A stretch of 64,000 bases of DNA from Nitrospirota bacterium (GTDB taxonomy: Bacteria; Nitrospirota; UBA9217), in NCBI GenBank assembly GCA_963818475.1, contig CAWFSF010000005.1, positions 384,001-448,000 on the forward strand, written 5' to 3'. Each line of letters opens with the position of its first letter. Positions within the stretch are counted from its first letter, which is position 1. Shown here piece by piece: positions 1 through 64,000 of this stretch. Made by a program: the position numbers and the translations under genes. The notes below the pieces were generated by a model, which saw only the letters and a list, made by a program, of their open reading frames with translations, did no database searches and was not told the DNA's origin.

Positions 1-977
1 TCCCAGACAATAAAGATCGCGTCAAGCCGGTATCCGTCCCCGAGCCCCTGCCATCCCTCTGCAGGCGAGGTGAGGTCGGCGATCACGAGGACCCGCTGCT
101 CCTCCACGCCGAGGCTCGAAACCTTCGTGAACCCGGCAGGCTCCACGACCCGCACGTTCCCGCTAAGGGGCTTGTCGCCGCCCCAGCGCTCGAAAAGCAC
201 CGGCGTTCCCTTTCTGAGCTTCACCGCATCGGCTGAGAGGACCTCGATCTTGACCTCAAGGCTGCGCGGATCTCCCACATCAAGGAGCGGATCGCCTGCG
301 TTCACCACGCCCTCGCTCTCGCGGTGAAGCTTGAGGACCCTTCCGCCCACAGGGGCCCTGACCATGACGGCCTTTTCTCCCGTGGCACTCTGTTCTGCTG
401 CAGAAAACCGGAGCGCGCTTTGCGCCCGCTCCAGGTCCGCCCTGGCAGCGGTCACGGCAGCTTCAGAAGAGAGGCGGTTCGCTTCCGCTTTTTTGCTCTC
501 TGCCATAGCTTGATCCAGTTCGTCCTGCGCTATATAGCCGCCGGTGGCCAGTTTTTTCATGCGCATTTCGCGCTCGCGGGCGTAGTCCGCGTCGGCTGAA
601 GCGGCCCGTGCTTTTTCTTTTGCCGCATCAAGCGCTGCCTCTGCAGCCGCGATCGCCGAACCCGCCTCTGCCCTGCTCCGGGGATCAAGGACTGTGGAGC
701 GGAGCGGTTCAAGCATGGCGACCAGCTGCCCCTTGCGCACGACATCGCCTGCATGCAGGTCGATGCGCTTCAGGTACCCGGCCACGGGCGAGGAAACGAC
801 GAACCGGTCCTTCACCCGCGTCCGTCCCTCTTCCTCCACCGTAACGCGGAGCGGCCCGCGTTTCGCCGTCACGACCTCGACAGGAACCGGCTTGGGCATA
901 AATCCGTAGACCAGGCCGAGCACGACGACTGCCGCGACGGTGATGACCAAAACCCTTCTTCTTATCTCCGCTTTCAT
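1..977 (-). CDS. HlyD/efflux periplasmic adaptor subunit (runs off window start)
   Basis: Manual translation from ATG 977: MKAEIRRRVLVITVAAVVVLGLVYGFMPKPVPVEV...GPLRVTVEEEGRTRVKDRFVVSSPVAG; downstream of ABC permease. Confidence 0.85.
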   Translation of the reverse strand, partial: MKAEIRRRVLVITVAAVVVLGLVYGFMPKPVPVEVVTAKRGPLRVTVEEEGRTRVKDRFVVSSPVAGYLKRIDLHAGDVVRKGQLVAMLEPLRSTVLDPRSRAEAGSAIAAAEAALDAAKEKARAASADADYAREREMRMKKLATGGYIAQDELDQAMAESKKAEANRLSSEAAVTAARADLERAQSALRFSAAEQSATGEKAVMVRAPVGGRVLKLHRESEGVVNAGDPLLDVGDPRSLEVKIEVLSADAVKLRKGTPVLFERWGGDKPLSGNVRVVEPAGFTKVSSLGVEEQRVLVIADLTSPAEGWQGLGDGYRLDAIFIVW

Positions 978-1016
978 GATCACCTCTGAGTCACCGTGTC
1001 AAACGCAGTCTTTTTT

Positions 1017-1130
1017 GCCGCGAATTAACACGAATTTTCACGAATGACTGCCTAAAAGAACCTGATTTTAGCTTTTGAATTATGTTTGTCTGTTTTACCT
1101 TCGCGTCCATTCGCGTACATTCGCGGCTGA
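1017..1130. repeat. Short inverted-repeat intergenic element (CACGAAT / ATTCGCG arms)
   Basis: gccgcgaattaacacgaattttcacgaat ... ttcgcgtccattcgcgtacattcgcggct. Confidence 0.55.
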
Positions 1131-1169
1131 TTCGCTTCGAATTTTCCCATTCCGCAATCCGCAATCAAA

Positions 1170-3533
1170 TCACTCCCTCGTCTTGAGCACCGCGACCAGA
1201 TCGAGGTGGTCCAATCGGTGGCGCACGATCAGACCGGAGAGGGACGCCGAGGCCAGCACCACCGCCGCGCCCAGGGCATAGGTCTGGTTTTCGAGCACCA
1301 CCGGCACCCGGAAGAGGTCCGACTCCACAGCGGTCACGATGTAGGCGCAAAGCGCGCGGCCAAGGGCGAACCCCAGCGGCAGGGCCGTCAGGGTAAGGGC
1401 CCCGAGCTCGCCCAGAAAGATATAGGAGATCTCGCCGCGCGTATACCCCAGCACGCGCAGGCTAGCGAGCTCGCGGCTCCGCTCGGAGAGGGATATCCGG
1501 GCGCTGTTGTACACAACACCGAAGGCGATGGTGCCGGAGAGGATCGTGGCGATGAGGGTGAAAAAGAGCATGGATTCGGCCTGCGTTTCGTAGAAATTCC
1601 TGATCTCATCCATCCGCACCGCGGTCCCCGCCACGCGCGGCATCTCGACCAGCTTCCGGTATACCGCGGGCTGCTCCCGGCTGTCCACGGTCAGGTAGGC
1701 GCCGGACACGAGGTCGCCCTCGCGCATCAGGCGGTTGAGCGCGCTCCGGTCCATGTAGCCCATGACGCCGATATACTGCTTTACCAGGGAGACCACCGGG
1801 ACCTGGCGCACGGGACGGTTCCCCTCCAGCACCTCGACGGTCAGCTGGTCACCGACCTTGATGCCGAGCATATCGGCCAGATAATCGGTCAGCACGATCC
1901 CGGATGGCGGGAGCTCGATGGGCTTGAGCCTGGTATCGAGGAGATAGTGGAGCCTGGTGCCGGGCTCGAAGCTCTGGATAATGGTCCGGTAGGTACGGTG
2001 ACCATACCGGAACCGCGCCGGCACGGTCCGGAAAGGCTCGACGTGCTCCACGCCGAAAAGCCCCTTCAGCTCGTGGATCGTCCTTCGCGCCGCAGGCTCG
2101 ATATAGGTGATCGTCATGTCCTCGCGCTGGGCCTGCCGGAACTGCACGTCGACCATGAAATCGACGGAGTCGTTGAAAAATCTGGCAGAGATCATGACCG
2201 CGCAGCTAAAGGATATGCCGACCACGGTCAGCAGGGCCTTGAACGGCTTTCGCTCGATGTTCCGGAGAACGATGCGCGTGGGCTGCGAGAGGACCTTCTC
2301 CAGGCCGATCTTTTCGAGAGTTGTTTTCTTGTAGCTCATCGGCGGCTCTGGCCGCATGGCCTGGGCCGGCGGAAGGAGCGCAGCCTGGCGCACTGCGCGA
2401 AGCGTGCCCAGAAGGGCCGAGCCCGCGGTGATCACGACGGCGGCAACAGCCACCGAGGGCCTGAGCTCGAAGTCGAAATAGGGAAAGCGGTAGAAATCCA
2501 TGTAGATCCCGCCGAGCCCCCTTCCGAGCCACACGCCGGCTGCAATGCCGGATGCGACGCCGATAAGGACGATAAAAAGCACGAGCTTCGTGTAATGCAC
2601 GCCCACGTCGAAGTTGCTGTAACCGACGGCTTTGAGCGCGGCGATCTGCTCGCGCTGCGTGCTCACCGTGCGGCTGATGACCACGTTCAAAAGAAAGGCG
2701 GCGACGCCGATAAAGATGGCCGGAAAGATCTCGGCGAAGCGCTCGAGCTGCCGGAACTCTTCGGTCAGGAACCGGTGGGACATCTGGTCCTTCCTGCCGA
2801 CCGCCCCGAACCCTCCGTAGCGGTCGAGGACCGCGTCGAGCCGGGTAATCACCTCGTCGATCTTTGCTCCCGGCGTAAGTGTAAGCACCACATCGTTAAA
2901 GGCCCCGTCCATGTCGTAGGCCGTGCCGAGCGCCTCGCGGCTCATCCAGAGAATGCCGTAGCGTTTGAAGTCCGGGCTGATGCCGCCCGGCTTTACCTGG
3001 AGAACGAATTCCGGCGAAAGCGCGATGCCGGTGATGACCAGGGTCTTCCAGCGGCCGTTGATCACCGCTCCAAAGGAATCACCGGGCTTGAACCCATGGG
3101 CCTGGGCAAAAGCATCGGAGACGACCACCTCGTTGTCCTTCGCGGAATCCACCATCCTGCCGGTCTTCAGATAGAGCCGGTTCAGGAGCGGGTTCCTGTT
3201 GTTCGGAACCGACATGAGCTTGGCCGTGACCGGCTCGTTGAACCCCTCGATGTCGAGCTTCACATCGGCTGCCACGCGCGTCTCCACCAGGTCCACGCCG
3301 GGGATCTCGCTGATGCGTTCTCTCAGGCTTTCGGGCGCGCGCTTCAGCGATCCGAAGACCTCGGCAAAGGCGAAGTCGCGGTAGAAGGCATCGCGCGTTT
3401 TATTGAGCGAATGCATGACGCTGATGAACATGACGAAGGTGGCCACGCCGCTCACGATCACGAGCACGATCGCCAGTGCCTGGCCCTTCATCAGCCAGAG
3501 GTCGCGCCAGAGTTTTATGTCGAGAGCCCTCAT
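1170..3533 (-). CDS. ABC transporter permease (MacB/FtsX-like, duplicated domains)
   Basis: 787 aa; QREQIAALKAVG and ERSRELASLRVLGY motifs; many TM segments. Confidence 0.9.
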   Translation of the reverse strand: MRALDIKLWRDLWLMKGQALAIVLVIVSGVATFVMFISVMHSLNKTRDAFYRDFAFAEVFGSLKRAPESLRERISEIPGVDLVETRVAADVKLDIEGFNEPVTAKLMSVPNNRNPLLNRLYLKTGRMVDSAKDNEVVVSDAFAQAHGFKPGDSFGAVINGRWKTLVITGIALSPEFVLQVKPGGISPDFKRYGILWMSREALGTAYDMDGAFNDVVLTLTPGAKIDEVITRLDAVLDRYGGFGAVGRKDQMSHRFLTEEFRQLERFAEIFPAIFIGVAAFLLNVVISRTVSTQREQIAALKAVGYSNFDVGVHYTKLVLFIVLIGVASGIAAGVWLGRGLGGIYMDFYRFPYFDFELRPSVAVAAVVITAGSALLGTLRAVRQAALLPPAQAMRPEPPMSYKKTTLEKIGLEKVLSQPTRIVLRNIERKPFKALLTVVGISFSCAVMISARFFNDSVDFMVDVQFRQAQREDMTITYIEPAARRTIHELKGLFGVEHVEPFRTVPARFRYGHRTYRTIIQSFEPGTRLHYLLDTRLKPIELPPSGIVLTDYLADMLGIKVGDQLTVEVLEGNRPVRQVPVVSLVKQYIGVMGYMDRSALNRLMREGDLVSGAYLTVDSREQPAVYRKLVEMPRVAGTAVRMDEIRNFYETQAESMLFFTLIATILSGTIAFGVVYNSARISLSERSRELASLRVLGYTRGEISYIFLGELGALTLTALPLGFALGRALCAYIVTAVESDLFRVPVVLENQTYALGAAVVLASASLSGLIVRHRLDHLDLVAVLKTRE

Positions 3534-3537
3534 AGAT

Positions 3538-3703
3538 TCATTTCGGATTGCGGATTGCGGATTTCGGATTTCGGATTAAATACCACAGCACTCAACTATT
3601 CACTTCTTTTCACTTCATTTCGGATTAAAATGCAGCCGTACGGTACGCGAAGGTTCATGCCGTTGTCCTTCATTCCGCAATCCGCAATCCGAAATCCGCA
3701 ATA
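3538..3703. repeat. Heptamer (TCCGCAA/TCCGAAA) inverted-arm element
   Basis: ttcggattgcggattgcggatttcggatttcggatt ... attccgcaatccgcaatccgaaatccgcaat; relatives at ~1150, 32645-32680, 33645-33720, 58188-58205. Confidence 0.7.
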
Positions 3704-3706
3704 GAA

Positions 3707-4459
3707 TCACCATCTCAGCTCACCCGGCGGTTTCCTGACCGAGTTCCTGGAGACTTCGGCAATAAGGCCGTTGCGCAGATGTACCACCCGGTCGGCCATG
3801 CCCGCGATGTCCACGTTGTGCGTGATGATGACCGTGGCGGTCCCCAGCTCGCGGTTCACCCGCTCCAGGGCTTCGAGCACGACCACGCCGGTCTGGGAAT
3901 CGAGCGCGCCGGTCGGCTCGTCGCAGAGCAGGACCTCGGGGTTCTTCGAGATCGCCCGGGCAATGGCGATGCGCTGCTGCTCGCCGCCTGAAAGCTGGGC
4001 CGGGAAATGATCGAGCCGCTCGGCAAGGCCCACGAGTCCGAGGGCATCTTCGGGCCTCATCGGGTTCCGCGCGATCTCTGTCACTACTGCAACATTTTCC
4101 CGCGCCGTGAGGCTCGGAATGAGATTATAGAACTGGAACACGAACCCCACATGAAAGCGGCGGTATTCGGTAAGCTCTTTCTCCGTGGCCCGCGTCAGGT
4201 CCCTTCCGCAATAGGTCACCCGGCCTCCGCTCGCCGTGTCGAGCCCGCCGAGGATGTTCAGGAGCGTTGACTTGCCGCTGCCCGAGGGGCCGAGCAGCAC
4301 GACCAGCTCGCCTGCGGAAAGCTCCAGGTCGATGCCGCGCAGGGCCTGGACCTTGATCTCCCCCATAGCGTATATCTTGGTCAGCCCCTGCACCTGAAAA
4401 ACCGGGTATTCAGGCCCCGTTTTTTTTTGAACAGCTTCCCGCGTTGATGATCCGTTCAT
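3707..4459 (-). CDS. ABC transporter ATP-binding protein (LolD/MacB-like)
   Basis: Walker [24 protein letters not shown]. Confidence 0.95.
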
Positions 4460-4761
4460 GCGACCTCGTATATTCCTATGTTAAGTATACCTGAAAATAT
4501 GATTTGATCGGGAGACGGGAAACGGCGTGAGCAGGTCTTTACGCGGGTGAACCTATGAAAATCTTTGACACGGAAGAGGCGGATTAACCTCGGATAAAAG
4601 CAAAGAGATTTGAGGGGAAAATGAGAGCACGCAAGAAAGGGTGACAAGGGGATAGATGGCGGTGAAAAAAAAATACTTTTTTTTGCATATCCCCTTCGTG
4701 GCCTGAATGAATTTCTTGACCCGTCTAAGGCCACGTCCGCTCGCCCGGTGATAAAGCACCC

Positions 4762-4808
4762 TCTCCTTTTTCCCTCTCCCCTCGAGGGAGAGGGCTGGGG
4801 TGAGGGGC
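4762..4808. repeat. REP-like palindrome (CCCTCTCCC...GGGAGAGGG)
   Basis: ccctctcccctcgagggagagggctggggtgagggg; second copy ~12650-12696. Confidence 0.7.
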
Positions 4809-4874
4809 GGTTTTAGTGCTTCGGCCTCAAACAGTGCACGTTCGCCCTGCGGGACGCTCCCTTAGGCCAAGACG

Positions 4875-5090
4875 GGTGCCCAAGAAATTCATAGGGCCGC
4901 TCCGGGAATATGCGGGGTTTGGGTGGGTCAGACCCTCAGAGCAGTCCCATGCGGAAATTTAGCCAGGCGACCGAGTCCGAGGGTGAAGCATTTCGGACTG
5001 TCTGAGCCCGAAAAGCGAGTTTCCGAAATGTACCGAGGACGACCGAGCATGGCGTGAAGAATTTTCGCCGGGTGCCCTTCTTGGGCACTC
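4875..5090 (+). repeat. Structured ~210 nt non-coding element, copy A
   Basis: Near-identical core to 6307-6436; closing stem gtgcccaagaa/ttcttgggcac; inner stem catttcgga/tccgaaatg. Confidence 0.7.
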
Positions 5091-5114
5091 TCTATCTCCT
5101 ACGCGCCCCGAGCC

Positions 5115-5705
5115 TCAGCCCCTCTTCCGATACCGGAAACAATCAACAACATGGTCGTTGACCATGCCGACAGCCTGCATGAAGGCATAGCAGATGGTCG
5201 GTCCGACGAACTTGAAGCCCCTTTTTTTGAGTTCTTTGCTCATGGCCTCGGCCTCAGGTGTCGTTACGGGTATCGCTGCAAGACGTTGGCATGCGTGGCG
5301 GATCTGCTTTCCGCCCACGAAGCGCCAGAGATACGCATCCAGCGAGCCGAACTCCTTCTGGACCTCCAGGACCAGCCTGGCGTTGATTATGGCGGCATCG
5401 ATCTTTAGCCGGTTGCGAATGATACCTTCATTCTTCAGCAGCCGCTGCGCGTCCCGGGTCGTGAACCGCGCCACGACCGCGGGGTCGAAACCCTTGAAGG
5501 CCTTGCGATAGTTCTCGCGCTTCTTGAGCACCGTTGACCAGGACAACCCGGCCTGCGCGCCCTCCAGCACGAGGAACTCGAAGAGCTTCCGGTCGTCGTG
5601 GAGCGGCACGCCCCATTCCTCGTCATGATAGGCGATCATCAGCGGATCGTCGGACGTCCATGAGCACCGTTTGACATTTTTCTTCATGGTAACAGTTTCC
5701 ATCAT
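5115..5705 (-). CDS. tag: DNA-3-methyladenine glycosylase I
   Basis: RCSW, YHDEEWG, LEGAQAGLSW, FKFVGPT, NDHVVDC motifs. Confidence 0.95.
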   Translation of the reverse strand: MMETVTMKKNVKRCSWTSDDPLMIAYHDEEWGVPLHDDRKLFEFLVLEGAQAGLSWSTVLKKRENYRKAFKGFDPAVVARFTTRDAQRLLKNEGIIRNRLKIDAAIINARLVLEVQKEFGSLDAYLWRFVGGKQIRHACQRLAAIPVTTPEAEAMSKELKKRGFKFVGPTICYAFMQAVGMVNDHVVDCFRYRKRG

Positions 5706-5728
5706 TCGCTGCTTATTCCTCGGCCCGT

Positions 5729-6012
5729 TTATTCAAGTGCCAGAAATTCCTCCGGAGTCAACACCGGGTGCCGATCAGCCCGGTAATCCGCCTTGTTCCT
5801 GGTGATCAGACAGTCGGCCCGGACATGGAGCGCTGAATAATACTGCACCGCGTCCTCGAAGTCCTTGAAGGTAGAGGCGAGTGAAAGGTCGATTGCCTTT
5901 CACCGGCATTTCTCCGCAAGATGCTTCCGATATCCCGCTCGCAGCTGCGCGGCATCCTGCTTGCCCGATAACACGCCCGAGACCTCGTACAGGACCGGCG
6001 ATTCCCTCGCCT
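5729..6012 (-). pseudogene. Relic toxin-antitoxin pair: antitoxin C-terminus abutting PIN-toxin C-terminus
   Basis: SPVLYEVSGVLSGKQDAAQLRAGYRKHLAEKCR* (stop 5900-5902) directly followed by KAIDLSLASTFKDFEDAVQYYSALHVRADCLITRNKADY...VLTPEEFLALE*. Confidence 0.65.
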
Positions 6013-6231
6013 CCTAGTGTGACGTACATATTATATATTTATATACGTTTCATATCAAATTCTTCTCGAACGTAAATAGACAAAACCGGAGAGGATTTCA
6101 CCTCGGCACGTCACCGCTCAAACGCTGCGCAACGGGTTGCACAACTCAACTTTCCAATAGGGGTCTTCCAGAAATTTTTTTTGCACATCCCCTTCGCGGT
6201 CTGAACACTCGCGGAGTGCAGGCGAAATTTT

Positions 6232-6440
6232 GGACCCAAAAATTTCGTAGGCCGCTCCAGGGACGTGCGGGGTTTGGGTAAGGATTTTAAATTGTTTCCC
6301 GTGTGGAATTTAGCCAGGCGACCGAGTCCGAGGGTGAAGCATTTCGGACTGTTTGAGCCCGCAGGGCGAGTTTCCGAAATGTACCGAGGGCGATCAAGCA
6401 TTGCGTTAAGAATTTTCTCCGGGTGCCATTCTTGGGGGGT
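6232..6440 (+). repeat. Structured ~210 nt non-coding element, copy B
   Basis: Direct repeat of 4875-5090. Confidence 0.7.
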
Positions 6441-6623
6441 ATGGGAGTAGGTATGATCCAGGTCGTATTTTTCTTTATTTTAGAACAGCATAATAGGTAT
6501 AGGGAGAACAGCTCCATTCTCCCCTTTGCTGATCCTGATGGAAAGGAATGCAGATCGGACCGGATGTGCAGGCAAACCATTGATGAGGCCGTCTCACCAG
6601 GCGGTCGCAGGAAAGGGGGAGAT

Positions 6624-7007
6624 ATGAACAGAATTGCCGGATTGTTCATCAAGGCAGCAGTGATCTATGGCGTCGCTGGGTTGACACTGGGGGTGTACAT
6701 GGGCGCAACGCAGCAGCTCTCGCTCATGTCCGTGCATTCCCATCTGAGCCTGCTCGGGTGGGTGACTCTCGGTCTGTGCGCAATGTACTATCAGCTGGTC
6801 CCCGGGGCCGCGACAACAGCGCTGGCAAGGGTCCATTTCTGGACAGCCAATATCGGCCTGATTGTACTCGCCCTGAGCCTCGTGCTGAAGGCCCAGGGTG
6901 TTTCAGCAGCCGAGGCAGGAGCGGGAATCGGTTCCGTGGTCTCCCTTGCCGCGCTGGCGATCTTCGCGGTCATCGTGTTCCGCACGGCGGGAACGAAGGC
7001 GGCCTGA
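6624..7007 (+). CDS. Small 4-TM membrane protein (heme-copper-oxidase-subunit-like, HxH motif)
   Basis: MNRIAGLF...VHSHLSLLGW...ARVHFW; RBS ggaga. Confidence 0.65.
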   Translation: MNRIAGLFIKAAVIYGVAGLTLGVYMGATQQLSLMSVHSHLSLLGWVTLGLCAMYYQLVPGAATTALARVHFWTANIGLIVLALSLVLKAQGVSAAEAGAGIGSVVSLAALAIFAVIVFRTAGTKAA

Positions 7008-7303
7008 TGGCCTCTGGAACGAAGAACCGATGCAACCATTCAGGTCGGAGAGGCGATCTCTCCGGCCTTTGATTTTGGCTTTTTGAAATAAAGGAAACAT
7101 GATGGATACTGACAAAAGTACCGCCAAAGGCAAGCGCGGCGTGGACTTCCCATTCGCATTTCGCATCGCTAATAAGATCGCCCCCCCTCTTCTCACTTCT
7201 GCAAAACATCTGCATCCCTGATCCCTGCAAAATCAGCACGTTACTCTTTGGCATGACTGATGCAGTTACCAAGGCAAGACAGAACGAAAAGGAGGACACG
7301 AAA

Positions 7304-7609
7304 ATGAAAAGCGCGAATGATAAAACAGGAATGAAGATCGGGGCATTGGTCGGCGGGCTGGTGTTTGCAGTATTCGGGATCGTGCCGGGCTTCTACTTCG
7401 GGTCCTACGGGACGTTGCTCCTTCTCCACAAGCTGATGGGTACCGTGGAGCCGACACTCTTCGTGCGGGCAGCAGTGATCTGCGGGAGCCTGATCGGAAT
7501 CGCCTCTGCAGCGGTGGTGAGCCTGGTTATCGGGGGCCTTGCCGGCATGGCGCTGGGATATGTCGTATCAGCTCCGGCAGCAATGCGGCAGGCTGCGCCA
7601 AAAGCATAG
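7304..7609 (+). CDS. Hypothetical Gly-rich membrane protein
   Basis: Strong RBS aggagg; hydrophobic ORF; terminator-like hairpin at ~7646-7672. Confidence 0.7.
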   Translation: MKSANDKTGMKIGALVGGLVFAVFGIVPGFYFGSYGTLLLLHKLMGTVEPTLFVRAAVICGSLIGIASAAVVSLVIGGLAGMALGYVVSAPAAMRQAAPKA

Positions 7610-7782
7610 GATCGCGGAACTCAAAAACCGGTGCATCGATAAATAAGGCGGTGAGAGATCACTGCCTTTTCTGTTTGGCAATGATGAAACCTGCTCCGAA
7701 GTTCCCGTTTATCGTCAAGTAGTAAGTCCAGTTCGGACAAAACGGCCCCAAAGTTCTTCAACGATAAGGGACAGAATCTTTT

Positions 7783-8724
7783 TCACAAATTATCGTAAGA
7801 ATTGACACCATTGCCTCTTCTTTTCAACTCATTGCTGTAACGTAATCCAACTGAGGCTGCATTATCCTTCAGCCACACCGACAACTTCGTCTTCCCAGTT
7901 GGCTGCGATTCCGTGTAAAGAAGGTCAGCCATGAGCCCTCGGATCTCATCGTATGTAATCGTAACATCATGCTGGAGCATACCGACAAACTTGCCGAGCA
8001 AATAGCCCTTGATCGGCGGTACCTGAATGATCGGCCTTCGTTTGCCTATCGCCTTTCCTATCTCTCGTGCCAGCTCACGATAAGTGAATGTCTCCGGACC
8101 AATGGCATCGATTATGACATTTTCCGTTTTTTTACCCTGCTCTACTGCCAGTTCTGCGAGATCATCAACAAAGATAGGCTGCAGTCGATACTTTCCGTCA
8201 CCGAAAACACCGAAGACCGGGAACCTTCTCAGGAACCAGGCGATATTATTGATCAGAATATCTTCTTTGCCGAATAAGACTGCCGGTCGCAGTATCGAAT
8301 AGGACAGCCCTGATTCGATTATCGCTTTTTCCAGTTTGGCTTTTCCGCTGAAATATTCGAACGGTGAGTCGAGCGAAGGATTGGTAATGCTGACATGAAC
8401 AATGCGTTTGATGCCGGCCTGTTTTGCAGCATCGAACAGTTTCAGGCTATTCTCCACTGCCTGTGCATACGAGAAGTTCCGGTGATTGAATCTCACCCAA
8501 TAATTGTTATACAGAACTGAAGCGCCGGTCAGCGACTCGATCAGTTTTTGTGGATTGTTGAAATTGTAAGGATAGGCAGTGACCCTGCCCTGAAAAGGGT
8601 TCTCACGATCGAATGAATTTGTCAGCGTCCGAACGGTATACCCGGCAGCGAGCAGACGTTCTGTTATGTATTTGCCTGAAAAGCCGTATGCGCCGGTGAC
8701 CACGTGTATCGTCTGGGATTCCAT
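7783..8724 (-). CDS. NAD-dependent epimerase/dehydratase (atypical SDR)
   Basis: VTGAYGFSG Rossmann motif, YFSGK, ILRP. Confidence 0.9.
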   Translation of the reverse strand: MESQTIHVVTGAYGFSGKYITERLLAAGYTVRTLTNSFDRENPFQGRVTAYPYNFNNPQKLIESLTGASVLYNNYWVRFNHRNFSYAQAVENSLKLFDAAKQAGIKRIVHVSITNPSLDSPFEYFSGKAKLEKAIIESGLSYSILRPAVLFGKEDILINNIAWFLRRFPVFGVFGDGKYRLQPIFVDDLAELAVEQGKKTENVIIDAIGPETFTYRELAREIGKAIGKRRPIIQVPPIKGYLLGKFVGMLQHDVTITYDEIRGLMADLLYTESQPTGKTKLSVWLKDNAASVGLRYSNELKRRGNGVNSYDNL

Positions 8725-8741
8725 AGCACCCTCCGCTTTCG

Positions 8742-9266
8742 TTACTTTTTCTTCCCAAGTCCGAGGAAGTTCCGTTTTAGGTCTTCCAGGGTCAGCAGCA
8801 TGCCGACAAGCTGATCCATGGTGGAAATGAAATCCTCAAGTTTTTTCAGCCTTTCGACTGCAAAAGCCGTTTCTGCGCTCTTCACCTTCTTGTGAACTTC
8901 TTCGCCCTTTTTTCGGAGTCCGCCGATGGACCCGAGGGCCTGATCAAACTCCTTCTTTTCACGCTCCTTCAACACTCCCCTGATGATCTTCCAGAAGTCT
9001 GTTTCGGCCTCGTAGAAATCCTTCCGATCTCCCTTTACCCAGACTTGCCGGACCATGTTCCACCGTTCCAAAGCACGGATGTTAATGCTCACATTGCCCT
9101 TGCTGATGGAGATACTTTCCGCCATTTCGTCGAGGGTCAGAGACTTCGGAGAGAGATAGAGCAGGCCGTACAGCTGGCCCATGATCTTGCTGAACCCCCA
9201 AAAAGCCGTAATCCTGCCCATAGTTTCCATGGTGCCGTGCTGAAGTTCATGAACGTGATCCGTCAT
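8742..9266 (-). CDS. GbsR/MarR family transcriptional regulator
   Basis: WGFSKIMGQLYGLLYLS...LTLDEMAESISISKGNVS...GDRKDFYEAE. Confidence 0.85.
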   Translation of the reverse strand: MTDHVHELQHGTMETMGRITAFWGFSKIMGQLYGLLYLSPKSLTLDEMAESISISKGNVSINIRALERWNMVRQVWVKGDRKDFYEAETDFWKIIRGVLKEREKKEFDQALGSIGGLRKKGEEVHKKVKSAETAFAVERLKKLEDFISTMDQLVGMLLTLEDLKRNFLGLGKKK

Positions 9267-9579
9267 GCTGCCTCCTTTTTTGCACATCTGTTACTTCCTT
9301 GCCTTTGAACTTGCGGAGAGCTCGCCAGGTCCCATGAGGCCCTCCTTGCTTTTTGTACGTTTAGAACTTTCTAAACATACTATACTTACGATATATCTAC
9401 TTGTCAAGGGAGAAATTATCAAGGCGTCGTAGGCGTAAATAGAAATGGCCGAAGAGTTTTTCTCTTCGGCCATGAACATTCAAGAAGTGAGCAACCGGTG
9501 CAAACAATGACTTACAGGAATTTTAAATGTTGCAATTGTCAAAATACAAGACGTGTCTATAGATCCCCTTCCCGCACCT

Positions 9580-10039
9580 TTACGCGGCAATGTCCTCAAG
9601 GATCTCGGGCTCAACGAGCTTGGCGAGGAGCGTGAGCGAGTCCTCCCACCCGAGATAACAGGCATCGACCGGGATGGCGGCGGGAATGCCCTCCTGCACG
9701 ATGTCTCACCTCGGTCCCGACCGAGACCTTCCTGAGCTGCACCGTCGTCACCATCTCGCCTGCCAGGCCGGGATCGTCGAACCGGTCCGTGTACACCAGC
9801 CGCTCGTTCGGGACCAGTTCGATAAACTCACCGTGGAACGAATGGCTCTTGCCCGTCGTGAAGTTGGTGAACGACATCCGATAGGACCCGCCCTTTTTCG
9901 GGTCAAGCTGGTGGACCTTTCCCGTGAATCCGTCGGGCGGCAGCCATTTGGCCATGGCATCTGCATCGAGGAACGCGCGATACACCCGCTCAGGCGCGGC
10001 GCGCAGCACGCGATGAAGTTTCACAGTACCTGTAGTCAT
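9580..10039 (-). CDS. SRPBCC/AHSA1-like protein (one-base frameshift ~9705)
   Basis: N-term LHRVLRAAPERVYRAF; shifted frame continues IVQEGIPAAIPVDACYLGWEDSLTLLAKLVEPEI to TAA at 9580. Confidence 0.85.
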
Positions 10040-10222
10040 GGATTACCTCCTTCCACTGTCTATCTATTATTTTCCTGAAAAGGAAAAACCGGGCGTGCAC
10101 AGAGAACTATCCTTCGGCAGCCCGGCTTTCTTTTCCTGCGAAAAGATCCGTTACTTTCCGCTCCCTCTTCACAGAGGGTTTGGCTTTATCGGGACAAGCT
10201 GATAGTCACTACTCTGCGCTTT

Positions 10223-10393
10223 CTATGCGGCCTTTGCCTTGCGGATATACTTCTCGGGATTATCCATGAACAGCTCCTTGTCGCTTTCGTCGCAGAAGTA
10301 ATAGGTATGTCCCTTGTACTCGGACTTTATCTCATCAGTTTTCACATTCATGCCGCATACAGAACATTTCTCCGCTTTTTTCAGATCGGTCAT
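10223..10393 (-). CDS. YHS domain protein
   Basis: CSVCGMNV...SEYKGHTYYFC...FMDNPEKY. Confidence 0.85.
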   Translation of the reverse strand: MTDLKKAEKCSVCGMNVKTDEIKSEYKGHTYYFCDESDKELFMDNPEKYIRKAKAA

Positions 10394-10709
10394 GATTCTA
10401 TCTCCTTTCATACATTCGCATTCCGTGCTCATGCTCAATTCATCAGCACCGCACGGAAGCGGGCTTTGTTCGACATCATCCGGTCCTCATATAAAAATTA
10501 TAGACAGGGACCACTACGTCGTCAAGGTGGTCGAAAGTCTGAGAAAACAGGTTAGTGAGGGCAATACGAAAAAGGGAGGATGACCTTAACTCTTACTTCC
10601 CGTTCTGCAATTAAAACGCTAAGCCGGAATCAAGGAGGAAATATCCCGGTCGGAAGCGGAATCCCGGCAGGCGAATTTTTAGGTATAATTCTAACGAAGG
10701 AGGAGAGAC

Positions 10710-11304
10710 ATGAGAAAAATAATCGTTTTATCAATGATTACATTAGATGGAGTAATGCAAGCACCTGGTGGACCTGAGGAAGATACATCAGGCGGTTTCA
10801 AATATGGCGGTTGGGTTGCACCTTATTTTGACGAAGTTTCTGGTAAGGTCATGGAAAAACAGATGAAACCTGCAGATCTTCTTTTGGGCAGAAAAACATT
10901 TGAGATTTTTGCCGACTACTGGCCAGAGCATGAAAATGATTGGCCAGGTATCAATGATGTCACAAAATACGTCATGTCCAAGACCATGAAAAAGTCAGAT
11001 TGGAAAAACTCAGTTTTCCTCAAAAGCCTGGCAGATATCAAAAAGCTCAAAAATTCAAAAGGTTCTGACATTCAAGTTCACGGCAGTGGTGAGCTCATTC
11101 AGCTGCTACTTAAGAATGATTTAGTGGACGAACTCTGGCTCAAAATTTTCCCGTTGACTCTTGGTAAAGGAAAAAAGTTGTTTGACAATGGCACGATTCC
11201 GGCAGCATTTACATTAATAGAGAGTTCTGGTTACACCAAGTGGAGTGATTATTGCCAATTACAAGCGAGCTGGAAAAGTCAAGACAGGTACTGTTGGAGC
11301 TTAA
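10710..11304 (+). CDS. Dihydrofolate reductase/RibD C-terminal family protein (frameshift ~11230)
   Basis: MRKIIVLSMITLDGVMQAPGG, LLLGRKTF, GSGELIQ, DELWL; shifted frame ends VTPSGVIIANYKRAGKVKTGTVGA*. Confidence 0.88.
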
Positions 11305-11325
11305 GGCGGCTAACCTGTTATAATC

Positions 11326-11405
11326 CCCCAGATAAGCTGATATCTTCACCAAGAAGCTTTGGGGACATTGTATACATGCGTTTCATCAGGTCTGCATTGT
11401 GCAAC
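11326..11405. repeat. ~80-100 nt non-coding repeat, copy A (copy B 20144-20225)
   Basis: ccccagataagctgata.cttcaccaaga.gctttggggacat..tatacatgc..tttcatcaggtct shared between copies. Confidence 0.7.
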
Positions 11406-11511
11406 GGTAGCAATAACAGCAGAGGCTTCGTGGCTTATGCACCGATCGATCTTTTGGAATTCTCTCGGCTTCTCCCTTGTAACGTACTCCTCTTTATGAC
11501 ATAATCGGCCT

Positions 11512-12393
11512 GTGAATAAGGACCTTTCAGCGATCCGCAGGCTCGTCGGTGTGGTCACGAAGGAACAGCTTCGGTATGTAGACTGTTTTGTGTCCGAAGA
11601 AGTCGCGCTGTTCATGCCGATGGGAGGCCCCTGCTACTACGCGCTTACGCCCGAGCACTCCCATCCTGCCTACATGTTCGTGCTTAATTTTACAGACCGG
11701 ATGTCCGTCAAGATCGATGGGAAAACAATACCCGACAGGCCGGGCAAGGTCTTCGCCTTGTCGCCTGACATCCCGCACCAGGAGCTGCCCCTGGACTCGC
11801 CTCCGCGGTATATCTGCGCGATGATCGACAGGATGTTTTTCGAAAAACAGTACCGGAGCTGCGCAGCAAAGACGCCGGCAATCTATCGCGGCGCTTTCTT
11901 CGACGCCGGGGAAGGGCTTCCCCTTCTGCTCAAGCGGTTCATGACCGAGGCGGAAAGCGGAATACCCGGAGGGAAAGCCGTACTCGCGGCACTGGGCGTC
12001 GAGATATGCCATTCGCTCATCAGGACCATCATCAGGACACCTGCAATGAAAAGCCGTGTGGAAGAGCGCGTCGAGATCGGCCGCGCGATCGAGCATATCC
12101 ACTCGAACCTCGATGACAAGCTCATCGTCGAAGACATGGCTGCTGTCGCCCGCTTGTCAGCGTCGCACTTTGCCCGTGTCTTCAAAAAGGAAACGGGCAA
12201 GGCGCCCATGGAATATGTAAGCGAGCTCCGCCTGGAGCGCGCGAAAAAGATGCTCCTTGCCGGAGACCGGTCCATTACCGAGATCGCCGTTCTCTGCGGA
12301 TTCGGCACCCCGTCCTACCTCTCCGCCTGTTTCCAGAAGCAATACCGGATGACGCCGTCAGAGTACCGGCGGATGCCTGGGAAAGCCCGCTAA
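11512..12393 (+). CDS. AraC family transcriptional regulator
   Basis: C-terminal double HTH: LSASHFARVFKKETG...SITEIAVLCGF...F..QYRMTPSEYR. Confidence 0.92.
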   Translation: MNKDLSAIRRLVGVVTKEQLRYVDCFVSEEVALFMPMGGPCYYALTPEHSHPAYMFVLNFTDRMSVKIDGKTIPDRPGKVFALSPDIPHQELPLDSPPRYICAMIDRMFFEKQYRSCAAKTPAIYRGAFFDAGEGLPLLLKRFMTEAESGIPGGKAVLAALGVEICHSLIRTIIRTPAMKSRVEERVEIGRAIEHIHSNLDDKLIVEDMAAVARLSASHFARVFKKETGKAPMEYVSELRLERAKKMLLAGDRSITEIAVLCGFGTPSYLSACFQKQYRMTPSEYRRMPGKAR

Positions 12394-12759
12394 CAGTCGA
12401 ATCTCTAAAAAAGAACATCGAATATTGAAAGCCGGATCTTCGGATTTGCCCTATCATGCTCATCAACAGGATACAGGGGCGAATTTTCAGTCACCATATT
12501 ATGTTCTGTTTCTGTCAATCACAAAAGATCACGTCTTTGCTGTGCTAATAATTCATTGCCGTCCTCCGTGCCTCTGTGTCTCCGTGGTGAAACTGCTTTT
12601 TTAAACTTTACTAATACAAACGCATTTAGATTCATTACCGCTTTCTCCCCTCTCCTTTATCCTCTCCCCAGCGGGGAGAGGGCTGGGTGAGGGGGATTCA
12701 TTCGGGATGTAACAATTATTAATTCGTTTGCATTATATGCTTAATACGAAAGGCGATCT

Positions 12760-13710
12760 ATGAGCGGGTCAAAAAATACGGGATATAAAACATATGCAGC
12801 AGCTCCATTCATGATGATAGTGCTCTATGTACTCGCGGCGGCTTTCTTCTGGCTTCTCTTCAAAGACAAGGCCACGGTCATCTTCTTTGTCATCCTGGCG
12901 GTTATCTTCATCTCGTCCATGAGCCTCTATGCCGTAGTACCGATCAAATTCAAGAACAAGGTTCGGATATCGACCATATTCCTGATCAGCCCGCTGCTCT
13001 TCGGATTGGCCTGCATAGTGGGACGACAGAACTTTCAAATTGAGGGGTTCTTTTTCTATCTCTTGACCGGAACCTTTGGCGGAGTGATGATCCATTTCAC
13101 CGTGGGCAAGATCTTCGGGCCTCTTTTGACGGGGCGGACCTGGTGCAGTTGGGGCTGCTGGACGCTTATGATACTGGATCTGCTGCCCTTTAAGAAGAGC
13201 GACGGCTGGAGGCAGGGAAACATCACCCTGTTGAAATACATCCACCTGGTCCTGTCCCTGGCATTGGTCGTAGTCATGGTCTTTATTTTCAAATACACGC
13301 TCCATGACCCGAATCAAGCGCCGGACCAACCCGGTCTTATGAAAGCGATGTACTGGTTTATCATTGGCAATGTCTTCTATTATGCATCCGCTATCGCAAT
13401 GGCAATTTCATTAAAAGACAATCGGGCATTCTGCAAATACCTCTGCCCGGTGTCCGTGCCGCTGAAGTTCGCCAACCTGTTCTCGATCCTCAGGATCAAA
13501 GGGAATAAGAAAAAATGCGCTCGCTGCAGCACCTGCGTGGGTCAATGTCCATTTAATATCGATATCCCCAGATACATCGAACTGGGGACCCGCATCAAGT
13601 CGTCGGAGTGTGTGATGTGTATGAGGTGCGTTGCGGTCTGTCCGGAAGGCGCGCTTTGTGCTTCTATGGGTTTTGATGTAGTGACCGAGGATTATTTGAA
13701 AAGGTGTTAA
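12760..13710 (+). CDS. Membrane 4Fe-4S binding protein (NapH/MauN-like)
   Basis: GRTWCSWGC, RAFCKYLCP, two CxxCxxCxxxCP motifs, TM helices. Confidence 0.88.
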   Translation: MSGSKNTGYKTYAAAPFMMIVLYVLAAAFFWLLFKDKATVIFFVILAVIFISSMSLYAVVPIKFKNKVRISTIFLISPLLFGLACIVGRQNFQIEGFFFYLLTGTFGGVMIHFTVGKIFGPLLTGRTWCSWGCWTLMILDLLPFKKSDGWRQGNITLLKYIHLVLSLALVVVMVFIFKYTLHDPNQAPDQPGLMKAMYWFIIGNVFYYASAIAMAISLKDNRAFCKYLCPVSVPLKFANLFSILRIKGNKKKCARCSTCVGQCPFNIDIPRYIELGTRIKSSECVMCMRCVAVCPEGALCASMGFDVVTEDYLKRC

Positions 13711-13865
13711 TGCGTTTAATCAAAAGCTTTGGGGAAAATTTAGTCGGAACAAAGATGGTGAGGAAGTAGCGTATAAACCGGTGGCGTGCTGATCTACGCA
13801 ACCTGCACCACCGAGCCGGAGGAGAATGAGCACGTGATCGCCAATGACGGCGGTGAACCATTAAT

Positions 13866-15262
13866 TGTCAAATGTCAGGACATCGGTTACCCGATTCTAA
13901 TGGTCCCATATATCAAGACATCGGTTACCCGAGTCTGATAGTTTGCTCAACTGGTAGTAAATCGTCCGGCATTAGGTACTCAAAAGTATCGACGATGTCA
14001 TTTCCTAGATAGAGCTGCACAGCATGTAGATTCGTTACAATCTGTGCCCTGACATAAGAGTATATGAGGTCTCTTGATACCTCGAAACGTTCTCCAAAGA
14101 TATCAAGCTGCCGATTGCTCCGGATGAACCGTACGAGAGATACATTTCCATCCGGGATGAAGCTAAGATCCGGCATCTTGCTATTCGACCTCACGGTTAT
14201 TGGCGCAAAGCCGTGGGCCAGTTTCATTTCATGAGCCGTTTTCCCTTTGAGGCAGCTGTATCGGTGATGCTTGTTGTGAAACCGTTGAAAATTCTTGTTC
14301 TGCTGTTTCAGCACAGCATAGCTTGAGAACCATTGCCGACGAAAGAACCGTTTGTCGTAGGTGTCATTGAAACGTTCCACAACGCCGTTACGCCATGGTT
14401 CTCCGATCGGGATGAATACCGGATGGACACCGTAACTCAGACAAAGCCGTATGACCATCCCCATGGACCTGGGATGCCGGTTGCTGCCCCGGAAGTTCAG
14501 CGCGTTGTCCATCTGCAGGTAATCAGGGATGCCCACGGTCTTCCAACAGCGCAAAAGGCCTTGGCAGACGTGGGAATCCTGTTTCGTTCTTTGAGCCTCG
14601 GTGTAGACTTCATGGCTGAACAGATCAATGACATTCAGCGCATAGAATCTGCCGTCATCTTTAATGTAGCGCGGCCCCACCAGGTCCATCTGGTGGATGT
14701 TGTTGCATCCCAAGGCTTCGGTGAAGTACGGGTATTCGACCCCTTTGGGCGCATAAGCTGTTTTTTTTAACGAGCCCTTCGCGTTTCAACACCCGGTTTA
14801 TCGTGCTGTCCGAGGGAAACGGCAACCCTTGCTTCTTAAGCTCCCATTTTATGGAGGAAACTCCAATTTGGGCATAAGGGGCATCCACCAAGTTTTGTCT
14901 GGTCGAAAGAATACGCTCTTTCGACTTCTCGTCGATTTCTGAGGGCTTTGTTTTGGGAGCGCGAGATTGCTCTTTGTACCAGTCGGGTCCGCCGGTTCGA
15001 TATCGTATCAGCCATTTGAAGAACCACTTTTTGGATCGGTTCAGGCTGGTATAAACATCCTTTGGCGATTCGCCTCCCTGGATGTGTCGGCTAATAGCTG
15101 CCTGTCTGAGTTCTTCTTCCATAGAGGCTCTCCTTCTTGATTCAGATTAGGAGAGCATGATAGCATCAAACAGCATTAAGGAAACTGACATCCTAATTTA
15201 AATGGATTTCGGGTAACCGATGTCTTGACATATCCGGGTAACCGATGTCCTGAAACTTGTCA
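13866..15262 (-). mobile_element. IS481-like insertion sequence, apparently complete
   Basis: TIRs TGTCAAATGTCAGGACATCGGTTACCCG / TGACAAGTTTCAGGACATCGGTTACCCG with internal repeated GACATCGGTTACCCG; ATTAAT duplicated at 13860-13865 and 15263-15268. Confidence 0.88.
13925..15122 (-). CDS. DDE transposase (HTH + integrase core), split at an A8 run
   Basis: ORF1 HTH SKKWFFKW...SRAP; ORF2 HQMDLVG, QMDN, NGVVERFN; joined at 14761-14768. Confidence 0.85.
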
Positions 15263-15293
15263 ATTAATAACTAAGTTTACAATGTACCAGATA

Positions 15294-16064
15294 CTAATCG
15301 GGGAATGCAATACCGGACAAGCGACCGCATGCTGCAAGATACTTTTCCTGGACAGCCGGGTCCGCGGCAGCCGGGTGAAAGCTCCGGGGTTGTTGATGAG
15401 AGAAATATCTTCCCGAGACCAAGGCTTCCTTGTCCCGGCTCACTGCGAGCCAGACCTGCGTCCTCGATCCCTCCTCGATGCTGTGCGGCGCTCCCGGTCC
15501 TCCCATCTTCGTGGCCACCCAGCCGGGATCCACTGCATTGGACAATACATCGGGCCATTTCCGGGCAGCGGCAAAAGCAAGGATGACGTTGTGCAGCTTC
15601 GATTCGGCGTAGGCGCTCGACTCCTGCCATGGCCGGCTGCTCCAGGTCAGGTCGTTCAACGTGGCATCGCCGCTTCGATGCAGGCCCGAGCTCGTGTAGA
15701 TCAGGCGTTTCGGCCTCCTGATCAGGCAGGTCAGGATATAGGAGGCCAGGGAGTTCACGGCAAAGATCTGCGGCAGGCCATCAACGGTCCGGTTGCCATG
15801 AGGATCGCGATAGATGCCGGCATTATGGATCACGGCATCGATCGGTCCCAGCTCGTTCACCTGGTCCGCAAGGGACTTCGTCTCCGCGATGCTCGCAAGA
15901 TCGCCGATAACGGCGGTCAACGCGCCCGTGACTTTGGAAAGCGCCGCGTTCGCCCGCTGTCGGCTCCGGCCATGCAGCACGACCTGGTGGCCCTGTGCGA
16001 CCAGCAGCTGAGCTTCCATGAGGCCGATACCGTCAGCAGAGCCTGTGATGAATATTCTTGCCAT
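15294..16064 (-). CDS. SDR family oxidoreductase
   Basis: ITGSADGIG, HNAG, YAESK, DPGWVATKM. Confidence 0.92.
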   Translation of the reverse strand: MARIFITGSADGIGLMEAQLLVAQGHQVVLHGRSRQRANAALSKVTGALTAVIGDLASIAETKSLADQVNELGPIDAVIHNAGIYRDPHGNRTVDGLPQIFAVNSLASYILTCLIRRPKRLIYTSSGLHRSGDATLNDLTWSSRPWQESSAYAESKLHNVILAFAAARKWPDVLSNAVDPGWVATKMGGPGAPHSIEEGSRTQVWLAVSRDKEALVSGRYFSHQQPRSFHPAAADPAVQEKYLAACGRLSGIAFPD

Positions 16065-16225
16065 CGAGTTTTCTTCGAGATTCCCCCGCCGTCTTCATAT
16101 AGCGCAGGCAAAAGACCGGAGCATCTTCGGGACAATCGCCGCGACAGCCACGGTCCGGGGCACGTGCAACGCCGGATCGCGGTGCAACGAGTCAGGCAAG
16201 CTTTCGCTTTGATCGAGCTTTTGGC

Positions 16226-16672
16226 TTAGCCTTCGCCTTGGATTTGAGCTTGGCTGCTTTTTCGTTTCTTCGGCGCATGCCAATTAAAGGGGATGGGCTG
16301 AAGCATACTCACGCGGTTGCCCTCCGGGTCGATGAACGACACATATTGACCGACGTTCGGGATTTCCATGGGTTCGCCCAGCACATTCCCCCCCGCGGCT
16401 TGCACTTTCTTGATCGATTTCTTGATATCATCAACTGCGATAACGATGGACGGATATTGCGCGGGCCAATCGGGTTTTCTCGGGTAAAAACCGCCGTTGA
16501 TCCTTCCTGGTTTTTTGGGGCCTTTCTCGCCGGTTTCCGTGGTGGCTGCAGTAACATAATTACCCATCTCCTCGCCAAGCATCCGCGTCTGCCAGCCAAA
16601 AGCAGATTTATAGAACTTCGCCATACGCACCCGATCGTCGAATGGCATCTCAAAGTGTACAACGGGATCCAT
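16226..16672 (-). CDS. VOC/glyoxalase family protein
   Basis: VVHFE, FYKSAFGW, INGG, FIDPEGN. Confidence 0.9.
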   Translation of the reverse strand: MDPVVHFEMPFDDRVRMAKFYKSAFGWQTRMLGEEMGNYVTAATTETGEKGPKKPGRINGGFYPRKPDWPAQYPSIVIAVDDIKKSIKKVQAAGGNVLGEPMEIPNVGQYVSFIDPEGNRVSMLQPIPFNWHAPKKRKSSQAQIQGEG

Positions 16673-16728
16673 ACTGTATCCTCCTTGACTATGATGACGG
16701 TGCCTTTAAATGGGTGACCCTATGAGGT

Positions 16729-16899
16729 TCATAATTTGAGGTAGTCGAGCAATCTATACATTATGATTGCAGGCCAAACTATTGCCTTGAGAAAGCCCAA
16801 CACCCCTCCCCAGAAAGAAGTTGAATGCTGAATGAAATATACTGCCGCGCCGACGAATGCCAGACCGTAAATACCTCCACATGATTTTTCGTCTTTCAT
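16729..16899 (-). CDS. Small membrane protein, 56 aa (below ORF-track cutoff)
   Basis: MKDEKSCGGIYGLAFVGAAVYFIQHSTSFWGGVLGFLKAIVWPAIIMYRLLDYLKL*; RBS aaggag. Confidence 0.7.
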   Translation of the reverse strand: MKDEKSCGGIYGLAFVGAAVYFIQHSTSFWGGVLGFLKAIVWPAIIMYRLLDYLKL

Positions 16900-16970
16900 A
16901 TGTTCTCCTTAACTATAGTATAGTGAAAGTCGTGCCTGAAGAGGTTTCGTGCGTGGAACAGGGATGAATC

Positions 16971-17402
16971 TCAGTATGTTTTCCCCGGCTCAGGCGGACA
17001 AAAATTCACGTTATCGTAATAAGGATAGATGTGGAAGTTAGGGGCGGGCTTCTCGTTTATCTCATAACCATGCTTCCGGAAGGCCGATTTCAGTGCACCC
17101 TGCTGTTCACTGCCGAGTGAGGTGTATAGGCGGTCCAGTTTTTCCTGAGAACGATACGTGCATTGGGCTTCAAGCAACCCGGTGCGCACGTCTGCGGGCA
17201 GCGCTGCATCGGTCAAAACCGCCTCAAGGTCCCCTGACGTGCACAACATTCTATAAAGGGTTTGATCCTGACTGCCGAAAAAATAGGTATTGCAGTCCTT
17301 TGAGACGAGAAACGTCTTTGCGCAGCCGGTGAAGAGCAATGATGCCGATATCATTACCAGCAGCTTCCGGAGTGAAGTCATATGAAGAGCGGTATTCGTC
17401 AT
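16971..17402 (-). CDS. Hypothetical lipoprotein
   Basis: Lipobox-like LFTGC after a hydrophobic stretch; start uncertain. Confidence 0.6.
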   Translation of the reverse strand: MTNTALHMTSLRKLLVMISASLLFTGCAKTFLVSKDCNTYFFGSQDQTLYRMLCTSGDLEAVLTDAALPADVRTGLLEAQCTYRSQEKLDRLYTSLGSEQQGALKSAFRKHGYEINEKPAPNFHIYPYYDNVNFCPPEPGKTY

Positions 17403-17453
17403 AGATTGTTTAGGTTTGCCACGGTCTGCGTGAAACATCAATACCTACCGTCC

Positions 17454-17777
17454 TTATGAATCGACGAGACGGAAGCCGGCGTTCTTCCATCCTTCGACAC
17501 CGCCGCCCAGGACCTTGGCATTCGGAAATCCCTGCGCCAGATATTCCGCTGCCCGACCGGCAGCGCTCGCTTCTTTCTGTCAGGCTCAGTAGAAGATGAT
17601 TTCCTGGTCTCGGGACAGGGAGGGCAACCGCGCCTTGAAGTCCTGCAGCGAGATCGCGGCCTCAAGGTGCGTTTTCCCGAACTTTTCCACGTCCTCGTAC
17701 GCGCATACCAGAAGGGCCTCTCCGGACGTCACCTTCTTGCGCGCCTCTTCTGCCGATATTCTTATTGGCTCGGTCAT
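17454..17777 (-). CDS. Rhodanese-like protein read through two in-frame TGA (putative UxU selenoprotein), 107 aa
   Basis: ...DQEIIFY-TGA-A-TGA-QKEASAAGRAAEYLAQGFPNAKVLGGGVEGWKNAGFRLVDS-TAA; rhodanese C-terminal motif in the same frame. Confidence 0.8.
17547..17566 (-). promoter_or_regulatory. Putative bacterial SECIS hairpin
   Basis: CGCTGCC-GGTCG-GGCAGCG starting 14 nt after the second TGA. Confidence 0.65.
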
Positions 17778-17968
17778 GGCGGGCCTCCCATCGGTGGATA
17801 GGCTGTGAATGAATAAAGGATAGCATAGACCAGAGGGAGATGCATGGGGAGTGATCTCAAAAGCGGCGGGAGGGCATGAAATGAAGAATCGGCAGGATAA
17901 CCTGTTTTCCCTGTTAGAACTTGTTCTTCTTTTAGAAGAATCTTCAATTTCCGCTTTGTTCTTTTCAT

Positions 17969-18022
17969 AAAAAAGGCCGGCAGAGATAATTTCTCCGCCG
18001 ACCTCGCTGTTTCAGTTCCTCG
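17969..18022 (-). repeat. Degenerate copy of the groEL terminator region
   Basis: ccggcagagataatttctccgccgacctcgctgtttcagttcctcg vs ccggcagagatagtatctctgccggccttcgtgtttcagttcctcg (25825-25870). Confidence 0.7.
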
Positions 18023-18129
18023 CCTGCACCCAGCGATACGAGTGCTCGCCGCGAGTGCAGGTGTGAAAGAAAACTTTTTATTCTTGATAAAGGAATCTAA
18101 AGACTTCGCCATCGTCCGCGGGCAGCTAT

Positions 18130-18312
18130 TTATCGTCCTGAGATTTTCTTCCACCTCTCCAGTTTCCGCGAAGGAACGAAATCGTTGACAAATTGATTCG
18201 CCTCTTCGAGCCAGTTCAGCTTTGCCTCGGGTGACGCGTCTTGGAAGTGTTTCAGCGCCTCTGGCGATGGACGGAAAACAAAAGGTTTTTTTCGCGGGTC
18301 CCGGCTGATCAT
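18130..18312 (-). CDS. Small hypothetical partner of nucleotidyltransferase
   Basis: ATGA overlap with upstream ORF; SPEAKLNWLEEAN. Confidence 0.65.
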   Translation of the reverse strand: MISRDPRKKPFVFRPSPEALKHFQDASPEAKLNWLEEANQFVNDFVPSRKLERWKKISGR

Positions 18313-18806
18313 TTCGTTTCCTCCGCCTGCTCCAGCGACTCGATTGCCTCGATATCCGCGATGTCCTGCGGTCTGTTTGCCGCTTTTTTGAGTCTCTTCA
18401 AATGCGCCAGCGAAACAACGGGTATGGAGATTCCTTTCGCCGTAACGCGCACAAGCTCATTCATGATCTCTCCGAAGGGGATCTTTTCCTCGATAAATAC
18501 ATCGATCAAGGTCATCGGCTGCCCCGGGTCAACGAACGAGAACACCTCCATGCCCTTATCCCGCTTCCATTGGATCCGTGCGGCCGGATCGAGCAAATCC
18601 ACGGCTTTCACGGGATTTCGCGGGACGTAGCCCAGTTCACCCATGGCTTGAACAAAGCGTTCCAGGTTGTCCGGCTCCAGATCAACGATCAGATCAAGGT
18701 CGGCAGTGAACCTGACCACGCCATGAAGCACCAGCGCGACGCCGCCTGCGACGGCGTACCGTATGCTGTTTTTCTGAAGCACGCTGAAAACATTTTCATA
18801 ATACAT
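18309..18806 (-). CDS. Nucleotidyltransferase-like protein
   Basis: AVAGGVALVLHG..RFTADLDL; KKAANRPQDIADIE. Confidence 0.8.
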   Translation of the reverse strand: MYYENVFSVLQKNSIRYAVAGGVALVLHGVVRFTADLDLIVDLEPDNLERFVQAMGELGYVPRNPVKAVDLLDPAARIQWKRDKGMEVFSFVDPGQPMTLIDVFIEEKIPFGEIMNELVRVTAKGISIPVVSLAHLKRLKKAANRPQDIADIEAIESLEQAEETK

Positions 18807-19050
18807 TCGGGAGCCCTGTTCTGAGATTGCCTTGCCACATGCCGAAAATAAAACGTCTCAACTTACTGAAAACTTTACTACATATATCCACAAAGGGCAA
18901 GCGAAGAATCGTTCGTGCCTATCGCACAGGCTTTTATCAACTCAAGCAACAGCCCCACAACGGGGACTTTTATGTCTAAAAACGGCAGTTACTCGCGCAA
19001 AAAGCCGCAAAGTACGCTAAGAAAAGTTGGGACTTGAACCCTTTGAGTGA

Positions 19051-19993
19051 ACCCTTTTAGGGTCAAGTCGCTTTTGTTGCATTCTCATATTCACGCAACC
19101 ACCGGCTTATCGTCGAACGGTGGACTGCGAGGTGTCGTGCAAGCTGACTTTGATGATAGCCGTACTTCTCTACCGCTTCTATCAGTTTCTTCTTCAGCTT
19201 TCGCTGATCGGCGTTTATCGATTCTGGCAACAGCTTTGACAATGCGGGCCGCGTTGAGTATCGCTGGCTCCGAGGAATCTCGGGGATATCCTGGTGTTTC
19301 CTGAGATGATCCACCAACGTCTCGACAAAGTCATCCTCGCCCAGGAGCGCCTGCCCCCTCACCGCAGTCCAGATCGTTTCTTCCCCGATCCCCCATCTGA
19401 TGAATTGCCGGTACTCGCTTTCCGCTTTTCCACGCTTTCCACTGAACTGCCCGAGCACCCAATCCGTAGTCAGGCAAGGGTGGGACTTCGCTTGGCCCGC
19501 TGTGGCCAGATAACTGGACCACTTCCAGGACTCCGGTCCTTCAACCATCCTGGCTCGCACTGGATTCAGGACAACATAGCGGCATACTTCCAGAAGATGG
19601 CTGTCTTTCTGGATCAGTATCGCCTTGTAGCGACCTTGAAACAAGTGTCCGTTCCTGCCGTGATATTTGTTGAAGAGCTGCGTGTAGACACCGTTGAGCT
19701 GCCGCATGCCAAGGGACAGATTGCCTTCGGGAGTCTCGATGAGAAGATGGTAATGGTTGGTCATGAGGCAATAGGCGTGACAGTTCCAATTGTACCGTTT
19801 ATTGACGTGCTGGAGAGTATTCAAAAAAACTTCCCGGTCATGATCATCCTTAAAGACAGGCTTCTTCTCATTCCCGCGGGAAGTGACATGGTAGACTGCA
19901 CCTGCGTATTCTATGCGGAGAGGGCGTGACATGGGGTGAGCTTAGCAGAAAAAAGGACGTATTGCAACAAAAGAGACCTGACCCTAAAGGGTC
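19051..19993 (-). mobile_element. RAYT/Y1 transposase element with inverted-repeat ends
   Basis: acccttttagggtcaagtcgcttttgttgca (19051-19081) is the near reverse complement of tgcaacaaaagagacctgaccctaaagggt (19963-19992). Confidence 0.75.
19063..19932 (-). CDS. REP-associated tyrosine transposase (HUH Y1) with C-terminal HTH
   Basis: MSRPLRIEY, YHVTSRGN, YCLMTNHYHLL, YVVLNPVRA, WSSY. Confidence 0.9.
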   Translation of the reverse strand: MSRPLRIEYAGAVYHVTSRGNEKKPVFKDDHDREVFLNTLQHVNKRYNWNCHAYCLMTNHYHLLIETPEGNLSLGMRQLNGVYTQLFNKYHGRNGHLFQGRYKAILIQKDSHLLEVCRYVVLNPVRARMVEGPESWKWSSYLATAGQAKSHPCLTTDWVLGQFSGKRGKAESEYRQFIRWGIGEETIWTAVRGQALLGEDDFVETLVDHLRKHQDIPEIPRSQRYSTRPALSKLLPESINADQRKLKKKLIEAVEKYGYHQSQLARHLAVHRSTISRWLREYENATKAT

Positions 19994-20143
19994 CCTGGAA
20001 CCTTAGTGTCCACGTCCCCTATGTATCCTAAAAGTCCGGAGAATCATTTCCAGCCTTTTCTTTTTGTTCTCTTTGTCGGCTGCGACTGCCTCTCGCTATG
20101 AATCAGAACAAAAGCATACATAGAAACAACGTCCCCAAGTCTG

Positions 20144-20225
20144 CCCCAGATAAGCTGATAACTTCACCAAGACGCTTTGGGGACATCCTATACATGCTTT
20201 CTTTCATCAGGTCTAGCAAAGCAAC
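20144..20225. repeat. ~80-100 nt non-coding repeat, copy B
   Basis: Direct repeat of 11326-11405. Confidence 0.7.
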
Positions 20226-20274
20226 CATAGAAACAATTTCCCTATCGTGCCCTACTGTCTCCCTTGGTTGTATT

Positions 20275-21828
20275 TCACTCTGCTGTATTTTCGGTATTTT
20301 GCGGAAAAACTTCTCGTTGATCATAACGATACCGATCTAACTTTCTCAAGTCTCGTGCTAGTGGTTGTTTTGGACTCGACATGAACTCTTTTACACTAGG
20401 AGCTTTCCTAAATCCCGTATAGAAGGCGTAATCAAGCATATATGCTTCATACTTCTCACCTGCAGTTGTAGGTGTTATGCCTGGATGTAAAATATGAATG
20501 AATCGTAGATCGCTTACTTTTTTAATTAATTTATATCGTTCATCCGAGCTATCAAGTTTAACAAGAAAAGCGTTACGCTTAATTTCCTTTAGGCAATAAT
20601 CCTTTATGTCATTGACAATATCTATAACGAGCGTTGCCGCCTCGGCTACATCATCTGACACATAATTTTCTTTCTCCGTTAAAGAATCAGCGGCGGCCAT
20701 GTTTATATCCATTACCGCAACATTAGTACGTCCGGCTGCAAGTGCTTTTGTAATTGCATTATTAAAAATATAGAGAGCATCTCGTGGAACGCCAGCTGCA
20801 ACCCATACGAGTCTTGAAAGAGCCGCTTTTCCGGCTATGCTCGCTATGCTAGGAATTCCAACATATTTCACATAGCTATCAAGTATCAAATGCAAGTGAT
20901 TAAGTGCTTCACCTGGATTGACTAAGTTATAATCAAGTCGTATTACCTGAGCATCGCCGGGGGTCTGAAGTCCTTCATTTGTTTGTTCATGTAAAAGCGT
21001 TGTTAGGTTTTCAATGGACGTAATTTTTAAATAAATGCTGTTCCCTCGTGCGAACGAATAGATTGTTGATAAAAAATAGGGTTGAATCGTTGGATGTAAC
21101 AGGTGAAGATCATCCAAAAATAAATAAAAATGTCCAAACTTGCGCACGAATGGCAAAAAATCGCGTGCAAAAATAGGTAATTTTTGATTAATTTCTCTTT
21201 TTGTAAGTTGTTCTCCCTTGTTTTCAAGAGCAATAATAATATCTTTGAGCCGTTGTATCCGATTCACATCAGCTTCTGAGTACTCCGAAATTGCATCAAC
21301 TATTTCATAAAGAACCTGAGGAATAACTAATAGATCATCTCTCCCGCTGTATTGCTGGAGAGCGATCCAGGCAAAAGGTCTCTTCTCGCGTTTAGCTTGA
21401 TGACATGCATAAAGTACCAAACTTGATTTCCCTGCGCCGCGTCGGCCAAAAACTACGTGGTTAGCTTCGCTGTATATCCGTCGCTCCTCACCTCCTAAAA
21501 ATGGAATGAATTTTTTGTGAAAATCGGAGTCGAGTGTTGCTTTGCCGACAGTAAGCGATTCTGACAGTATACGTTGAAGAAGTTGAATCTCATTAGATTT
21601 GAGCCACGATTTTGGTATGACTGTCTTCAAGAATACGTGCTCTGAATATTTATTGTTCGACCCCATCTCATTACGAATAAGTGAAAGAGCATTTGTATAA
21701 ATCTCGTTGATATGCCCTACGTGGATTGCTAAAAAATCTTCGCCTGCCTTGTCAATTATTTGCCAGTTAGGGGTAGTAATGTTGCACACAGCAGCAAAAC
21801 GATTAATAAACTGTTTGGCTTGATCCAT
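20275..21828 (-). CDS. P-loop ATPase (ORC/Cdc6-like AAA)
   Basis: Walker A GRRGAGKS, Walker B FYLFLDD, AGVPRD motif; AT-rich. Confidence 0.8.
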   Translation of the reverse strand: MDQAKQFINRFAAVCNITTPNWQIIDKAGEDFLAIHVGHINEIYTNALSLIRNEMGSNNKYSEHVFLKTVIPKSWLKSNEIQLLQRILSESLTVGKATLDSDFHKKFIPFLGGEERRIYSEANHVVFGRRGAGKSSLVLYACHQAKREKRPFAWIALQQYSGRDDLLVIPQVLYEIVDAISEYSEADVNRIQRLKDIIIALENKGEQLTKREINQKLPIFARDFLPFVRKFGHFYLFLDDLHLLHPTIQPYFLSTIYSFARGNSIYLKITSIENLTTLLHEQTNEGLQTPGDAQVIRLDYNLVNPGEALNHLHLILDSYVKYVGIPSIASIAGKAALSRLVWVAAGVPRDALYIFNNAITKALAAGRTNVAVMDINMAAADSLTEKENYVSDDVAEAATLVIDIVNDIKDYCLKEIKRNAFLVKLDSSDERYKLIKKVSDLRFIHILHPGITPTTAGEKYEAYMLDYAFYTGFRKAPSVKEFMSSPKQPLARDLRKLDRYRYDQREVFPQNTENTAE

Positions 21829-22322
21829 TATGAGATTGCTCCTAGTGTTATCAAATAATTGCGCGCTACCTGGTGGAATCTTCGCGCTTCTGAAACGTAT
21901 GTGTGGCTTGTGAGTTCTAATGCCTGTTCAGATACCGTATGGTCGTAATCGGCAAGATTTCGATCAGCTCTAAATTTAATGAGAAAATCTTCCCATGTCG
22001 ATTTATCTGGAAAGTTATTTGGTAATTCACCGATCTTTTTATGGTCAGTAGGCTCTGTATTGTAATAACCGCTGGACTTGAGCCTAACTGCTCGGCTCAT
22101 ACAGTAAGTACTATAATAGCCTCGTGAGACTCTTTGCCGCCAGCTTGATTGACCTGCAGCCGACTCTGCAAATAGTAGATGTGAGCGGCTAAGATTGACT
22201 AATTGCTGGACGTTTTCATTTATAGCAGCTTGTATTTTTCCCAGTTCCCCAGCGTCCAGAATGGATTCAAGGCACCTCATTGTTTTTTGCAGATTGATAT
22301 TTAAAAGGTGATTATCGTCCAT
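21828..22322 (-). CDS. HEPN-like protein
   Basis: VSRGYYSTYCMSRA ... DH ... RADRNLADY; stop overlaps ATPase start (TAATG). Confidence 0.7.
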   Translation of the reverse strand: MDDNHLLNINLQKTMRCLESILDAGELGKIQAAINENVQQLVNLSRSHLLFAESAAGQSSWRQRVSRGYYSTYCMSRAVRLKSSGYYNTEPTDHKKIGELPNNFPDKSTWEDFLIKFRADRNLADYDHTVSEQALELTSHTYVSEARRFHQVARNYLITLGAIS

Positions 22323-22369
22323 TGGAGTATTCCATTCATATTACTGCAGATTTTTATTTAAACTTATTA

Positions 22370-22480
22370 TTCCACACAGCTTGCTGCGTGGTCACCTTAT
22401 AGAGGGAAGAGTAAGAGAAACCGCTGGTTTCTCAGTTGAACAATTTTCATTTATACCCTGTCAGCTTGCTGCAGGTATTG
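22370..22480. mobile_element. Miniature element with two CAGC-TT-GCTG hairpins (IS200/IS605-end-like)
   Basis: ccacacagcttgctgcgtgg and ataccctgtcagcttgctgcaggtat, ~85 bp apart. Confidence 0.45.
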
Positions 22481-22741
22481 ATTCGAAAGAACTATATCAT
22501 AATATAGGCTGATTGAGAATATAAAATAGGGTTGACAAGGACTGTAAAAGTATGTACCTCGAAACACAGGGGCTTAATGATATATAACGTTGTGTCCTAA
22601 GTGAACTATTACTGCCTATATCGATAAGTCAATTTCAGACACCCCAATGATCGGTCCATCGGCCTTAAGCATTGACGAACGCATCCATAAAAAACTCCAT
22701 AAAGTTCCTCGTAGGACACAACGTACCAAAGTGCTCTCCAG

Positions 22742-23236
22742 TCACTTAAATTTATCGGCTTCAGCAAGAATGGCGCTTAAGAACTCTGTTTCTGCTGTTT
22801 GTAGGCCAGCGAGAGCACTTTCCATCTCTTTAACCACTATGTTTTTGTCATCAGCAGACGCAATATTAAAACCTTTACCAGACATAGAAGATAGTAACGC
22901 ACGGTAAGAAAAAACCTTATCAAGGAACGGCCTCACTTGAGGGAAATACATATTCACCTGCAAAAGCGTTTTGTCGTAAGCTTTTCCCTCATCACGATTA
23001 TCATTACTCATCTTTAGGAGAGCTGATCCGGGTATTTTCCCTTTAAAATAGGTCAATGCGTTTTCATGATGTATATTCATCATTCGACAATACCGGTGTG
23101 CGCTTATATAAAGCTCTGCTGCATTATTGCGCATGAGCAAACGCTTTTCTTTTTTTGCAGCCAATTTATGAGCAAGTGTGGCGGATACCACACCACTCAT
23201 CAAAATAGTCAATACAGGAAATATCCATGAGTTCAT
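22742..23236 (-). CDS. Hypothetical protein with N-terminal TM
   Basis: 164 aa; MNSWIFPVLTILMSGVVSATLA; RBS gagg. Confidence 0.65.
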   Translation of the reverse strand: MNSWIFPVLTILMSGVVSATLAHKLAAKKEKRLLMRNNAAELYISAHRYCRMMNIHHENALTYFKGKIPGSALLKMSNDNRDEGKAYDKTLLQVNMYFPQVRPFLDKVFSYRALLSSMSGKGFNIASADDKNIVVKEMESALAGLQTAETEFLSAILAEADKFK

Positions 23237-23408
23237 ATGTTATCCTCGATATACCTTGGAAGTGTATCCTATACTTTGCGAACGTTGTTTCTTTCTAGGC
23301 TTTCTCAAGTCCTACTGCTCAGTAAAGGGGAAGCAACCTTAGACACAATGTCATATTTGTTCATAATGCACTAAATTCATCAAGGTCCCAAGGAGCTCCC
23401 CTTAATGA

Positions 23409-25249
23409 TCATTTTCCTTGATGATCCACAACTCTTTTCAGTGCCAGACGAATACGCTGTCTATCTATAAATACCTTTGAAACGACTACATTCAAGCCCT
23501 GTCCTCTGACGACATTTTTTTCAAAATCAGCATACTCAAAACCTCCCAGAATCATTTCTTCTTTTGGAATATGCCCTGTTAGCCCTTCTGGAAGGCTGAC
23601 ACTAACAAAATTTGGCGTGACTGCCTGAACGATGGCACTCAATTCTTTTCCTTTTGGAAGCCGCTTATGAATTTTTGGCCAAGGATTCTGTTCCAAGCGA
23701 CGGATGCTGCCTTTAATGATCCTGCGCTCAACAGACCGTTCGTATATCATGATTTTTTTCCGGCCATTTAAAATATCGTTTGCTTCAGACTCATCTGAAC
23801 CGAGCCAATCCACTTCATGCTTCGGTATAAATATTTCGATATTGTCGCAATAATCCCCTACATAGTTAGAACCAGTGACACCCACTATATCGACTTCGAT
23901 GACATCATTAACCTTAGGCAGCTTTTCCGACTTCCAAGGATCTTCATCAGGGAATCGAAGTGATAGACTCAGTTTACTTTGATTTTTATCTATTGTTTGC
24001 ACTCTGAATTGGTATGTAGATCCAATATGCAAAACATCGCTGCACTTAGCTATTGATCGCCACGAACATTCATTTTTATAAATGACTGCATTTAATCCCT
24101 GCACGTCAACAAGTGTTGCACTTTGAGATATGTCTAGTACGACCCCTTTTACAAAGCTGCCCTCCTTTATAGAAAGAGCCGTTAGCTTTTCTTCAAAACT
24201 ATTATCAGAAGAGAGCTTATTCCTGCGTAAAAGAGATATTTCAAACACCTTACCATTCTTAATATTATCCGAACTCTTGATGCTAATCTTATTTGTCTTG
24301 ATTAACGTCAGCCTTACATCACCGTCAATTGCCGAGATAAGCCTTTCAGAAAAATCATGTGCCTCAGGGTACGCGATTACATATATAGAGTCGCAGCCCT
24401 GTCTCAATTTGACGTTTATTGCCTGCAAGTAAGGAGTAACTCCTAATTCCTCAGCTTTTTTGGTTTTTGCCAGCAGACAATGCCTGCGCGAACTTCAGAA
24501 CTGAGATACTCAAGGCACATTTCTTCGCCAATCTCTCGGTTCGCCAACTTGACTAAATATTCTACAAACAATAGAATTTCATTAGTTTTGTCTACTCCAA
24601 TAATATCATCGTAAAGCGTTGCGCCTAATAAATTTAGCTCTTCTAAAAATATAGTAAGAAATATTCCGTTATCATCCAGCCTGATGAGCTTCACAATAAG
24701 ATCAGCCACACTCTTGTTTTTCTCGATTTCGGGATTGAGAAAATATCGTTGAAAGATTGGGCGTGCGTGTTTGCCAAGCTTATCTGCGAGATTCCGGAGA
24801 ATTGTAAGATCAATCGCTGTTTGGGCATATGGCTCTAAATATGCTCGTAAATCAGCACAAACTACATGTGGTAGTGCAACTCTGGTGGCTGCCAATATAT
24901 TCCGAGTTTGATCATTCGTTTCTTCAAGACGCAATATCAATGTACCGTCCTGCAAAAATGTAGGATCAGAAATAGATGTTACCCACTTAATCTTAATTTT
25001 CGTGTCTGCCATGGATGGCATGAAAGGCTTAACATGTTTCTTAAGAAATTCTGTCGCAGTATATCCGACTTCGGAGGCTAAATACTCTTTTGAACCCCAT
25101 TTAAAAAGCAAAAATAATGGTTTAAAGATGAGTGCCTTTAACTTTTCCGCTCGATCTGGATCATGAATGACGAGCAATAGAGCTACCAGAAGGACGCCGG
25201 GTAGCCCATATGATAATATAATTTTCATAATTTCCTTTGCGACTTCCAT
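23409..25249 (-). CDS. Membrane-anchored protein with three C-terminal S1 RNA-binding domains (~613 aa; one-base frameshift ~24477)
   Basis: N-term TM; junction reads I-x-LLAKTKKAEELGVTPYLQAINV; three OB-like repeats with LSLSLR..DPW / SIRRLEQNPW / IRLALKR ends. Confidence 0.72.
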
Positions 25250-25476
25250 TACTTCCTCCTAGTTGCTGCTTGGTCTATGCACTCTGGAAGATTACAATAG
25301 AAAATCAGGCCAGGCTCCTTAACAATCAAAGCCCCCATGTTTTCCCAGTTCATAACTTGAGAACACGATTCACATGTTAGTTTTCCTTGGTCCATCTTTT
25401 CGGATAGATGGTATTTTTGTAGTATATCCCGTAGGTCTCTATCTCTTACGGCAGACACTTCTACTTTTTCTCGCAT
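25249..25476 (-). CDS. Small Cys4 Zn-finger-like protein
   Basis: CESC...CNLPEC; stop overlaps next start at 25249; RBS aggag. Confidence 0.72.
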   Translation of the reverse strand: MREKVEVSAVRDRDLRDILQKYHLSEKMDQGKLTCESCSQVMNWENMGALIVKEPGLIFYCNLPECIDQAATRRK

Positions 25477-25817
25477 AAGCTATTATCTCCTTTCATAAAC
25501 TAGTAGCAGAGGCAGTAGGGCCAGGCCAAAATTTGAAATACAAAGGGACGTTGTTGTTGAAATTGCGTCGTGCGAATCTAACAGAACTGAATGGATCTTC
25601 GGCATGGTGCTGAATGCACTCAACAATTTGTTGCATGATTGTAACTGATTTACTGTTCTCCGTCACCTGTCAGAAGTGACAGGTACCCGTTTTTCTAATA
25701 AAAACTTCCTTGGGAGCACTACTGTTGTTAGGACCGTGGTCCCAACTGCACCCGCGCAGTCCGGACTAACTTTGAGCCGTTAATGCTTTTGATGCTGTTC
25801 ATCCCGATCAGGTTCAG

Positions 25818-25850
25818 AAAAAAACCGGCAGAGATAGTATCTCTGCCGGC
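25818..25850 (-). terminator. Rho-independent terminator of groESL
   Basis: gccggcagagat-act-atctctgccggt followed by T-run on minus strand. Confidence 0.8.
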
Positions 25851-25895
25851 CTTCGTGTTTCAGTTCCTCGTGAAAGGAAACTTCGTTCATGTATC

Positions 25896-27550
<1,655 letters not shown>

Positions 27551-27664
27551 ATAATATTTCCTCCTTGGAAATCTTATTATTTTTTCGCCACGAAGGCGCG
27601 AAGTCACAAAGGGAATCAGGCTTATTGTCCGGCTTTCTCAGCATCTTAGTGTCGCTGGCAGAAT

Positions 27665-27934
27665 TTCTAGCCAGGATGCCCAGTACGTCTTCTTCTTTCA
27701 CGATCAGGTACTCGATGTTGTCGATGTTGATCTTGGAACCGGAATAGCGATCGAAGAGGATCTTGTCGCCGACCTTCAGCTGACTTCACTTCCTCGCCGA
27801 CGGCCTCGACCTTGCCCGCTCTGCGGCTTTTCTTTTGCGCTGTCGGGGATGTAGAGACCTCCTGCGGTCTTTTCCAGCTCCTCGGTATAGCTTACAAATA
27901 CCCTGTCCTTCAACGGCTTGAATTTGACGCTCAT
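27665..27934 (-). CDS. groS: Co-chaperonin GroES (frameshifted; end approximate)
   Basis: [14 protein letters not shown]...[17 protein letters not shown]...[14 protein letters not shown]...[13 protein letters not shown]. Confidence 0.92.
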
Positions 27935-27997
27935 CTTGCAACTCCTTTCGTGTAAAATAATTATATCCTCTTGCTTACGCTACTATTCTACCACAAG

Positions 27998-28024
27998 TTA
28001 GCACTCATTGGAAGCGAGTGCTAA
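27998..28024. promoter_or_regulatory. CIRCE element (HrcA operator)
   Basis: Perfect TTAGCACTC-N9-GAGTGCTAA upstream of groES. Confidence 0.97.
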
Positions 28025-28152
28025 TATATTGCCTGGCAAGTAAAAAAGCAAACGCTGATTTTAGGCAAATTATGCTAATTTTAGTTAGTATTTAGCTGTT
28101 TTAGCCAGATTTCTCACATAATGCTGATTTTTAATAACATTATGATAAAAAG

Positions 28153-28183
28153 AAAAAGCAGGGCTAATAAAGCCCTGCTTTTT
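28153..28183. terminator. Rho-independent terminator after ctpA
   Basis: aaaaagcagggc-taataaa-gccctgcttttt. Confidence 0.8.
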
Positions 28184-28209
28184 CAATTAGTTACTTATTT
28201 TCTGAACTG

Positions 28210-29610
28210 CTACTCGTTTTTCTTTTTCACTTCTACGGCAGCTTTCTTGGCACGGCACGATTCTTGAAAACATCCTCTGCCTTCGTCGCCGTTTTCAGGA
28301 TCTCGATCGCCTTCTGGATCTGGATGTCGTCCTTCTCGTCCTTGGGCACGACCTCCATGAGCGAAATCATCCTCTCCGCCGCGTGCTCGTGCTTCTTTCT
28401 TCTTTTTCTCTTCCTTCACCGTATCGTTCTTCAGATGCCGGTCAAGGTCCTTCTCCCTGACGACCATGACATGGACCGCCTCGCCGTCCTTCGCTTCCTT
28501 GATCGTCGGCAGTTTCACCTCGAGGTCGGGGGTGATGCCCACATTCTGGATCGAGCGGCCGCTCGGCGTATAATACTTGGCCGTGGTCAGCCGGATGCCG
28601 CGTGCCGTTCTCGAGCGGGAACACGGTCTGGACCGATCCCTTGCCGAAGGTCTGGGTGCCGACGATCAGCGCCCGCTTCGAATCCTGCAGCGCCCCTGCC
28701 ACGATCTCCGACGCGCTCGCGCTGCCGGTGTTCACGAGAATCACGATCGGATAGTCCCGCGGAGTTTCCGTCGCTCGTGGTGAGATAGTCCTTCCGGTCG
28801 CTCTTCTGCCTGCCCTGGAGATAGACGACCAGCTTGTCCTTGGGCAGGAACTGCCGCTCACATCGACCGACGCGTCCAGGATGCCTCCCGGGTTATTGCG
28901 CATGTCGAGGACCAGCTTCTTCATGCCCTTTGCCTCCAGCTCCTTGAGCGCCTTCTCCAGCTCGATCGGCCGTCTGGCCCTGGAACTGGATGATCTTCAC
29001 ATAGCCGATATCGTTGTCCAGCATTTTCGATTTGACGCTCTGCACCTTGATGATGTCGCGGGTGATCTTGAATTCCTTCGGCTTGTCCCATCCTTCGCGC
29101 TGGATCGTGCAGCCGCACCTGCGTGTTCTTGGGGCCGCGCATCTTGTCCACGGCCTGCTCGATCGACAGGTCCTTGGTCCATTCATCGTTGATCTTGACG
29201 ATCTTGTCGCCTGCCAGCAGTCCGGCGCGGTCCCCGGGCGTGCCCTCGATCGGCGCGATGATCGTCAGCATGCGCGTTCTTGATCCCGATCTGGATGCCG
29301 ACGCCCTGGAACTCGCCCTTGATGTCCATGCTCATTTCCTTGAACGCCCGCTCGGCCATATAGGACGAGTGCGGGTCAAGGCTCGACACCATGCCCCGGA
29401 TGGCGCCCTGGATCAGCTCCTTGGAGTCCGGGTCCTCCACGTAGTTGCGCTTGACCAGCTCGAGCGCCTGCGTAAACGCCTTCAGGTCCTCGTACGTATC
29501 GGACTTGGCCTGGACCAGCTTCCTGGCCGATCAGTATGCCGGTCGTAAGCAGGACAGCGCTGCAGCAGCAGACGACGCCGCCAGAACTTCTTTTTGTTGA
29601 TCCTGATCAT
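28210..29610 (-). CDS. ctpA: S41 carboxyl-terminal protease (multiple frameshifts)
   Basis: SLDPHSSY, PDZ APIEGTP, LDMRNNPGG, SASASEIVAGALQD, TFGKGSVQ across frames. Confidence 0.9.
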
Positions 29611-29689
29611 GTCATCTTCCTCCGCATCGTTATGCATAGTTTGCCTCCGGAACGGCTGTTCGCGAACGACCGGTCGTGTACCCGGCCGC

Positions 29690-30880
29690 CTAGTTGTTTC
29701 GTCAGCCAGGCCGAGCGGGTCCTGCGCCTCGCCTTTGCGGCGTATCTCGAAATACAGCTTCGGACCCTTTCAGGCTTCCCGTATCGCCCACGCAGGCCCA
29801 CGACCTGACCCTTGCCCACCCGGTCGCCCTTGGCCAGGGCGATCTGGGACAGATTGCCGTAGAGCGAATAAAGACCGGCGGCCATGCTCGATGATGACCA
29901 GCTTTCCGTACCCCTTGTACCAGTCCGCAAAAGCGACCTGCCCGTCGTTGACCGCCCGAACCGTATCGCCCTCGCGCGCTCCGATCTCGATGCCCCGCCG
30001 GAAGACCATGGTCTTGAACTGGGGATGGCGCTGCATCCCGAAGCGCGTCAGCACCTGTCCTTCCACCGGCCAGGGAAACCGGATCCGTGCCGGCGGCCGC
30101 CGCGCTGCGCTCCGCCGGCTGCTTCCGGGCCGTCCTGCCCGTCTTGCTCCTCCTGCTTGATCATGGCCCAGAGGCTGGCCGAGGATTCTTCGAGCTCGCG
30201 CAGCGTCTGTTCGTACACGCCCTTTTTGCTCCTGACCGAGTTGAGGATCACCGCTTTTTCCCTGCGCCGGGCTAGAAGCTCGGCCTTCTGGGCCTCCACG
30301 GCCAGCTTGCGCCGGGAGATCTCCTCTTTCCTGCCCGCGGTCTCGGCCTGGAGAGCGGACAGCCGGTCAAGCGCCATGCCGTACTGGCTGATGACGGCAC
30401 GGTCGCGTTCGGCAATGATGCCGAGGTACTTCATCCGCTTCAGCGCCGTATAAAAGCTGTCCGACGTGAGGATGGCCACGGCATAGCTGTTCCGGCTCAT
30501 CTTGTACAGCGCCCGGATCCGCCGGCCGTAGGTTTGCTGCAGGCCGGCCAGTTCCCGGCTCAGCTCGCTGTTGCTCTTTTCCATTCCCCGCAGGGCGTCC
30601 TCCGCCTCGCGAAGCTTCGCCGGTTGTCGGCAAGCTCCGCGTGTCCCTTGCTGCATGCTCCGGTCAAGCTGGTCCAGTTCTGCCAGGATCGAGCGCTCCT
30701 TGCCGTCGCGCCCGCTTGAGCTCCGTTTTCTTCTCCTGCATCTGGCTGCTTGAGCCGCTGCAGTTCCTTCTTGCTGCGGCCGTCCGCAGCGGACTGTCGG
30801 CCCGGCATACGGAAGAGCTCCCCTGCAGCCAGGCCCAGGGCGACCACGGAAAACGATCATGCTCAAGCGCGCGGGATCGT
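29690..30880 (-). CDS. envC: Murein hydrolase activator EnvC family (coiled coil + M23; frameshifted, ends approximate)
   Basis: Coiled coil; GIEIGAREG..VRAVNDGQVAFADWYKGYGKLVIIEH; follows ftsX. Confidence 0.85.
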
Positions 30881-30944
30881 CATTCGTTCTCGGCCGACCG
30901 ATGACCCTGCATCCCCTCTCCCTGCGGCGTGCCACTGTTCCCGT

Positions 30945-31835
30945 CTATTCCAGGAACTTGCCGACGGACACCAGCCTCCGGCCAATCCGAGCAGGCCGCC
31001 GCCAGCGATCATATAGGCCACCACCGGCAGGGGCAGGAAATCGAGCCCGTCGGCTGCGACAGGAACAGGACCACCTCGTGCGGAAGCGCGTAATAGAGCC
31101 CCGACAGGATGCCGACGGAGAGGGCCGTGCCGAGCATCGCAAGCATCATGCCCTCGATCAGAAACGGCCCCTGGATGAACCCGCGGGTGGCGCCGATCCA
31201 CTGCATCAGCTCGATCTCCTGCCCGCGCGAGTAGAGCGCCAGCCGAACGGAGTTCGAGATGATGAACACGACCGACACGCCGAGCAGCACCGCGAGCGCC
31301 GTGCCGCCGTAGGTGATGAGCTTGAAGCAGGCCCGCCCAGCAGTTCCGCGCCCTGCCTGCCGTAGGACACGTCCTCCACGCCGGGATAGCCGGAGAATTT
31401 GCCCGCCAGCGCTTCGAGACGTCTCGCCATTCGCATAGCTGCGGTCAATGTTCACCTCGAAGGAATCAGGAAGCGGGTTCTCGCCCAGCCCCTCGATGCA
31501 GTGACTCCTGCCCTTCAGCTCTTTTTTGAACAGCGTCCAGGGCCTCGCTCTTTGGACAGATAGGTCACCTTCCGGACGCCCGGCTCCGCCTTCAGCCGGC
31601 TCTGCAGGAAGTCCCTCTCCTGCTCGGTCAGTCCGTCCTTCAGGTATACCGACACCTCCAGCCGTTCGCCCATGACCCGGACCGACGCCTGCAGATTAAT
31701 GAATACCAGCAGAAAGAAGCCGACGATCAGCATGACCATGCTGATCGTGCCGAGGGCCAGAAGGTTCACGAGGCTGTTGGCGCGGAGCCCCCGGAACGCC
31801 TCGGCGATATAGTAGAAGAACCCGTAGCCTTTCAC
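30945..31835 (-). CDS. ftsX: Cell division ABC permease FtsX (frameshifted)
   Basis: IISNSVRLALYSRGQEIELMQWIGATRGFIQGPFLIEG; NPLPDSF. Confidence 0.9.
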
Positions 31836-32574
31836 GGCTCCCCCTTGCGGACCGGTCCTTGCGGGCCCTCGTCCGCGGGCGGGCGGAGGGAAAGCGACCA
31901 TTGCACATGCCGCTTGCCGTCATCGGTCACCCTGCCCCGCTCCATCGTGATGATCCTGCGCTGCATCTTTCTGACCGTTTCCCAGTCGTGCGTGGCAACG
32001 AGCACGGTCGTGCCCTTCATGTTGACCTCCCGGAAGAGGTCGAAGACTTCCTGGCCGCTCTGCGGGTCGAGGTTGCCCGTGGGTTCGTCGGCGAGCAGGA
32101 CCAGCGGCTCGTTCACGAGCGCCCGCGCCACGGCGACCCGCTGCTGCTCGCCGCCCGACAGCTTGGGCGGCGTCAGGTGCTGTCTTTTTCTCCATGCCAA
32201 CTTTCTTCAGCACCTGGTAGGTCCGCCGCTCGATATCTCCGTAGGGAGTGCCGACCACCTTCAGGGCAAGGGCGATGTTCTCGAAGATGGTCTTGTGGGG
32301 AAGGAGTTTGTAGTCCTGGAACACGAAGCCCGATGTTGCGCCTGAGATAGGGAATGCTCGAGGAGTCGAGCCGGAAGGTGTTCATGCCCTGGATGATGAT
32401 CTGGCCCTCGTCGGCATGCTCGGCGCAGAAGAGGATCTTGAGCAGGGTGGTCTTGCCGGCCCCGCTGGGGCCCGGTGACGAAGACAAACTCGCCCTTTAT
32501 CGACGGAAAAGCTTACTGTCGCGCAGGGCAGGGACGCCTTCGTAATGTTTGGTCACCCGGTAGAGCTGGATCAT
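31832..32574 (-). CDS. ftsE: Cell division ATP-binding protein FtsE (frameshifted)
   Basis: [43 protein letters not shown]. Confidence 0.92.
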
Positions 32575-32683
32575 TCTCTTACATGACACCTAACCCGGAC
32601 AAGCCTGAACAAAAAGATGTCTCTGACGCAGGAAACTGCTTTTCGATTCCGCAATCCGAAATCTCGCAATCCGCAATTCGAAT

Positions 32684-33629
32684 TCACCGTTTCTTTCTGA
32701 TCGCTTCCTTCCGCCGCAACGCAGAGGTCGTCGGCGAGACAGGCCGTAATGCTTCAGCAGCCCCTCGCTCTCGCCGGAGGTGCCGAAGGTGTCCTTGATG
32801 CCGACGCGCACCAGCGGCACCGGCCGGGATTCGGCCAGCACCTCGGCCACCGCGCCGCCCAGGCCGCCGATGATCGAATGCTCCTCCGCGGTCACGATGG
32901 CGCCGCAGCGCTTCGCCGCAGCGATCACCGCAGCCGCGTCGAGCGGCTTGATCGTGGACATGTTGATCACGCCCGGCGTCGATGCCTTCGGCTTTCAGCA
33001 GGTCCCGCGCCTTGAGCGCCTCGGCCGATCATGAGGCCCGTGGCGATGATCGCCACGTCCTTGCCTTCGTGGAACACATGCGCCTTGCCGATGATGAACT
33101 TGTACCTTCAGGCCCGAACAGCGTCTCCACCTTGTTCCGTCCGACGCGCACATAGCAGGGGCCCTTGTGCTCCGCCACCGCCTCGATGGCCAGCGTCGTC
33201 TCGACGCCGTCGGCCGGGACGATCACGGTCATGTTCGGGATCACGCGCATCACCGCGATGTCCTCCACGGACTGGTGCGATCCGCCGTCCTCGCCGACCG
33301 TGACGCCGGCATGGCTCGCCACGATCTTCACGTTCAGGTTGGGATAGCAGACGCACTGCCGGATCTGCTCCCAGGCCCGGCCCGTGGCGAACACGGCAAA
33401 GGTGCTGCAAAAGGGCAGTTTGCCGGCCGAGCGCGAGGCCTGCGGCCGTTCCCATCATGTCCTGTTCGGCGATGCCGATATTAAAGAACCGGTCCGGGAA
33501 CGCCTTGGCGAACTTCGATGTTTTGGTCGAACCCGACAGGTCCGCGTCGAGCACCACCACGTCGTTTCTTTTTTTACCGAGGCTGACCAGCGCATCCCCG
33601 TATGCATCTCTTGTCGCTACCTTAGTCAC
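32684..33629 (-). CDS. Transketolase C-terminal subunit (frameshifted)
   Basis: [38 protein letters not shown]. Confidence 0.92.
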
Positions 33630-33722
33630 AGTAACCTCCAGAAGAATTTCGGATTGCGGATCTCGGATTTCGGAATTAACAGCTTTCAATCCGCATTCCG
33701 CAATCCGAGATCCGCAATTGAA

Positions 33723-34567
33723 TTATTTACAGACGCCTGCTTCCAGTTCGTTCAACGCGGTTGCGCAGCTGCTTCCTTGGTCGGCGTTGCGCCGTGGAAC
33801 TCCACCTTGCCTTCGAACACGGCCGAGCCCTTGCCCTTGACCGTGCGGCAGACGATCATGGTCGGCTTGCCCTTCACCGTCTCGGCCTTGTCGAGCGCTG
33901 CGGTGATCTGGGCCATGTCGTGGCCGTCGATGTCCAGCACTTCCCAGCCGAACGCGCGCAACTTGTCGGTGATCGGCTCCACGCCCATGACCTTGGCGAC
34001 CGGCCCGTCGATCTGGAGGCCGTTGTTGTCGACCATGGCGCAGAGGTTGTCCAGCTTGTAGTGCGCCGCGGTCATGGCCGCTTCCCAGATCTGGCCTTCC
34101 TGGAGCTCGCCGTCGCCGAGCAGGGCATAGACCCGGTTCGCGCGCCTTGTCGAGCTTGTGCGCAAGCGCCAGGCCGTTCGCCACGGACAGGCCCTGGCCG
34201 AGCGAGCCCGTCGAGATCTCGACGCCCGGAAGATACTTGCTGTCCGGGTGGCCCTGGAGCCGGGAGCCCAGTCTTCCGGAGCGTGCAGAGTTCGGTGGTC
34301 TCGAAAATAGCCGGCATGCGCCAGCACCGTGTACAGAAGCGGCGCCGCGTGCCCCTTGGAAAGGATGAAGTTGTCCCGGTCCTTCCACTTCGGCTTCTTC
34401 GGATCATACTTCATCTTGTAGAAATAGAGCGCCGTCGCGATGTCCGCGGCGGAAAGGCTGCCGCCCGTATGGCCGGAGCCGCACTCCGTCAGCATTTTCA
34501 GGATATCGATCCGGATGTTCCGGGCTTTTTCTTTCAAAGCCTTCACTTGTTCTTCAGTAGCAGCCAT
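33723..34567 (-). CDS. Transketolase N-terminal subunit (frameshifted)
   Basis: [39 protein letters not shown]. Confidence 0.92.
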
Positions 34568-34671
34568 GCATCAAACCTCCTAAAGTACTGCAAAGTATGT
34601 TTTTATGTTGACGCAGTGAGCAGGGTTAAACACCGAACTCCGCGGACTCCGAACTGGCAATTGCGCTCCGC

Positions 34672-35124
34672 TCAATGGTCCTCGGCGAGAAGATCGAGAA
34701 TGATGTCGTCGAGGCTTTTTTCTTTCGGCTCTTCCTTGGGAGGAGGAGGCGGCGCTGACGGCGCGGTGCGGGGCGCCGTCTCCTTCTTGACCGGGGCCGT
34801 GCACGGCGCAGCGGCCTTGGGCGCCGCATTCTGTGCAGCCGTTGACTGATACGTCGCTTCATGCGGGGCGTTGTTGGCGTTCAGCTTGCCCTGCATCAGA
34901 TCGCGGATCATCTGCTTGTGCTGCTCCATCATGAGCTCGCGGACCACCTCGTCGAGGCAGTCCGCCTTGAGGATGTCGGCGTAGCTCGTCTTGCGCGAGG
35001 CGAGGATCGCCCCCTGGAAATAGAGCAGCGAAGTTATGAACGGGCTGTTCACCCCGCCGTCCTCGGTCTGACAGTGATAGACCTTTCCCTGGAACTTGAA
35101 GTCGGTATTGTACCCCGTAAGCAT
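34672..35124 (-). CDS. Conserved hypothetical protein
   Basis: MLTGYNTDF...YHCQTEDGG...SLDDIILDLL. Confidence 0.75.
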   Translation of the reverse strand: MLTGYNTDFKFQGKVYHCQTEDGGVNSPFITSLLYFQGAILASRKTSYADILKADCLDEVVRELMMEQHKQMIRDLMQGKLNANNAPHEATYQSTAAQNAAPKAAAPCTAPVKKETAPRTAPSAPPPPPKEEPKEKSLDDIILDLLAEDH

Positions 35125-35249
35125 AAGTAGGTATTATACTGACACGACGGAAGTTGCAAGACTTTTTGCTCCCGGACAGAACCTGGCAAGCCTTTTTCCT
35201 TCGACACCGCAGGTGACCGCACAGTCCGGTTGGTGTAAGTTTTGTCCGT

Positions 35250-35336
35250 GCCGGCGTGGTGAAACTGGTAGACGCAGAGGACTCAAAATCCTCCGGGGGC
35301 AACTCCATGTCGGTTCGATTCCGACCGCCGGCACCA
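35250..35336 (+). tRNA. tRNA-Leu (CAA)
   Basis: GCCGGCG acceptor stem, anticodon loop CT-CAA-AA, long variable arm, GGTTCGATTCC, 3' CCA. Confidence 0.95.
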
Positions 35337-35508
35337 AACATAAAATAAAAAAGATCGGGTCTCTTGCCGATCTTTTTTGCGTTTCAGGCGTGCGAAATCG
35401 AACAAGGGAGCCCGGGGTAAGCATTTTTTCCCGGTTGACGGTGCCCTTACTATGAATGCCCTTAAGATGTTCCGCTTCTAAAGAACCCGGACAGTTTTAT
35501 CACGCTCC

Positions 35509-35835
35509 TCAGGCGAAGAGCACCGACACGTGGCCTGTCTTGCGCGAACGTGAAGCCGGCTTGACGACGATCTGTACGTCACGGCCCAGGAGGGTCATGC
35601 ACTCAAGCATCTTTGTTTCTGAGATTCCGCGGAAACGTCCACGGAGCATATTGGAAAGCTTGGGCTGGGTCATCCCGAGCAGCGATGAGGCCTGTGTCTG
35701 TGTCAGTTTGCGAAGTTTAATGATCTCAGCTATCTTCGCGGAAAGTTGTGCCTTGACCAGCATCTCGTCCGCGTCAGCTACACCGAGATCGGCATACACA
35801 TTCATGCTTCCTTTTTCAACCTTGCTCATGGTCAC
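35509..35835 (-). CDS. XRE-family HTH antitoxin (HigA-like)
   Basis: GSMNVYADLG, LTQTQASSLLGMTQPKLS. Confidence 0.85.
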   Translation of the reverse strand: MTMSKVEKGSMNVYADLGVADADEMLVKAQLSAKIAEIIKLRKLTQTQASSLLGMTQPKLSNMLRGRFRGISETKMLECMTLLGRDVQIVVKPASRSRKTGHVSVLFA

Positions 35836-36221
35836 ACTCCTTCCGAATGCCGGCGGGCCAATTTCAGCCGCGCCTCAATCATGTCCTTATCCTGTTTAGA
35901 CGTCTCGATGCCCTTACGTGATTTCTTCTGGAAACAATGCAGCACGTAGACACCATTGTTGAATTTGACGGTATACACCGCGCGATAGGTGCTGCCGTCA
36001 TCATCTTCCACGACCTCAAGCACTCCGGCTGACCCGAAACCCTTGAGCGGCTTGGCTTGCGGATGCTTATGACCACTCTGCGCCAAATACAACGCATAGC
36101 CGACGACATCGACTACCTGCGTCGGCATTTCCAGAAGATCTTTTTTTGATGATCCTACCCAGAACAAGGGTTTCAATTGCCAGTCACTCCTGGTTAAATT
36201 ATACCTAAATGGGTATAACAA
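35832..36221 (-). CDS. RelE/HigB-type toxin (start uncertain)
   Basis: KPLFWVGSSKKDL, KPLKGFG, TYRAVY, VLHCFQKKS; toxin upstream of antitoxin. Confidence 0.85.
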   Translation of the reverse strand: MLYPFRYNLTRSDWQLKPLFWVGSSKKDLLEMPTQVVDVVGYALYLAQSGHKHPQAKPLKGFGSAGVLEVVEDDDGSTYRAVYTVKFNNGVYVLHCFQKKSRKGIETSKQDKDMIEARLKLARRHSEGV

Positions 36222-36300
36222 AGCAAATCAATATTCCCATAATGCCAGCCTGAGGATCTTTACCGTTAAAATCATCCTAAGATCCTCTAAGATCCTTCAC

Positions 36301-36340
36301 AAAAAAAATCCGAGGGCCTCTGCTGCAAAGGCCCTCGGAT
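36301..36340 (-). terminator. Terminator after cytochrome gene
   Basis: atccgagggcc...ggccctcggat with A-run on plus strand. Confidence 0.75.
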
Positions 36341-36364
36341 CGTAAGGTACGCGTCGTGAGTAGA

Positions 36365-37198
36365 CTATTTTTTCGGAGCCGCTGCTTTGGGCTGCGGCGA
36401 CGCCGCTTTCCAGTTGTTCAGATCGTGCGGGCTCTTGTGGCACTCAAGGCATCTCGGGAACTTGGCCATGATACCCTCAGGATGCATAGCGCCGTGGCAG
36501 TCCTGACATTTCGGCACTGTCTTATGTTTCTCCTGATGGCAGCTCGCGCAGGACTGGAGGGTGTGTTTGGTTTCATTCTTCATCAAGGAGCCGTACTGTT
36601 GCTTGTGACAAGCGGCGCAGAACTTGGAGTCAACGTCAACTGCGTATGTTACTGCCTTCGGCATGTGGGCTTTGTGGCACAGTCTGCAATCAGCCGCCGT
36701 GATGTCCTGCGAGTGGGGCTTATGGCACTGAGTGCACTGGGGAATTTTCCGGTGAACGTCGTGGCAGTCGGTGCAATTCTTGAGCGTGTGTTTGCTCTTG
36801 TTCTCGCGCAGCTGCTTGATCTGGTTCGTGTGGCAGGCAAGGCAAGGGTCGGTCATCGGTTTGTCGAACGTGATCTTGAGCGGTGTATGCGGGTTCTTAT
36901 GACACTGCAGGCAGTTCTTTTGCTCGAAGTGCGGTTTGCCCTGGTGGCACTTGCTGCATGCCGGAATGTTGTTCTTCGATGAGGGACGATGGCCGGTGTG
37001 GCAGTCCTGGCAGGTGATTGCCGTCTTGTGTTTTGACCCATTGGCCTCGATGTCCGCCGGCTGGCTCGTGTGGCACTTGGAGCAGTCGGACGGGCTAAGT
37101 TGAGCGAGTTTTGCAGGCTCATTCCCGGCGATAGCGGGTTGCGCAAAAGACAATGCAAACAGGAAACTTAAAAACAGAGACATGATTCTTCCAACCAT
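36365..37198 (-). CDS. Periplasmic dodecaheme cytochrome c
   Basis: Signal peptide and 12 CxxCH motifs. Confidence 0.92.
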   Translation of the reverse strand: MVGRIMSLFLSFLFALSFAQPAIAGNEPAKLAQLSPSDCSKCHTSQPADIEANGSKHKTAITCQDCHTGHRPSSKNNIPACSKCHQGKPHFEQKNCLQCHKNPHTPLKITFDKPMTDPCLACHTNQIKQLRENKSKHTLKNCTDCHDVHRKIPQCTQCHKPHSQDITAADCRLCHKAHMPKAVTYAVDVDSKFCAACHKQQYGSLMKNETKHTLQSCASCHQEKHKTVPKCQDCHGAMHPEGIMAKFPRCLECHKSPHDLNNWKAASPQPKAAAPKK

Positions 37199-37641
37199 TT
37201 CTTGTACACCTCCTAATTGCGGTTTAGAGATTCACACAGGTATCGGCGGCAATTAACCGGGTAGAGCATCAAAGCGAAAACCGGCCCCGACTTTACACAG
37301 GTCGCATAAAAAAATCAAGAACAATTAATATTGCAGAACACGTAAGTTTAGTTGCAAGACGTGGCCTGAAGGTTTCTGAAATGCTTCTGTTATCTGGATA
37401 TGACCCCAAGATCTTTCAATCCAATCGTAAGACACGATGGTATGCTTCCCTTGACAGTGCCCCTTTAACAGGTGATCCTTCGATGTCGTCTCCTGCCAGA
37501 AAAAAACACTGCCAGAAAAAAATCTTGACAGATTCCCCGGTTAGGTGGATTCTGGGAGGGTTAAAATCCCCGGGTAGCCGGTTATCTTTCAAAACCCAGC
37601 CTGCGTTCCGGTATCTCGTAATTATTGAGGGAGAAATTGTT

Positions 37642-38820
37642 ATGAAAGACCGTTTACTGCGCCATTTATTGAGAGTCGGAATGCTGTCAGCGCTCGTCAT
37701 GGCTGCGGGCATGATCCTGTCATTGCAGAGTTGCCTGCCCCCGCGCGGACGCGTCATTGTTCAGGCCCCTCCGCCGGTCCTGCTCGCTCCGCCGTTCCTG
37801 TACGTGATCCCCGGCACCTATGCGTATTATGTGGCAGATGTGGACGTGGACTTCTTCTTCTATCAGGGTTTCTGGTACCGCCCGTATCTTGGCCGTTGGT
37901 ATCGGGCTAATGCATATAACGGCTCCTGGACCTCTATAGCCACAAACAGGGTGCCGGTCGTCCTTCGGGAAGTTCCTAACACGTACCGGCGCGTTGCACC
38001 GCGCTCAAGCCGTTTGCCTCACCATGATGTTCAGAATAACTGGCGGAGCTGGGAGCGCGAACGCTATTGGGACAGGCAAGACGAGCCGAAGCGGGATAGA
38101 AACGATTACCGGGACAACGGCCGGACAGATCCAGGACCTCAACGCCAGCCGGTGATACTGCAGGAACAGCAGCAGCGTGAAAAGCATCCGGATCAGGACA
38201 GGAATGAATACAGGGATAAGGACAAAGATAAAGACAGAGGCAGGGACCGGAACGATTACCGGGACAACAGCCGGTTAGAGCCAGGACCTCAACGCCAGCC
38301 GGTGATACTGCAGGAACAGCAGCAGCGTGAAAAGCATCCGGATCAGGACAGGAATGAATACAGGGATAAGGACAAAGATAAAGACAGAGGCAGGGACCGG
38401 AACGATTACCGGGACAACAGCCGGTTAGAGCCAGGACCTCAACGCCAGCCGGTGATACTGCAGGAACAGCAACAGCGTGAAAAGCATCCGGATCAGGACA
38501 GGAATGAATACAAGGACAACGGGAGAGATTCAGGAGCTCGTCAGCCGGAAGATCGCCAGGGTCTGAACAGGGATAAAAATCAGAACGAAGGAAAAGTCGG
38601 GGAACGGAACGTACGCCAGGATCAGAAACCTCCCTCAGAGCCTGTGCGCCAGGTGACGCAGCCACAGGCGCAGCAGCAGGAAAAGCAACAGACTCCTTCG
38701 AAACAGAAGCAGAAACAAAAGAAAGACAAGGGCCAGAAAAAGGATGAAGACGAGGACAGCGCCACCTCGCAAGACAAGGATGAGAACAGGCGCGATGAAC
38801 GTGAAAGAAAAGGCCGGTAG
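37642..38820 (+). CDS. Exported/lipoprotein with Trp/Tyr-rich N-domain and charged repeat tail
   Basis: LQSC lipobox-like; YVIPGTYAYYVADVDVDFFFYQGFWYRP; RBS gaggg. Confidence 0.7.
   Translation: MKDRLLRHLLRVGMLSALVMAAGMILSLQSCLPPRGRVIVQAPPPVLLAPPFLYVIPGTYAYYVADVDVDFFFYQGFWYRPYLGRWYRANAYNGSWTSIATNRVPVVLREVPNTYRRVAPRSSRLPHHDVQNNWRSWERERYWDRQDEPKRDRNDYRDNGRTDPGPQRQPVILQEQQQREKHPDQDRNEYRDKDKDKDRGRDRNDYRDNSRLEPGPQRQPVILQEQQQREKHPDQDRNEYRDKDKDKDRGRDRNDYRDNSRLEPGPQRQPVILQEQQQREKHPDQDRNEYKDNGRDSGARQPEDRQGLNRDKNQNEGKVGERNVRQDQKPPSEPVRQVTQPQAQQQEKQQTPSKQKQKQKKDKGQKKDEDEDSATSQDKDENRRDERERKGR
38101..38515 (+). repeat. 150-bp in-frame tandem repeat (~2.8 copies)
   Basis: aacgattaccgggacaac at 38101, 38251, 38401. 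Confidence 0.92.
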
Positions 38821-38840
38821 TTAAATCGACCAACCAGCAG

Positions 38841-38869
38841 AAGGCCGCCCGCTCAGGCGGCCTTTTTTT
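38841..38869 (+). terminator. Rho-independent terminator
   Basis: aaggccgcc-cgctca-ggcggcctt followed by T-run. Confidence 0.8.
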
Positions 38870-38963
38870 ATTGTCCCTAGGACCTGGGTCCGCCATACAT
38901 GATGCGCATATCGGCGATCAGGAACTCCGGCATTATGTTTTTTACCTTTTCCGCCCAGGCGCG

Positions 38964-39122
38964 TCATGTATTCTCAACAAATCGTCCAGGCAGCCTCCTG
39001 AGTATCTCATCCCCGAAATCATCCTCTCCCCCATTCAGTTCGATTCCGTCGATCTCGTCAAAACTGAACAGACTGTTGCTGCTGAAAGTAGACTGATTAC
39101 AGCTATTTATGTGAATGATCAT
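38964..39122 (-). CDS. Small acidic ORF, 52 aa
   Basis: RBS aaggagg; MIIHINSCNQSTFSSNSLFSFDEIDGIELNGGEDDFGDEILRRLPGRFVENT*. Confidence 0.45.
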   Translation of the reverse strand: MIIHINSCNQSTFSSNSLFSFDEIDGIELNGGEDDFGDEILRRLPGRFVENT

Positions 39123-39542
39123 TGTAAGTCCCTCCTTAAAAAATATCTGACGTCTCCGAAACAGGGTACAATACTATGATCGCAACCACAGCTCAATTCA
39201 AACTGCCCTTACTCTTACTATAGCAACATTCGGGGGTTTTTAAGGAGGATGAAGATTTTCCTAACGACAATTTCGGAAGGTAGTCTTTAGTTTTACGGAT
39301 CAGGGGCGACATTGTTGAACCGTTGTGTTCAGCCACGCGGGCGTTTGCCTGGACAACTAAAAAATACCATGATTTCAATGACTTTTGCGTGGTGACGTTG
39401 GTGGAGTTTTGAAAGTGGAGCTTGCTTGATAAGCACCAAACAAAAAGAGGACCGGCACTGCGCCGGTCCTCTTTCTTATTCAGTTATAACGAATACGCGG
39501 GCGAAGCAAGGGGCAAGCAGGGAAGCTTTCGCTTTTCCCATC

Positions 39543-40406
39543 CTACCTCATGCCTCTTGATTCTCTTGATTCGCGACCGCCTTCTTCACGTCCTTCGGGT
39601 TTCTCTCTTTTCTTGGATTTCACTCGTTTCTCGGGTTTGCCTTGACTCCGCTCTCCCCCCGGTGCAGGGCCGCCCCTAAGGCTTCTGTTCTCTGCGGGCT
39701 GGAGCTGCCTCTCACCCCTTCCGGTGGGACCGCCCTGCGGGCTCATAATTCGCCCTTTCTCTTCAGGGCGGACCATTGGCCGCCGTTGCTGCTGTTCCGG
39801 TGTCCGAACCTGAGGCTCTCTTCTTTCCCCTGGTCTTGTTCGCTCTTGGAGCTGCTGCCGATGCTGCTGAACCTCAGGCCTTCTCTGATATTGCTCTTCC
39901 CGTTGACGCCTGAGTTCCTGCGTCTGTTGTTTCGGGCGCGGTGTATAGCCCTGGACGCCCCAGGTTCTCTGCCGCTCCCAATACCGCTGCCGGTCCCAGG
40001 TCTTCCAGTTCCTCTGCAGCTGCTGGTGCGGGATCCGTTCGTAGGTCCACGGGTGTCCATACCAATTCCGCTCCCGGTAGTAAACTCTCCATCCGGGGTC
40101 TATATCATAATAGAAGGTCGGCACCCTGTTGTAATATCTCCAACCCCGGTCGTAATAAGAGGAGCGATACCAGCCGCCTCCCCAGAAACGCCACCACCAG
40201 CCATCCCAGAAGAAGAGGTCTGCGTCTATATCTGGGACCGCGTAAACGCCGACCGTATCAGGCAGCACTACCACAAACGGAGGTGCTCCAAATATGATGG
40301 GCGGCGGCAGAGGGATCCCGATGCTTACATTTACCTCTGCCTTTGTCTGAACAGGAACGACAAAAGCCAACAAAAGAAGGATCGCTGCTATCACCGATTT
40401 ATTCAT
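39543..40406 (-). CDS. Exported Trp/Tyr-rich protein, paralog of 37642-38820
   Basis: Signal peptide; VVLPDTVGVYAVPDIDADLFFWDGWWWRF; Q/R/E-rich tail; terminator ~39443-39474. Confidence 0.75.
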   Translation of the reverse strand: MNKSVIAAILLLLAFVVPVQTKAEVNVSIGIPLPPPIIFGAPPFVVVLPDTVGVYAVPDIDADLFFWDGWWWRFWGGGWYRSSYYDRGWRYYNRVPTFYYDIDPGWRVYYRERNWYGHPWTYERIPHQQLQRNWKTWDRQRYWERQRTWGVQGYTPRPKQQTQELRRQREEQYQRRPEVQQHRQQLQERTRPGERREPQVRTPEQQQRRPMVRPEEKGRIMSPQGGPTGRGERQLQPAENRSLRGGPAPGGERSQGKPEKRVKSKKREKPEGREEGGRESRESRGMR

Positions 40407-40619
40407 TTTGCTTTCTCCTTACATGATGCATCAGTTAATCGCCGAGTTACAAGGAAGTTGGAATGATCCAAATCGCTCTTCCCGGAATGAAGATGCACCT
40501 TAATCTGCTACCCAGCACTTTTGAATGATAACACCGGACCGATCATAAGGCAAGACCATGGGAGCCGGATTTCCTGTCGATCTTTTTTGCGTTCAGGCCT
40601 TCCATTCCGCATTCCGAGG

Positions 40620-42014
40620 TTATAGCTCGAACTGCTGGTCCATCTCCGGCACGTGGGTCGTGAACCCGTATTGTTTCCGCACCAGGCCCGCAAAGGTAAG
40701 CGCTGCCGATTCTTCACCATGGGTCACGAAGACCGTCGGGCGGCTCCTGAACGCCGAAAGCCATGCCAAAAGCTCCTGCTGGTCGCCGTGTGCCGAGAAT
40801 CCGCCGATGGTCCAGATCCGGGCCCGGACCGCGATCTCCTCGCCCCAGATCGTGACCGACTGCGCATGGTCCACGATCCGCCGGCCCAGCGTTCCCTGCG
40901 CCTGGAACCCGACGAAGATAATGCTGCACTCCGGCCGCCAGAGGTTATGCTTCAGATGATGCCCGATGCGCCCCCCTTCGCACATGCCGCTGCCCGCGAC
41001 GATGATGGCCCCGGACTTGATCTTGTTGAGGGCCATGGATTCCTCGACGGAATGGGTGAAACGGATGTCGATGGCATCGCCGATCGTTCCGCCGGACATC
41101 AGGCGCTTCGCCTCCTCGTCATAGAGTTCGGGATGACCGAGATAGATCCTCGTGGCCTTCTCGGCAAGCGGGCTGTCGATGTGGACCGTGAGCTTCGGCA
41201 GCGCTCCCCCGCGCACCAGTTGGTTGAGATGGTACAGGACATCCTGCGTGCGGCCGATGGCAAAGGCCGGGATGAGCACGTTCCCGCCCTTCGCGAAGGT
41301 GGTCGTGATCGCCTCGGTAAGTTCCTGGGCGGTATCCGCGGTGTTCTTATGCAGCCGGTCGCCGTAGGTCGACTCCATGACCACGTAATCGGCCTCGGTC
41401 GCGAGCGTAGGGTCGTTGATGATGGGGTTTCCCTGCCTGCCGATGTCGCCCGAGAAGATGATCTTCTTCTCCTTGTCCGGCGCTGTAAACCACAGCGCGA
41501 GGCTCCCGGAGCCGAGGATGTGGCCCGCGTCGAGAAAGCAATACCGGAGGCCCCTGCCCGTGTCGGTGACCTGGCCGTACTTCGCGCGATCGATGAGCGG
41601 CAGCACCTTCTCCACGTCCTCGCCCGTGTAGAGCGGCTCAACAAGCCCGCCGCCCTTCCGCAGCGACCGCCGGGACATCCGCTCGGCGTCGTTCTCCTGG
41701 ATCTTCGCCGAGTCGAGCAGCATGGGACCGATCAGGTCCGCCGTCGCCGTGGTGGTGATGATCCTGCCTTGAAAACCCTCCTTCACCAGGCGGGGGATCA
41801 GGCCGGAGTGGTCGAGGTGGGCGTGGGTCAGGAAGAGGAGGTCGATCTCTTTTGGGTCATAAGCGAAGGGCTCACGGTTCTGGTCGCGGGAATCGCTCGC
41901 CCCCTGCACGAACCCGCAGTCAACGAGAATCTTCGCCTTCGGCAGGGTCAGCAGGTAGCAGGAGCCGGTTACCGTGCGTGCGGCGCCGAGAAAGCGGATG
42001 GAAGGGATGCTCAC
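40620..42014 (-). CDS. MBL-fold/beta-CASP RNA-processing hydrolase
   Basis: THAHLDHSG, AGHILGS, MESTYG, FSAHGD, VTHGE. Confidence 0.93.
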   Translation of the reverse strand: MSIPSIRFLGAARTVTGSCYLLTLPKAKILVDCGFVQGASDSRDQNREPFAYDPKEIDLLFLTHAHLDHSGLIPRLVKEGFQGRIITTTATADLIGPMLLDSAKIQENDAERMSRRSLRKGGGLVEPLYTGEDVEKVLPLIDRAKYGQVTDTGRGLRYCFLDAGHILGSGSLALWFTAPDKEKKIIFSGDIGRQGNPIINDPTLATEADYVVMESTYGDRLHKNTADTAQELTEAITTTFAKGGNVLIPAFAIGRTQDVLYHLNQLVRGGALPKLTVHIDSPLAEKATRIYLGHPELYDEEAKRLMSGGTIGDAIDIRFTHSVEESMALNKIKSGAIIVAGSGMCEGGRIGHHLKHNLWRPECSIIFVGFQAQGTLGRRIVDHAQSVTIWGEEIAVRARIWTIGGFSAHGDQQELLAWLSAFRSRPTVFVTHGEESAALTFAGLVRKQYGFTTHVPEMDQQFEL

Positions 42015-42180
42015 GATGATCTCCTTGTACTTACAACTGCTGCGCCTGGAAACACCGATTCAAATCTTTACCCAAACCACGCACGTCCCTGCTACATCCC
42101 CTGTCTTCTTTGACCCTGAAATGTTGAAAAGGGTAAAATGCAAAGAGAAGGACTTTCCCCTAAGATGCTCGTTCACCCTT

Positions 42181-43530
42181 TCAGTGCGTGTGCGCTCCGC
42201 TCTTGAGCTGTTCGTGGACGAAAATGATGTGTCCGCGGAGCACATAGAATTGGTCCGCAAACGACGCAGGCACTTTCATTTTGTTGACCTCCGTCTCGAT
42301 CTGGTCGATCCGCCCGAGCAATGCTTCCCTTTTGTCGGGCGTCGGCCGCGCCATCATGTCCCGTTCGAGCGCCAGCAGCTCACGATACCACCGGTAGATG
42401 CGCAGGCGGGTCCTCCATCGATAGAGTACGGGAAGGAGCCGCAGCGCCGGGAAAAGCACGATGACTGCCGGCACGAAGACCACGAGGACACGGTTTACCA
42501 GACTTGCCGCCCGGAACGGAAGGTACCGGTAGATAAAGCTCTTGCCCGATTTGTAGTAACGCAGCGCATCGGGGCTTAAGCGGAATTCATGCTCCAGCGG
42601 GGCCGGAAATTCACCCTGGCGTTTGAACAAGCCCGCCTTTCCATGCACCTCCTGTGCCGCCTCAAGCAGCAGATCGGACAGCGCGGGATGCAGATCGGCC
42701 CGTGCAATGAGCTCGACCGTGGGGCCGATCAGATGGACATCATGTTGGGGTATGTCCTTTCCCAGATCGAGGGAGCCTTTCGGCAGCTCCAGCTTGTTCA
42801 AATAGCTGATGCGGCGCGTGTAGCCGTCGGCCTGGGTGAAGTCAAAAAGCCGGATCCCCGGCGACCGCAGAAGTGTGCGCATGACCTCACGAGACGAGGC
42901 GTCTCCCATCATGAATGCGGCGTCGATCGTACCATTCAGCAGCTCCTTTTCCGCCTCTTCCGCTTCCAGGTTCCTCAATTGGGTCGCGCCGCCGGGTTCA
43001 ATGCCGTTGGCCTTGAGGAGGACCAGCGCCAGTGAGCGGGTTCCACTGCCCTCAGGACCGATGGAGAGCCGTTTGCCGTTCATTCGGGAAAGCAGGTCCA
43101 GGGGCGCCGCGCTTCGGTAGAAGATCAGGAACGGCTGATAGTAAACACTGCCGAGAGAAGCGAGCTTTTCAATATTCAGTTCCTTTGACAAGCCGCCCTG
43201 TACAAATCCAACGTCGACGCGGAACGTGGGATCGATCAGCCGCTTGAGGTTTTCGAGCGAACCCTGGGACGGAAGGATCTTCAGCTTCACGCCGTTGCGC
43301 GCCAGTATCTTCGCATACCGCTCGGCGTTCACCTGGGAAACACTGTCCTCGGGACCGGTCGTCATCGTAATGGTGGAAGGCGGAGCCGAGTAAAAAAACC
43401 AGAAAACAGCAGTGAGAAGTCCCAGGCTAAGCGCCAAAACGACACTGAGCGATACAGCGCGGCTGAGCCCGAATAACTCCGCGAACATTGACTGAAACCG
43501 GGCGAATCCGATTTCGTCCCTTGTCTTCAT
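42181..43530 (-). CDS. TAXI-family solute-binding protein with TM anchors
   Basis: SQGSLENL, VGFVQGG, IGPEGSGT, C-terminal TM and FADQFYVLRGHI. Confidence 0.8.
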   Translation of the reverse strand: MKTRDEIGFARFQSMFAELFGLSRAVSLSVVLALSLGLLTAVFWFFYSAPPSTITMTTGPEDSVSQVNAERYAKILARNGVKLKILPSQGSLENLKRLIDPTFRVDVGFVQGGLSKELNIEKLASLGSVYYQPFLIFYRSAAPLDLLSRMNGKRLSIGPEGSGTRSLALVLLKANGIEPGGATQLRNLEAEEAEKELLNGTIDAAFMMGDASSREVMRTLLRSPGIRLFDFTQADGYTRRISYLNKLELPKGSLDLGKDIPQHDVHLIGPTVELIARADLHPALSDLLLEAAQEVHGKAGLFKRQGEFPAPLEHEFRLSPDALRYYKSGKSFIYRYLPFRAASLVNRVLVVFVPAVIVLFPALRLLPVLYRWRTRLRIYRWYRELLALERDMMARPTPDKREALLGRIDQIETEVNKMKVPASFADQFYVLRGHIIFVHEQLKSGAHTH

Positions 43531-43603
43531 GGTCCCGACCTTTTTTTGGGATGTGCAAAAAAACCACTTCATGCTGCGTCACCTTTCTTGCGTGCCCAAG
43601 AAA

Positions 43604-43734
43604 GACGATCTCGTAAGAAGTCAAAACTCACCATAGAGACACGGAGACACAGAGAAAAACGTCTTGATAAGTTAGTGCTTTCCTCCGTGCCCTCTGTGCC
43701 TCCGTGGTTAAATTCGACTTTTTACGACTTTATC
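43604..43734. mobile_element. MITE-like element
   Basis: Ends tcgtaagaagtc / gactttttacga enclosing cacggagacacagag / ctctgtgcctccgtgg arms; related arms at ~12565 and 60243-60345. Confidence 0.6.
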
Positions 43735-43748
43735 AAGAAAGGCGACCC

Positions 43749-44339
43749 CTATTTTTTAGTCCATTGTCCGTTGTCCTGCTGGATCCACCATCCCGGCCGC
43801 GACTTTGCTCGCCAGCTGTTTGCAAACAGCTTCTGGGTCTGCTCCATCATGTCGAGGCCAAGTTTGTTTGCGCGGAGTATCTCCGAGTAGAGCGCGGTAC
43901 GGTCGCTGTTTTCCTGCTGAGAGAGTCGATTCAGATCCGCCCTCTCTTTGAGCGAAAGCGCATCGGTGGTTTTGATCTCTACCAAGCCCTTGTTGTTCTC
44001 GCCGAGAGCCCCTTTGTCGTAAAAAGGCGCTAATGCCGGAAAACGGTTCTTCATGGAATCCTTTAAACCGCGTATCGCGGGCGTGGAGACTTCAATGTCG
44101 ACAGCAGCATATGCCTCAGACGCCCAACCGGTAAAATGCAGCCGTTCAATCCAGCCGGTCGGGGCCTGCTTTTGTTCAGGCGTCTTCTGTTCCTGCTTCT
44201 GGTCCTGGCCGCGAATATCATCCACCATCTCGTCGGCTGCCTTTTGTATGGCCGATGCGGGGAAATAGATATTGACCGTTATACAGGAAACGAACATTCC
44301 CACCGCCAGCGCGCTGACCAAATTCAACTTTTTCTTCAT
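43749..44339 (-). CDS. YdbL/DUF1318 family lipoprotein
   Basis: SCITVNIYFP, GALGENNKG, ENSDR, GWWIQQDNGQW. Confidence 0.8.
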   Translation of the reverse strand: MKKKLNLVSALAVGMFVSCITVNIYFPASAIQKAADEMVDDIRGQDQKQEQKTPEQKQAPTGWIERLHFTGWASEAYAAVDIEVSTPAIRGLKDSMKNRFPALAPFYDKGALGENNKGLVEIKTTDALSLKERADLNRLSQQENSDRTALYSEILRANKLGLDMMEQTQKLFANSWRAKSRPGWWIQQDNGQWTKK

Positions 44340-44392
44340 GCTTTCCTCCTTAAGGTGATGTTCTACTTCATTTCCTTTATGGCCTTTATTTG

Positions 44393-46906
44393 TTATTGTA
44401 TCAGCATTCCGCCGGACTTTGCATCGGCAGGGCGTGATATGCGCTTTATACGCTCCTCCATGTCCCGGAAACTAATAACATTATTCCGGTTCTGGTTTAT
44501 TACATCAACACCCCGAAACAAGCCCTTCCGCACCAGATACTCCTTGTCCCCTTCTATTATAGTGCCATTGACCGCGAACTGGTCGTTTTTTAACACGCAT
44601 CGGAACCCGATCTTGCTATAGGGGAAATTCTTCAAGTATTTAGTAATTCCTTTGCTCAAAACGCGTCCTGCTCCTGCGCCGAGTATCGATATGTTATTGA
44701 TCGCGTCTGCGCTGATCTGCTGAGCGACGCCCTTTTTTTTGACCGATTCAACCTCCAGGATAAAACTCGAAGGCTGGCCGTATTCCATCGTAAAGCCCTT
44801 CAGCGAACCCCGTATCTCCCCGCTCATCCTGCCGATAGCGATCTTTCGGGTCATCTCTTCAAGGTTGATATCTTTGAATGTTATATCGCCGCCGAATTTC
44901 CTGGTAGGCAGCGTGATGTCCTGTGCGAAAAAGTTGTCGGCCTTGATCTCTCCGCCAAAGACATTGATCACCGCTGTTCCTTTGGACATCAACCGGCTGT
45001 TCTGATAGCTCATCACCCCGAAATCGGCATTGATGGCGCCGGGCAATTCCACTTCCAGCAGCTTCTGTGTCAGACTGCCCAGGTTTATGTTCTCTATCTT
45101 AAGACCGAATCTGGCCAGCATATCAGGAGAGAGAAGGTCATCCGCCATTACATCATAGAGCTCGATCTTGCCTGAATAGAACGGGATTACAACGCGCTCA
45201 GGCACGTCCAGCATATTTTGGGTAATGACCACAGGGATATGGATATCTCCCAGGGAGAGCCTGTTCCTCTGGATGTCCGTAAAACGGATACTCCCCGGCG
45301 CACGCGAGACCGGCTTTCCCCTGGCTGAAGACGGATGCACAAGATCGAAGGGCAGATCCACGGAAATAGTGCGGACGGAAAGCTGCAGGTCAGGCGCGTT
45401 TATGGCGGTATCGGTCATCGTATATACTCCGGAAACGTATGTTGCCCCTCCGCTGCGCCGGATCACGGTTTCAAGTGAAGAGAAGCCGGTTGCCGTAAAG
45501 CCCTTCAGGCCCGACTGAGAGCTGTTCAGGTATTCCTTCAGCATCTTTTCAATGATCTTTTCGTGCGAGACATTTGCAGCCATGAACTTCATGGACCAGT
45601 CCTGTCTGTTGCCGCTCATGCTGACCGAATACTCGCCGGTCTGAAAGATATCAAGCTTCGCAATGACGGAAAAGGGGAAATCCCTGGTCAACATAACTGT
45701 TCCGTCTGCCGTAAGAGACGCCTGCTGTCCTTTGAGATCGTTGTAATAAGCCTTCCAGAGCTGTTCCCCATGCCGCTGAACAGAAGTGAGGTTGAATGCA
45801 AGCTTCTGTTCAGGCGATGAATACTTCATTTTCAGCACAACAGTACCGTTGGCCCCTTGCGCGGATATCGAACCGTCAGGCGAGCTGGCCCCCGTCTCTT
45901 TGAACGACAATGAGATCGTTCCGCTGAATGACGGCTGTTTATCCGCATAGGTCCCCTGAAGCGCGGTCTCGACCCCTCCCTTGCCCTTCACGGTCCATCC
46001 CTTGAGATCTTTGTTCAGGAAAGGCTTTGCGACGCCGAAGACTTTTGAGAAATCCATTGACGATACCGAAAGGTCCAGGCTCCACGGCATTGAACCGGTC
46101 ATTACAGCCCTGGCAGCAACTTTGATAGCGCCGAGCTCTCTGCTCTTTCCCGTCATTGAGTCGACCGCGAAGGTCTCCGTGCGTCTGTCATAAACAAGCT
46201 TCGTAACAAGCGAAAGGTCTTTGAGCGAAAGCGTCCTGGTGCCGGAAAGGTACTTCCCGGAGTCGACCGTAAGCTCGATCGACCCTTGTCCGTACGGTAT
46301 CGGATAAAAACCCGCCAGCTGAACCAGGGCGGCAATTTTGCCTTTTACAAAGACTCCCGTATCCGCGCGTGATGTGTAACTGAAGTTGGATCGGAGCGAG
46401 ACATGGCCTCCTTTTTCCGGGGAGAAGTCCTTCACCGTAAGATTAAAATCAGCAAGCGTGACCTTCTGTTCTTTCCCTGCCAGATACTCTATTTCAGCGT
46501 TCTGGATTTCAAGCCGCCGTATATCGGGCAACTTCTTTAAGAATGAAAGATCTGATTTGCCTTTGCCCTCGCTCGCTCGCAGGGTAAGTCTCGGATTATG
46601 AACCTCTAGGCTTTCAATCTGTCCAAAAAGCAGCATACCGAGCAAGTTTTTTACTGCTATGCGCGAGCAGACAACAGTCAAGCCGCTGCTCGCATCCTTT
46701 ATTATCAGATCTTCGATCCGTCCGGAAAGACGAGGCGAAAATGACATGGCGCGGGCGGATATCTCATATCCAAATACAGAAGCAAGATAATGCAGCGATG
46801 CCGGCGATTGCAGTACAAGGAAGAGGGCACTATAGGCAATGCAGCACAATAATCCGATGACACAGAACGTCAGAACGATTATTTTCCTGATCTTTCCGCG
46901 CCTCAT
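44393..46906 (-). CDS. YdbH/AsmA-like large periplasmic beta-rich protein
   Basis: 837 aa; N-term TM; C-term ISADAINNISILG...FPYSKIG; adjacent to DUF1318 gene. Confidence 0.65.
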   Translation of the reverse strand: MRRGKIRKIIVLTFCVIGLLCCIAYSALFLVLQSPASLHYLASVFGYEISARAMSFSPRLSGRIEDLIIKDASSGLTVVCSRIAVKNLLGMLLFGQIESLEVHNPRLTLRASEGKGKSDLSFLKKLPDIRRLEIQNAEIEYLAGKEQKVTLADFNLTVKDFSPEKGGHVSLRSNFSYTSRADTGVFVKGKIAALVQLAGFYPIPYGQGSIELTVDSGKYLSGTRTLSLKDLSLVTKLVYDRRTETFAVDSMTGKSRELGAIKVAARAVMTGSMPWSLDLSVSSMDFSKVFGVAKPFLNKDLKGWTVKGKGGVETALQGTYADKQPSFSGTISLSFKETGASSPDGSISAQGANGTVVLKMKYSSPEQKLAFNLTSVQRHGEQLWKAYYNDLKGQQASLTADGTVMLTRDFPFSVIAKLDIFQTGEYSVSMSGNRQDWSMKFMAANVSHEKIIEKMLKEYLNSSQSGLKGFTATGFSSLETVIRRSGGATYVSGVYTMTDTAINAPDLQLSVRTISVDLPFDLVHPSSARGKPVSRAPGSIRFTDIQRNRLSLGDIHIPVVITQNMLDVPERVVIPFYSGKIELYDVMADDLLSPDMLARFGLKIENINLGSLTQKLLEVELPGAINADFGVMSYQNSRLMSKGTAVINVFGGEIKADNFFAQDITLPTRKFGGDITFKDINLEEMTRKIAIGRMSGEIRGSLKGFTMEYGQPSSFILEVESVKKKGVAQQISADAINNISILGAGAGRVLSKGITKYLKNFPYSKIGFRCVLKNDQFAVNGTIIEGDKEYLVRKGLFRGVDVINQNRNNVISFRDMEERIKRISRPADAKSGGMLIQ

Positions 46907-47229
46907 ATTTTTTGCCTTATAATTAAATCATGCATATTTTGGGTAGGGTCGAGTAGGTTGGGCAACTAGACGACTCACCTTGCCGACAGATTCTCGGTTT
47001 TATGAAAAAGCATAACACCACAGTCCCTTTTGTCAATAACCAGGGTGTCCGGTCTTGCTCTTGAATACGCCTGACCATTACCCCTACTTAAGTATAATTG
47101 ACAACAGGCGGTGGGGAAGCTAGCCTGATAAAATAAAGTGTGAGAAAGCCCCAAAAAAGCGTTATCCGGAAGTTCTTAACATTATGCAACCATAAGTCGA
47201 ACCAGTCGTCAGAGAGGGATAAACGATAA

Positions 47230-47643
47230 ATGAAAAACATCATGTTCGTAATATTTTTTTTCCTGGTGGTATCAAGCAATGTCCTGGCCGAAGAGACAGA
47301 AGTCCAGGTTGACGTATTAGCAAAAACACGTTTCAGCTGGGATTGGAGCCATCTGCCGGATTACCCAAAAGACACCCCGGAGATAACAATTGTCAGGATA
47401 AAAATACCGCCTGGAGTACAATTACCGCTGCATACTCATCCAATAATAAATGCAGGTTTGTTGTTGGATGGAGAACTAACGGTTGTCACTGAAGATAATA
47501 AGATACTACATCTAAAAGCTGGAGACGCAATTGTCGAGGTTGTGAATAAATGGCATTACGGAAGGAATGAGGGCAAGAAAATGGCGGAAATTATCGTTTT
47601 CTATGCTGGAGCAATCGACACGCCGATAACCATTGAGAAATGA
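47230..47643 (+). CDS. Exported cupin domain protein
   Basis: LPLHTHP...GELTV...EVVNKWHYG. Confidence 0.85.
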   Translation: MKNIMFVIFFFLVVSSNVLAEETEVQVDVLAKTRFSWDWSHLPDYPKDTPEITIVRIKIPPGVQLPLHTHPIINAGLLLDGELTVVTEDNKILHLKAGDAIVEVVNKWHYGRNEGKKMAEIIVFYAGAIDTPITIEK

Positions 47644-47846
47644 AGTTGGAAACAGACATCTCGCTGCCCTTCCGCATACCCGGTTAGCCTTCAGACCGTC
47701 ACTGCTCTTCCCCATAACATTGATCAGCATCCTTCCTGCCTGCCGGACGGCTCGAACAGCGTCGCGGAGGTGCGTTCGTGAGGACCGTCCCCGCAAAAAA
47801 AAGGCCGCTGAGTTAAACTCAACGGCCTTCGGGTTGCACCTCAGTA

Positions 47847-48194
47847 TCAGCGGATACCAGCAGAGAAGATGATGCTCTCGAACGAACGTTTCAATGTCTT
47901 GCTCGTGAAATTTTTCATTTCACCGCCTGGCTGACACGTCACCGTCTGCCCGACTTTGACCTTCGTTTCCGGTACGGCAACCCAGGTCTTCTTCCCGTTA
48001 TTCTCGAGAGAAACATAGGTATAGCCGCCGGAATTCATCGTTTCCACTACTTTCCCCGAAAGGGAATTGTCCGCCTGAACCGCATCTGCAGCAGGTTGTC
48101 CCTGAGACGCAGGTGCAGTGGCCTCTTTCTTACAGCCGCCGGCGAAGATAAAAACTAAAACACATACTGCAAACACCAATTTTGACGAATTCAT
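47847..48194 (-). CDS. Hypothetical lipoprotein (OB-fold-like)
   Basis: AGGC lipobox; GKVVETMNSGGYTYV...WVAVP. Confidence 0.7.
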   Translation of the reverse strand: MNSSKLVFAVCVLVFIFAGGCKKEATAPASQGQPAADAVQADNSLSGKVVETMNSGGYTYVSLENNGKKTWVAVPETKVKVGQTVTCQPGGEMKNFTSKTLKRSFESIIFSAGIR

Positions 48195-48328
48195 CAGCAA
48201 TCTCCTTGTTTGTAAGTACCGATGCACTCAATCAGCTTGAGATGAGCGGCACTTAAATATTGAATGAAGTTGATTTTACCGTTTTTTTTGTGAAATGCAA
48301 GCCCGTTTTTTAAAGCGCTCCGTGACCT

Positions 48329-48523
48329 TTATTTTTCTTCAGTCACTTTTTTAGCGCCCCGACACTTGGGACAAACGCCTTTCCCCGTACCGTGACAGCT
48401 CTGACAAGGACGTGAGACGGCATTCGTACCGGACTGCCTTCCCTGACCGCGGCAGACAGGACACGTTATGTAACCTTTCGCGCTGCATTCCGGACAGGGA
48501 ATCGTTGCTGTTTTATCCGCCAT
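48329..48523 (-). CDS. Stand-alone DnaJ-type zinc finger protein
   Basis: Four CxxCxxxG-type motifs; RBS ggaggt. Confidence 0.7.
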   Translation of the reverse strand: MADKTATIPCPECSAKGYITCPVCRGQGRQSGTNAVSRPCQSCHGTGKGVCPKCRGAKKVTEEK

Positions 48524-48601
48524 TTGGCACCTCCGTTTAGAGTGGGTAATAAGTGTGAGTTAAAAAGGAAGAAGACTTCAATTAAAGAATTTTACCCAGC
48601 C

Positions 48602-49195
48602 CTATTGATAAGCGGATTTGTCGCCGATATCGTATGCAAGGGGCATGGTCACTTTTCGGACCGTAAACACGACCAGCATGACGGCGATCAGGGCCAGGCC
48701 CAGGGACGCGCCGCGGCCCGAAAGGCTGCCGACCGAGACCAGCAGGAGGTAGAACGGCATGATCATGGCAAGAAGATAGCCCTCGAAGAGCTTGAAGCAG
48801 AACGCCTCCTTCGCGGTCACGAATCCCAGGCATCCGGCGAGCGGAAGGAGGAGCAGCCTGCTGTACGGCTCATGCATGAGCGCGCTGGAAAGGGACCCGT
48901 TGCCGATGAACAGGAGCCCTGCAAGGCCTGCCAGGCCGACGTAGAACAAGTTTTTCAGGAATGTTTTAAATTTGCCGATGTACAGATGAATGAAGAAAAC
49001 GCTCATGCCCACGGAAGCAAACAGGCTGTAGCCGAGGATATCCGCAGGCACGCTGCCGGACTCTGCGGATAGTGTTGCCAGAAGGTATGCCAGAAGAGAG
49101 ATGATGATGGCGGACAACACTATACCAATGCGGTAGAGCAGAACCGTTATTGTGTCTTCCCTGGTAAGGGGTTGAAATACTTGCGTGGAACCCAT
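48602..49195 (-). CDS. DUF2301-like integral membrane protein
   Basis: VLLYRIG, IHLY, KEAFCF, DIGDKS. Confidence 0.8.
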   Translation of the reverse strand: MGSTQVFQPLTREDTITVLLYRIGIVLSAIIISLLAYLLATLSAESGSVPADILGYSLFASVGMSVFFIHLYIGKFKTFLKNLFYVGLAGLAGLLFIGNGSLSSALMHEPYSRLLLLPLAGCLGFVTAKEAFCFKLFEGYLLAMIMPFYLLLVSVGSLSGRGASLGLALIAVMLVVFTVRKVTMPLAYDIGDKSAYQ

Positions 49196-49258
49196 AGGTC
49201 ATTTCTCCGTTCACGTATGCGTCATTGCCGGCACCTGGCTGCAGCAGCTGCCACCGGA

Positions 49259-49456
49259 TCACTCTTTGTTCGCTTTTTTCCAGAACGCCAGGTCGCCTAT
49301 CATGAGCCTCAGCAGTTCACGGGGAGTCTTGGTGGAGACTTCTTTGCACCTGCAGGAGTCGTCCTGCACCGTCTCCGGGACTGCAGGTCCTGGCCCTTTT
49401 CCTCCGCTGCCGGGACCGCCTGATGCATGGTTATGGATGATCTTTTCCTTGTCCAT
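49259..49456 (-). CDS. Small hypothetical protein
   Basis: ORF ending CRCKEVSTKTPRELLRLMIGDLAFWKK; RBS aggag. Confidence 0.5.
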   Translation of the reverse strand: MDKEKIIHNHASGGPGSGGKGPGPAVPETVQDDSCRCKEVSTKTPRELLRLMIGDLAFWKKANKE

Positions 49457-49603
49457 GCGAGCATAATACTCCTTCTGCCTTATATATGTCAAAGATTCTC
49501 GTTGCAGCCCAAGGGTACCTGCTTATGCTATAATTAAGACAAGAATGGGTTTGTTTTAACGTTCCCTAAGGCGATGCGTTCCTGGATCCGTTGGGAGGCG
49601 TTT

Positions 49604-49798
49604 ATGAACAGGATAGAGAAAAAAGAAATAGTTGTTGATGCAGCAAAGATCTTCAAAGAGGAAGTTAAAGCGGCCGCGCCGGACATCCCGCGCAGCGAGC
49701 TGTGCAATATGGTCGATGACTATATCTATTATCAGACGGACGACCTGAGCAGGGAAGAAGCACATGCCGTGGTTGAGGCGACCTGCATTCTAAAATAG
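49604..49798 (+). CDS. Small hypothetical protein
   Basis: RBS gggagg before MNRIEKKEIVV. Confidence 0.5.
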   Translation: MNRIEKKEIVVDAAKIFKEEVKAAAPDIPRSELCNMVDDYIYYQTDDLSREEAHAVVEATCILK

Positions 49799-49816
49799 CA
49801 GGCAACGGGGCACGGT

Positions 49817-50449
49817 TCATTGCAGGACCGACCTGATGACAGCAATGACGTTCTTCGCGTCCTCCGAAAGCTTTTTCTGCCTGCTGGTGATTATCGAGAA
49901 ATCCCGTTCCATCCTGAGTTGGGGGATGTCCAGCACGCAGATTCTCCCTTGAGCAATGGCATCACGGGCAACCAGCTCCGACACCACGGCAATGCCCGCT
50001 CCTGCCGCAACCGCCGTGACCACACCCTCAGCGGAGCTCACTTCCGCGATCGTTTTCAGGTCGCGGACAACAAGCCCCGCTTGCTGGAATGCCTGTTCAC
50101 AGGTGGCCCGCGTTCCGGACCCTTTTTCACGCATGATGAAGCCCTGCCCCTTCAGGTCGGTTGGCAGGATGTCCGCGCGTCCGGCTAAGGGATGGTCCAC
50201 CGGCGCGATCACCACGAGCCGGTCGGCGGCGACGATTGGCTGGTATTCCACGTCGGGAGACGCGTACCTCGTGCCGATGACGCCGATGGAATACTCACCC
50301 TTCCGCACCCGGTCGAATATCTGCAGACTGTTCGCGATATCCACCCGCAGTTCGATGTCCGGCACACGGGAGACGATGGCCGACAGCAGCCGCGGGATGA
50401 TGTACTCCCCCGGGATGCTGCTGGTGCCGATTACAAAAATGCGCTTCAT
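49817..50449 (-). CDS. LysR substrate-binding domain protein lacking HTH
   Basis: IGTSSIPGEYIIP, FIMREKGSGTR, AVAAGAGIAVVS. Confidence 0.8.
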   Translation of the reverse strand: MKRIFVIGTSSIPGEYIIPRLLSAIVSRVPDIELRVDIANSLQIFDRVRKGEYSIGVIGTRYASPDVEYQPIVAADRLVVIAPVDHPLAGRADILPTDLKGQGFIMREKGSGTRATCEQAFQQAGLVVRDLKTIAEVSSAEGVVTAVAAGAGIAVVSELVARDAIAQGRICVLDIPQLRMERDFSIITSRQKKLSEDAKNVIAVIRSVLQ

Positions 50450-50606
50450 AGATCCCCTTTCTGGGTTCGCTGCACCGGCCTGCTGCTCTTTAAATCTAGC
50501 AAAACGGGGCAATTGCTACAAGGAATTTTTCAGTCTCGCAAAAAATAACGCCGGGCAATACCGGCCCGGCGTCATGTCCCCTACCGATGCGTTGCGATCG
50601 AGCGGT

Positions 50607-51581
50607 TTAGAACCTGAAGGCCGCGTAGAGCCCGATGCCGCCGTTCTTGATCTCTTCCTTCGTTTCAATGCCTCCGGAAACGGTCTTGTCTTCTCTGGTT
50701 TCGGAGTAAAGCGGCAGCTCCATGCCGAAGCGCTCGCTGAACCAGTACCGCACGGCAAGCGTCGTCCGCGCCGTTGTAGTGGTGAACTCGTTTCCTGCCG
50801 GAAGCCCGTTCTCGTCCTCGCCTTCGACCTCTACCGCCAAACGGACCGAGAGCTGCTTGCCGATATAGCCCGCAACCTCGGCGTTCACTGCTCCGATATC
50901 ATACTTGGTCGTGATCCCCGCTCGCTCGTCTTCCCGCTCGCCGCCGCCGATCTCGAACAGCAGACCCACGACATCCGAGATCACCCCACGTGCGCCGAGG
51001 TAGGTCACACTCCTATCGCTCGTGTACTTCGGCGAGCCGCTTGACGTCGACTCTAGTGACTGGCCAGACAGCCGGAGGTGCAGTTCCACGTTCGGCACGA
51101 CGTACTGCCGCACACCCAGGTCGAGGCTGCTGAAATCGCTTTCAACGTCCGGCTGGGCTATCCCGCCGATCGTTTCCTCGAAGGTGCCGGAACCGGCCCC
51201 AATGTTCAGGAACAGGCCGGTGTTCGTGGGGAAGAAGTATTCTCCGCCCAGCAGGAGCATGATGCCGCCCCCCTCGCCGTCCACCGCACTGGTATCGTCC
51301 TTGTACGTGTTCCCGAAGAGCGCCAGTCCGGCGGAAAGGTTCGTCGGGTGCTGGTAGAAACGCCGGAGCTCTATGGATTTGTCATCCTCCTTGATCGGAG
51401 CAAAAAAGTGCGTAAACTGGGCAATGAACAGCGAGTTCGAGGTCTCGGGATCAGCGGCAGAAACCGTCTCTTCGTTCGTCGAGTCACCTTCCAATCCCAC
51501 GATAACTTCGTTCGACACATCGGCAAATACCGTTCCCGCTGCGAGACAGATTAATGCAACTACCAATGTCCATTTCTTCAT
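50607..51581 (-). CDS. Outer-membrane beta-barrel protein
   Basis: Signal peptide, amphipathic strands, C-terminal GLYAAFRF. Confidence 0.75.
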   Translation of the reverse strand: MKKWTLVVALICLAAGTVFADVSNEVIVGLEGDSTNEETVSAADPETSNSLFIAQFTHFFAPIKEDDKSIELRRFYQHPTNLSAGLALFGNTYKDDTSAVDGEGGGIMLLLGGEYFFPTNTGLFLNIGAGSGTFEETIGGIAQPDVESDFSSLDLGVRQYVVPNVELHLRLSGQSLESTSSGSPKYTSDRSVTYLGARGVISDVVGLLFEIGGGEREDERAGITTKYDIGAVNAEVAGYIGKQLSVRLAVEVEGEDENGLPAGNEFTTTTARTTLAVRYWFSERFGMELPLYSETREDKTVSGGIETKEEIKNGGIGLYAAFRF

Positions 51582-51667
51582 CTGTTTTTTCCTCCTCCCG
51601 GGGTATATTCGCTAACAAAACCTGGTTGAAGATAGCAGATACGGCACAAAGCGTCAAGGTCGGATCC

Positions 51668-52444
51668 TTAGCCCTCTCCCCCAGCCCCGTCCGCCCACGC
51701 AGGCACCAGGTGCCATCCTTTGCGCAGTTCTTTGTCATGGTCCCTGCAGGCAGGCTCATAGCTCCTCACCAGCGCCCAGAATTTTTCCGCGTGGTTCATG
51801 TGCCGGGTGTGGCAAAGCTCATGCGTCAGGATGTAGGCGACCAGGTGGTTGGGAAGGAACAGCAGCTTATAGTTCAGGCTGATGGTGCCGTGTCCGGAGC
51901 AGCTTGCCCATCTCGTGCGCTGCCCCCTGACCACGGCCCGGGAATACTCAAGTCCTGTTTGCACGCTCAGACGGGTCAGCCAGGGAACAAGCTGCTCGTG
52001 CGAGCGGCGCGTGAGCCAGCGCTTCAGTGATCGTTGGCAGGCGTGGGTATCGGCGACCGCCCCCTGGACCGTCAGCTGCCCGGCATCCGCCATCCGTACG
52101 GTGACGGTCTGCGCCCCGGTCGGTTTATAGGCAACCTGCCACTGTTCCCCGAGCGCCGGCAGAGCGATGGCTGTCGGCAGCAGGTCAGGCGGTTCAAGCG
52201 CAGCATGCTTCCGGAGTTCTGCAAAGCGCTCAAGATGCGAGGTGATCCAGTCCTTTTTCTCTTCCAGGATGGCCGGGACCTGCTGAAGGCCGCATCTCCG
52301 CGGCACGACAACGACCAATCCGTTCCGCGCGGAGATGGTGAGCCTAATACGCTTCGCCCGGGAGGAGACCCGCACGCGGTAGCTGAACGTTTGCGTGTCC
52401 GAGAAGGTCATGCGGTAGTTCGCTGAAGGTGTTTGTTTATGCAT
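51668..52444 (-). CDS. YgjP/M48-like metallopeptidase
   Basis: RTRWASCS, THELCH, NHAEKFW. Confidence 0.85.
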   Translation of the reverse strand: MHKQTPSANYRMTFSDTQTFSYRVRVSSRAKRIRLTISARNGLVVVVPRRCGLQQVPAILEEKKDWITSHLERFAELRKHAALEPPDLLPTAIALPALGEQWQVAYKPTGAQTVTVRMADAGQLTVQGAVADTHACQRSLKRWLTRRSHEQLVPWLTRLSVQTGLEYSRAVVRGQRTRWASCSGHGTISLNYKLLFLPNHLVAYILTHELCHTRHMNHAEKFWALVRSYEPACRDHDKELRKGWHLVPAWADGAGGEG

Positions 52445-52527
52445 GGTATGAACAACAGGGGGGAACGCAGTACAGCAGCTCTGCAGGGAGATTCAACATC
52501 GTGCGTGCGATTCTTGCGAAGCTGCCA

Positions 52528-53403
52528 TCAGGACTGGTGGACACTGTTCTTTTTGCACCGTTCCTTTTCAGCGTACATGCGCTCGTCGGCAAGCCGCATC
52601 AGGGCGTCAATGGAGCTCTGCGCTGCCGGATTGAACTCCGCCATGCCGATGCTGACCTTCAGCTGGTACGCGCCGTTCTCGCGGGCGTTGAACTGGGCCA
52701 GGTTCTGCAGCAGCCGGCTTTGGGCAGCCTCCACGCCGCGGTCCGTCGGGTTCACCAGCAGGATGGCGAACTCATCGCCGCCCATGCGGGCGATGATATC
52801 GGAGTCGCGGTAGCTCTGTCGGAAAAGGTCGGCCATGGAACAGAGCGCCTGGTCGCCTGCCTGGTGGCCCAGCGTGTCGTTGATCGTTTTGAAGTCGTCA
52901 AGATCGGCGAACAGAAGCACGATGTTCTCCCCGCTTCGCTGCGCTGTCCGGAGCTGCTGCTCCGCGAGGACGAAAAACCCGCGGCGGTTCGGCAGGCCCG
53001 TCAGTTCGTCGGTGATCGACATCTTGCGGAGCCGCTCCTGCAGCCGCACATGTTTGATGCGGATCATGAGCTCAGCAAGGGAAAAGGGTTTTTTTATGAA
53101 ATCAGCGGCGCCTGCGGCGATCGCCTCATCATAGGAGAAGTTGTCGATGAACCCGGTGGTGACAATGATGCTCATTTCCGGCCGCAGCCGGTGCGCCCGG
53201 TCAGCCAGCTCCAGCCCCTTCATGCCGGGCAGAACGATATCGGTCACCAGAACATCGAAGGCCGTCCCGTCAATGCGTTCCAGGGCGGCATCGGCATTGA
53301 GGAATGCTTCGCACATATGTCCTGCCCCGGTGAAATACCGCTTCAACAGGCTGGACAGGACCTCGTCGTCGTCGACAACGATTATCGTGTATTTATCATT
53401 CAT
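52528..53403 (-). CDS. Response regulator-diguanylate cyclase (REC + GGDEF)
   Basis: VVDDD, TDIVLP, KP; TDELTGLPNRR, RMGGDEF. Confidence 0.93.
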   Translation of the reverse strand: MNDKYTIIVVDDDEVLSSLLKRYFTGAGHMCEAFLNADAALERIDGTAFDVLVTDIVLPGMKGLELADRAHRLRPEMSIIVTTGFIDNFSYDEAIAAGAADFIKKPFSLAELMIRIKHVRLQERLRKMSITDELTGLPNRRGFFVLAEQQLRTAQRSGENIVLLFADLDDFKTINDTLGHQAGDQALCSMADLFRQSYRDSDIIARMGGDEFAILLVNPTDRGVEAAQSRLLQNLAQFNARENGAYQLKVSIGMAEFNPAAQSSIDALMRLADERMYAEKERCKKNSVHQS

Positions 53404-53754
53404 GGCCGGTGTAGCGGCTGGGGCCGCCGCATGGGCATTACTATATCAAATTCCGGATAGTTGCACCATCAAAATAAGCGGTTTTCCAGGTTGCCGATCT
53501 TGAGCAACGATACACCTGAAAAGGCAGTTTAACCGCAAAATTATTTGCGTTCATTCGCATCAAATTCCATTGTTATCCGCTTTTATCCGGCGTTTAACAC
53601 GCTTCTTCCGTGTCCACAGGATATTGATGGCGATTCAGGAATCTCGGTGCAGCCTTCCGGTGAGGGAGCGAACGGGGAATATGTCTATCGGGCAGGGCAC
53701 AAAAAAAAGCAGGCCCTGGAGACCAGGACCTGCTTGATCGGGTAGTGCGCAGGA

Positions 53755-53955
53755 TTAAAGCTTTACAACATTGGCGGCCTTGGGGCCTTTGGGCGAGTCG
53801 ACGACGTCGAACTCCACTTGCTGGCCTTCTGCCAGGGACTTGAAGCCGCTGTCCTGAATGTCGCCGAAATGGACGAACACATCTCCGCCGCTTTCACGGG
53901 TGATGAAGCCAAAACCTTTGGCATCATTGAACCACTTCACGGTACCTTTTTCCAT
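53755..53955 (-). CDS. Cold-shock protein
   Basis: [21 protein letters not shown]. Confidence 0.97.
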
Positions 53956-54173
53956 GGTGAGCTACCTCCTTCTTGTGAAATTGAAGCTGACGGAAATGTG
54001 CCACAAAAAACCACAAAAAGAAAGCTCTTTGCGGTCTCCCAACAAATAACTTCCGGAACTTCTGGTGAAGATAATGCCATGTGCACGTGTATAAGTCAAG
54101 GGGTATTATCGTTATTACGTTATCGGTTCGCGACATTCGCGTAAAAATGGACGTGCGCGCCTGCCTCCGCCGG

Positions 54174-54728
54174 CTACGGCCTGCTTCCGAGACGGACCAG
54201 GAAGGCCGTATCGCCCAGCATCTTCCTGACCACGTCCGCCAAAGCCTGGCCCGCCAGGCGATCGGCCTCTGCCTGCAAAGCACCTGTGCTCGTGGCGCGC
54301 GATGCAGCGACCCCTTCATACTCTTTTTCCCATCCCACTGAGGACGACACCAGCGCCCTCACCGTGAACTGGAACTGGCCCCTGGTCTCGCTGAACGTGA
54401 TCTCCGGCACAGCGAGGCTCAGGACCACCGGGGCATCGCTCCGCACCCGTGCTCCGCGCACGGCAAGTTCCCGGGACAGGGATTCAACCAGCCGCATTGA
54501 CCATGCCTGCCGGCTTGTGCGAAAGCCCGACCGCCCCTTATCGGCGGTCAGAATGTCCTGCTCTGCCGTGTCCTTTTCCGCGTTCACGACAATAACAGAG
54601 ACCGCGGACAAGGACAGCGAACCTTGTCCCTTGACAGGCGGCAGTGCTTTCGGTGTGACCAGGTAGGTGCTGCAGCCGCCAAGCAGCGCCAGGCACAGGA
54701 TCAGGAGGGGCCTCCGGTACGTTTTCAC
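54174..54728 (-). CDS. Hypothetical lipoprotein
   Basis: LLGGC lipobox; directly after fba. Confidence 0.65.
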   Translation of the reverse strand: MKTYRRPLLILCLALLGGCSTYLVTPKALPPVKGQGSLSLSAVSVIVVNAEKDTAEQDILTADKGRSGFRTSRQAWSMRLVESLSRELAVRGARVRSDAPVVLSLAVPEITFSETRGQFQFTVRALVSSSVGWEKEYEGVAASRATSTGALQAEADRLAGQALADVVRKMLGDTAFLVRLGSRP

Positions 54729-54729
54729 T

Positions 54730-55728
54730 TCACGCCTGACCGGCCGAGCCGAGCACTTCCTTGTTCTTATGAATGATCATCTTGATCAGTTCGTCGCGGG
54801 CCGGTCCCAGGTACTTTCTCGGGTCGAACTCGGCCGGTTTTTCCGCCAGGGTCTTCCGGATCAGAGCGGTCATGGCAAGACGGCCGTCGCTGTCGATGTT
54901 GACCTTGCAGACCGCGCTTCGTGCCGCCTTGCGGAGCTGCTCCTCGGGAATGCCCACGGCGTCCTTCAATGCCCCGCCGTTCTTGTTGATCATCTCGACG
55001 TACTCGGGGATCACGGACGACGCGCCGTGCAGCACAATGGGGAAGCCCGGGATGCGCTTTTCGATCTCCTCGAGTATGTCGAACCGGAGCGGCGGCGGCA
55101 CCAGGACCCCGCGCGCATCGCGCGTGCACTGCGCCGGCTTGAACTTCATGGCCCCATGGGACGTGCCGATCGAGATGGCCAGCGAATCGACGTTCGTCTT
55201 TTTCACAAAATCCTCGACCTCTTCTGGTTTCGTGTACGTGGACTTCTCGGCCACCACCGCATCCTCGATGCCGGCCAGGACCCCGAGCTCTCCTTCGACG
55301 ACCACGTTATGGGCATGGGCGTACTCTACCACCTGTTTGGTCAGCTTCACATTGTCCTCGTAGGAATGATGGGACCCGTCGATCATCACGGAAGAAAAGC
55401 CGGAATCGATGCAGGATTTGCAGAGCTCAAAGGTATCGCCGTGGTCCAGGTGGAGCGCGAACTTCACCGGCGATCCGGCATCGTTGATCATCCCCACAGC
55501 CCCCATGGCAAGGAACCGGAGCAGGGTCTGGTTGGCGTATTTCCGCGCGCCGCTCGAGACCTGCAGGATGAACGGGGACTTCGACTCCACGCAGCCCATC
55601 ACGATTGCCTGCAGCTGCTCCATATTGTTAAAATTATATGCCGGGATCGCGTACTTGCCCTTCATCGCTTTCGCGAACATATCCGTGGTCGTGACCAGTC
55701 CGATGTCCTTGTATGAGACCTTCTCCAT
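54730..55728 (-). CDS. fba: Class II fructose-bisphosphate aldolase
   Basis: LHLDHG, SVMIDGS, VEGELG, IGTSHG, VLHGASS, KVNIDSD. Confidence 0.95.
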   Translation of the reverse strand: MEKVSYKDIGLVTTTDMFAKAMKGKYAIPAYNFNNMEQLQAIVMGCVESKSPFILQVSSGARKYANQTLLRFLAMGAVGMINDAGSPVKFALHLDHGDTFELCKSCIDSGFSSVMIDGSHHSYEDNVKLTKQVVEYAHAHNVVVEGELGVLAGIEDAVVAEKSTYTKPEEVEDFVKKTNVDSLAISIGTSHGAMKFKPAQCTRDARGVLVPPPLRFDILEEIEKRIPGFPIVLHGASSVIPEYVEMINKNGGALKDAVGIPEEQLRKAARSAVCKVNIDSDGRLAMTALIRKTLAEKPAEFDPRKYLGPARDELIKMIIHKNKEVLGSAGQA

Positions 55729-55940
55729 GCCGTAATTCCTCCTGATTTAAGAGTTTACTCCGCGAAGAACAACCTCGCAGAGTTGGGGTTTTGATTGCTA
55801 AAACTATCTTAGCATGAAGTTCGGGCAAACTGCAAGTCCCTGTCGAAAAATGAGCGCTGCCTGAAAAAAGTATTTGGACGCGGATAAGATCTGATAAACG
55901 CAGATTAAAATAGGCAAGGAACAGCTGTGCGGACGGCCGG

Positions 55941-56633
55941 TTAGAGCGGATTTTTCTGAAGCACCTCGGCATCGGTGCCGTTCTGGAGCAGGTCGATCAT
56001 GCGTGCGAGGGATTCCTCGTGCAGGTCATGGATAAGCACCCGATCAACGCCGCTCCGCCGTTTTTTATTCAGGACCGACAGGAGCACCATGCTCTTGTAT
56101 ATACGTTTGTTGGTCTTGAAGGAGAACACGTACGGGTCGAGAGCGTTTTCCATGAGAAGGTCGCTGCGCTTGCGTACTGCCCTGCTGATCGCCACCGTCT
56201 GAAGCCAGTAGCTCTTGTCGATGATGCTGTCGGCTTTTAGTTCGAGCCAGGTATGTCCCACGTTCCCCAGTTCATCCGTCAGGGTCTCATGGGCCACCGT
56301 ATCGGCCGCGAGATGGCTGAGGTAGCCATAGGCAAAGGCCCGCTCCGGCCATTGCTCCGCCTGATCAAGGAGCTTGAGGCCAACATCCCAGGAGTGCGAA
56401 CTTTTGTCGTCAGGGAGATATTTCTTGCCGATAATGATGTCAGCCATGAGGTTCCCGTACAGGAAATCCTGTTTATGTTTTTTAAGGAGCGCCAGAATGC
56501 CGGCAGGAATGAGCGGTGCACACGACAGCAGTTCATTGCCCAGAAACATATGGGTCATGGGACCCCATGCAAAGGACGCTGTTGGAACCAGGATGAGTCC
56601 GATAATGAGTGCAAGATAATACATGGCCATCAA
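55941..56633 (-). CDS. Zinc-dependent phospholipase C family protein
   Basis: AWGPMTH, YGYLSHLAADTVAH, HTWLE. Confidence 0.8.
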   Translation of the reverse strand: MMAMYYLALIIGLILVPTASFAWGPMTHMFLGNELLSCAPLIPAGILALLKKHKQDFLYGNLMADIIIGKKYLPDDKSSHSWDVGLKLLDQAEQWPERAFAYGYLSHLAADTVAHETLTDELGNVGHTWLELKADSIIDKSYWLQTVAISRAVRKRSDLLMENALDPYVFSFKTNKRIYKSMVLLSVLNKKRRSGVDRVLIHDLHEESLARMIDLLQNGTDAEVLQKNPL

Positions 56634-56766
56634 TAAATAAGAGATGAATAACTTTTACGGGATCGTACGTCTGCTGCCCCGTGCGGGAACCAGCAGCGCC
56701 AAACTTTTTAATGGTACCCCTTTCATCAGGGATAAGTCAATAGAAAAGGATCAGGAAAGACTCACA

Positions 56767-58137
56767 TCACCCGACCACATTATACTCGCGTGCCCGGAAC
56801 TTTGCGCCAAGCTCTTCCGCGATCTTCCGGCAGGCCTCCACATCCACTTCCGGCAGTGCAACGACGGTGGCGGTCACGTCAGGAATATATTTGACCGCCT
56901 CGCGAATAAACTCTTTTACCGCGTCGTAGGCCGCGATGCCGAATGTCGGCTGGCTTATTTTGTTATAGAGCTCGGCGTTCTGCGCGTTCAGGCTGACGCT
57001 TACGGCGTCCACGAGACCGGCAAGCTCCGGCAGTACGTTCCGCTTATTGATCAGGTTCGCATGGCCGTTCGTATCGATCCGCACCCTGCCCCCGCGCCGC
57101 TTCACCTCCCCAGCCACGGCCTTGACCACATCGAGCCGCAGCAGCGGCTCTCCGTATCCGCAGAACACGACCTCGGCATAGCGTTTGGGGTCGCCGATCT
57201 CCTTGATGAGCTGCTCCGCCTTTGGTTCTTCGGCAAGTCTGAGATTATGCCCCTTCACAAAATCCGTGTGGTAGCGGACGCAGAACGTACAGGCTGCCGA
57301 GCAGCGGTTCGTAATATTGAGGTACAGTGAGTTCCTGATCGGGTAGGTGATCTGGCCTTTTGCCGGCATAGCGCCGATGCCGAACAGCTGCATGGCATTG
57401 AAGCTGGTGATCCTGGCCACGTCGTCGAACGAGAGTCCCTTGATCTTGGCAATGGCCTCGGCAGTATGGCGCACGAAGGCCGGTTCGTTCCGCTTGCCGC
57501 GCAGCGGCTGGGGCGAGAGATACGGGGAATCCGTCTCGATCAGCAGATGTTCGATCGGGATCTGGCGCACTACCTCGCGCAGGGCCTCGGCCTTGGGGAA
57601 CGTGACCGGACCGGCGATGGAGAGCGAAAAACCCATCTCGATCACCCGTTTCGCCATGGCAATATCCCCGGAAAAGCAGTGCAGCACGCCGCCCAGCTCG
57701 GGCGACCATTCCTCGGACAGGATCTGGAGCGTGTCCTCGTGGGCATCGCGGTCGTGGACAATGACCGGAAGCTCGAGCTTGCGCGCCTCGCGCAGCATGT
57801 CGCGAAACTTTCTTTTCTGGTCCGCGCGGGGCGAGTGCTCGTAGTGATAATCCAGCCCGATCTCGCCGTAGGCCACCACCTTCTTATGCTGGGCGAAATG
57901 CCGGAGGATATCGTAGGCAGGATGCAGGATGTCCTTCACTTCGTGGGGGTGGATGCCGATAGCGGCATAGATGAAATCGTACTTGTCCGCCAGCATGACC
58001 GCATCTCTGCTCGATTCCACGGTCGTGCCGATCGTAATGATGTACTCGACGCCTGCCTCGCGGGCGCGTTTGATCACCTCGTCGCGGTCGTCGTTGAATT
58101 CCCGCATCTCAAGATGCGCATGGGTGTCGATCAGCAT
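56767..58137 (-). CDS. tatD: TatD DNase fused to TatD-associated radical SAM domain
   Basis: IDTHAH, GIHPH, GEIGLDY, ETDSPY; then YLNITNRCSAACTFCVR, GYGEP. Confidence 0.92.
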   Translation of the reverse strand: MLIDTHAHLEMREFNDDRDEVIKRAREAGVEYIITIGTTVESSRDAVMLADKYDFIYAAIGIHPHEVKDILHPAYDILRHFAQHKKVVAYGEIGLDYHYEHSPRADQKRKFRDMLREARKLELPVIVHDRDAHEDTLQILSEEWSPELGGVLHCFSGDIAMAKRVIEMGFSLSIAGPVTFPKAEALREVVRQIPIEHLLIETDSPYLSPQPLRGKRNEPAFVRHTAEAIAKIKGLSFDDVARITSFNAMQLFGIGAMPAKGQITYPIRNSLYLNITNRCSAACTFCVRYHTDFVKGHNLRLAEEPKAEQLIKEIGDPKRYAEVVFCGYGEPLLRLDVVKAVAGEVKRRGGRVRIDTNGHANLINKRNVLPELAGLVDAVSVSLNAQNAELYNKISQPTFGIAAYDAVKEFIREAVKYIPDVTATVVALPEVDVEACRKIAEELGAKFRAREYNVVG

Positions 58138-58210
58138 TATTCCACCAAATGGTAGGGGCGGGTTCTAAACCCGTCCTTACGATTCTAATTCCGCAATCCG
58201 CAATCGATTC

Positions 58211-60215
58211 TCACTTCACCCTGTTCCCTGCCTTCGTCTCCCGGTCAAAGGTGGCCACGGCAAGCAGGTCCCCGTTGCTCGCGGCAAGCAGCATGCCCTG
58301 GGACTCGATGCCCATGAGCTTGGCGGGCTTCAGGTTCGCAACGATCACGATGGTCTTGCCCAGAAGCTCCTCGGGCGTGTAGCTCTTGCCGATGCCGGCC
58401 ACGACCTGGCGGGTCTCGGTGCCGATGTCCACCTGGAGCTTCACCAGTTTGTCCGACTTCACCACGCGCTCGGCCGCGACGATCTTGCCGACCCGAAGGT
58501 CGACCTTCATAAAGTCTTCTATCCCGATCGGGTCCTTTGCTGCCGCAACAGGAGCTGCTGCCGGCTGGGCAGGAGCTGCTTGCTGTGCATCCTGTTTGAT
58601 CTCCGACTTGGCTTCTTGTTCTGTTTTCTCCATCTTTTTCTCCGTATTCTTTTTCTGGTCTATGCGCGGGAACAATTGCGCACCCGGCTGGATGGCCGTT
58701 CCCGGGGACAGCCTGCCCCAGCGGACTTCTTCACTCAAGCGGCATTCGTTGATCTCTTTTGCGATGCCGAGAGCGTTCCATATCTTCTGACTCGTTGACG
58801 GCATCACCGGGAACAGATAGAGGCCGATGAGTCGAAGGGATTCTGCGAGATTGTACAGCACGCTGCCGAGCCGCTCCAGGTCATTTTTTTTGGCGAGCGT
58901 CCAGGGTGCATTCTCTTCCACGTAACGGTTCGCCCGGGTCACGAGCGACCACGAATCATGCAGGTATTTCGTAAAGGCCAGGGCGGCAAGGTCGTCGTCG
59001 ATCCTGGCCGGTACCGAAAGGGCTGTCTCCCGAAGCTCCCGGTCGGCGGGCTGTTCAGAGCCTGCCTGCGGGATCTTTCCCTCAAAATATTTCCCGACCA
59101 TCGTAAGCACGCGCGACAACAGGTTCCCCAGGTCATTAGCGAGCTCGGTGTTAAAGCGCGTGACAAAGGTATCGGTGGAGAAATCGCCGTCCAGCCCGAA
59201 GGGCACCTCGCGCAGCACAAAGTAGCGGAATGCGTCGGCGCCGTAGGCATCCACGATCTCGTGCGGATCGATCACGTTCCCGATCGACTTGGACATCTTT
59301 TTGCCGTCCTTGGTCCACCACCCGTGCGCGAAGATGTTGACCGGCAGCGGCAGGCCGAGCGCCATCAGCATGGTGGACCAGTAGACGCTGTGGGTGGTCA
59401 GGATGTCCTTGCCCACCAGATGGTGGTCGGCAGGCCACCAGAACGTTTCCCGCGCTGCTGCCTCGGCGGAACCAGCTGCTGAGGGACTCAGGTAACGCGT
59501 GGCGGAAAAATAGTTCACCAGGGCGTCGAACCAGACATAGGTGACGAAAGCGCGGTCAAAGGGAAGCTCGATGCCCCAGGAGAGCCGCGCCTTGGGGCGC
59601 GAGATGCACAGGTCGCCCAGGGTCTGCGACCTGAGGAACCCCAGCACTTCGTTCCGGCGCGATTCAGGCCGGATATAGTTCGGATTCTGCTCGATATGCG
59701 CGATGAGCCGCGCCTGATACTTGCTCATAAGGAAGAAGTAGTTGTCTTCCGAGATGCGCTCCACGGGCCTGCCGCAGTCGGGGCACTTGCCCTCGGTCGA
59801 TCTCCTTCTCGGTCCAGAACCGCTCATCAGGCGTGCAGTACCAGCCCTCGTAGGTTCGGCGCTCGATCTCGACCTTGTCGAACAGTTTCTGCAGAAGCTC
59901 CTGCACTACGGCAATGTGTTCTTTGTCGGTTGTGCGAATGAATGCGTCGTTGGTGATCTCGAGCTTCTTCCAGAGATGCTGGAAGTTCACGGTCAGCAGG
60001 TCGGCGTGCGCCTTGGGCGTAAGCCCCCGCTCCGTGGCCGCTTTCTCGACCTTCTGGCCGTGCTCATCGGTGCCGGTGAGAAAGAACACGGCATCACCGA
60101 GAAGCCGGTGATAGCGCGCCAGCGTGTCCGCGGCAATGGTGGTGTAGGCGTGGCCGATGTGCGGCACGTCGTTCACGTAATAGATCGGCGTTGTAATATA
60201 GAATTTTTTCGTCAT
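58211..60215 (-). CDS. metG: Methionine--tRNA ligase (frameshift ~59800)
   Basis: YITTPIYYVN..HIGH, GTDEHG, YVWFDAL, KMSKS, C-terminal tRNA-binding domain. Confidence 0.96.
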
Positions 60216-60353
60216 CGATTTTTAATGCGGGTCGGTTTTTTACCGCGGAGACGCGGAGCCAGAAGTAGGCGCTTCCAAGCGACGCAGAGAAAACCTTTAT
60301 TATTTTCAAGGTGTCATTCTCCGCGCCTCTGCGTCTCGGCGGTGAGTAATGAC

Positions 60354-61724
60354 TTATTGCGAATGTATCAATTTTGTCGCGACAAACCCGTGCGTCATAG
60401 CCCTGGCTGCGGCGGGATGCCGCGCATGTCCGAAGCTACTCGGCCTGCCCTCCGCCGCCGGCCGGCCCTCCCTGCGGTTTGTCTCCCTGTCCCGGTTTCT
60501 TCTTGCGGTTGCGCCAGAAGCGACGCTTGTTCTTCTTTCCGCTTTTCTCTCCTGCTTCGCCCTGCTGCTGCGGCTGCTGGCCTTCCTGTTGGGGCTCCAG
60601 CGGCTGTTCAGACGGACTGCTGTTGCGGCAGGTGTGTGGCTGCGGCTGCTGTGCGGCCGCTGCTGTTGCTGCGGCGCGCCTTCGCCTTCCTGCTTCGGCT
60701 TCTGCTGCTGCCGGTCCTTGGGCTTGCCTCCCCGGCCGCGCTGCTTTTTATCCTGCTGCGGTTCGCGCCGCTTCTCGGCCTTGGGACCGCTTGCCGGCGC
60801 GGCCTCGTCCCGCGGCTTTTCCCGCTGTTTTTCCCGGCGCTGTTCCTGGGGCAGCTTTCTCCGCTCTTCCTGCCGCTTTCGCTCCTCGGCCTGTCGGCGG
60901 TCCTCGTCCTCCCGCGCTTCGGCGATGCGGCGCTCCTCTTCATCGCGCTTGACCTGGATCACGGCCTGGCGCATACTGGCCAGGTCCTTCTTGTTCTCCT
61001 CGTACATCTCGAACTCGTAGGAGAGGCAGCAGAGCAGCCTGCCGCAGACGCCCGATATTTTCGCGGGATTGAGCACCATTTCCTGCTTCTTGGCCATGCG
61101 GATCGAGACCGGCTCAAAGTTCTTCAAAAAGGAGGCGCAGCAGAGCTCGCGGCCGCAGGGGCCGAACCCGCCGATCAAACGCGCCACGTCGCGCACCCCG
61201 ATCTGGCGCATCTCGATCCTGCTCCGCAGCTTGTAGGCAAGGTCCTTTACCAGGTCGCGGAAATCGATCCTTGTTTCGGAGAAGAAGAAAAAGGTGGCCC
61301 GCGTTGCGTCGAGGGAATACTCGACGCGGATCAGCTTCATGGGAAGTTCGCGTTCGGCGATCATGTCCTGCGACATGGCGAACGCCTCGGCCTCGCGCTC
61401 GCGGTTCTTTTTTTCGCGGGCCAGGTCGTCCTCGGTGGCCTTGCGCACGAGCTTGCGCAAAAGTTTGGGAGCCGGCGCAGGTGCAGCCGGCGCGGCAGCA
61501 GCAGGAACCGTCCCTTCGGCCGATGCCGGTCCCGGTTCCGGTCCGTCCAAGCCGGGCTCGGCAACCGACGGCGCCTGCGGCCTTCGGATGCGCACCACCG
61601 TGGCCATCCCCAGGCCCCGGTCCGAGTCAACGATCACACTGTCGCCGACCGAAAGTTCAAGGTCTGTTGCATCAAAATCATATACTTTCCAATTGTCCCG
61701 AAACCGTATGCCTGCGATCTTCAT
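60354..61724 (-). CDS. PSP1/RicT family protein with charged tail (true end uncertain)
   Basis: RIDFRDLVK, RIEMRQIGVRD, GPCGRELCC, SGVCGRLLCCL. Confidence 0.88.
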   Translation of the reverse strand: MKIAGIRFRDNWKVYDFDATDLELSVGDSVIVDSDRGLGMATVVRIRRPQAPSVAEPGLDGPEPGPASAEGTVPAAAAPAAPAPAPKLLRKLVRKATEDDLAREKKNREREAEAFAMSQDMIAERELPMKLIRVEYSLDATRATFFFFSETRIDFRDLVKDLAYKLRSRIEMRQIGVRDVARLIGGFGPCGRELCCASFLKNFEPVSIRMAKKQEMVLNPAKISGVCGRLLCCLSYEFEMYEENKKDLASMRQAVIQVKRDEEERRIAEAREDEDRRQAEERKRQEERRKLPQEQRREKQREKPRDEAAPASGPKAEKRREPQQDKKQRGRGGKPKDRQQQKPKQEGEGAPQQQQRPHSSRSHTPAATAVRLNSRWSPNRKASSRSSRAKQERKAERRTSVASGATARRNRDRETNRREGRPAAEGRPSSFGHARHPAAARAMTHGFVATKLIHSQ

Positions 61725-61780
61725 GATAGTATATTCATCTCTTCTCTTTGGTCGGTTGTTGGTCTTGATCCGCCGCGCGC

Positions 61781-62770
61781 TTAGAGCCTTCCGAGCCTGA
61801 GCAGCAGGTTCTCGGCAACAAGCTGTGCGCTGACACGGCGGTCAAGGAGCTTCTTGCTCGAGGTGAACAGCTCCAGGTCAAGAAGCATCCCCGGAAGCGG
61901 CCGATGTTCACACCACTGCCGGAGCAGGTCCCGGCGGCTTCCATTGACCAGCAGGCGCTCCTCGCTGGTCTCGCGATAGACCACGGCATCGCGAAGCCAC
62001 TCGATCCCGATGTCGAGCAGGCGTTCCAGCCGCTCGCGGTCCTTTCCATATGCCTCGGCCTGGTGAAGCGTCTCACTGGGACTGAAGCGCCCCAGCCCGC
62101 TCCAGAGCGTCAGGACCTCGTCACGGAGCGCCTTTTCCGCGTCAATGTCCATCTCGATGCCACGGCCCAGGCTCCCCTGCGCGAGCGCCGCAAGGAACCA
62201 GGCATCCTCTTCCGAGAGGCCCCGCTTGCGCGCCAGCGCCGCCGCAAGGGTGTGCCGGGGCAGCGGATGGAACATGATCTCCTGACAGCGTGACCGGATG
62301 GTCGGCAACAGGCTCTGCGGCATGGCGGTGATCAGGATAATGAGGGCGTCACCCGGGGGCTCTTCGAGGGTCTTTAAGAACGCATTTGCCGAGGCTGCAT
62401 TCAACCCCTCGGCCCCGTCAACGATCAGGACCTTTTTGTTCCCTTCGAAGGGCCTGAGGGCAAGATCGGCCTGCGCCTCCCGCACCTGATCGATCTTGAT
62501 CTCGTTCCCTTCGGCCGCCAGGAGGTGCACATCCGGATGGCCCCCTGAAGCGACCTTGCGGCACGAGGGGCAGCTGCCGCATCCTCCGTCAGGAGCGGCC
62601 GCAGAACAGTTCACGGCTGCAGCAAGGCCCAGGGCCGTCATTTTCTTGCCGATGCCGGACTCACCTGAGAACAAATAGGCATGGGCGAGCGTCCCATGGG
62701 CAATCGCCCGCTTCAGGATCTGGAGCGGCCCTTCATGGCCTTCGATATCGTTAAAGAACATGGAATGCAT
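61781..62770 (-). CDS. holB: DNA polymerase III delta' subunit
   Basis: HAYLFSG..GIGK, CGSCPSC, HPD, NAFLKTLEEP, TIRSRC. Confidence 0.93.
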   Translation of the reverse strand: MHSMFFNDIEGHEGPLQILKRAIAHGTLAHAYLFSGESGIGKKMTALGLAAAVNCSAAAPDGGCGSCPSCRKVASGGHPDVHLLAAEGNEIKIDQVREAQADLALRPFEGNKKVLIVDGAEGLNAASANAFLKTLEEPPGDALIILITAMPQSLLPTIRSRCQEIMFHPLPRHTLAAALARKRGLSEEDAWFLAALAQGSLGRGIEMDIDAEKALRDEVLTLWSGLGRFSPSETLHQAEAYGKDRERLERLLDIGIEWLRDAVVYRETSEERLLVNGSRRDLLRQWCEHRPLPGMLLDLELFTSSKKLLDRRVSAQLVAENLLLRLGRL

Positions 62771-62839
62771 TGAGGCCTGCGGCCGTCATGGTAATAGCTA
62801 TCATGGCACCTTGCTTTTGCGGGGCCCGTTTCGCGCCGT

Positions 62840-63478
62840 TCAGGCCAGGCATCGGTCCACGATCTCCCTGATCTTTTCCTGCACACGGAGCGGCGGCAGC
62901 GCCGCGTCAACGATCCTGATGCGGTCCGGCGCTTCCCGTGCCAGGGCCAGATACCCCTGACGGACGCGCTCATGGAACGCAAGCGCCTCGTTTTCGAACC
63001 GTGCTTCCGCCTCGAGCCCCTGCTGGTTGTTCCGGCCGCGGGCGCGGGCAAGGCCAACGGCGGCCTCCACATCAAGCACGATCGTCAGGTCCGGCCGCAT
63101 CCCGGAGGTCACGAGCCGGTCAAGCTCCTGGATCAGCGTAAGGTCCAGCCCCCGTCCGTAGCCCTGATAGGCGATCGTCGCATCCGAGAACCGGTCGCAC
63201 AGTACAATGGCGCCGCTCTCGAGCGCGGGGCGGATCACTTCCTTGAGATGCTGCGCACGGCTTGCTGCATAGAGCAAAAGTTCCGCAGAGGGGTCAAGGG
63301 CCTTGTTCCCCGGATCGAGGAGGATCTTCCTCACCTGGTCGCCGATCGGCGTGCCGCCGGGCTCCCGGGTGAGCGTAACTGCCCGCTGGTTCGATCGCAG
63401 ATGGTCCGCAAGCAGGGAGATCTGAGAGGACTTGCCCGAACCTTCAATTCCTTCAAACGTGATGAACCGGCCCCTCAC
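62840..63478 (-). CDS. tmk: Thymidylate kinase
   Basis: FITFEGIEGSGKS, TREPGG, LCDRF, YQG. Confidence 0.96.
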   Translation of the reverse strand: MRGRFITFEGIEGSGKSSQISLLADHLRSNQRAVTLTREPGGTPIGDQVRKILLDPGNKALDPSAELLLYAASRAQHLKEVIRPALESGAIVLCDRFSDATIAYQGYGRGLDLTLIQELDRLVTSGMRPDLTIVLDVEAAVGLARARGRNNQQGLEAEARFENEALAFHERVRQGYLALAREAPDRIRIVDAALPPLRVQEKIREIVDRCLA

Positions 63479-64000
63479 CTATTTGAGCTCCGCGAACACG
63501 TCGCCGTCCATCTTCAGCGCCGGGTTTGACGCAAAAAGGATCACCTGGGTCTTGGTGCCGAGTGAGCGGAGGACCTGGCATGCCGCCTTTTGCCGCATCG
63601 GATCGAAACCGGCAAGCGGGTCATCCAGCAGCAGCGGCAGCCGCCGTTTCCCTGCCAGGGCCTCGACGATCCCGGTCCTGATACAGAAGGAGATCAGCTC
63701 CTGCGTACTGGGGCTCAGGTCCGCAACCTGCACCGCCGTGTTATCTCTGGCATGCACCACCGGCCCGGCATCGCCGGCGATCTCGATCCGCACATATTTA
63801 CCTGCGGTGACTGCCATAAGGTTTCGCTGCGCCGCCGCCTCCACTGCAGGAATGAGCGTCTCCATTTCGATCGCGCCGATGCGGCTGGCTATGCCGAGCT
63901 CTGCCTGAAAACCCGCTCCCGGCGCGGCTGCTCCGGGGTCGGGAGAGCTGAGATCGCCCGGGTCCGGCGCGCCAACATTCCAGGAAGATGCGGAGGAAGA
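63479..64000 (-). CDS. C-terminus of YhaN/SMC-like protein (partial)
   Basis: LSPSTQE degenerate signature, LPLLLDDPLAGFD, QVILF. Confidence 0.65.
   Translation of the reverse strand, partial: SSSASSWNVGAPDPGDLSSPDPGAAAPGAGFQAELGIASRIGAIEMETLIPAVEAAAQRNLMAVTAGKYVRIEIAGDAGPVVHARDNTAVQVADLSPSTQELISFCIRTGIVEALAGKRRLPLLLDDPLAGFDPMRQKAACQVLRSLGTKTQVILFASNPALKMDGDVFAELK

Follow-up and report, generated by a model that had tools for sequence, protein, structure and literature searches.

The gene described here lies on the minus strand of the window, by which we mean the whole 64,000-nucleotide stretch of DNA that was analysed, and its features are collected in Table 1. Its frame runs through 63 sense codons ending ..IIFY, a TGA, a GCC and a second TGA into another 41 sense codons and a TAA, exactly as had been read in the preliminary description. 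The residues preceding U-A-U are MTEPIRISAEEARKKVTSGEALLVCAYEDVEKFGKTHLEAAISLQDFKARLPSLSRDQEIIFY (minus-strand translation, with TGA given as U), the 41-codon part after the second TGA is QKEASAAGRAAEYLAQGFPNAKVLGGGVEGWKNAGFRLVDS, and this C-terminal part ends ...GGGVEGWKNAGFRLVDS, followed by the TAA. The identification of the read-through frame as a rhodanese was borne out by a match of residues 9-100 of the predicted product to PF00581 Rhodanese (E 2.3e-9), which at 38 bits exceeds the Pfam gathering score of 22.2 bits for the Rhodanese homology domain.

Table 1. Features of the rhodanese-like gene, in positions of the window.
Feature	Position	Strand	Remark
Coding sequence, 107-aa single-domain rhodanese-like selenoprotein (predicted)	17777..17454	minus	including stop codon TAA, 17456-17454
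Start codon ATG	17777-17775	minus	
Shine-Dalgarno-like GGGAGG	17789-17784	minus	6 nt 5' of ATG; read from sequence
First in-frame UGA, codon 64	17588-17586	minus	canonical rhodanese catalytic-Cys position
Second in-frame UGA, codon 66	17582-17580	minus	2 residues into active-site loop
SECIS-type hairpin	17547..17565	minus	stem CGCUGCC/GGCAGCG (7 bp), loop GGUCG

In the window the gene is flanked by a lipoprotein-like ORF, a glyoxalase-family protein, an SDR, an IS200-type transposase and ORFs without a Pfam match, as well as by a nucleotidyltransferase with a weak match to AbiEii (E 1.4e-4), whose 22.3 bits fall just under the cut-off of 22.5 bits. A conserved neighbourhood was not found across 171 loci, the largest cluster of neighbours shared between lineages comprising seven loci. 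Within subclades, OsmC-like, pirin, molybdopterin-binding, PEBP and GNAT proteins were encoded nearby. These neighbours hint at redox or stress roles and are too thin a basis for naming a function. A first clustering of neighbours was discarded, as it was dominated by antisense ORFs overlying the gene itself. The L075 locus can be read as a fusion of rhodanese and YHS.

The active-site loop of rhodaneses has six residues, connects a strand to a helix and opens with the catalytic Cys. An AlphaFold2 model of the protein, built on 41 family sequences, reached a pLDDT of 89.4 and a pTM of 0.84 and has a strand at residues 59-63, a loop at residues 64-69 and a helix at residues 70-81 (DSSP). The modeled loop contains both U64 and U66, in agreement with the earlier placement of the two TGAs in the active-site loop. 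The best Foldseek matches were the single-domain rhodaneses GlpE (1gmx, TM 0.77), YgaP and BH2092, with TM scores of 0.71-0.77. In HMMER alignments with YgaP and BH2092, residue 64 falls on the Cys after the corresponding strand, which we take to be the catalytic Cys of these two proteins. From this alignment and from the first-loop-residue geometry, U64 is assigned to the canonical catalytic position and U66 to position +2 of the loop. The order of strand, six-residue loop and helix that characterizes the rhodanese fold is thus found in the model, with the first loop residue, position 64, being invariably C or U in the family. The family alignment further revealed a near-invariant Cys25, which ends a neighbouring strand (LLVCAY), and a near-invariant Glu69 within the loop. 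The loop is acidic and has no basic anion-binding residues, which argues against thiosulfate binding.

Homologues were collected from genomes and metagenomes. Seven clear orthologues were obtained when 61 related genomes were searched in six frames. Scanning GTDB species genomes by pattern plus tblastn gave 80 loci from Nitrospirota, Thermodesulfobacteriota, Rokubacteria, Acidobacteria, Planctomycetota, Synergistota and other lineages, with Geomonas species and Desulfofustis glycolicus DSM 9705 as cultured carriers of a C-x-U form. Metagenomes were scanned for the pattern I-F-Y-TGA-NNN-TGA followed 18 nt later by the top of a hairpin; at least 120 stretches matched this U-x-U arrangement with its hairpin, and all 80 loci that were fetched encode family members. 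In the codon table of 88 rows, three of which duplicate the same genomes, codons 64 and 66 were TGC or TGT with TGA in 80 rows, TGA with TGA in six, TGC with TGC in one and TGC with GGA in one. Codon 66 was hence TGA in 86 of the 88 rows and codon 64 was TGY or TGA in every row, 82 of them having Cys at this position. The tabulation of Cys and Sec that had been proposed at the outset therefore gave a clear picture: only Cys or Sec occurs at position 64, and position 66 is Sec with rare exceptions, namely Cys (L079, P0018, P0044), Ser (nine proteins), Gly and Leu. Cys homologues accordingly exist for both predicted Sec positions, and coding is conserved on both sides of the in-frame UGAs.

In the family to which the source genome belongs, the gene was present in 18 of 64 genomes, divided equally between nine with U-x-U and nine with C-x-U. 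The U-x-U genomes (the source genome G000 and G084, G063, G076, G022, G070, G030, G073 and G083) represent five genera. In an IQ-TREE phylogeny of 84 rows, all nine genomic U-x-U rows fell into one clade of 15 (support 100/99), inside which well-supported branches force at least three changes between C and U. A FastTree phylogeny of 147 genomic and metagenome rows showed the U-x-U forms scattered, with 24 changes by parsimony, at least five of them forced; because the metagenome rows had been preselected as U-x-U, the proportions of U-x-U in this tree are meaningless and the scatter alone is informative. Judged from these sequences, U66 would be the constant Sec of the family, whereas single-base changes appear to have turned position 64 from Cys (TGY) to Sec (TGA) or back on repeated occasions. 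The U-x-U form, which had been called unusual, is widespread, as the metagenome matches indicate, and had already been reported, according to the accessible text of PMC1976440.

Codons 67-104 are translated solely when both TGAs are read through. For this part of nine U-x-U genes, dN/dS was 0.03-0.53 in the 32/36 pairs yielding values, and the part upstream of the TGAs gave similar values in the U-x-U pairs. In contigs of three public runs from three studies, which cover the site itself with an identity of 95-99%, no difference is listed for positions 17580-17588. These contigs diverge directly past the stop codon, so that the downstream context is not conserved. Frame breaks elsewhere in the assembly, e.g. 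in selA and selB, raise the question whether the tandem TGAs stem from faulty sequencing or assembly, or mark a decaying pseudogene. However, the same arrangement occurs in the eight further U-x-U genomes, including assemblies of several hundred contigs, as well as in the metagenome stretches, the contigs of the three runs keep both codons, and downstream dN/dS is well below 1. Since independent contigs retain the site and dN/dS is low, this explanation is excluded as far as comparison allows, and we give it next to no weight. Both TGAs are thus taken as real, and the view that the indel errors of the window are not their source is upheld. In the public runs more generally, the share of sampled words found in any one run was at most 0.18, and a single RNA run (X20) covered positions 17455-17524 alone, which is uninformative on expression.

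The source genome (4.66 Mb in 7 contigs) contains the machinery for Sec. Profile searches of the genome detected selA (336.6 bits) and selD (323.4 bits, with in-frame TGAs of its own), pieces of selB lie directly downstream of selA, and tRNA-Sec was found at 63.2 bits against a gathering score of 47 and was called tRNA-SeC with anticodon tca by ARAGORN. All of selA, selB, selC and selD are therefore represented, though selA and selB are each split across several reading frames in the source assembly. The contexts at the junctions of these frame breaks are not long homopolymers, and the breaks may be assembly errors. In four of five U-x-U-bearing relatives, selB is uninterrupted, with 634-639 codons, and scores above its curated cut-off.

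TGA is the commonest stop codon of the genome, where it ends 1277 of the 2496 open frames that are 300 codons or longer; of the 97 family genes counted, 30 have it as their genuine terminator. TGA is not reassigned in this genome and acts as an ordinary stop. How the gene is represented in databases was analysed in a collection of 5.8 billion proteins, of which the best 120 matches were broken down. Among these, 37 end after ..FY at 63 aa, the point at which a gene caller halts in a U-x-U gene, and include the window's own fragment, 54 end after ..FYCx and 28 are full length, consisting of 16 'CAW', two CxC, nine CxS and one CAL form. One of the 63-aa fragments was named an ArsR-family regulator by its source, NCBI. 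The family is invisible in ordinary annotation, because its genes are called as fragments of 63 or 65 aa and because the NCBIfam model misses the subfamily; despite this annotation gap, its members are common in the collections of genomes and metagenomes that were searched. The 16 'CAW' proteins bear on the possibility that local read-through or a changed genetic code places Trp, Gly or Cys, rather than Sec, at the UGAs, as they carry W at position 66. The codon behind this W may be TGG or a TGA translated as Trp. These forms come from short metagenome contigs, however, and are most simply explained as the output of gene callers that translate TGA as Trp. Together with the use of TGA as a terminator in the genome and in the family itself, and with the presence of both a complete Sec machinery and a covarying SECIS, this makes insertion of another residue very improbable.

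A SECIS of the E. coli fdhF type is a hairpin within the coding sequence just 3' of the UGA, with an apical loop of the GGUC type. At the locus, the hairpin CGCUGCC-GGUCG-GGCAGCG starts exactly 14 nt after the second TGA, as had been described, which puts the start of its loop 27 nt from the first UGA and 21 nt from the second. The MFE and the centroid fold of an 81-nt stretch both contain this hairpin. The folding energy of this stretch was unexceptional (z 0.12), with 106 of 200 shuffles folding as well, and energy was consequently dropped as evidence. An Rfam scan of positions 17300-17900 at E values up to 10 returned a chance-level match alone (lysM-Actino, E 6.7), so that the hairpin belongs to no curated RNA family. 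Support for the hairpin is for these reasons comparative and not thermodynamic. In an ungapped alignment of 72 columns from 88 genes, the 7-bp helix was paired in 85.7% of cells, compared to 27-56% (in no case above 56.2%) when it was slid by one to three columns. Columns 27 and 39, which are synonymous third codon positions, paired as UA in 50 genes, CG in 21, UG in 10, GC in two and AU in one. The covariation score was 0.280 against 0.162 in shuffles, none of 500 shuffles scoring as high, and the loop consists throughout the family of GGUC plus one variable base. The suggested search for a bacterial SECIS was therefore answered by covariation and not by Rfam: a conserved hairpin lies shortly 3' of the UGAs, it covaries at synonymous sites, and its GGUC loop is common to other selenoprotein genes of the genome.

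As an in-genome control, G000 was scanned for frames broken by one TGA and followed by a hairpin with a GGUC loop. This gave 40 matches, most of them apparently spurious, and six in plausible or classic selenoprotein contexts that were confirmed by Pfam. In two molybdopterin oxidoreductases of the FdhA type (..CARLUHS.. and ..ARIUHS..), the loop starts 18 nt after the UGA, in a GGUC hairpin like the fdhF-type SECIS. The distance was 20 nt in a NifU-like protein, 21 nt in a triple-rhodanese protein and 26 nt in both an AhpC/TSA-family (Prx-like) protein with WUxxC and a multihaem cytochrome. The second UGA of the window gene, at 21 nt, thus lies within the range of 18-26 nt seen in this genome, and the first, at 27 nt, lies 1 nt beyond its largest value. 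The fold of the 81-nt stretch that surrounds both TGAs shows no evident second hairpin. The simplest reading is that one hairpin serves both UGAs; compared to the fdhF-type SECIS, it would have to do so for two codons, at 21 and 27 nt.

Bacterial Sec insertion is inefficient, and two UGAs in series should lower the yield. It is thus conceivable, if unlikely, that the second UGA (U66) alone is efficiently read as Sec and that the first mainly terminates, acting as a leaky and perhaps selenium-dependent attenuator with little full-length protein being made. The unavoidable loss of yield and the position of the first UGA just outside the range of the genome fit such a scheme, and the longer hairpins of U-x-U genes could reflect compensation: stems measured 6.20 bp on average in U-x-U (n=76) and 5.48 bp in C-x-U genes (n=52; Mann-Whitney p 4e-4), with fold energies of -16.75 and -14.74 kcal/mol (p 7e-4), in two sets that were taken from different collections and consist of mutually related sequences. 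Among pairs that are phylogenetically independent, however, the trend in stem length was not significant (five well-supported pairs, sign test median p 0.5), and a stronger SECIS in U-x-U alleles may be regarded as an unproven hint. A first UGA that mainly terminates is further at odds with codon 64 itself, whose restriction to TGY or TGA in 88 of 88 rows is the pattern of an exchange between Cys and Sec and not that of a stop. In addition, those full-length proteins among the best 120 matches for which this stretch is displayed have C at position 64, bar one whose motif match is elsewhere, U-x-U persists in nine genomes of five genera and in the metagenome stretches, and purifying selection acts on the part that requires read-through.

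We consider the locus to hold a functional gene for a 107-aa single-domain protein of the rhodanese fold with two Sec residues, U64-A65-U66, and give this reading a probability of about 0.8. The Sec machinery, the homologues and the covarying hairpin all support the candidate double-selenocysteine protein of the preliminary description; from them we infer that Sec, and not another residue, is almost certainly inserted at both UGAs. Each of the three refuting conditions set out in that description was answered in its favour, with independent assemblies and contigs keeping both TGAs. The SelB/tRNA-Sec system would recode both codons, directed by one SECIS hairpin that lies within the coding sequence and has an apical loop of the GGUC type. 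The [C/U]-x-U pair could then serve as a persulfide/perselenide relay or as a redox-active centre of the selenenylsulfide or diselenide type. Such Se-Se or Se-S chemistry is proposed solely from where the residues lie, and the term Se/S-transferase used in the preliminary description is a guess. A redox or stress-related role may be favoured over that of a classic thiosulfate sulfurtransferase.

In a wider reading, which we hold to be slightly on the probable side, the gene belongs to a large and mostly unannotated family, DQEIIFY[C/U]xU, in which the catalytic Cys has been exchanged for Sec, and Sec for Cys, many times beside an obligatory second Sec, and in whose U-x-U members a single SECIS programs two insertions at 21 and 27 nt. 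If this is true, the family offers active sites of the Se-S and Se-Se kinds as a series made by nature, the bacterial SelB-SECIS complex can reload, or span a window of 6 nt, within two elongation cycles, and a longer hairpin stem may be the response of U-x-U alleles to this demand. Proteins with two Sec residues are rare in bacteria. The family displays the exchange of Cys and Sec at the catalytic position of a fold that is well understood, and it constitutes a natural test of the reach of a SECIS from its UGA and of the use of one hairpin for two UGAs six bases apart. Its biochemistry is testable, because C-x-U members occur in the cultured and harmless bacteria named above.

Compared to known rhodaneses, the protein shares its fold, the succession of strand, Cys, loop and helix and the six-residue loop with GlpE (1gmx), YgaP (2mrm, 2moi) and BH2092 (3o3w). 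These proteins use Cys only, whereas the family has [C/U]-x-U-x-x-E with its conserved Glu and the extra conserved Cys25. Among selenoproteins, the accessible part of the 2026 review PMC13188914 describes the vast majority of 119 families as containing a single Sec and a small subset as containing two to three. The only double-Sec rhodanese in the accessible part of its table is the TsoB fusion, and no UxU rhodanese is listed there. TsoB (NF045694; PMC13188914) resembles the window protein in combining a rhodanese domain with two closely spaced Sec residues, but, as described in that text, it has UxxxxU in a rhodanese/DsbD fusion-like protein, in contrast to UxU in a lone domain of 107 aa. Only 12 of 41 family members matched NF045694, all of them weakly (best E 5.5e-6), which places the family outside TsoB.

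A rhodanese selenoprotein with the motif CxU and one Sec is catalogued as 'COG0607 form 2' or 'form 3' (NF041203 rhodanese_LYCAU) in the accessible parts of PMC13188914 and of the 2022 review PMC9312934, the former crediting it to Zhang & Gladyshev 2005. NF041203 was the best NCBIfam match for 41 of 41 family members scanned (best E 3.5e-19). Both have a single rhodanese domain and a [C/U]-x-Sec loop after a Tyr with Sec at +2, and the Tyr-Cys-x-Sec motif of the active-site loop was found in the family as FY[C/U]xU. The family of the window protein differs in its DQEIIFY[C/U]xU signature, with a length of about 105 aa, and the window protein itself also in its second Sec. As it reaches 46.9 bits against an equivalog cut-off of 115 and matches the profile in part (positions 57-121 of 126), we regard the family as a sister subfamily of NF041203 that lies outside NCBI's criterion.

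Among the papers covered by full-text searches, a UxU rhodanese was mentioned nowhere but in PMC1976440 (Zhang & Gladyshev, 2007), which reports such a form of a rhodanese-related sulfurtransferase from metagenomes of the Olavius algarvensis symbionts. In what is accessible of these sources, the C-x-U rhodanese selenoprotein is thus already catalogued and the U-x-U form was already stated in 2007. New are the Nitrospirota members, the wide distribution of U-x-U and the repeated switching between Cys and Sec at codon 64, as are the location of both Sec residues within the fold, the calibration of SECIS spacing within one genome and the systematic truncation at 63 or 65 aa in annotation. The accessible text of PMC1976440 lists 0 Cys homologues for its family, and Cys forms are rare in the family of the window protein as well. 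The Olavius form, likened here on the strength of that text's statement alone, shares with the window protein two Sec residues one residue apart. According to the same text it comes from deltaproteobacterial symbionts, whereas the family presented here extends over Nitrospirota and many metagenome lineages and has switched repeatedly between C and U.

Genes for selenocysteine (Sec) insertion were found in the source genome, where selA and selB lie next to each other and are split among several reading frames in this assembly. No long homopolymers were present at the frame junctions. The breaks may be assembly indels or may be genuine; in relatives, selB is intact. Within the window, a sub-threshold match to the tRNA-Sec model (35250-35336, + strand; 39.5 bits) was identified by ARAGORN as an ordinary tRNA-Leu (caa).

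Features of the window and of the source genome (G000; C1, C5 and C6 are its contigs)
Feature	Position	Strand	Details
Putative split transposase or integrase	window 13925-15122	-	two overlapping ORFs; read from translations
IS200-type Y1 transposase	window 19063-19932	-	C-terminal HTH domains
selA and selB, adjacent	G000:C6:1736434-1739560		loci L001, L002, L013, L017, L018
Triple-rhodanese frame (L266)	G000:C5:496561-497730, outside window	+	390 codons; PF00581, E 9.9e-49
Multihaem cytochrome-like frame (L268)	G000:C1:198939-200894, outside window	-	652 codons; many CxxCH motifs
NifU-like frame (L269)	G000:C1:230606-230884, outside window	-	93 codons; PF01106, E 4.5e-8

Among the best 120 database proteins, 16 full-length sequences (P0003-P0016 and P0021) carry the motif FYCAW, with Trp in place of Sec. 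This Trp is probably a TGA that metagenome gene callers translated with a code in which TGA=Trp. In that case, a 'W' of this kind is a marker of hidden selenoproteins in public protein sets.

Two rare variants of the motif lack Sec. In one, Gly replaces Sec (L133:4190-4198, TGC-GCT-GGA); its hairpin is mostly retained and a contig end is nearby. In another, Cys occupies both motif positions (L079:2159-2167, TGC-TCC-TGC) and the hairpin is without the loop-closing pair. One of 171 loci, from a Nitrospiraceae MAG (L075:3998-4687, +), harbors a rhodanese frame of the C-x-U form (Cys at codon 64, Sec at codon 66) that continues into a YHS domain with no stop between (PF04945, E 7.6e-8), possibly representing a natural fusion of the rhodanese to a putative metal-binding domain.

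The rhodanese locus of the window is flanked on both sides by mobile-element genes: the IS200-type transposase gene and the overlapping ORF pair, which, judged by its translations, reads like a split transposase or integrase. The downstream flank differs from that of the window even in relatives that are 94-99% identical.

Three further frames of the source genome combine an in-frame TGA with a downstream hairpin. In the NifU-like frame the TGA is part of a C-W-Q-U motif, with the hairpin 20 nt downstream. The cytochrome-like frame, a candidate Sec-containing cytochrome, gave weak Pfam matches to cytochromes c7 and c3; its codon 217 is an in-frame TGA (..HGPNNUGPS..), and a hairpin with a GGUC loop follows after 26 nt. 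The triple-rhodanese frame contains a single in-frame TGA, codon 70 (..YYCAGMTUAMS..), followed after 21 nt by a GGUCG-loop hairpin, and looks like the catalogued 'UxxS' form of rhodanese selenoproteins.

Follow-up and report, generated by a model that had tools for sequence, protein, structure and literature searches.

We report a two-gene unit that, by sequence comparison, is conserved, rare, mobile, undescribed and often located beside anti-phage genes, which makes it a promising candidate for a bacterial immune or conflict system of a new kind. The pair lies on the minus strand of a 64,000-nucleotide stretch of the genome of a Nitrospirota bacterium (contig CAWFSF010000005.1, positions 384,001 to 448,000; hereafter the window). 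It encodes a small protein with four conserved cysteines (the Cys4 protein) and a large protein in which a transmembrane anchor, an undescribed domain and an array of three S1 domains follow one another. In our assessment the pair acts as an RNA-engaging, membrane-anchored conflict module, either a defence system or a toxin-antitoxin-like one, with a probability somewhat below one half (about 0.45), and each of the alternatives considered below is rated lower.

Organisation of the gene pair

The minus-strand ORFs of the region span 25249-25476 (75 aa), 24443-25249 (268 aa) and 23409-24428 (339 aa), the last of which measures 361 aa when taken from stop to stop from 24494. The two genes had been predicted to be translationally coupled through an overlap at 25249, and this overlap was observed: the TAA of the Cys4 gene shares its last A with the ATG of the large gene (TAATG, a 1-base overlap), and the junction reads ...AGGAGGAAGTAATG. 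An AGGAGG motif occurs within the 3' end of the Cys4 gene, ahead of the large-gene ATG, and an AAGGAG motif lies 5' of the Cys4 gene's own ATG. No Rfam family was matched over positions 19000-27000, and the promoter and terminator scan did not rise above the shuffled expectation (13 versus 9.2 +/- 3.3). The features are listed in Table 1.

Table 1. Position of the gene pair, its encoded domains and the surrounding island in the window
Feature	Position	Strand	Basis
Cys4 gene, 75 aa (CxxC...CxxxxC)	25252..25476	-	ORF list; stop codon at 25249-25251
Large gene, 5' part (residues 1-257, frame A, ATG at 25249)	24479..25249	-	Comparison with intact homologues
Frameshift site	24476..24478	-	1 base absent relative to intact homologues (GIV-LLAK)
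Large gene, 3' part (residues 259-613, frame B, stop 23409-23411)	23409..24476	-	ORF list
Predicted N-terminal transmembrane anchor (residues ~10-28)	25166..25222	-	Hydropathy, K+R counts
Undescribed domain, conserved core (residues ~61-245)	24515..25069	-	Family alignment
Undescribed domain, second subdomain (residues ~246-345, spans the frameshift)	24216..24514	-	Family alignment
S1 domain a, colinear with bS1 domain 3	23934..24176	-	Pfam S1, alignments
S1 domain b, colinear with bS1 domain 4	23688..23915	-	Alignments
S1 domain c, colinear with bS1 domain 5	23433..23657	-	Pfam S1_RRP5, alignments
Low-GC island with the pair	20001..25818	.	GC; homology with relatives from 25818

The original prediction had asked whether the two genes stay together in homologues, and they do. 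The Cys4 gene is directly upstream of the large gene in all 24 S1-type loci and in all three loci of other variants (the stand-alone form at L036, a phage copy and an 849-aa form), i.e. in 27 of 27 loci besides the window across all variants examined, and the intergenic gap lies between -26 and +12 nt in each of the 20 loci measured. Judged from these comparisons, the Cys4 gene and the large gene form a real, conserved and autonomous two-gene unit.

Reading frame of the large gene

A ~613-aa product had been proposed after repair of one indel at ~24477, and comparison with the intact homologues P0001 (614 aa) and P0002 (617 aa) confirmed it. The homologues follow frame A as far as ...AGI(V) and continue in frame B with LLAKTKK, which places the missing base between 24477 and 24476, as the third base of the Val codon before CTG (between 'att gt' and 'ctg ctg'), and the repaired product amounts to 257 + 1 + 355 = 613 aa. 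A programmed frameshift and two separate genes were both ruled out because the homologues are single ORFs. The original prediction had considered that the halves might be separate proteins elsewhere; instead, a search restricted to 470-2000 aa recovered 73 homologues of 510-644 aa, all with an S1 domain.

The missing base is most likely an assembly or sequencing error, since the adjoining groEL (25896-27522) is also split, into at least three frames. The gene beyond groEL is broken into at least five pieces, both genes are intact in the orthologues of two relatives (G005 and G002), and the assembly, consisting of 7 contigs, is indel-rich. That the frameshift is real, the large gene a true pseudogene and the module dead in this genome would account for the two frames set apart by the missing base; four public read runs, which contain 5-7% of the sampled words and gave ten 151-nt contigs mostly 95-99% alike, yielded no contig covering 24455-24531 and are compatible with it. 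We regard it as improbable, however, given the breakage of the essential groEL and of the gene next to it, and given that both halves of the large gene are still well conserved (86% identity of the 5' half to P0001 residues 1-268 and 87% of the 3' half to residues 259-611) with no other stop in either. Two of the four runs are RNA libraries with contigs on 24769-25314, a placement that does not show transcription.

Membrane anchor and undescribed domain

The large protein begins, as had been anticipated, with a hydrophobic segment: its highest-scoring 19-aa Kyte-Doolittle window (2.63) begins at residue 10, and the top window (>=1.6) begins before residue 45 in 185 of 201 family proteins. In the same 201 proteins the K+R counts are 0.83 before the helix versus 2.63 after it. 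The anchor is thus predicted to be oriented N-out/C-in, and the rest of the large protein would therefore be cytoplasmic.

The region of ~320 aa between the anchor and the S1 array (put at ~330 aa in the original prediction, which did not recognise it) matches no family in Pfam, PADLOC, NCBIfam, PHROGs or PDB sequences, and PDB profile searches with two alignments of this N-domain (A3 and A5) returned chance-level matches only. Its core contains the near-invariant residues W89, N117, R135, D147, D192, G195 and E204 (P0001 numbering), E204 being present in 100% of 200 members, and R239, G271, P274, Y275 and Y291 are conserved in the second subdomain. The conserved polar residues suggest that the domain is an enzyme, possibly a nuclease; searches of Pfam, NCBIfam and the PDB recognised no nuclease or toxin family and no catalytic fold in the large protein. 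Structural comparison of the ESM Atlas model of P0150 (low confidence, pLDDT 0.49) gave TM scores (by target) of 0.64-0.73 to Alba/Rpp20 clusters, while the model of P0010 (pLDDT 0.52) gave no usable structural match and the Pfam Alba family matched one of 24 members (E 0.16). An Alba-like fold for residues ~246-345 is hence an unconfirmed lead from modelling with no sequence support.

Cys4 protein

The four cysteines noted originally in the 75-aa protein (C35, C38, C61 and C66) are conserved without exception in the 25 aligned orthologues, and in all 26 once the L036 protein is included; they presumably bind one zinc ion. The Cys4 family comprises 56 small proteins, none with a Pfam domain, and only one fused form was found, a protein of 181 aa. 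The Cys4 protein matched no family in Pfam, NCBIfam (its anti-phage models included), PHROGs or PADLOC, a PDB profile search with the Cys4 alignment (A6) gave chance-level matches only, and none of the usual antitoxin DNA-binding folds was detected in it by sequence.

The S1 array and ribosomal protein bS1

Three S1/OB repeats with RpsA-like PW linkers had been recognised in the large protein, and the alignments bear this out. The Pfam matches are S1 (E 5.6e-17) and S1_RRP5; the family profile aligns with residues 160-435 of E. coli bS1 (E 1.5e-41), and a single alignment extends over P0001 339-610 and bS1 166-438, with the DPW and NPW linkers paired. Positions 161-434 of the NCBIfam rpsA model are matched as well. 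As in bS1, therefore, the last ~270 residues hold three S1 domains with both linkers; unlike bS1, the large protein lacks the N-terminal S1 domains 1-2, which dock bS1 on the ribosome, and domain 6, and has the transmembrane anchor and the undescribed domain instead. The large gene is also accessory and rare here. We ruled out that it is the housekeeping rpsA: the window gene (114.1 bits) and P0001 (112.2 bits) score far below the curated TIGR00717 equivalog cut-off of 577 bits, and the true rpsA of the genome lies elsewhere (G000:C6:2173147-2174676, 631.9 bits). S1 domain b is the most variable part of the large protein, with a mean pairwise identity of 0.29.

The wider family and its exchangeable C-termini

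The N-domain profile retrieved 1125 cluster representatives at E<=1e-3, with lengths clustering at ~345, ~600 and ~840-860 aa and some of 500-670 aa. Ten longer forms (498-860 aa) were scanned; six carry extra S1 domains and four carry NusA-like KH domains. In the KH-type members, which include P0200 and P0190, the KH pair occupies the position that the S1 array has here, and P0200 355-497 is colinear with KH1-KH2 of Thermotoga maritima NusA (198-338; E 2.5e-21). The likeness to NusA ends there: the window protein has S1 domains and not KH, and the family is without the N-terminal, polymerase-binding domain of NusA. A genome contig search with P0200 gave no match, and one with P0190 hit nothing but a KH region of an unrelated genome (L046); as neither search found a family locus, the KH-type variants are described here without genomic context. 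Stand-alone forms without any array are common, and those at L036 and in the phage copy retain the Cys4 partner. Ten wider-family members scanned against PADLOC matched no defence model, apart from a weak similarity of P0147 to Csx21 (E 0.0051).

Across the sequences compared, what stays constant in the family is the Cys4 protein together with the transmembrane anchor and undescribed domain, and the C-terminus is exchangeable, consisting of nothing, of three or more S1 domains, or of NusA-type KH1-KH2. The suggestion in the original prediction that the S1 array is a decoy is weakened by this arrangement, in which S1 domains are one of several possible C-termini; because the array is interchangeable in this way, a general role in engaging RNA is a simpler fit than S1-specific mimicry.

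A broader form of the decoy idea would cover both arrays. The family would then consist of integrated decoy (guard) immune receptors whose arrays, bS1 domains 3-5 or NusA KH1-KH2, are not RNA sensors and serve as baits mimicking host factors that phages hijack, such that a phage protein gripping the decoy, or phage RNA, would switch on the membrane-anchored effector. The arrays are indeed colinear copies of two specific host proteins and not generic OB or KH domains, the ribosome- and polymerase-docking parts are absent (the match begins at ~160 in bS1 and ~198 in NusA), and the middle S1 domain is the fastest-evolving part. Phages are known to use both proteins: bS1 serves Q-beta replicase as a subunit and T4 RegB as a cofactor, and lambda N makes use of NusA. 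However, the array-less forms are common and keep their Cys4 partner, RNA binding is a simpler property common to S1 and KH, and we know of no phage partner of the arrays. On balance we hold this reading to be unlikely, and retain the RNA-engaging module as the preferred one.

Distribution and mobility

The AT-rich island of the original prediction is evident in the composition, GC being 0.39-0.45 over 20001-26000 versus about 0.6 in the flanks. Its right end lies at ~25818, just past the groEL terminator hairpin (25825-25849); its left end is provisional, set by the drop in GC at ~20000, and the IS200-like gene on that side stops at 19932. A search of 20 relatives did not recover the island, and an IS200-like transposase, an rve integrase and an AbiEii-like fragment lie in the flanks, in keeping with the mobile character proposed for it.

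Two of the 401 genomes sampled from the window's phylum contain the family, as do two of the 401 in a second phylum sample, the starting genome being counted each time, so that the pair is present in about 0.5% of the sampled genomes. Genomes that carry it come from sediment and from the Bacteroidota, Ignavibacteriota and Chloroflexota, and one deep-sea phage has a copy too. In this temperate phage, Marinitoga camini virus 1, the pair is UF08_10/UF08_11 and is situated between replication genes and the terminase. The phage-borne pair is also compatible with a phage-side function. Taken together, the sequence comparisons indicate that the pair is horizontally mobile and rare.

The occurrence on mobile DNA bears on the view that the pair serves the phage or mobile element itself, e.g. 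in superinfection exclusion, control of host translation or lysis timing, and that the chromosomal copies are remnants. The phage locus and the location of the window copy in an island with transposase and integrase fragments are consistent with it. Against this, P0150 matched only one of 50,697 phage records and the S1-type N-domain (L005) none, no plasmid was matched by either query, no relative was confirmed in IMG/VR with A1, P0150 or P0216 (three pattern-limited scans, hence a weak negative), and phage structural genes are missing from the vicinity of most chromosomal copies. We therefore judge an element-serving function to be quite improbable, and continue with the conflict module as the working interpretation.

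Neighbouring genes

Among 13 loci with usable flanks, six have restriction or defence-type neighbours (R-M, Lamassu, SIR2, PDC), a raw count from a small sample; several of these neighbours belong to PADLOC candidate (PDC) families only and are not validated systems. The neighbours comprise an ORC/Cdc6-like ATPase and a PDC-M05B match in the window, Lamassu LmuA/B/C at L018, a type III R-M system at L010, PDC-S11 and SIR2_2 at L006, PDC-S06 (PrrC-like) and PDC-S31 at L002, and an MjaI restriction enzyme at L013. A Gp49-type toxin adjoins the pair at L036. Two further loci have a toxin or integrase only, and five (L004, L005, L011, L021 and L045), whose neighbours were partly scanned, have no defence or mobile genes. 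With regard to the enrichment near defence genes that the original prediction had proposed to look for, proximity was observed at six of the loci, and five showed none. Integrases, recombinases and IS elements adjoin several family copies.

Neither the Cys4 protein nor either half of the large protein matched PADLOC-DB v2 at E<=0.1, and against the anti-phage models of NCBIfam (release 20, 2026) the homologues P0001, P0038 and P0064 matched only rpsA-type models, below cut-off. The original impression that the architecture differs from described systems accordingly stands for the Pfam, PADLOC, NCBIfam and PHROGs libraries searched.

Comparison with known systems

No description of this architecture was found in the literature, although supplements might list such families. 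According to the accessible text of the reports concerned, RNA-binding modules of the same kinds do occur in other systems: S1-like and NusA-like KH domains stand in the place of effectors in some conflict systems (PMC7159879), OB/S1 and NusA-like KH serve as modules of the predicted vWA-MoxR/ternary immune systems (Kaur et al. 2020, PMC7159879), RNA-binding modules are present in the predicted Tiamat-like type VI-A systems (bioRxiv 10.64898/2026.09.30.754977), and an RNA-binding OB/S1 module accompanies TPR, TBP and effector components in TOTE systems (PMC12458937). The family appears to have S1 or NusA-like KH modules in common with these systems; unlike them, the pair is without vWA, MoxR, TPR, TBP and GHL ATPase, and its transmembrane/undescribed domain and Cys4 partner are not among the parts described in the same accessible text (PMC7159879, PMC12458937, bioRxiv 10.64898/2026.09.30.754977). 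The TOTE model S1CSD-TOTE-1 scored 14.6 bits (E 0.024), below its cut-off of 27, and no TPR or TBP gene was detected in the pair or its flanks.

Analogies may also be drawn with two further classes of factors. RNase Y combines a transmembrane segment with KH and HD domains, and RNase E an S1 domain with a membrane-targeting helix; by analogy, the family resembles them in joining a membrane tether to an S1 or KH module and a further domain. Unlike the pair, these enzymes are housekeeping and near-universal, and no HD, RNase E/G or other nuclease family was detected in the pair. Type II toxin-antitoxin and two-gene Abi systems likewise have a small upstream gene overlapping a larger downstream one, and are similar to the pair in that it is autonomous, mobile and located in defence or mobile islands; they differ in that neither protein of the pair matches a known toxin, antitoxin or Abi family.

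The pair could accordingly have no part in immunity, being either a membrane-tethered RNA-processing or decay factor or a plain toxin-antitoxin addiction module, carried on mobile DNA and kept by selfish stability and not by phage pressure. The gene overlap, the combination of an anchor with KH or S1 domains, the mobility genes beside several copies and the five contexts of 13 without defence genes would all suit such a role. It is made less probable by the failure to recognise a nuclease or toxin family in the large protein or the usual antitoxin folds in the Cys4 protein, and by the R-M, Lamassu and SIR2 neighbours in independent loci, which are typical of defence genes. We consider it rather unlikely, if still the strongest of the alternatives to a conflict module.

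Proposed mechanism

In the conflict module that we favour, a single N-terminal helix would hold the large protein at the inner face of the membrane. The S1 array, apparently a colinear copy of the mRNA-binding core of bS1 (domains 3-5), would be a borrowed single-stranded-RNA-binding device that captures RNA at the membrane, possibly phage transcripts or untranslated ones. The undescribed domain may be the effector, an enzyme and possibly a nuclease to judge from its near-invariant N, R, D, D, E, R, Y and Y residues, and the Cys4 protein, as its presumed obligate partner, may act as a regulator, an inhibitor or a co-sensor. Such a module could operate in an anti-phage or abortive-infection manner, or in a toxin-antitoxin-like one.

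Implications

The pair can now be defined as a family with clear boundaries and with conserved residues for mutagenesis, and even if it is not immune in function, the module is conserved, widespread and entirely without annotation. If the arrays were integrated decoys, they would parallel the integrated decoys of plant NLRs and would show which of the host's translation and transcription factors phages target in uncultured phyla. If the pair is a conflict system, its effector domain would be new, without detectable relatives and represented by more than 1000 sequence clusters, and its small zinc-finger partner would be new as well. The fusion of whole bS1 or NusA RNA-binding cores to a membrane-anchored module would then amount to a new design principle, and would make testable a long-standing question, i.e. 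how cells tell phage RNA, or the phage take-over of bS1 or NusA, from normal gene expression.

The gene pair and the low-GC island

The Cys4 gene and the 5' piece of the large gene overlap by one base at the junction ...AGGAGGAAGTAATGGAAGTC, the last A of the small gene's TAA being the first base of the large gene's ATG, and an AGGAGG lies shortly 5' of that ATG. The pair is translationally coupled at 25249, as stated in the original prediction, and its AT-rich setting is likewise evident from a GC content of 0.39-0.45 over window positions 20001-26000 vs ~0.6 in the flanks. The four cysteines of the 75-aa protein are invariant across the aligned orthologues.

Features of the island and its edges (window positions)
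Feature	Position	Strand	Basis
IS200-like Y1 transposase fused to HTH domain, left edge of low-GC island	19063-19932	-	Pfam Y1_Tnp 5.4e-14
Second coupled pair in island, P-loop ATPase (517 aa) and 164-aa protein	20275-22322	-	ORF, Pfam, NCBIfam, PADLOC
Non-coding stretch, ~130 nt, between PDC-M05B-like gene and 164-aa ORF downstream of S1 gene	22355-22484		Sequence match
164-aa ORF with N-terminal hydrophobic helix, directly downstream of S1 gene	22742-23236	-	ORF, hydropathy
ORF, 339 aa, 3' piece of large gene (361 aa stop-to-stop from 24494)	23409-24428	-	ORF scan
ORF, 268 aa, 5' piece of large gene	24443-25249	-	ORF scan
ORF, 75 aa (Cys4)	25249-25476	-	ORF scan
Short repeat between Cys4 gene and groEL terminator	25599-25715		Sequence match

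The island (about 20000-25818) had no match in the 20 relatives searched, two short repeats excepted, and homology starts again at 25818, shortly beyond the groEL terminator hairpin. To its left lie the IS200-like transposase, which has many copies in the source genome and relatives, an AbiEii-like fragment and an rve integrase. In the second pair, base 21828 belongs to both the stop and the start codon; the ATPase matches Pfam ORC-CDC6-like (3.9e-9) and AAA_16 and the NCBIfam Sll1717 family (7.2e-9), and its partner, with an R-x6-H motif that we take by eye to be HEPN-like, matches the PADLOC candidate PDC-M05B (2.1e-5). The non-coding stretch, unlike the rest of the island, matches the relatives G010 (90%), G003 (88%) and G006 (72%); it contains a terminator-like hairpin at 22415-22433 and had no Rfam match. 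The ORF directly downstream of the S1 gene has no family in any library searched and is not conserved downstream of the pair in the other loci examined. The short repeat has at least six further copies in the source genome (57-120 nt, 83-90% identity) and others in the relatives G001 and G003; at this edge of the island it may represent a REP or MITE-like element.

One large gene with an apparent frameshift

Among proteins of 470-2000 aa, a search with the 268-aa piece as query found 73 homologues, 510-644 aa long (best 86% identical), all 73 with an S1 domain at the C-terminus. Since these are single proteins, the 268-aa and 339-aa ORFs are one gene, and within that length range the two halves were not found as separate elements. 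Compared with two family members, P0001 and P0002, frame A is right through ...EVRAGI(V), and from LLAKTKKAEELGV on the right frame is B; one base is missing between 24477 and 24476, where the DNA is 'att gt|ctg ctg'. The repaired length by codon count, 257 + 1 + 355 = 613 aa, reproduces the size and indel first proposed.

The source assembly (7 contigs, 4.66 Mb, 91% complete) appears to be indel-rich, and any frameshift in the window is therefore to be distrusted: within 25896-29550, groEL is broken over three or more frames and the next gene lies in at least five pieces, and in the relatives G005 and G002 each of these genes has an orthologue in one ORF (549 and 473 aa). With indels that frequent, a gene of 1.84 kb is expected to carry one break. 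Judged from these split neighbours, the frameshift in the large gene is probably not real, although the public sequencing runs compared with the region gave no reads across the missing base; that the gene is dead in this copy, a question separate from its function, is very unlikely. groES, at about 27776-27941, looks broken too. Outside the window, at G000:C5:487844-488887 in the source genome, the rpsA model matched a second S1-repeat gene as three segments, each in a different frame (130, 108 and 21 bits); this S1-domain gene is probably frameshifted as well.

Anatomy of the large protein

The N-terminal transmembrane helix of the original prediction corresponds to residues ~10-28, the most hydrophobic stretch (Kyte-Doolittle 2.63), and the highest-scoring 19-aa window (>=1.6) begins before residue 45 in 185 of the 201 family proteins (median start 10). 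K+R counts are 0.83 before the helix and 2.63 after it (n=201), and hydropathy and charge together predict a membrane anchor with a short N-terminus outside and a cytoplasmic body. Residues ~30-345, described earlier as an unrecognised domain of ~330 aa, had no match in Pfam, PADLOC, NCBIfam, PHROGs or PDB sequences.

Residues 339-610 of P0001 (614 aa, the numbering reference) align unbroken with E. coli bS1 166-438, EDPW and NPW linkers included, in accord with the proposed three S1/OB repeats with RpsA-like PW linkers; the family profile matches E. coli bS1 with E 1.5e-41. Because the alignment is in a single piece, the array is a colinear copy of bS1 domains 3-5. These domains are the mRNA-binding core of bS1. 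With such an array, the pair could be an integrated decoy of host factors hijacked by phages, which we consider quite unlikely. Mean identity in the S1-type family is highest in the core (residues 61-245, 0.49) and the third S1 domain (0.48) and lowest in the middle S1 domain (0.29). The large protein itself was ruled out as ribosomal bS1 (112-114 bits against an rpsA model cut-off of 577); the true rpsA of the source genome lies on another contig (632 bits).

A constant core with exchangeable RNA-binding arrays

A 66-86-aa ORF with CxxC...CxxxxC lies directly upstream in 24/24 S1-type loci from genomes and metagenomes, so the pair is conserved as such. In all 20 loci with a placeable large-gene start, the two genes lie -26 to +12 nt apart. 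In the protein collection the Cys4 family numbers 56 members, none with a Pfam domain; a single longer (fused) form was found.

When 1.84 billion representatives were searched with an N-domain profile (N-terminal 345 residues, 20 loci), 1125 proteins matched at E<=1e-3, of which 866 reached E<=1e-10. They fall into length classes of ~340-390 aa (the domain by itself), ~600 aa (the window form), 500-670 aa and 840-860 aa. A Pfam scan of ten longer forms (498-860 aa) showed extra S1 domains in six and NusA-like KH domains in four; residues 355-497 of the KH-type member P0200 are colinear with NusA KH1-KH2 (E 2.5e-21). By alignment, the RNA-binding cores are copies of bS1 sequence or, in the sibling proteins, of NusA sequence. 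The Cys4 gene is present beside every other form with DNA available: a stand-alone copy in the genome G023 (one-base overlap as in the window), an 849-aa copy in the genome G543, and Marinitoga camini virus 1. Because it accompanies all forms checked, Cys4 and the TM/unknown domain are the constant unit and the array is exchangeable. Polar residues N117, R135, D147, D192, E204 (100%), R239, Y275 and Y291 are conserved across 200 members, as are W89, G195 and G271, a pattern compatible with an active site without proving one.

Marinitoga camini virus 1 (KP836355.1), a temperate phage whose host is a deep-sea member of the Thermotogota, carries the stand-alone pair UF08_10/UF08_11 at 4297-5519. 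The products, 70 aa with CxxC...CxxC and 336 aa, are both annotated hypothetical; their genes overlap by one base and sit between the phage replication genes and terminase.

Distribution and neighbourhood

The family is rare and patchy, being present in 2/401 sampled genomes of the window's phylum and 2/401 of that of locus L004, starting genome included in each case. Named hosts include Melioribacter, Melioribacteraceae, Bacteroidia, Dehalococcoidales and a deltaproteobacterial MAG; searches of plasmids and pattern-limited scans of IMG/VR for family members were negative.

In the window the neighbours are the ORC/Cdc6-like P-loop ATPase and the PDC-M05B match. Elsewhere they are Lamassu LmuA/B/C (L018), type III R-M and a serine recombinase (L010), PDC-S11 and SIR2_2 (L006), PDC-S06 (PrrC-like AAA_13) and PDC-S31 (DUF2971) with transposase-like ORFs by eye only (L002), MjaI restriction enzyme and KilA-N (L013), a Gp49-type toxin with a DNA methylase by eye only (L036), and a tyrosine integrase (L001). 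Restriction or defence-type genes adjoin the pair in 6/13 loci with usable flanks, a suggestive raw count from a small sample. The neighbours in L004, L005, L011, L021 and L045 are housekeeping or unclassified. A non-immune RNA-processing or addiction module is an unlikely reading of the pair. The pair is accessory and mobile, often in islands; that it serves the mobile element itself is very unlikely.

Relation to known systems and proposed function

Among known proteins, bS1 and NusA come closest, and this for the RNA-binding arrays alone. The Cys4 and TM/unknown core is shared by no described defence system in PADLOC and NCBIfam scans, no PADLOC defence model matches the pair, and the S1/CSD model of TOTE matches the large protein at chance level only. 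The literature searched contains no description of the architecture, in line with its having been called unrecognised. From its sequence, the pair would thus be a candidate system outside every described kind.

S1 and KH modules both act in substrate binding in RNases. PMC7159879 also describes both at the effector position in predicted conflict systems. Because of these two uses, we favour an RNA-engaging conflict module, defence or toxin-antitoxin-like, at a tentative probability of about 0.45. In such a module, the S1 array would deliver single-stranded RNA to the membrane-bound conserved domain, or signal the presence of such RNA there; that domain would be the effector, and the Cys4 protein may be its regulator.
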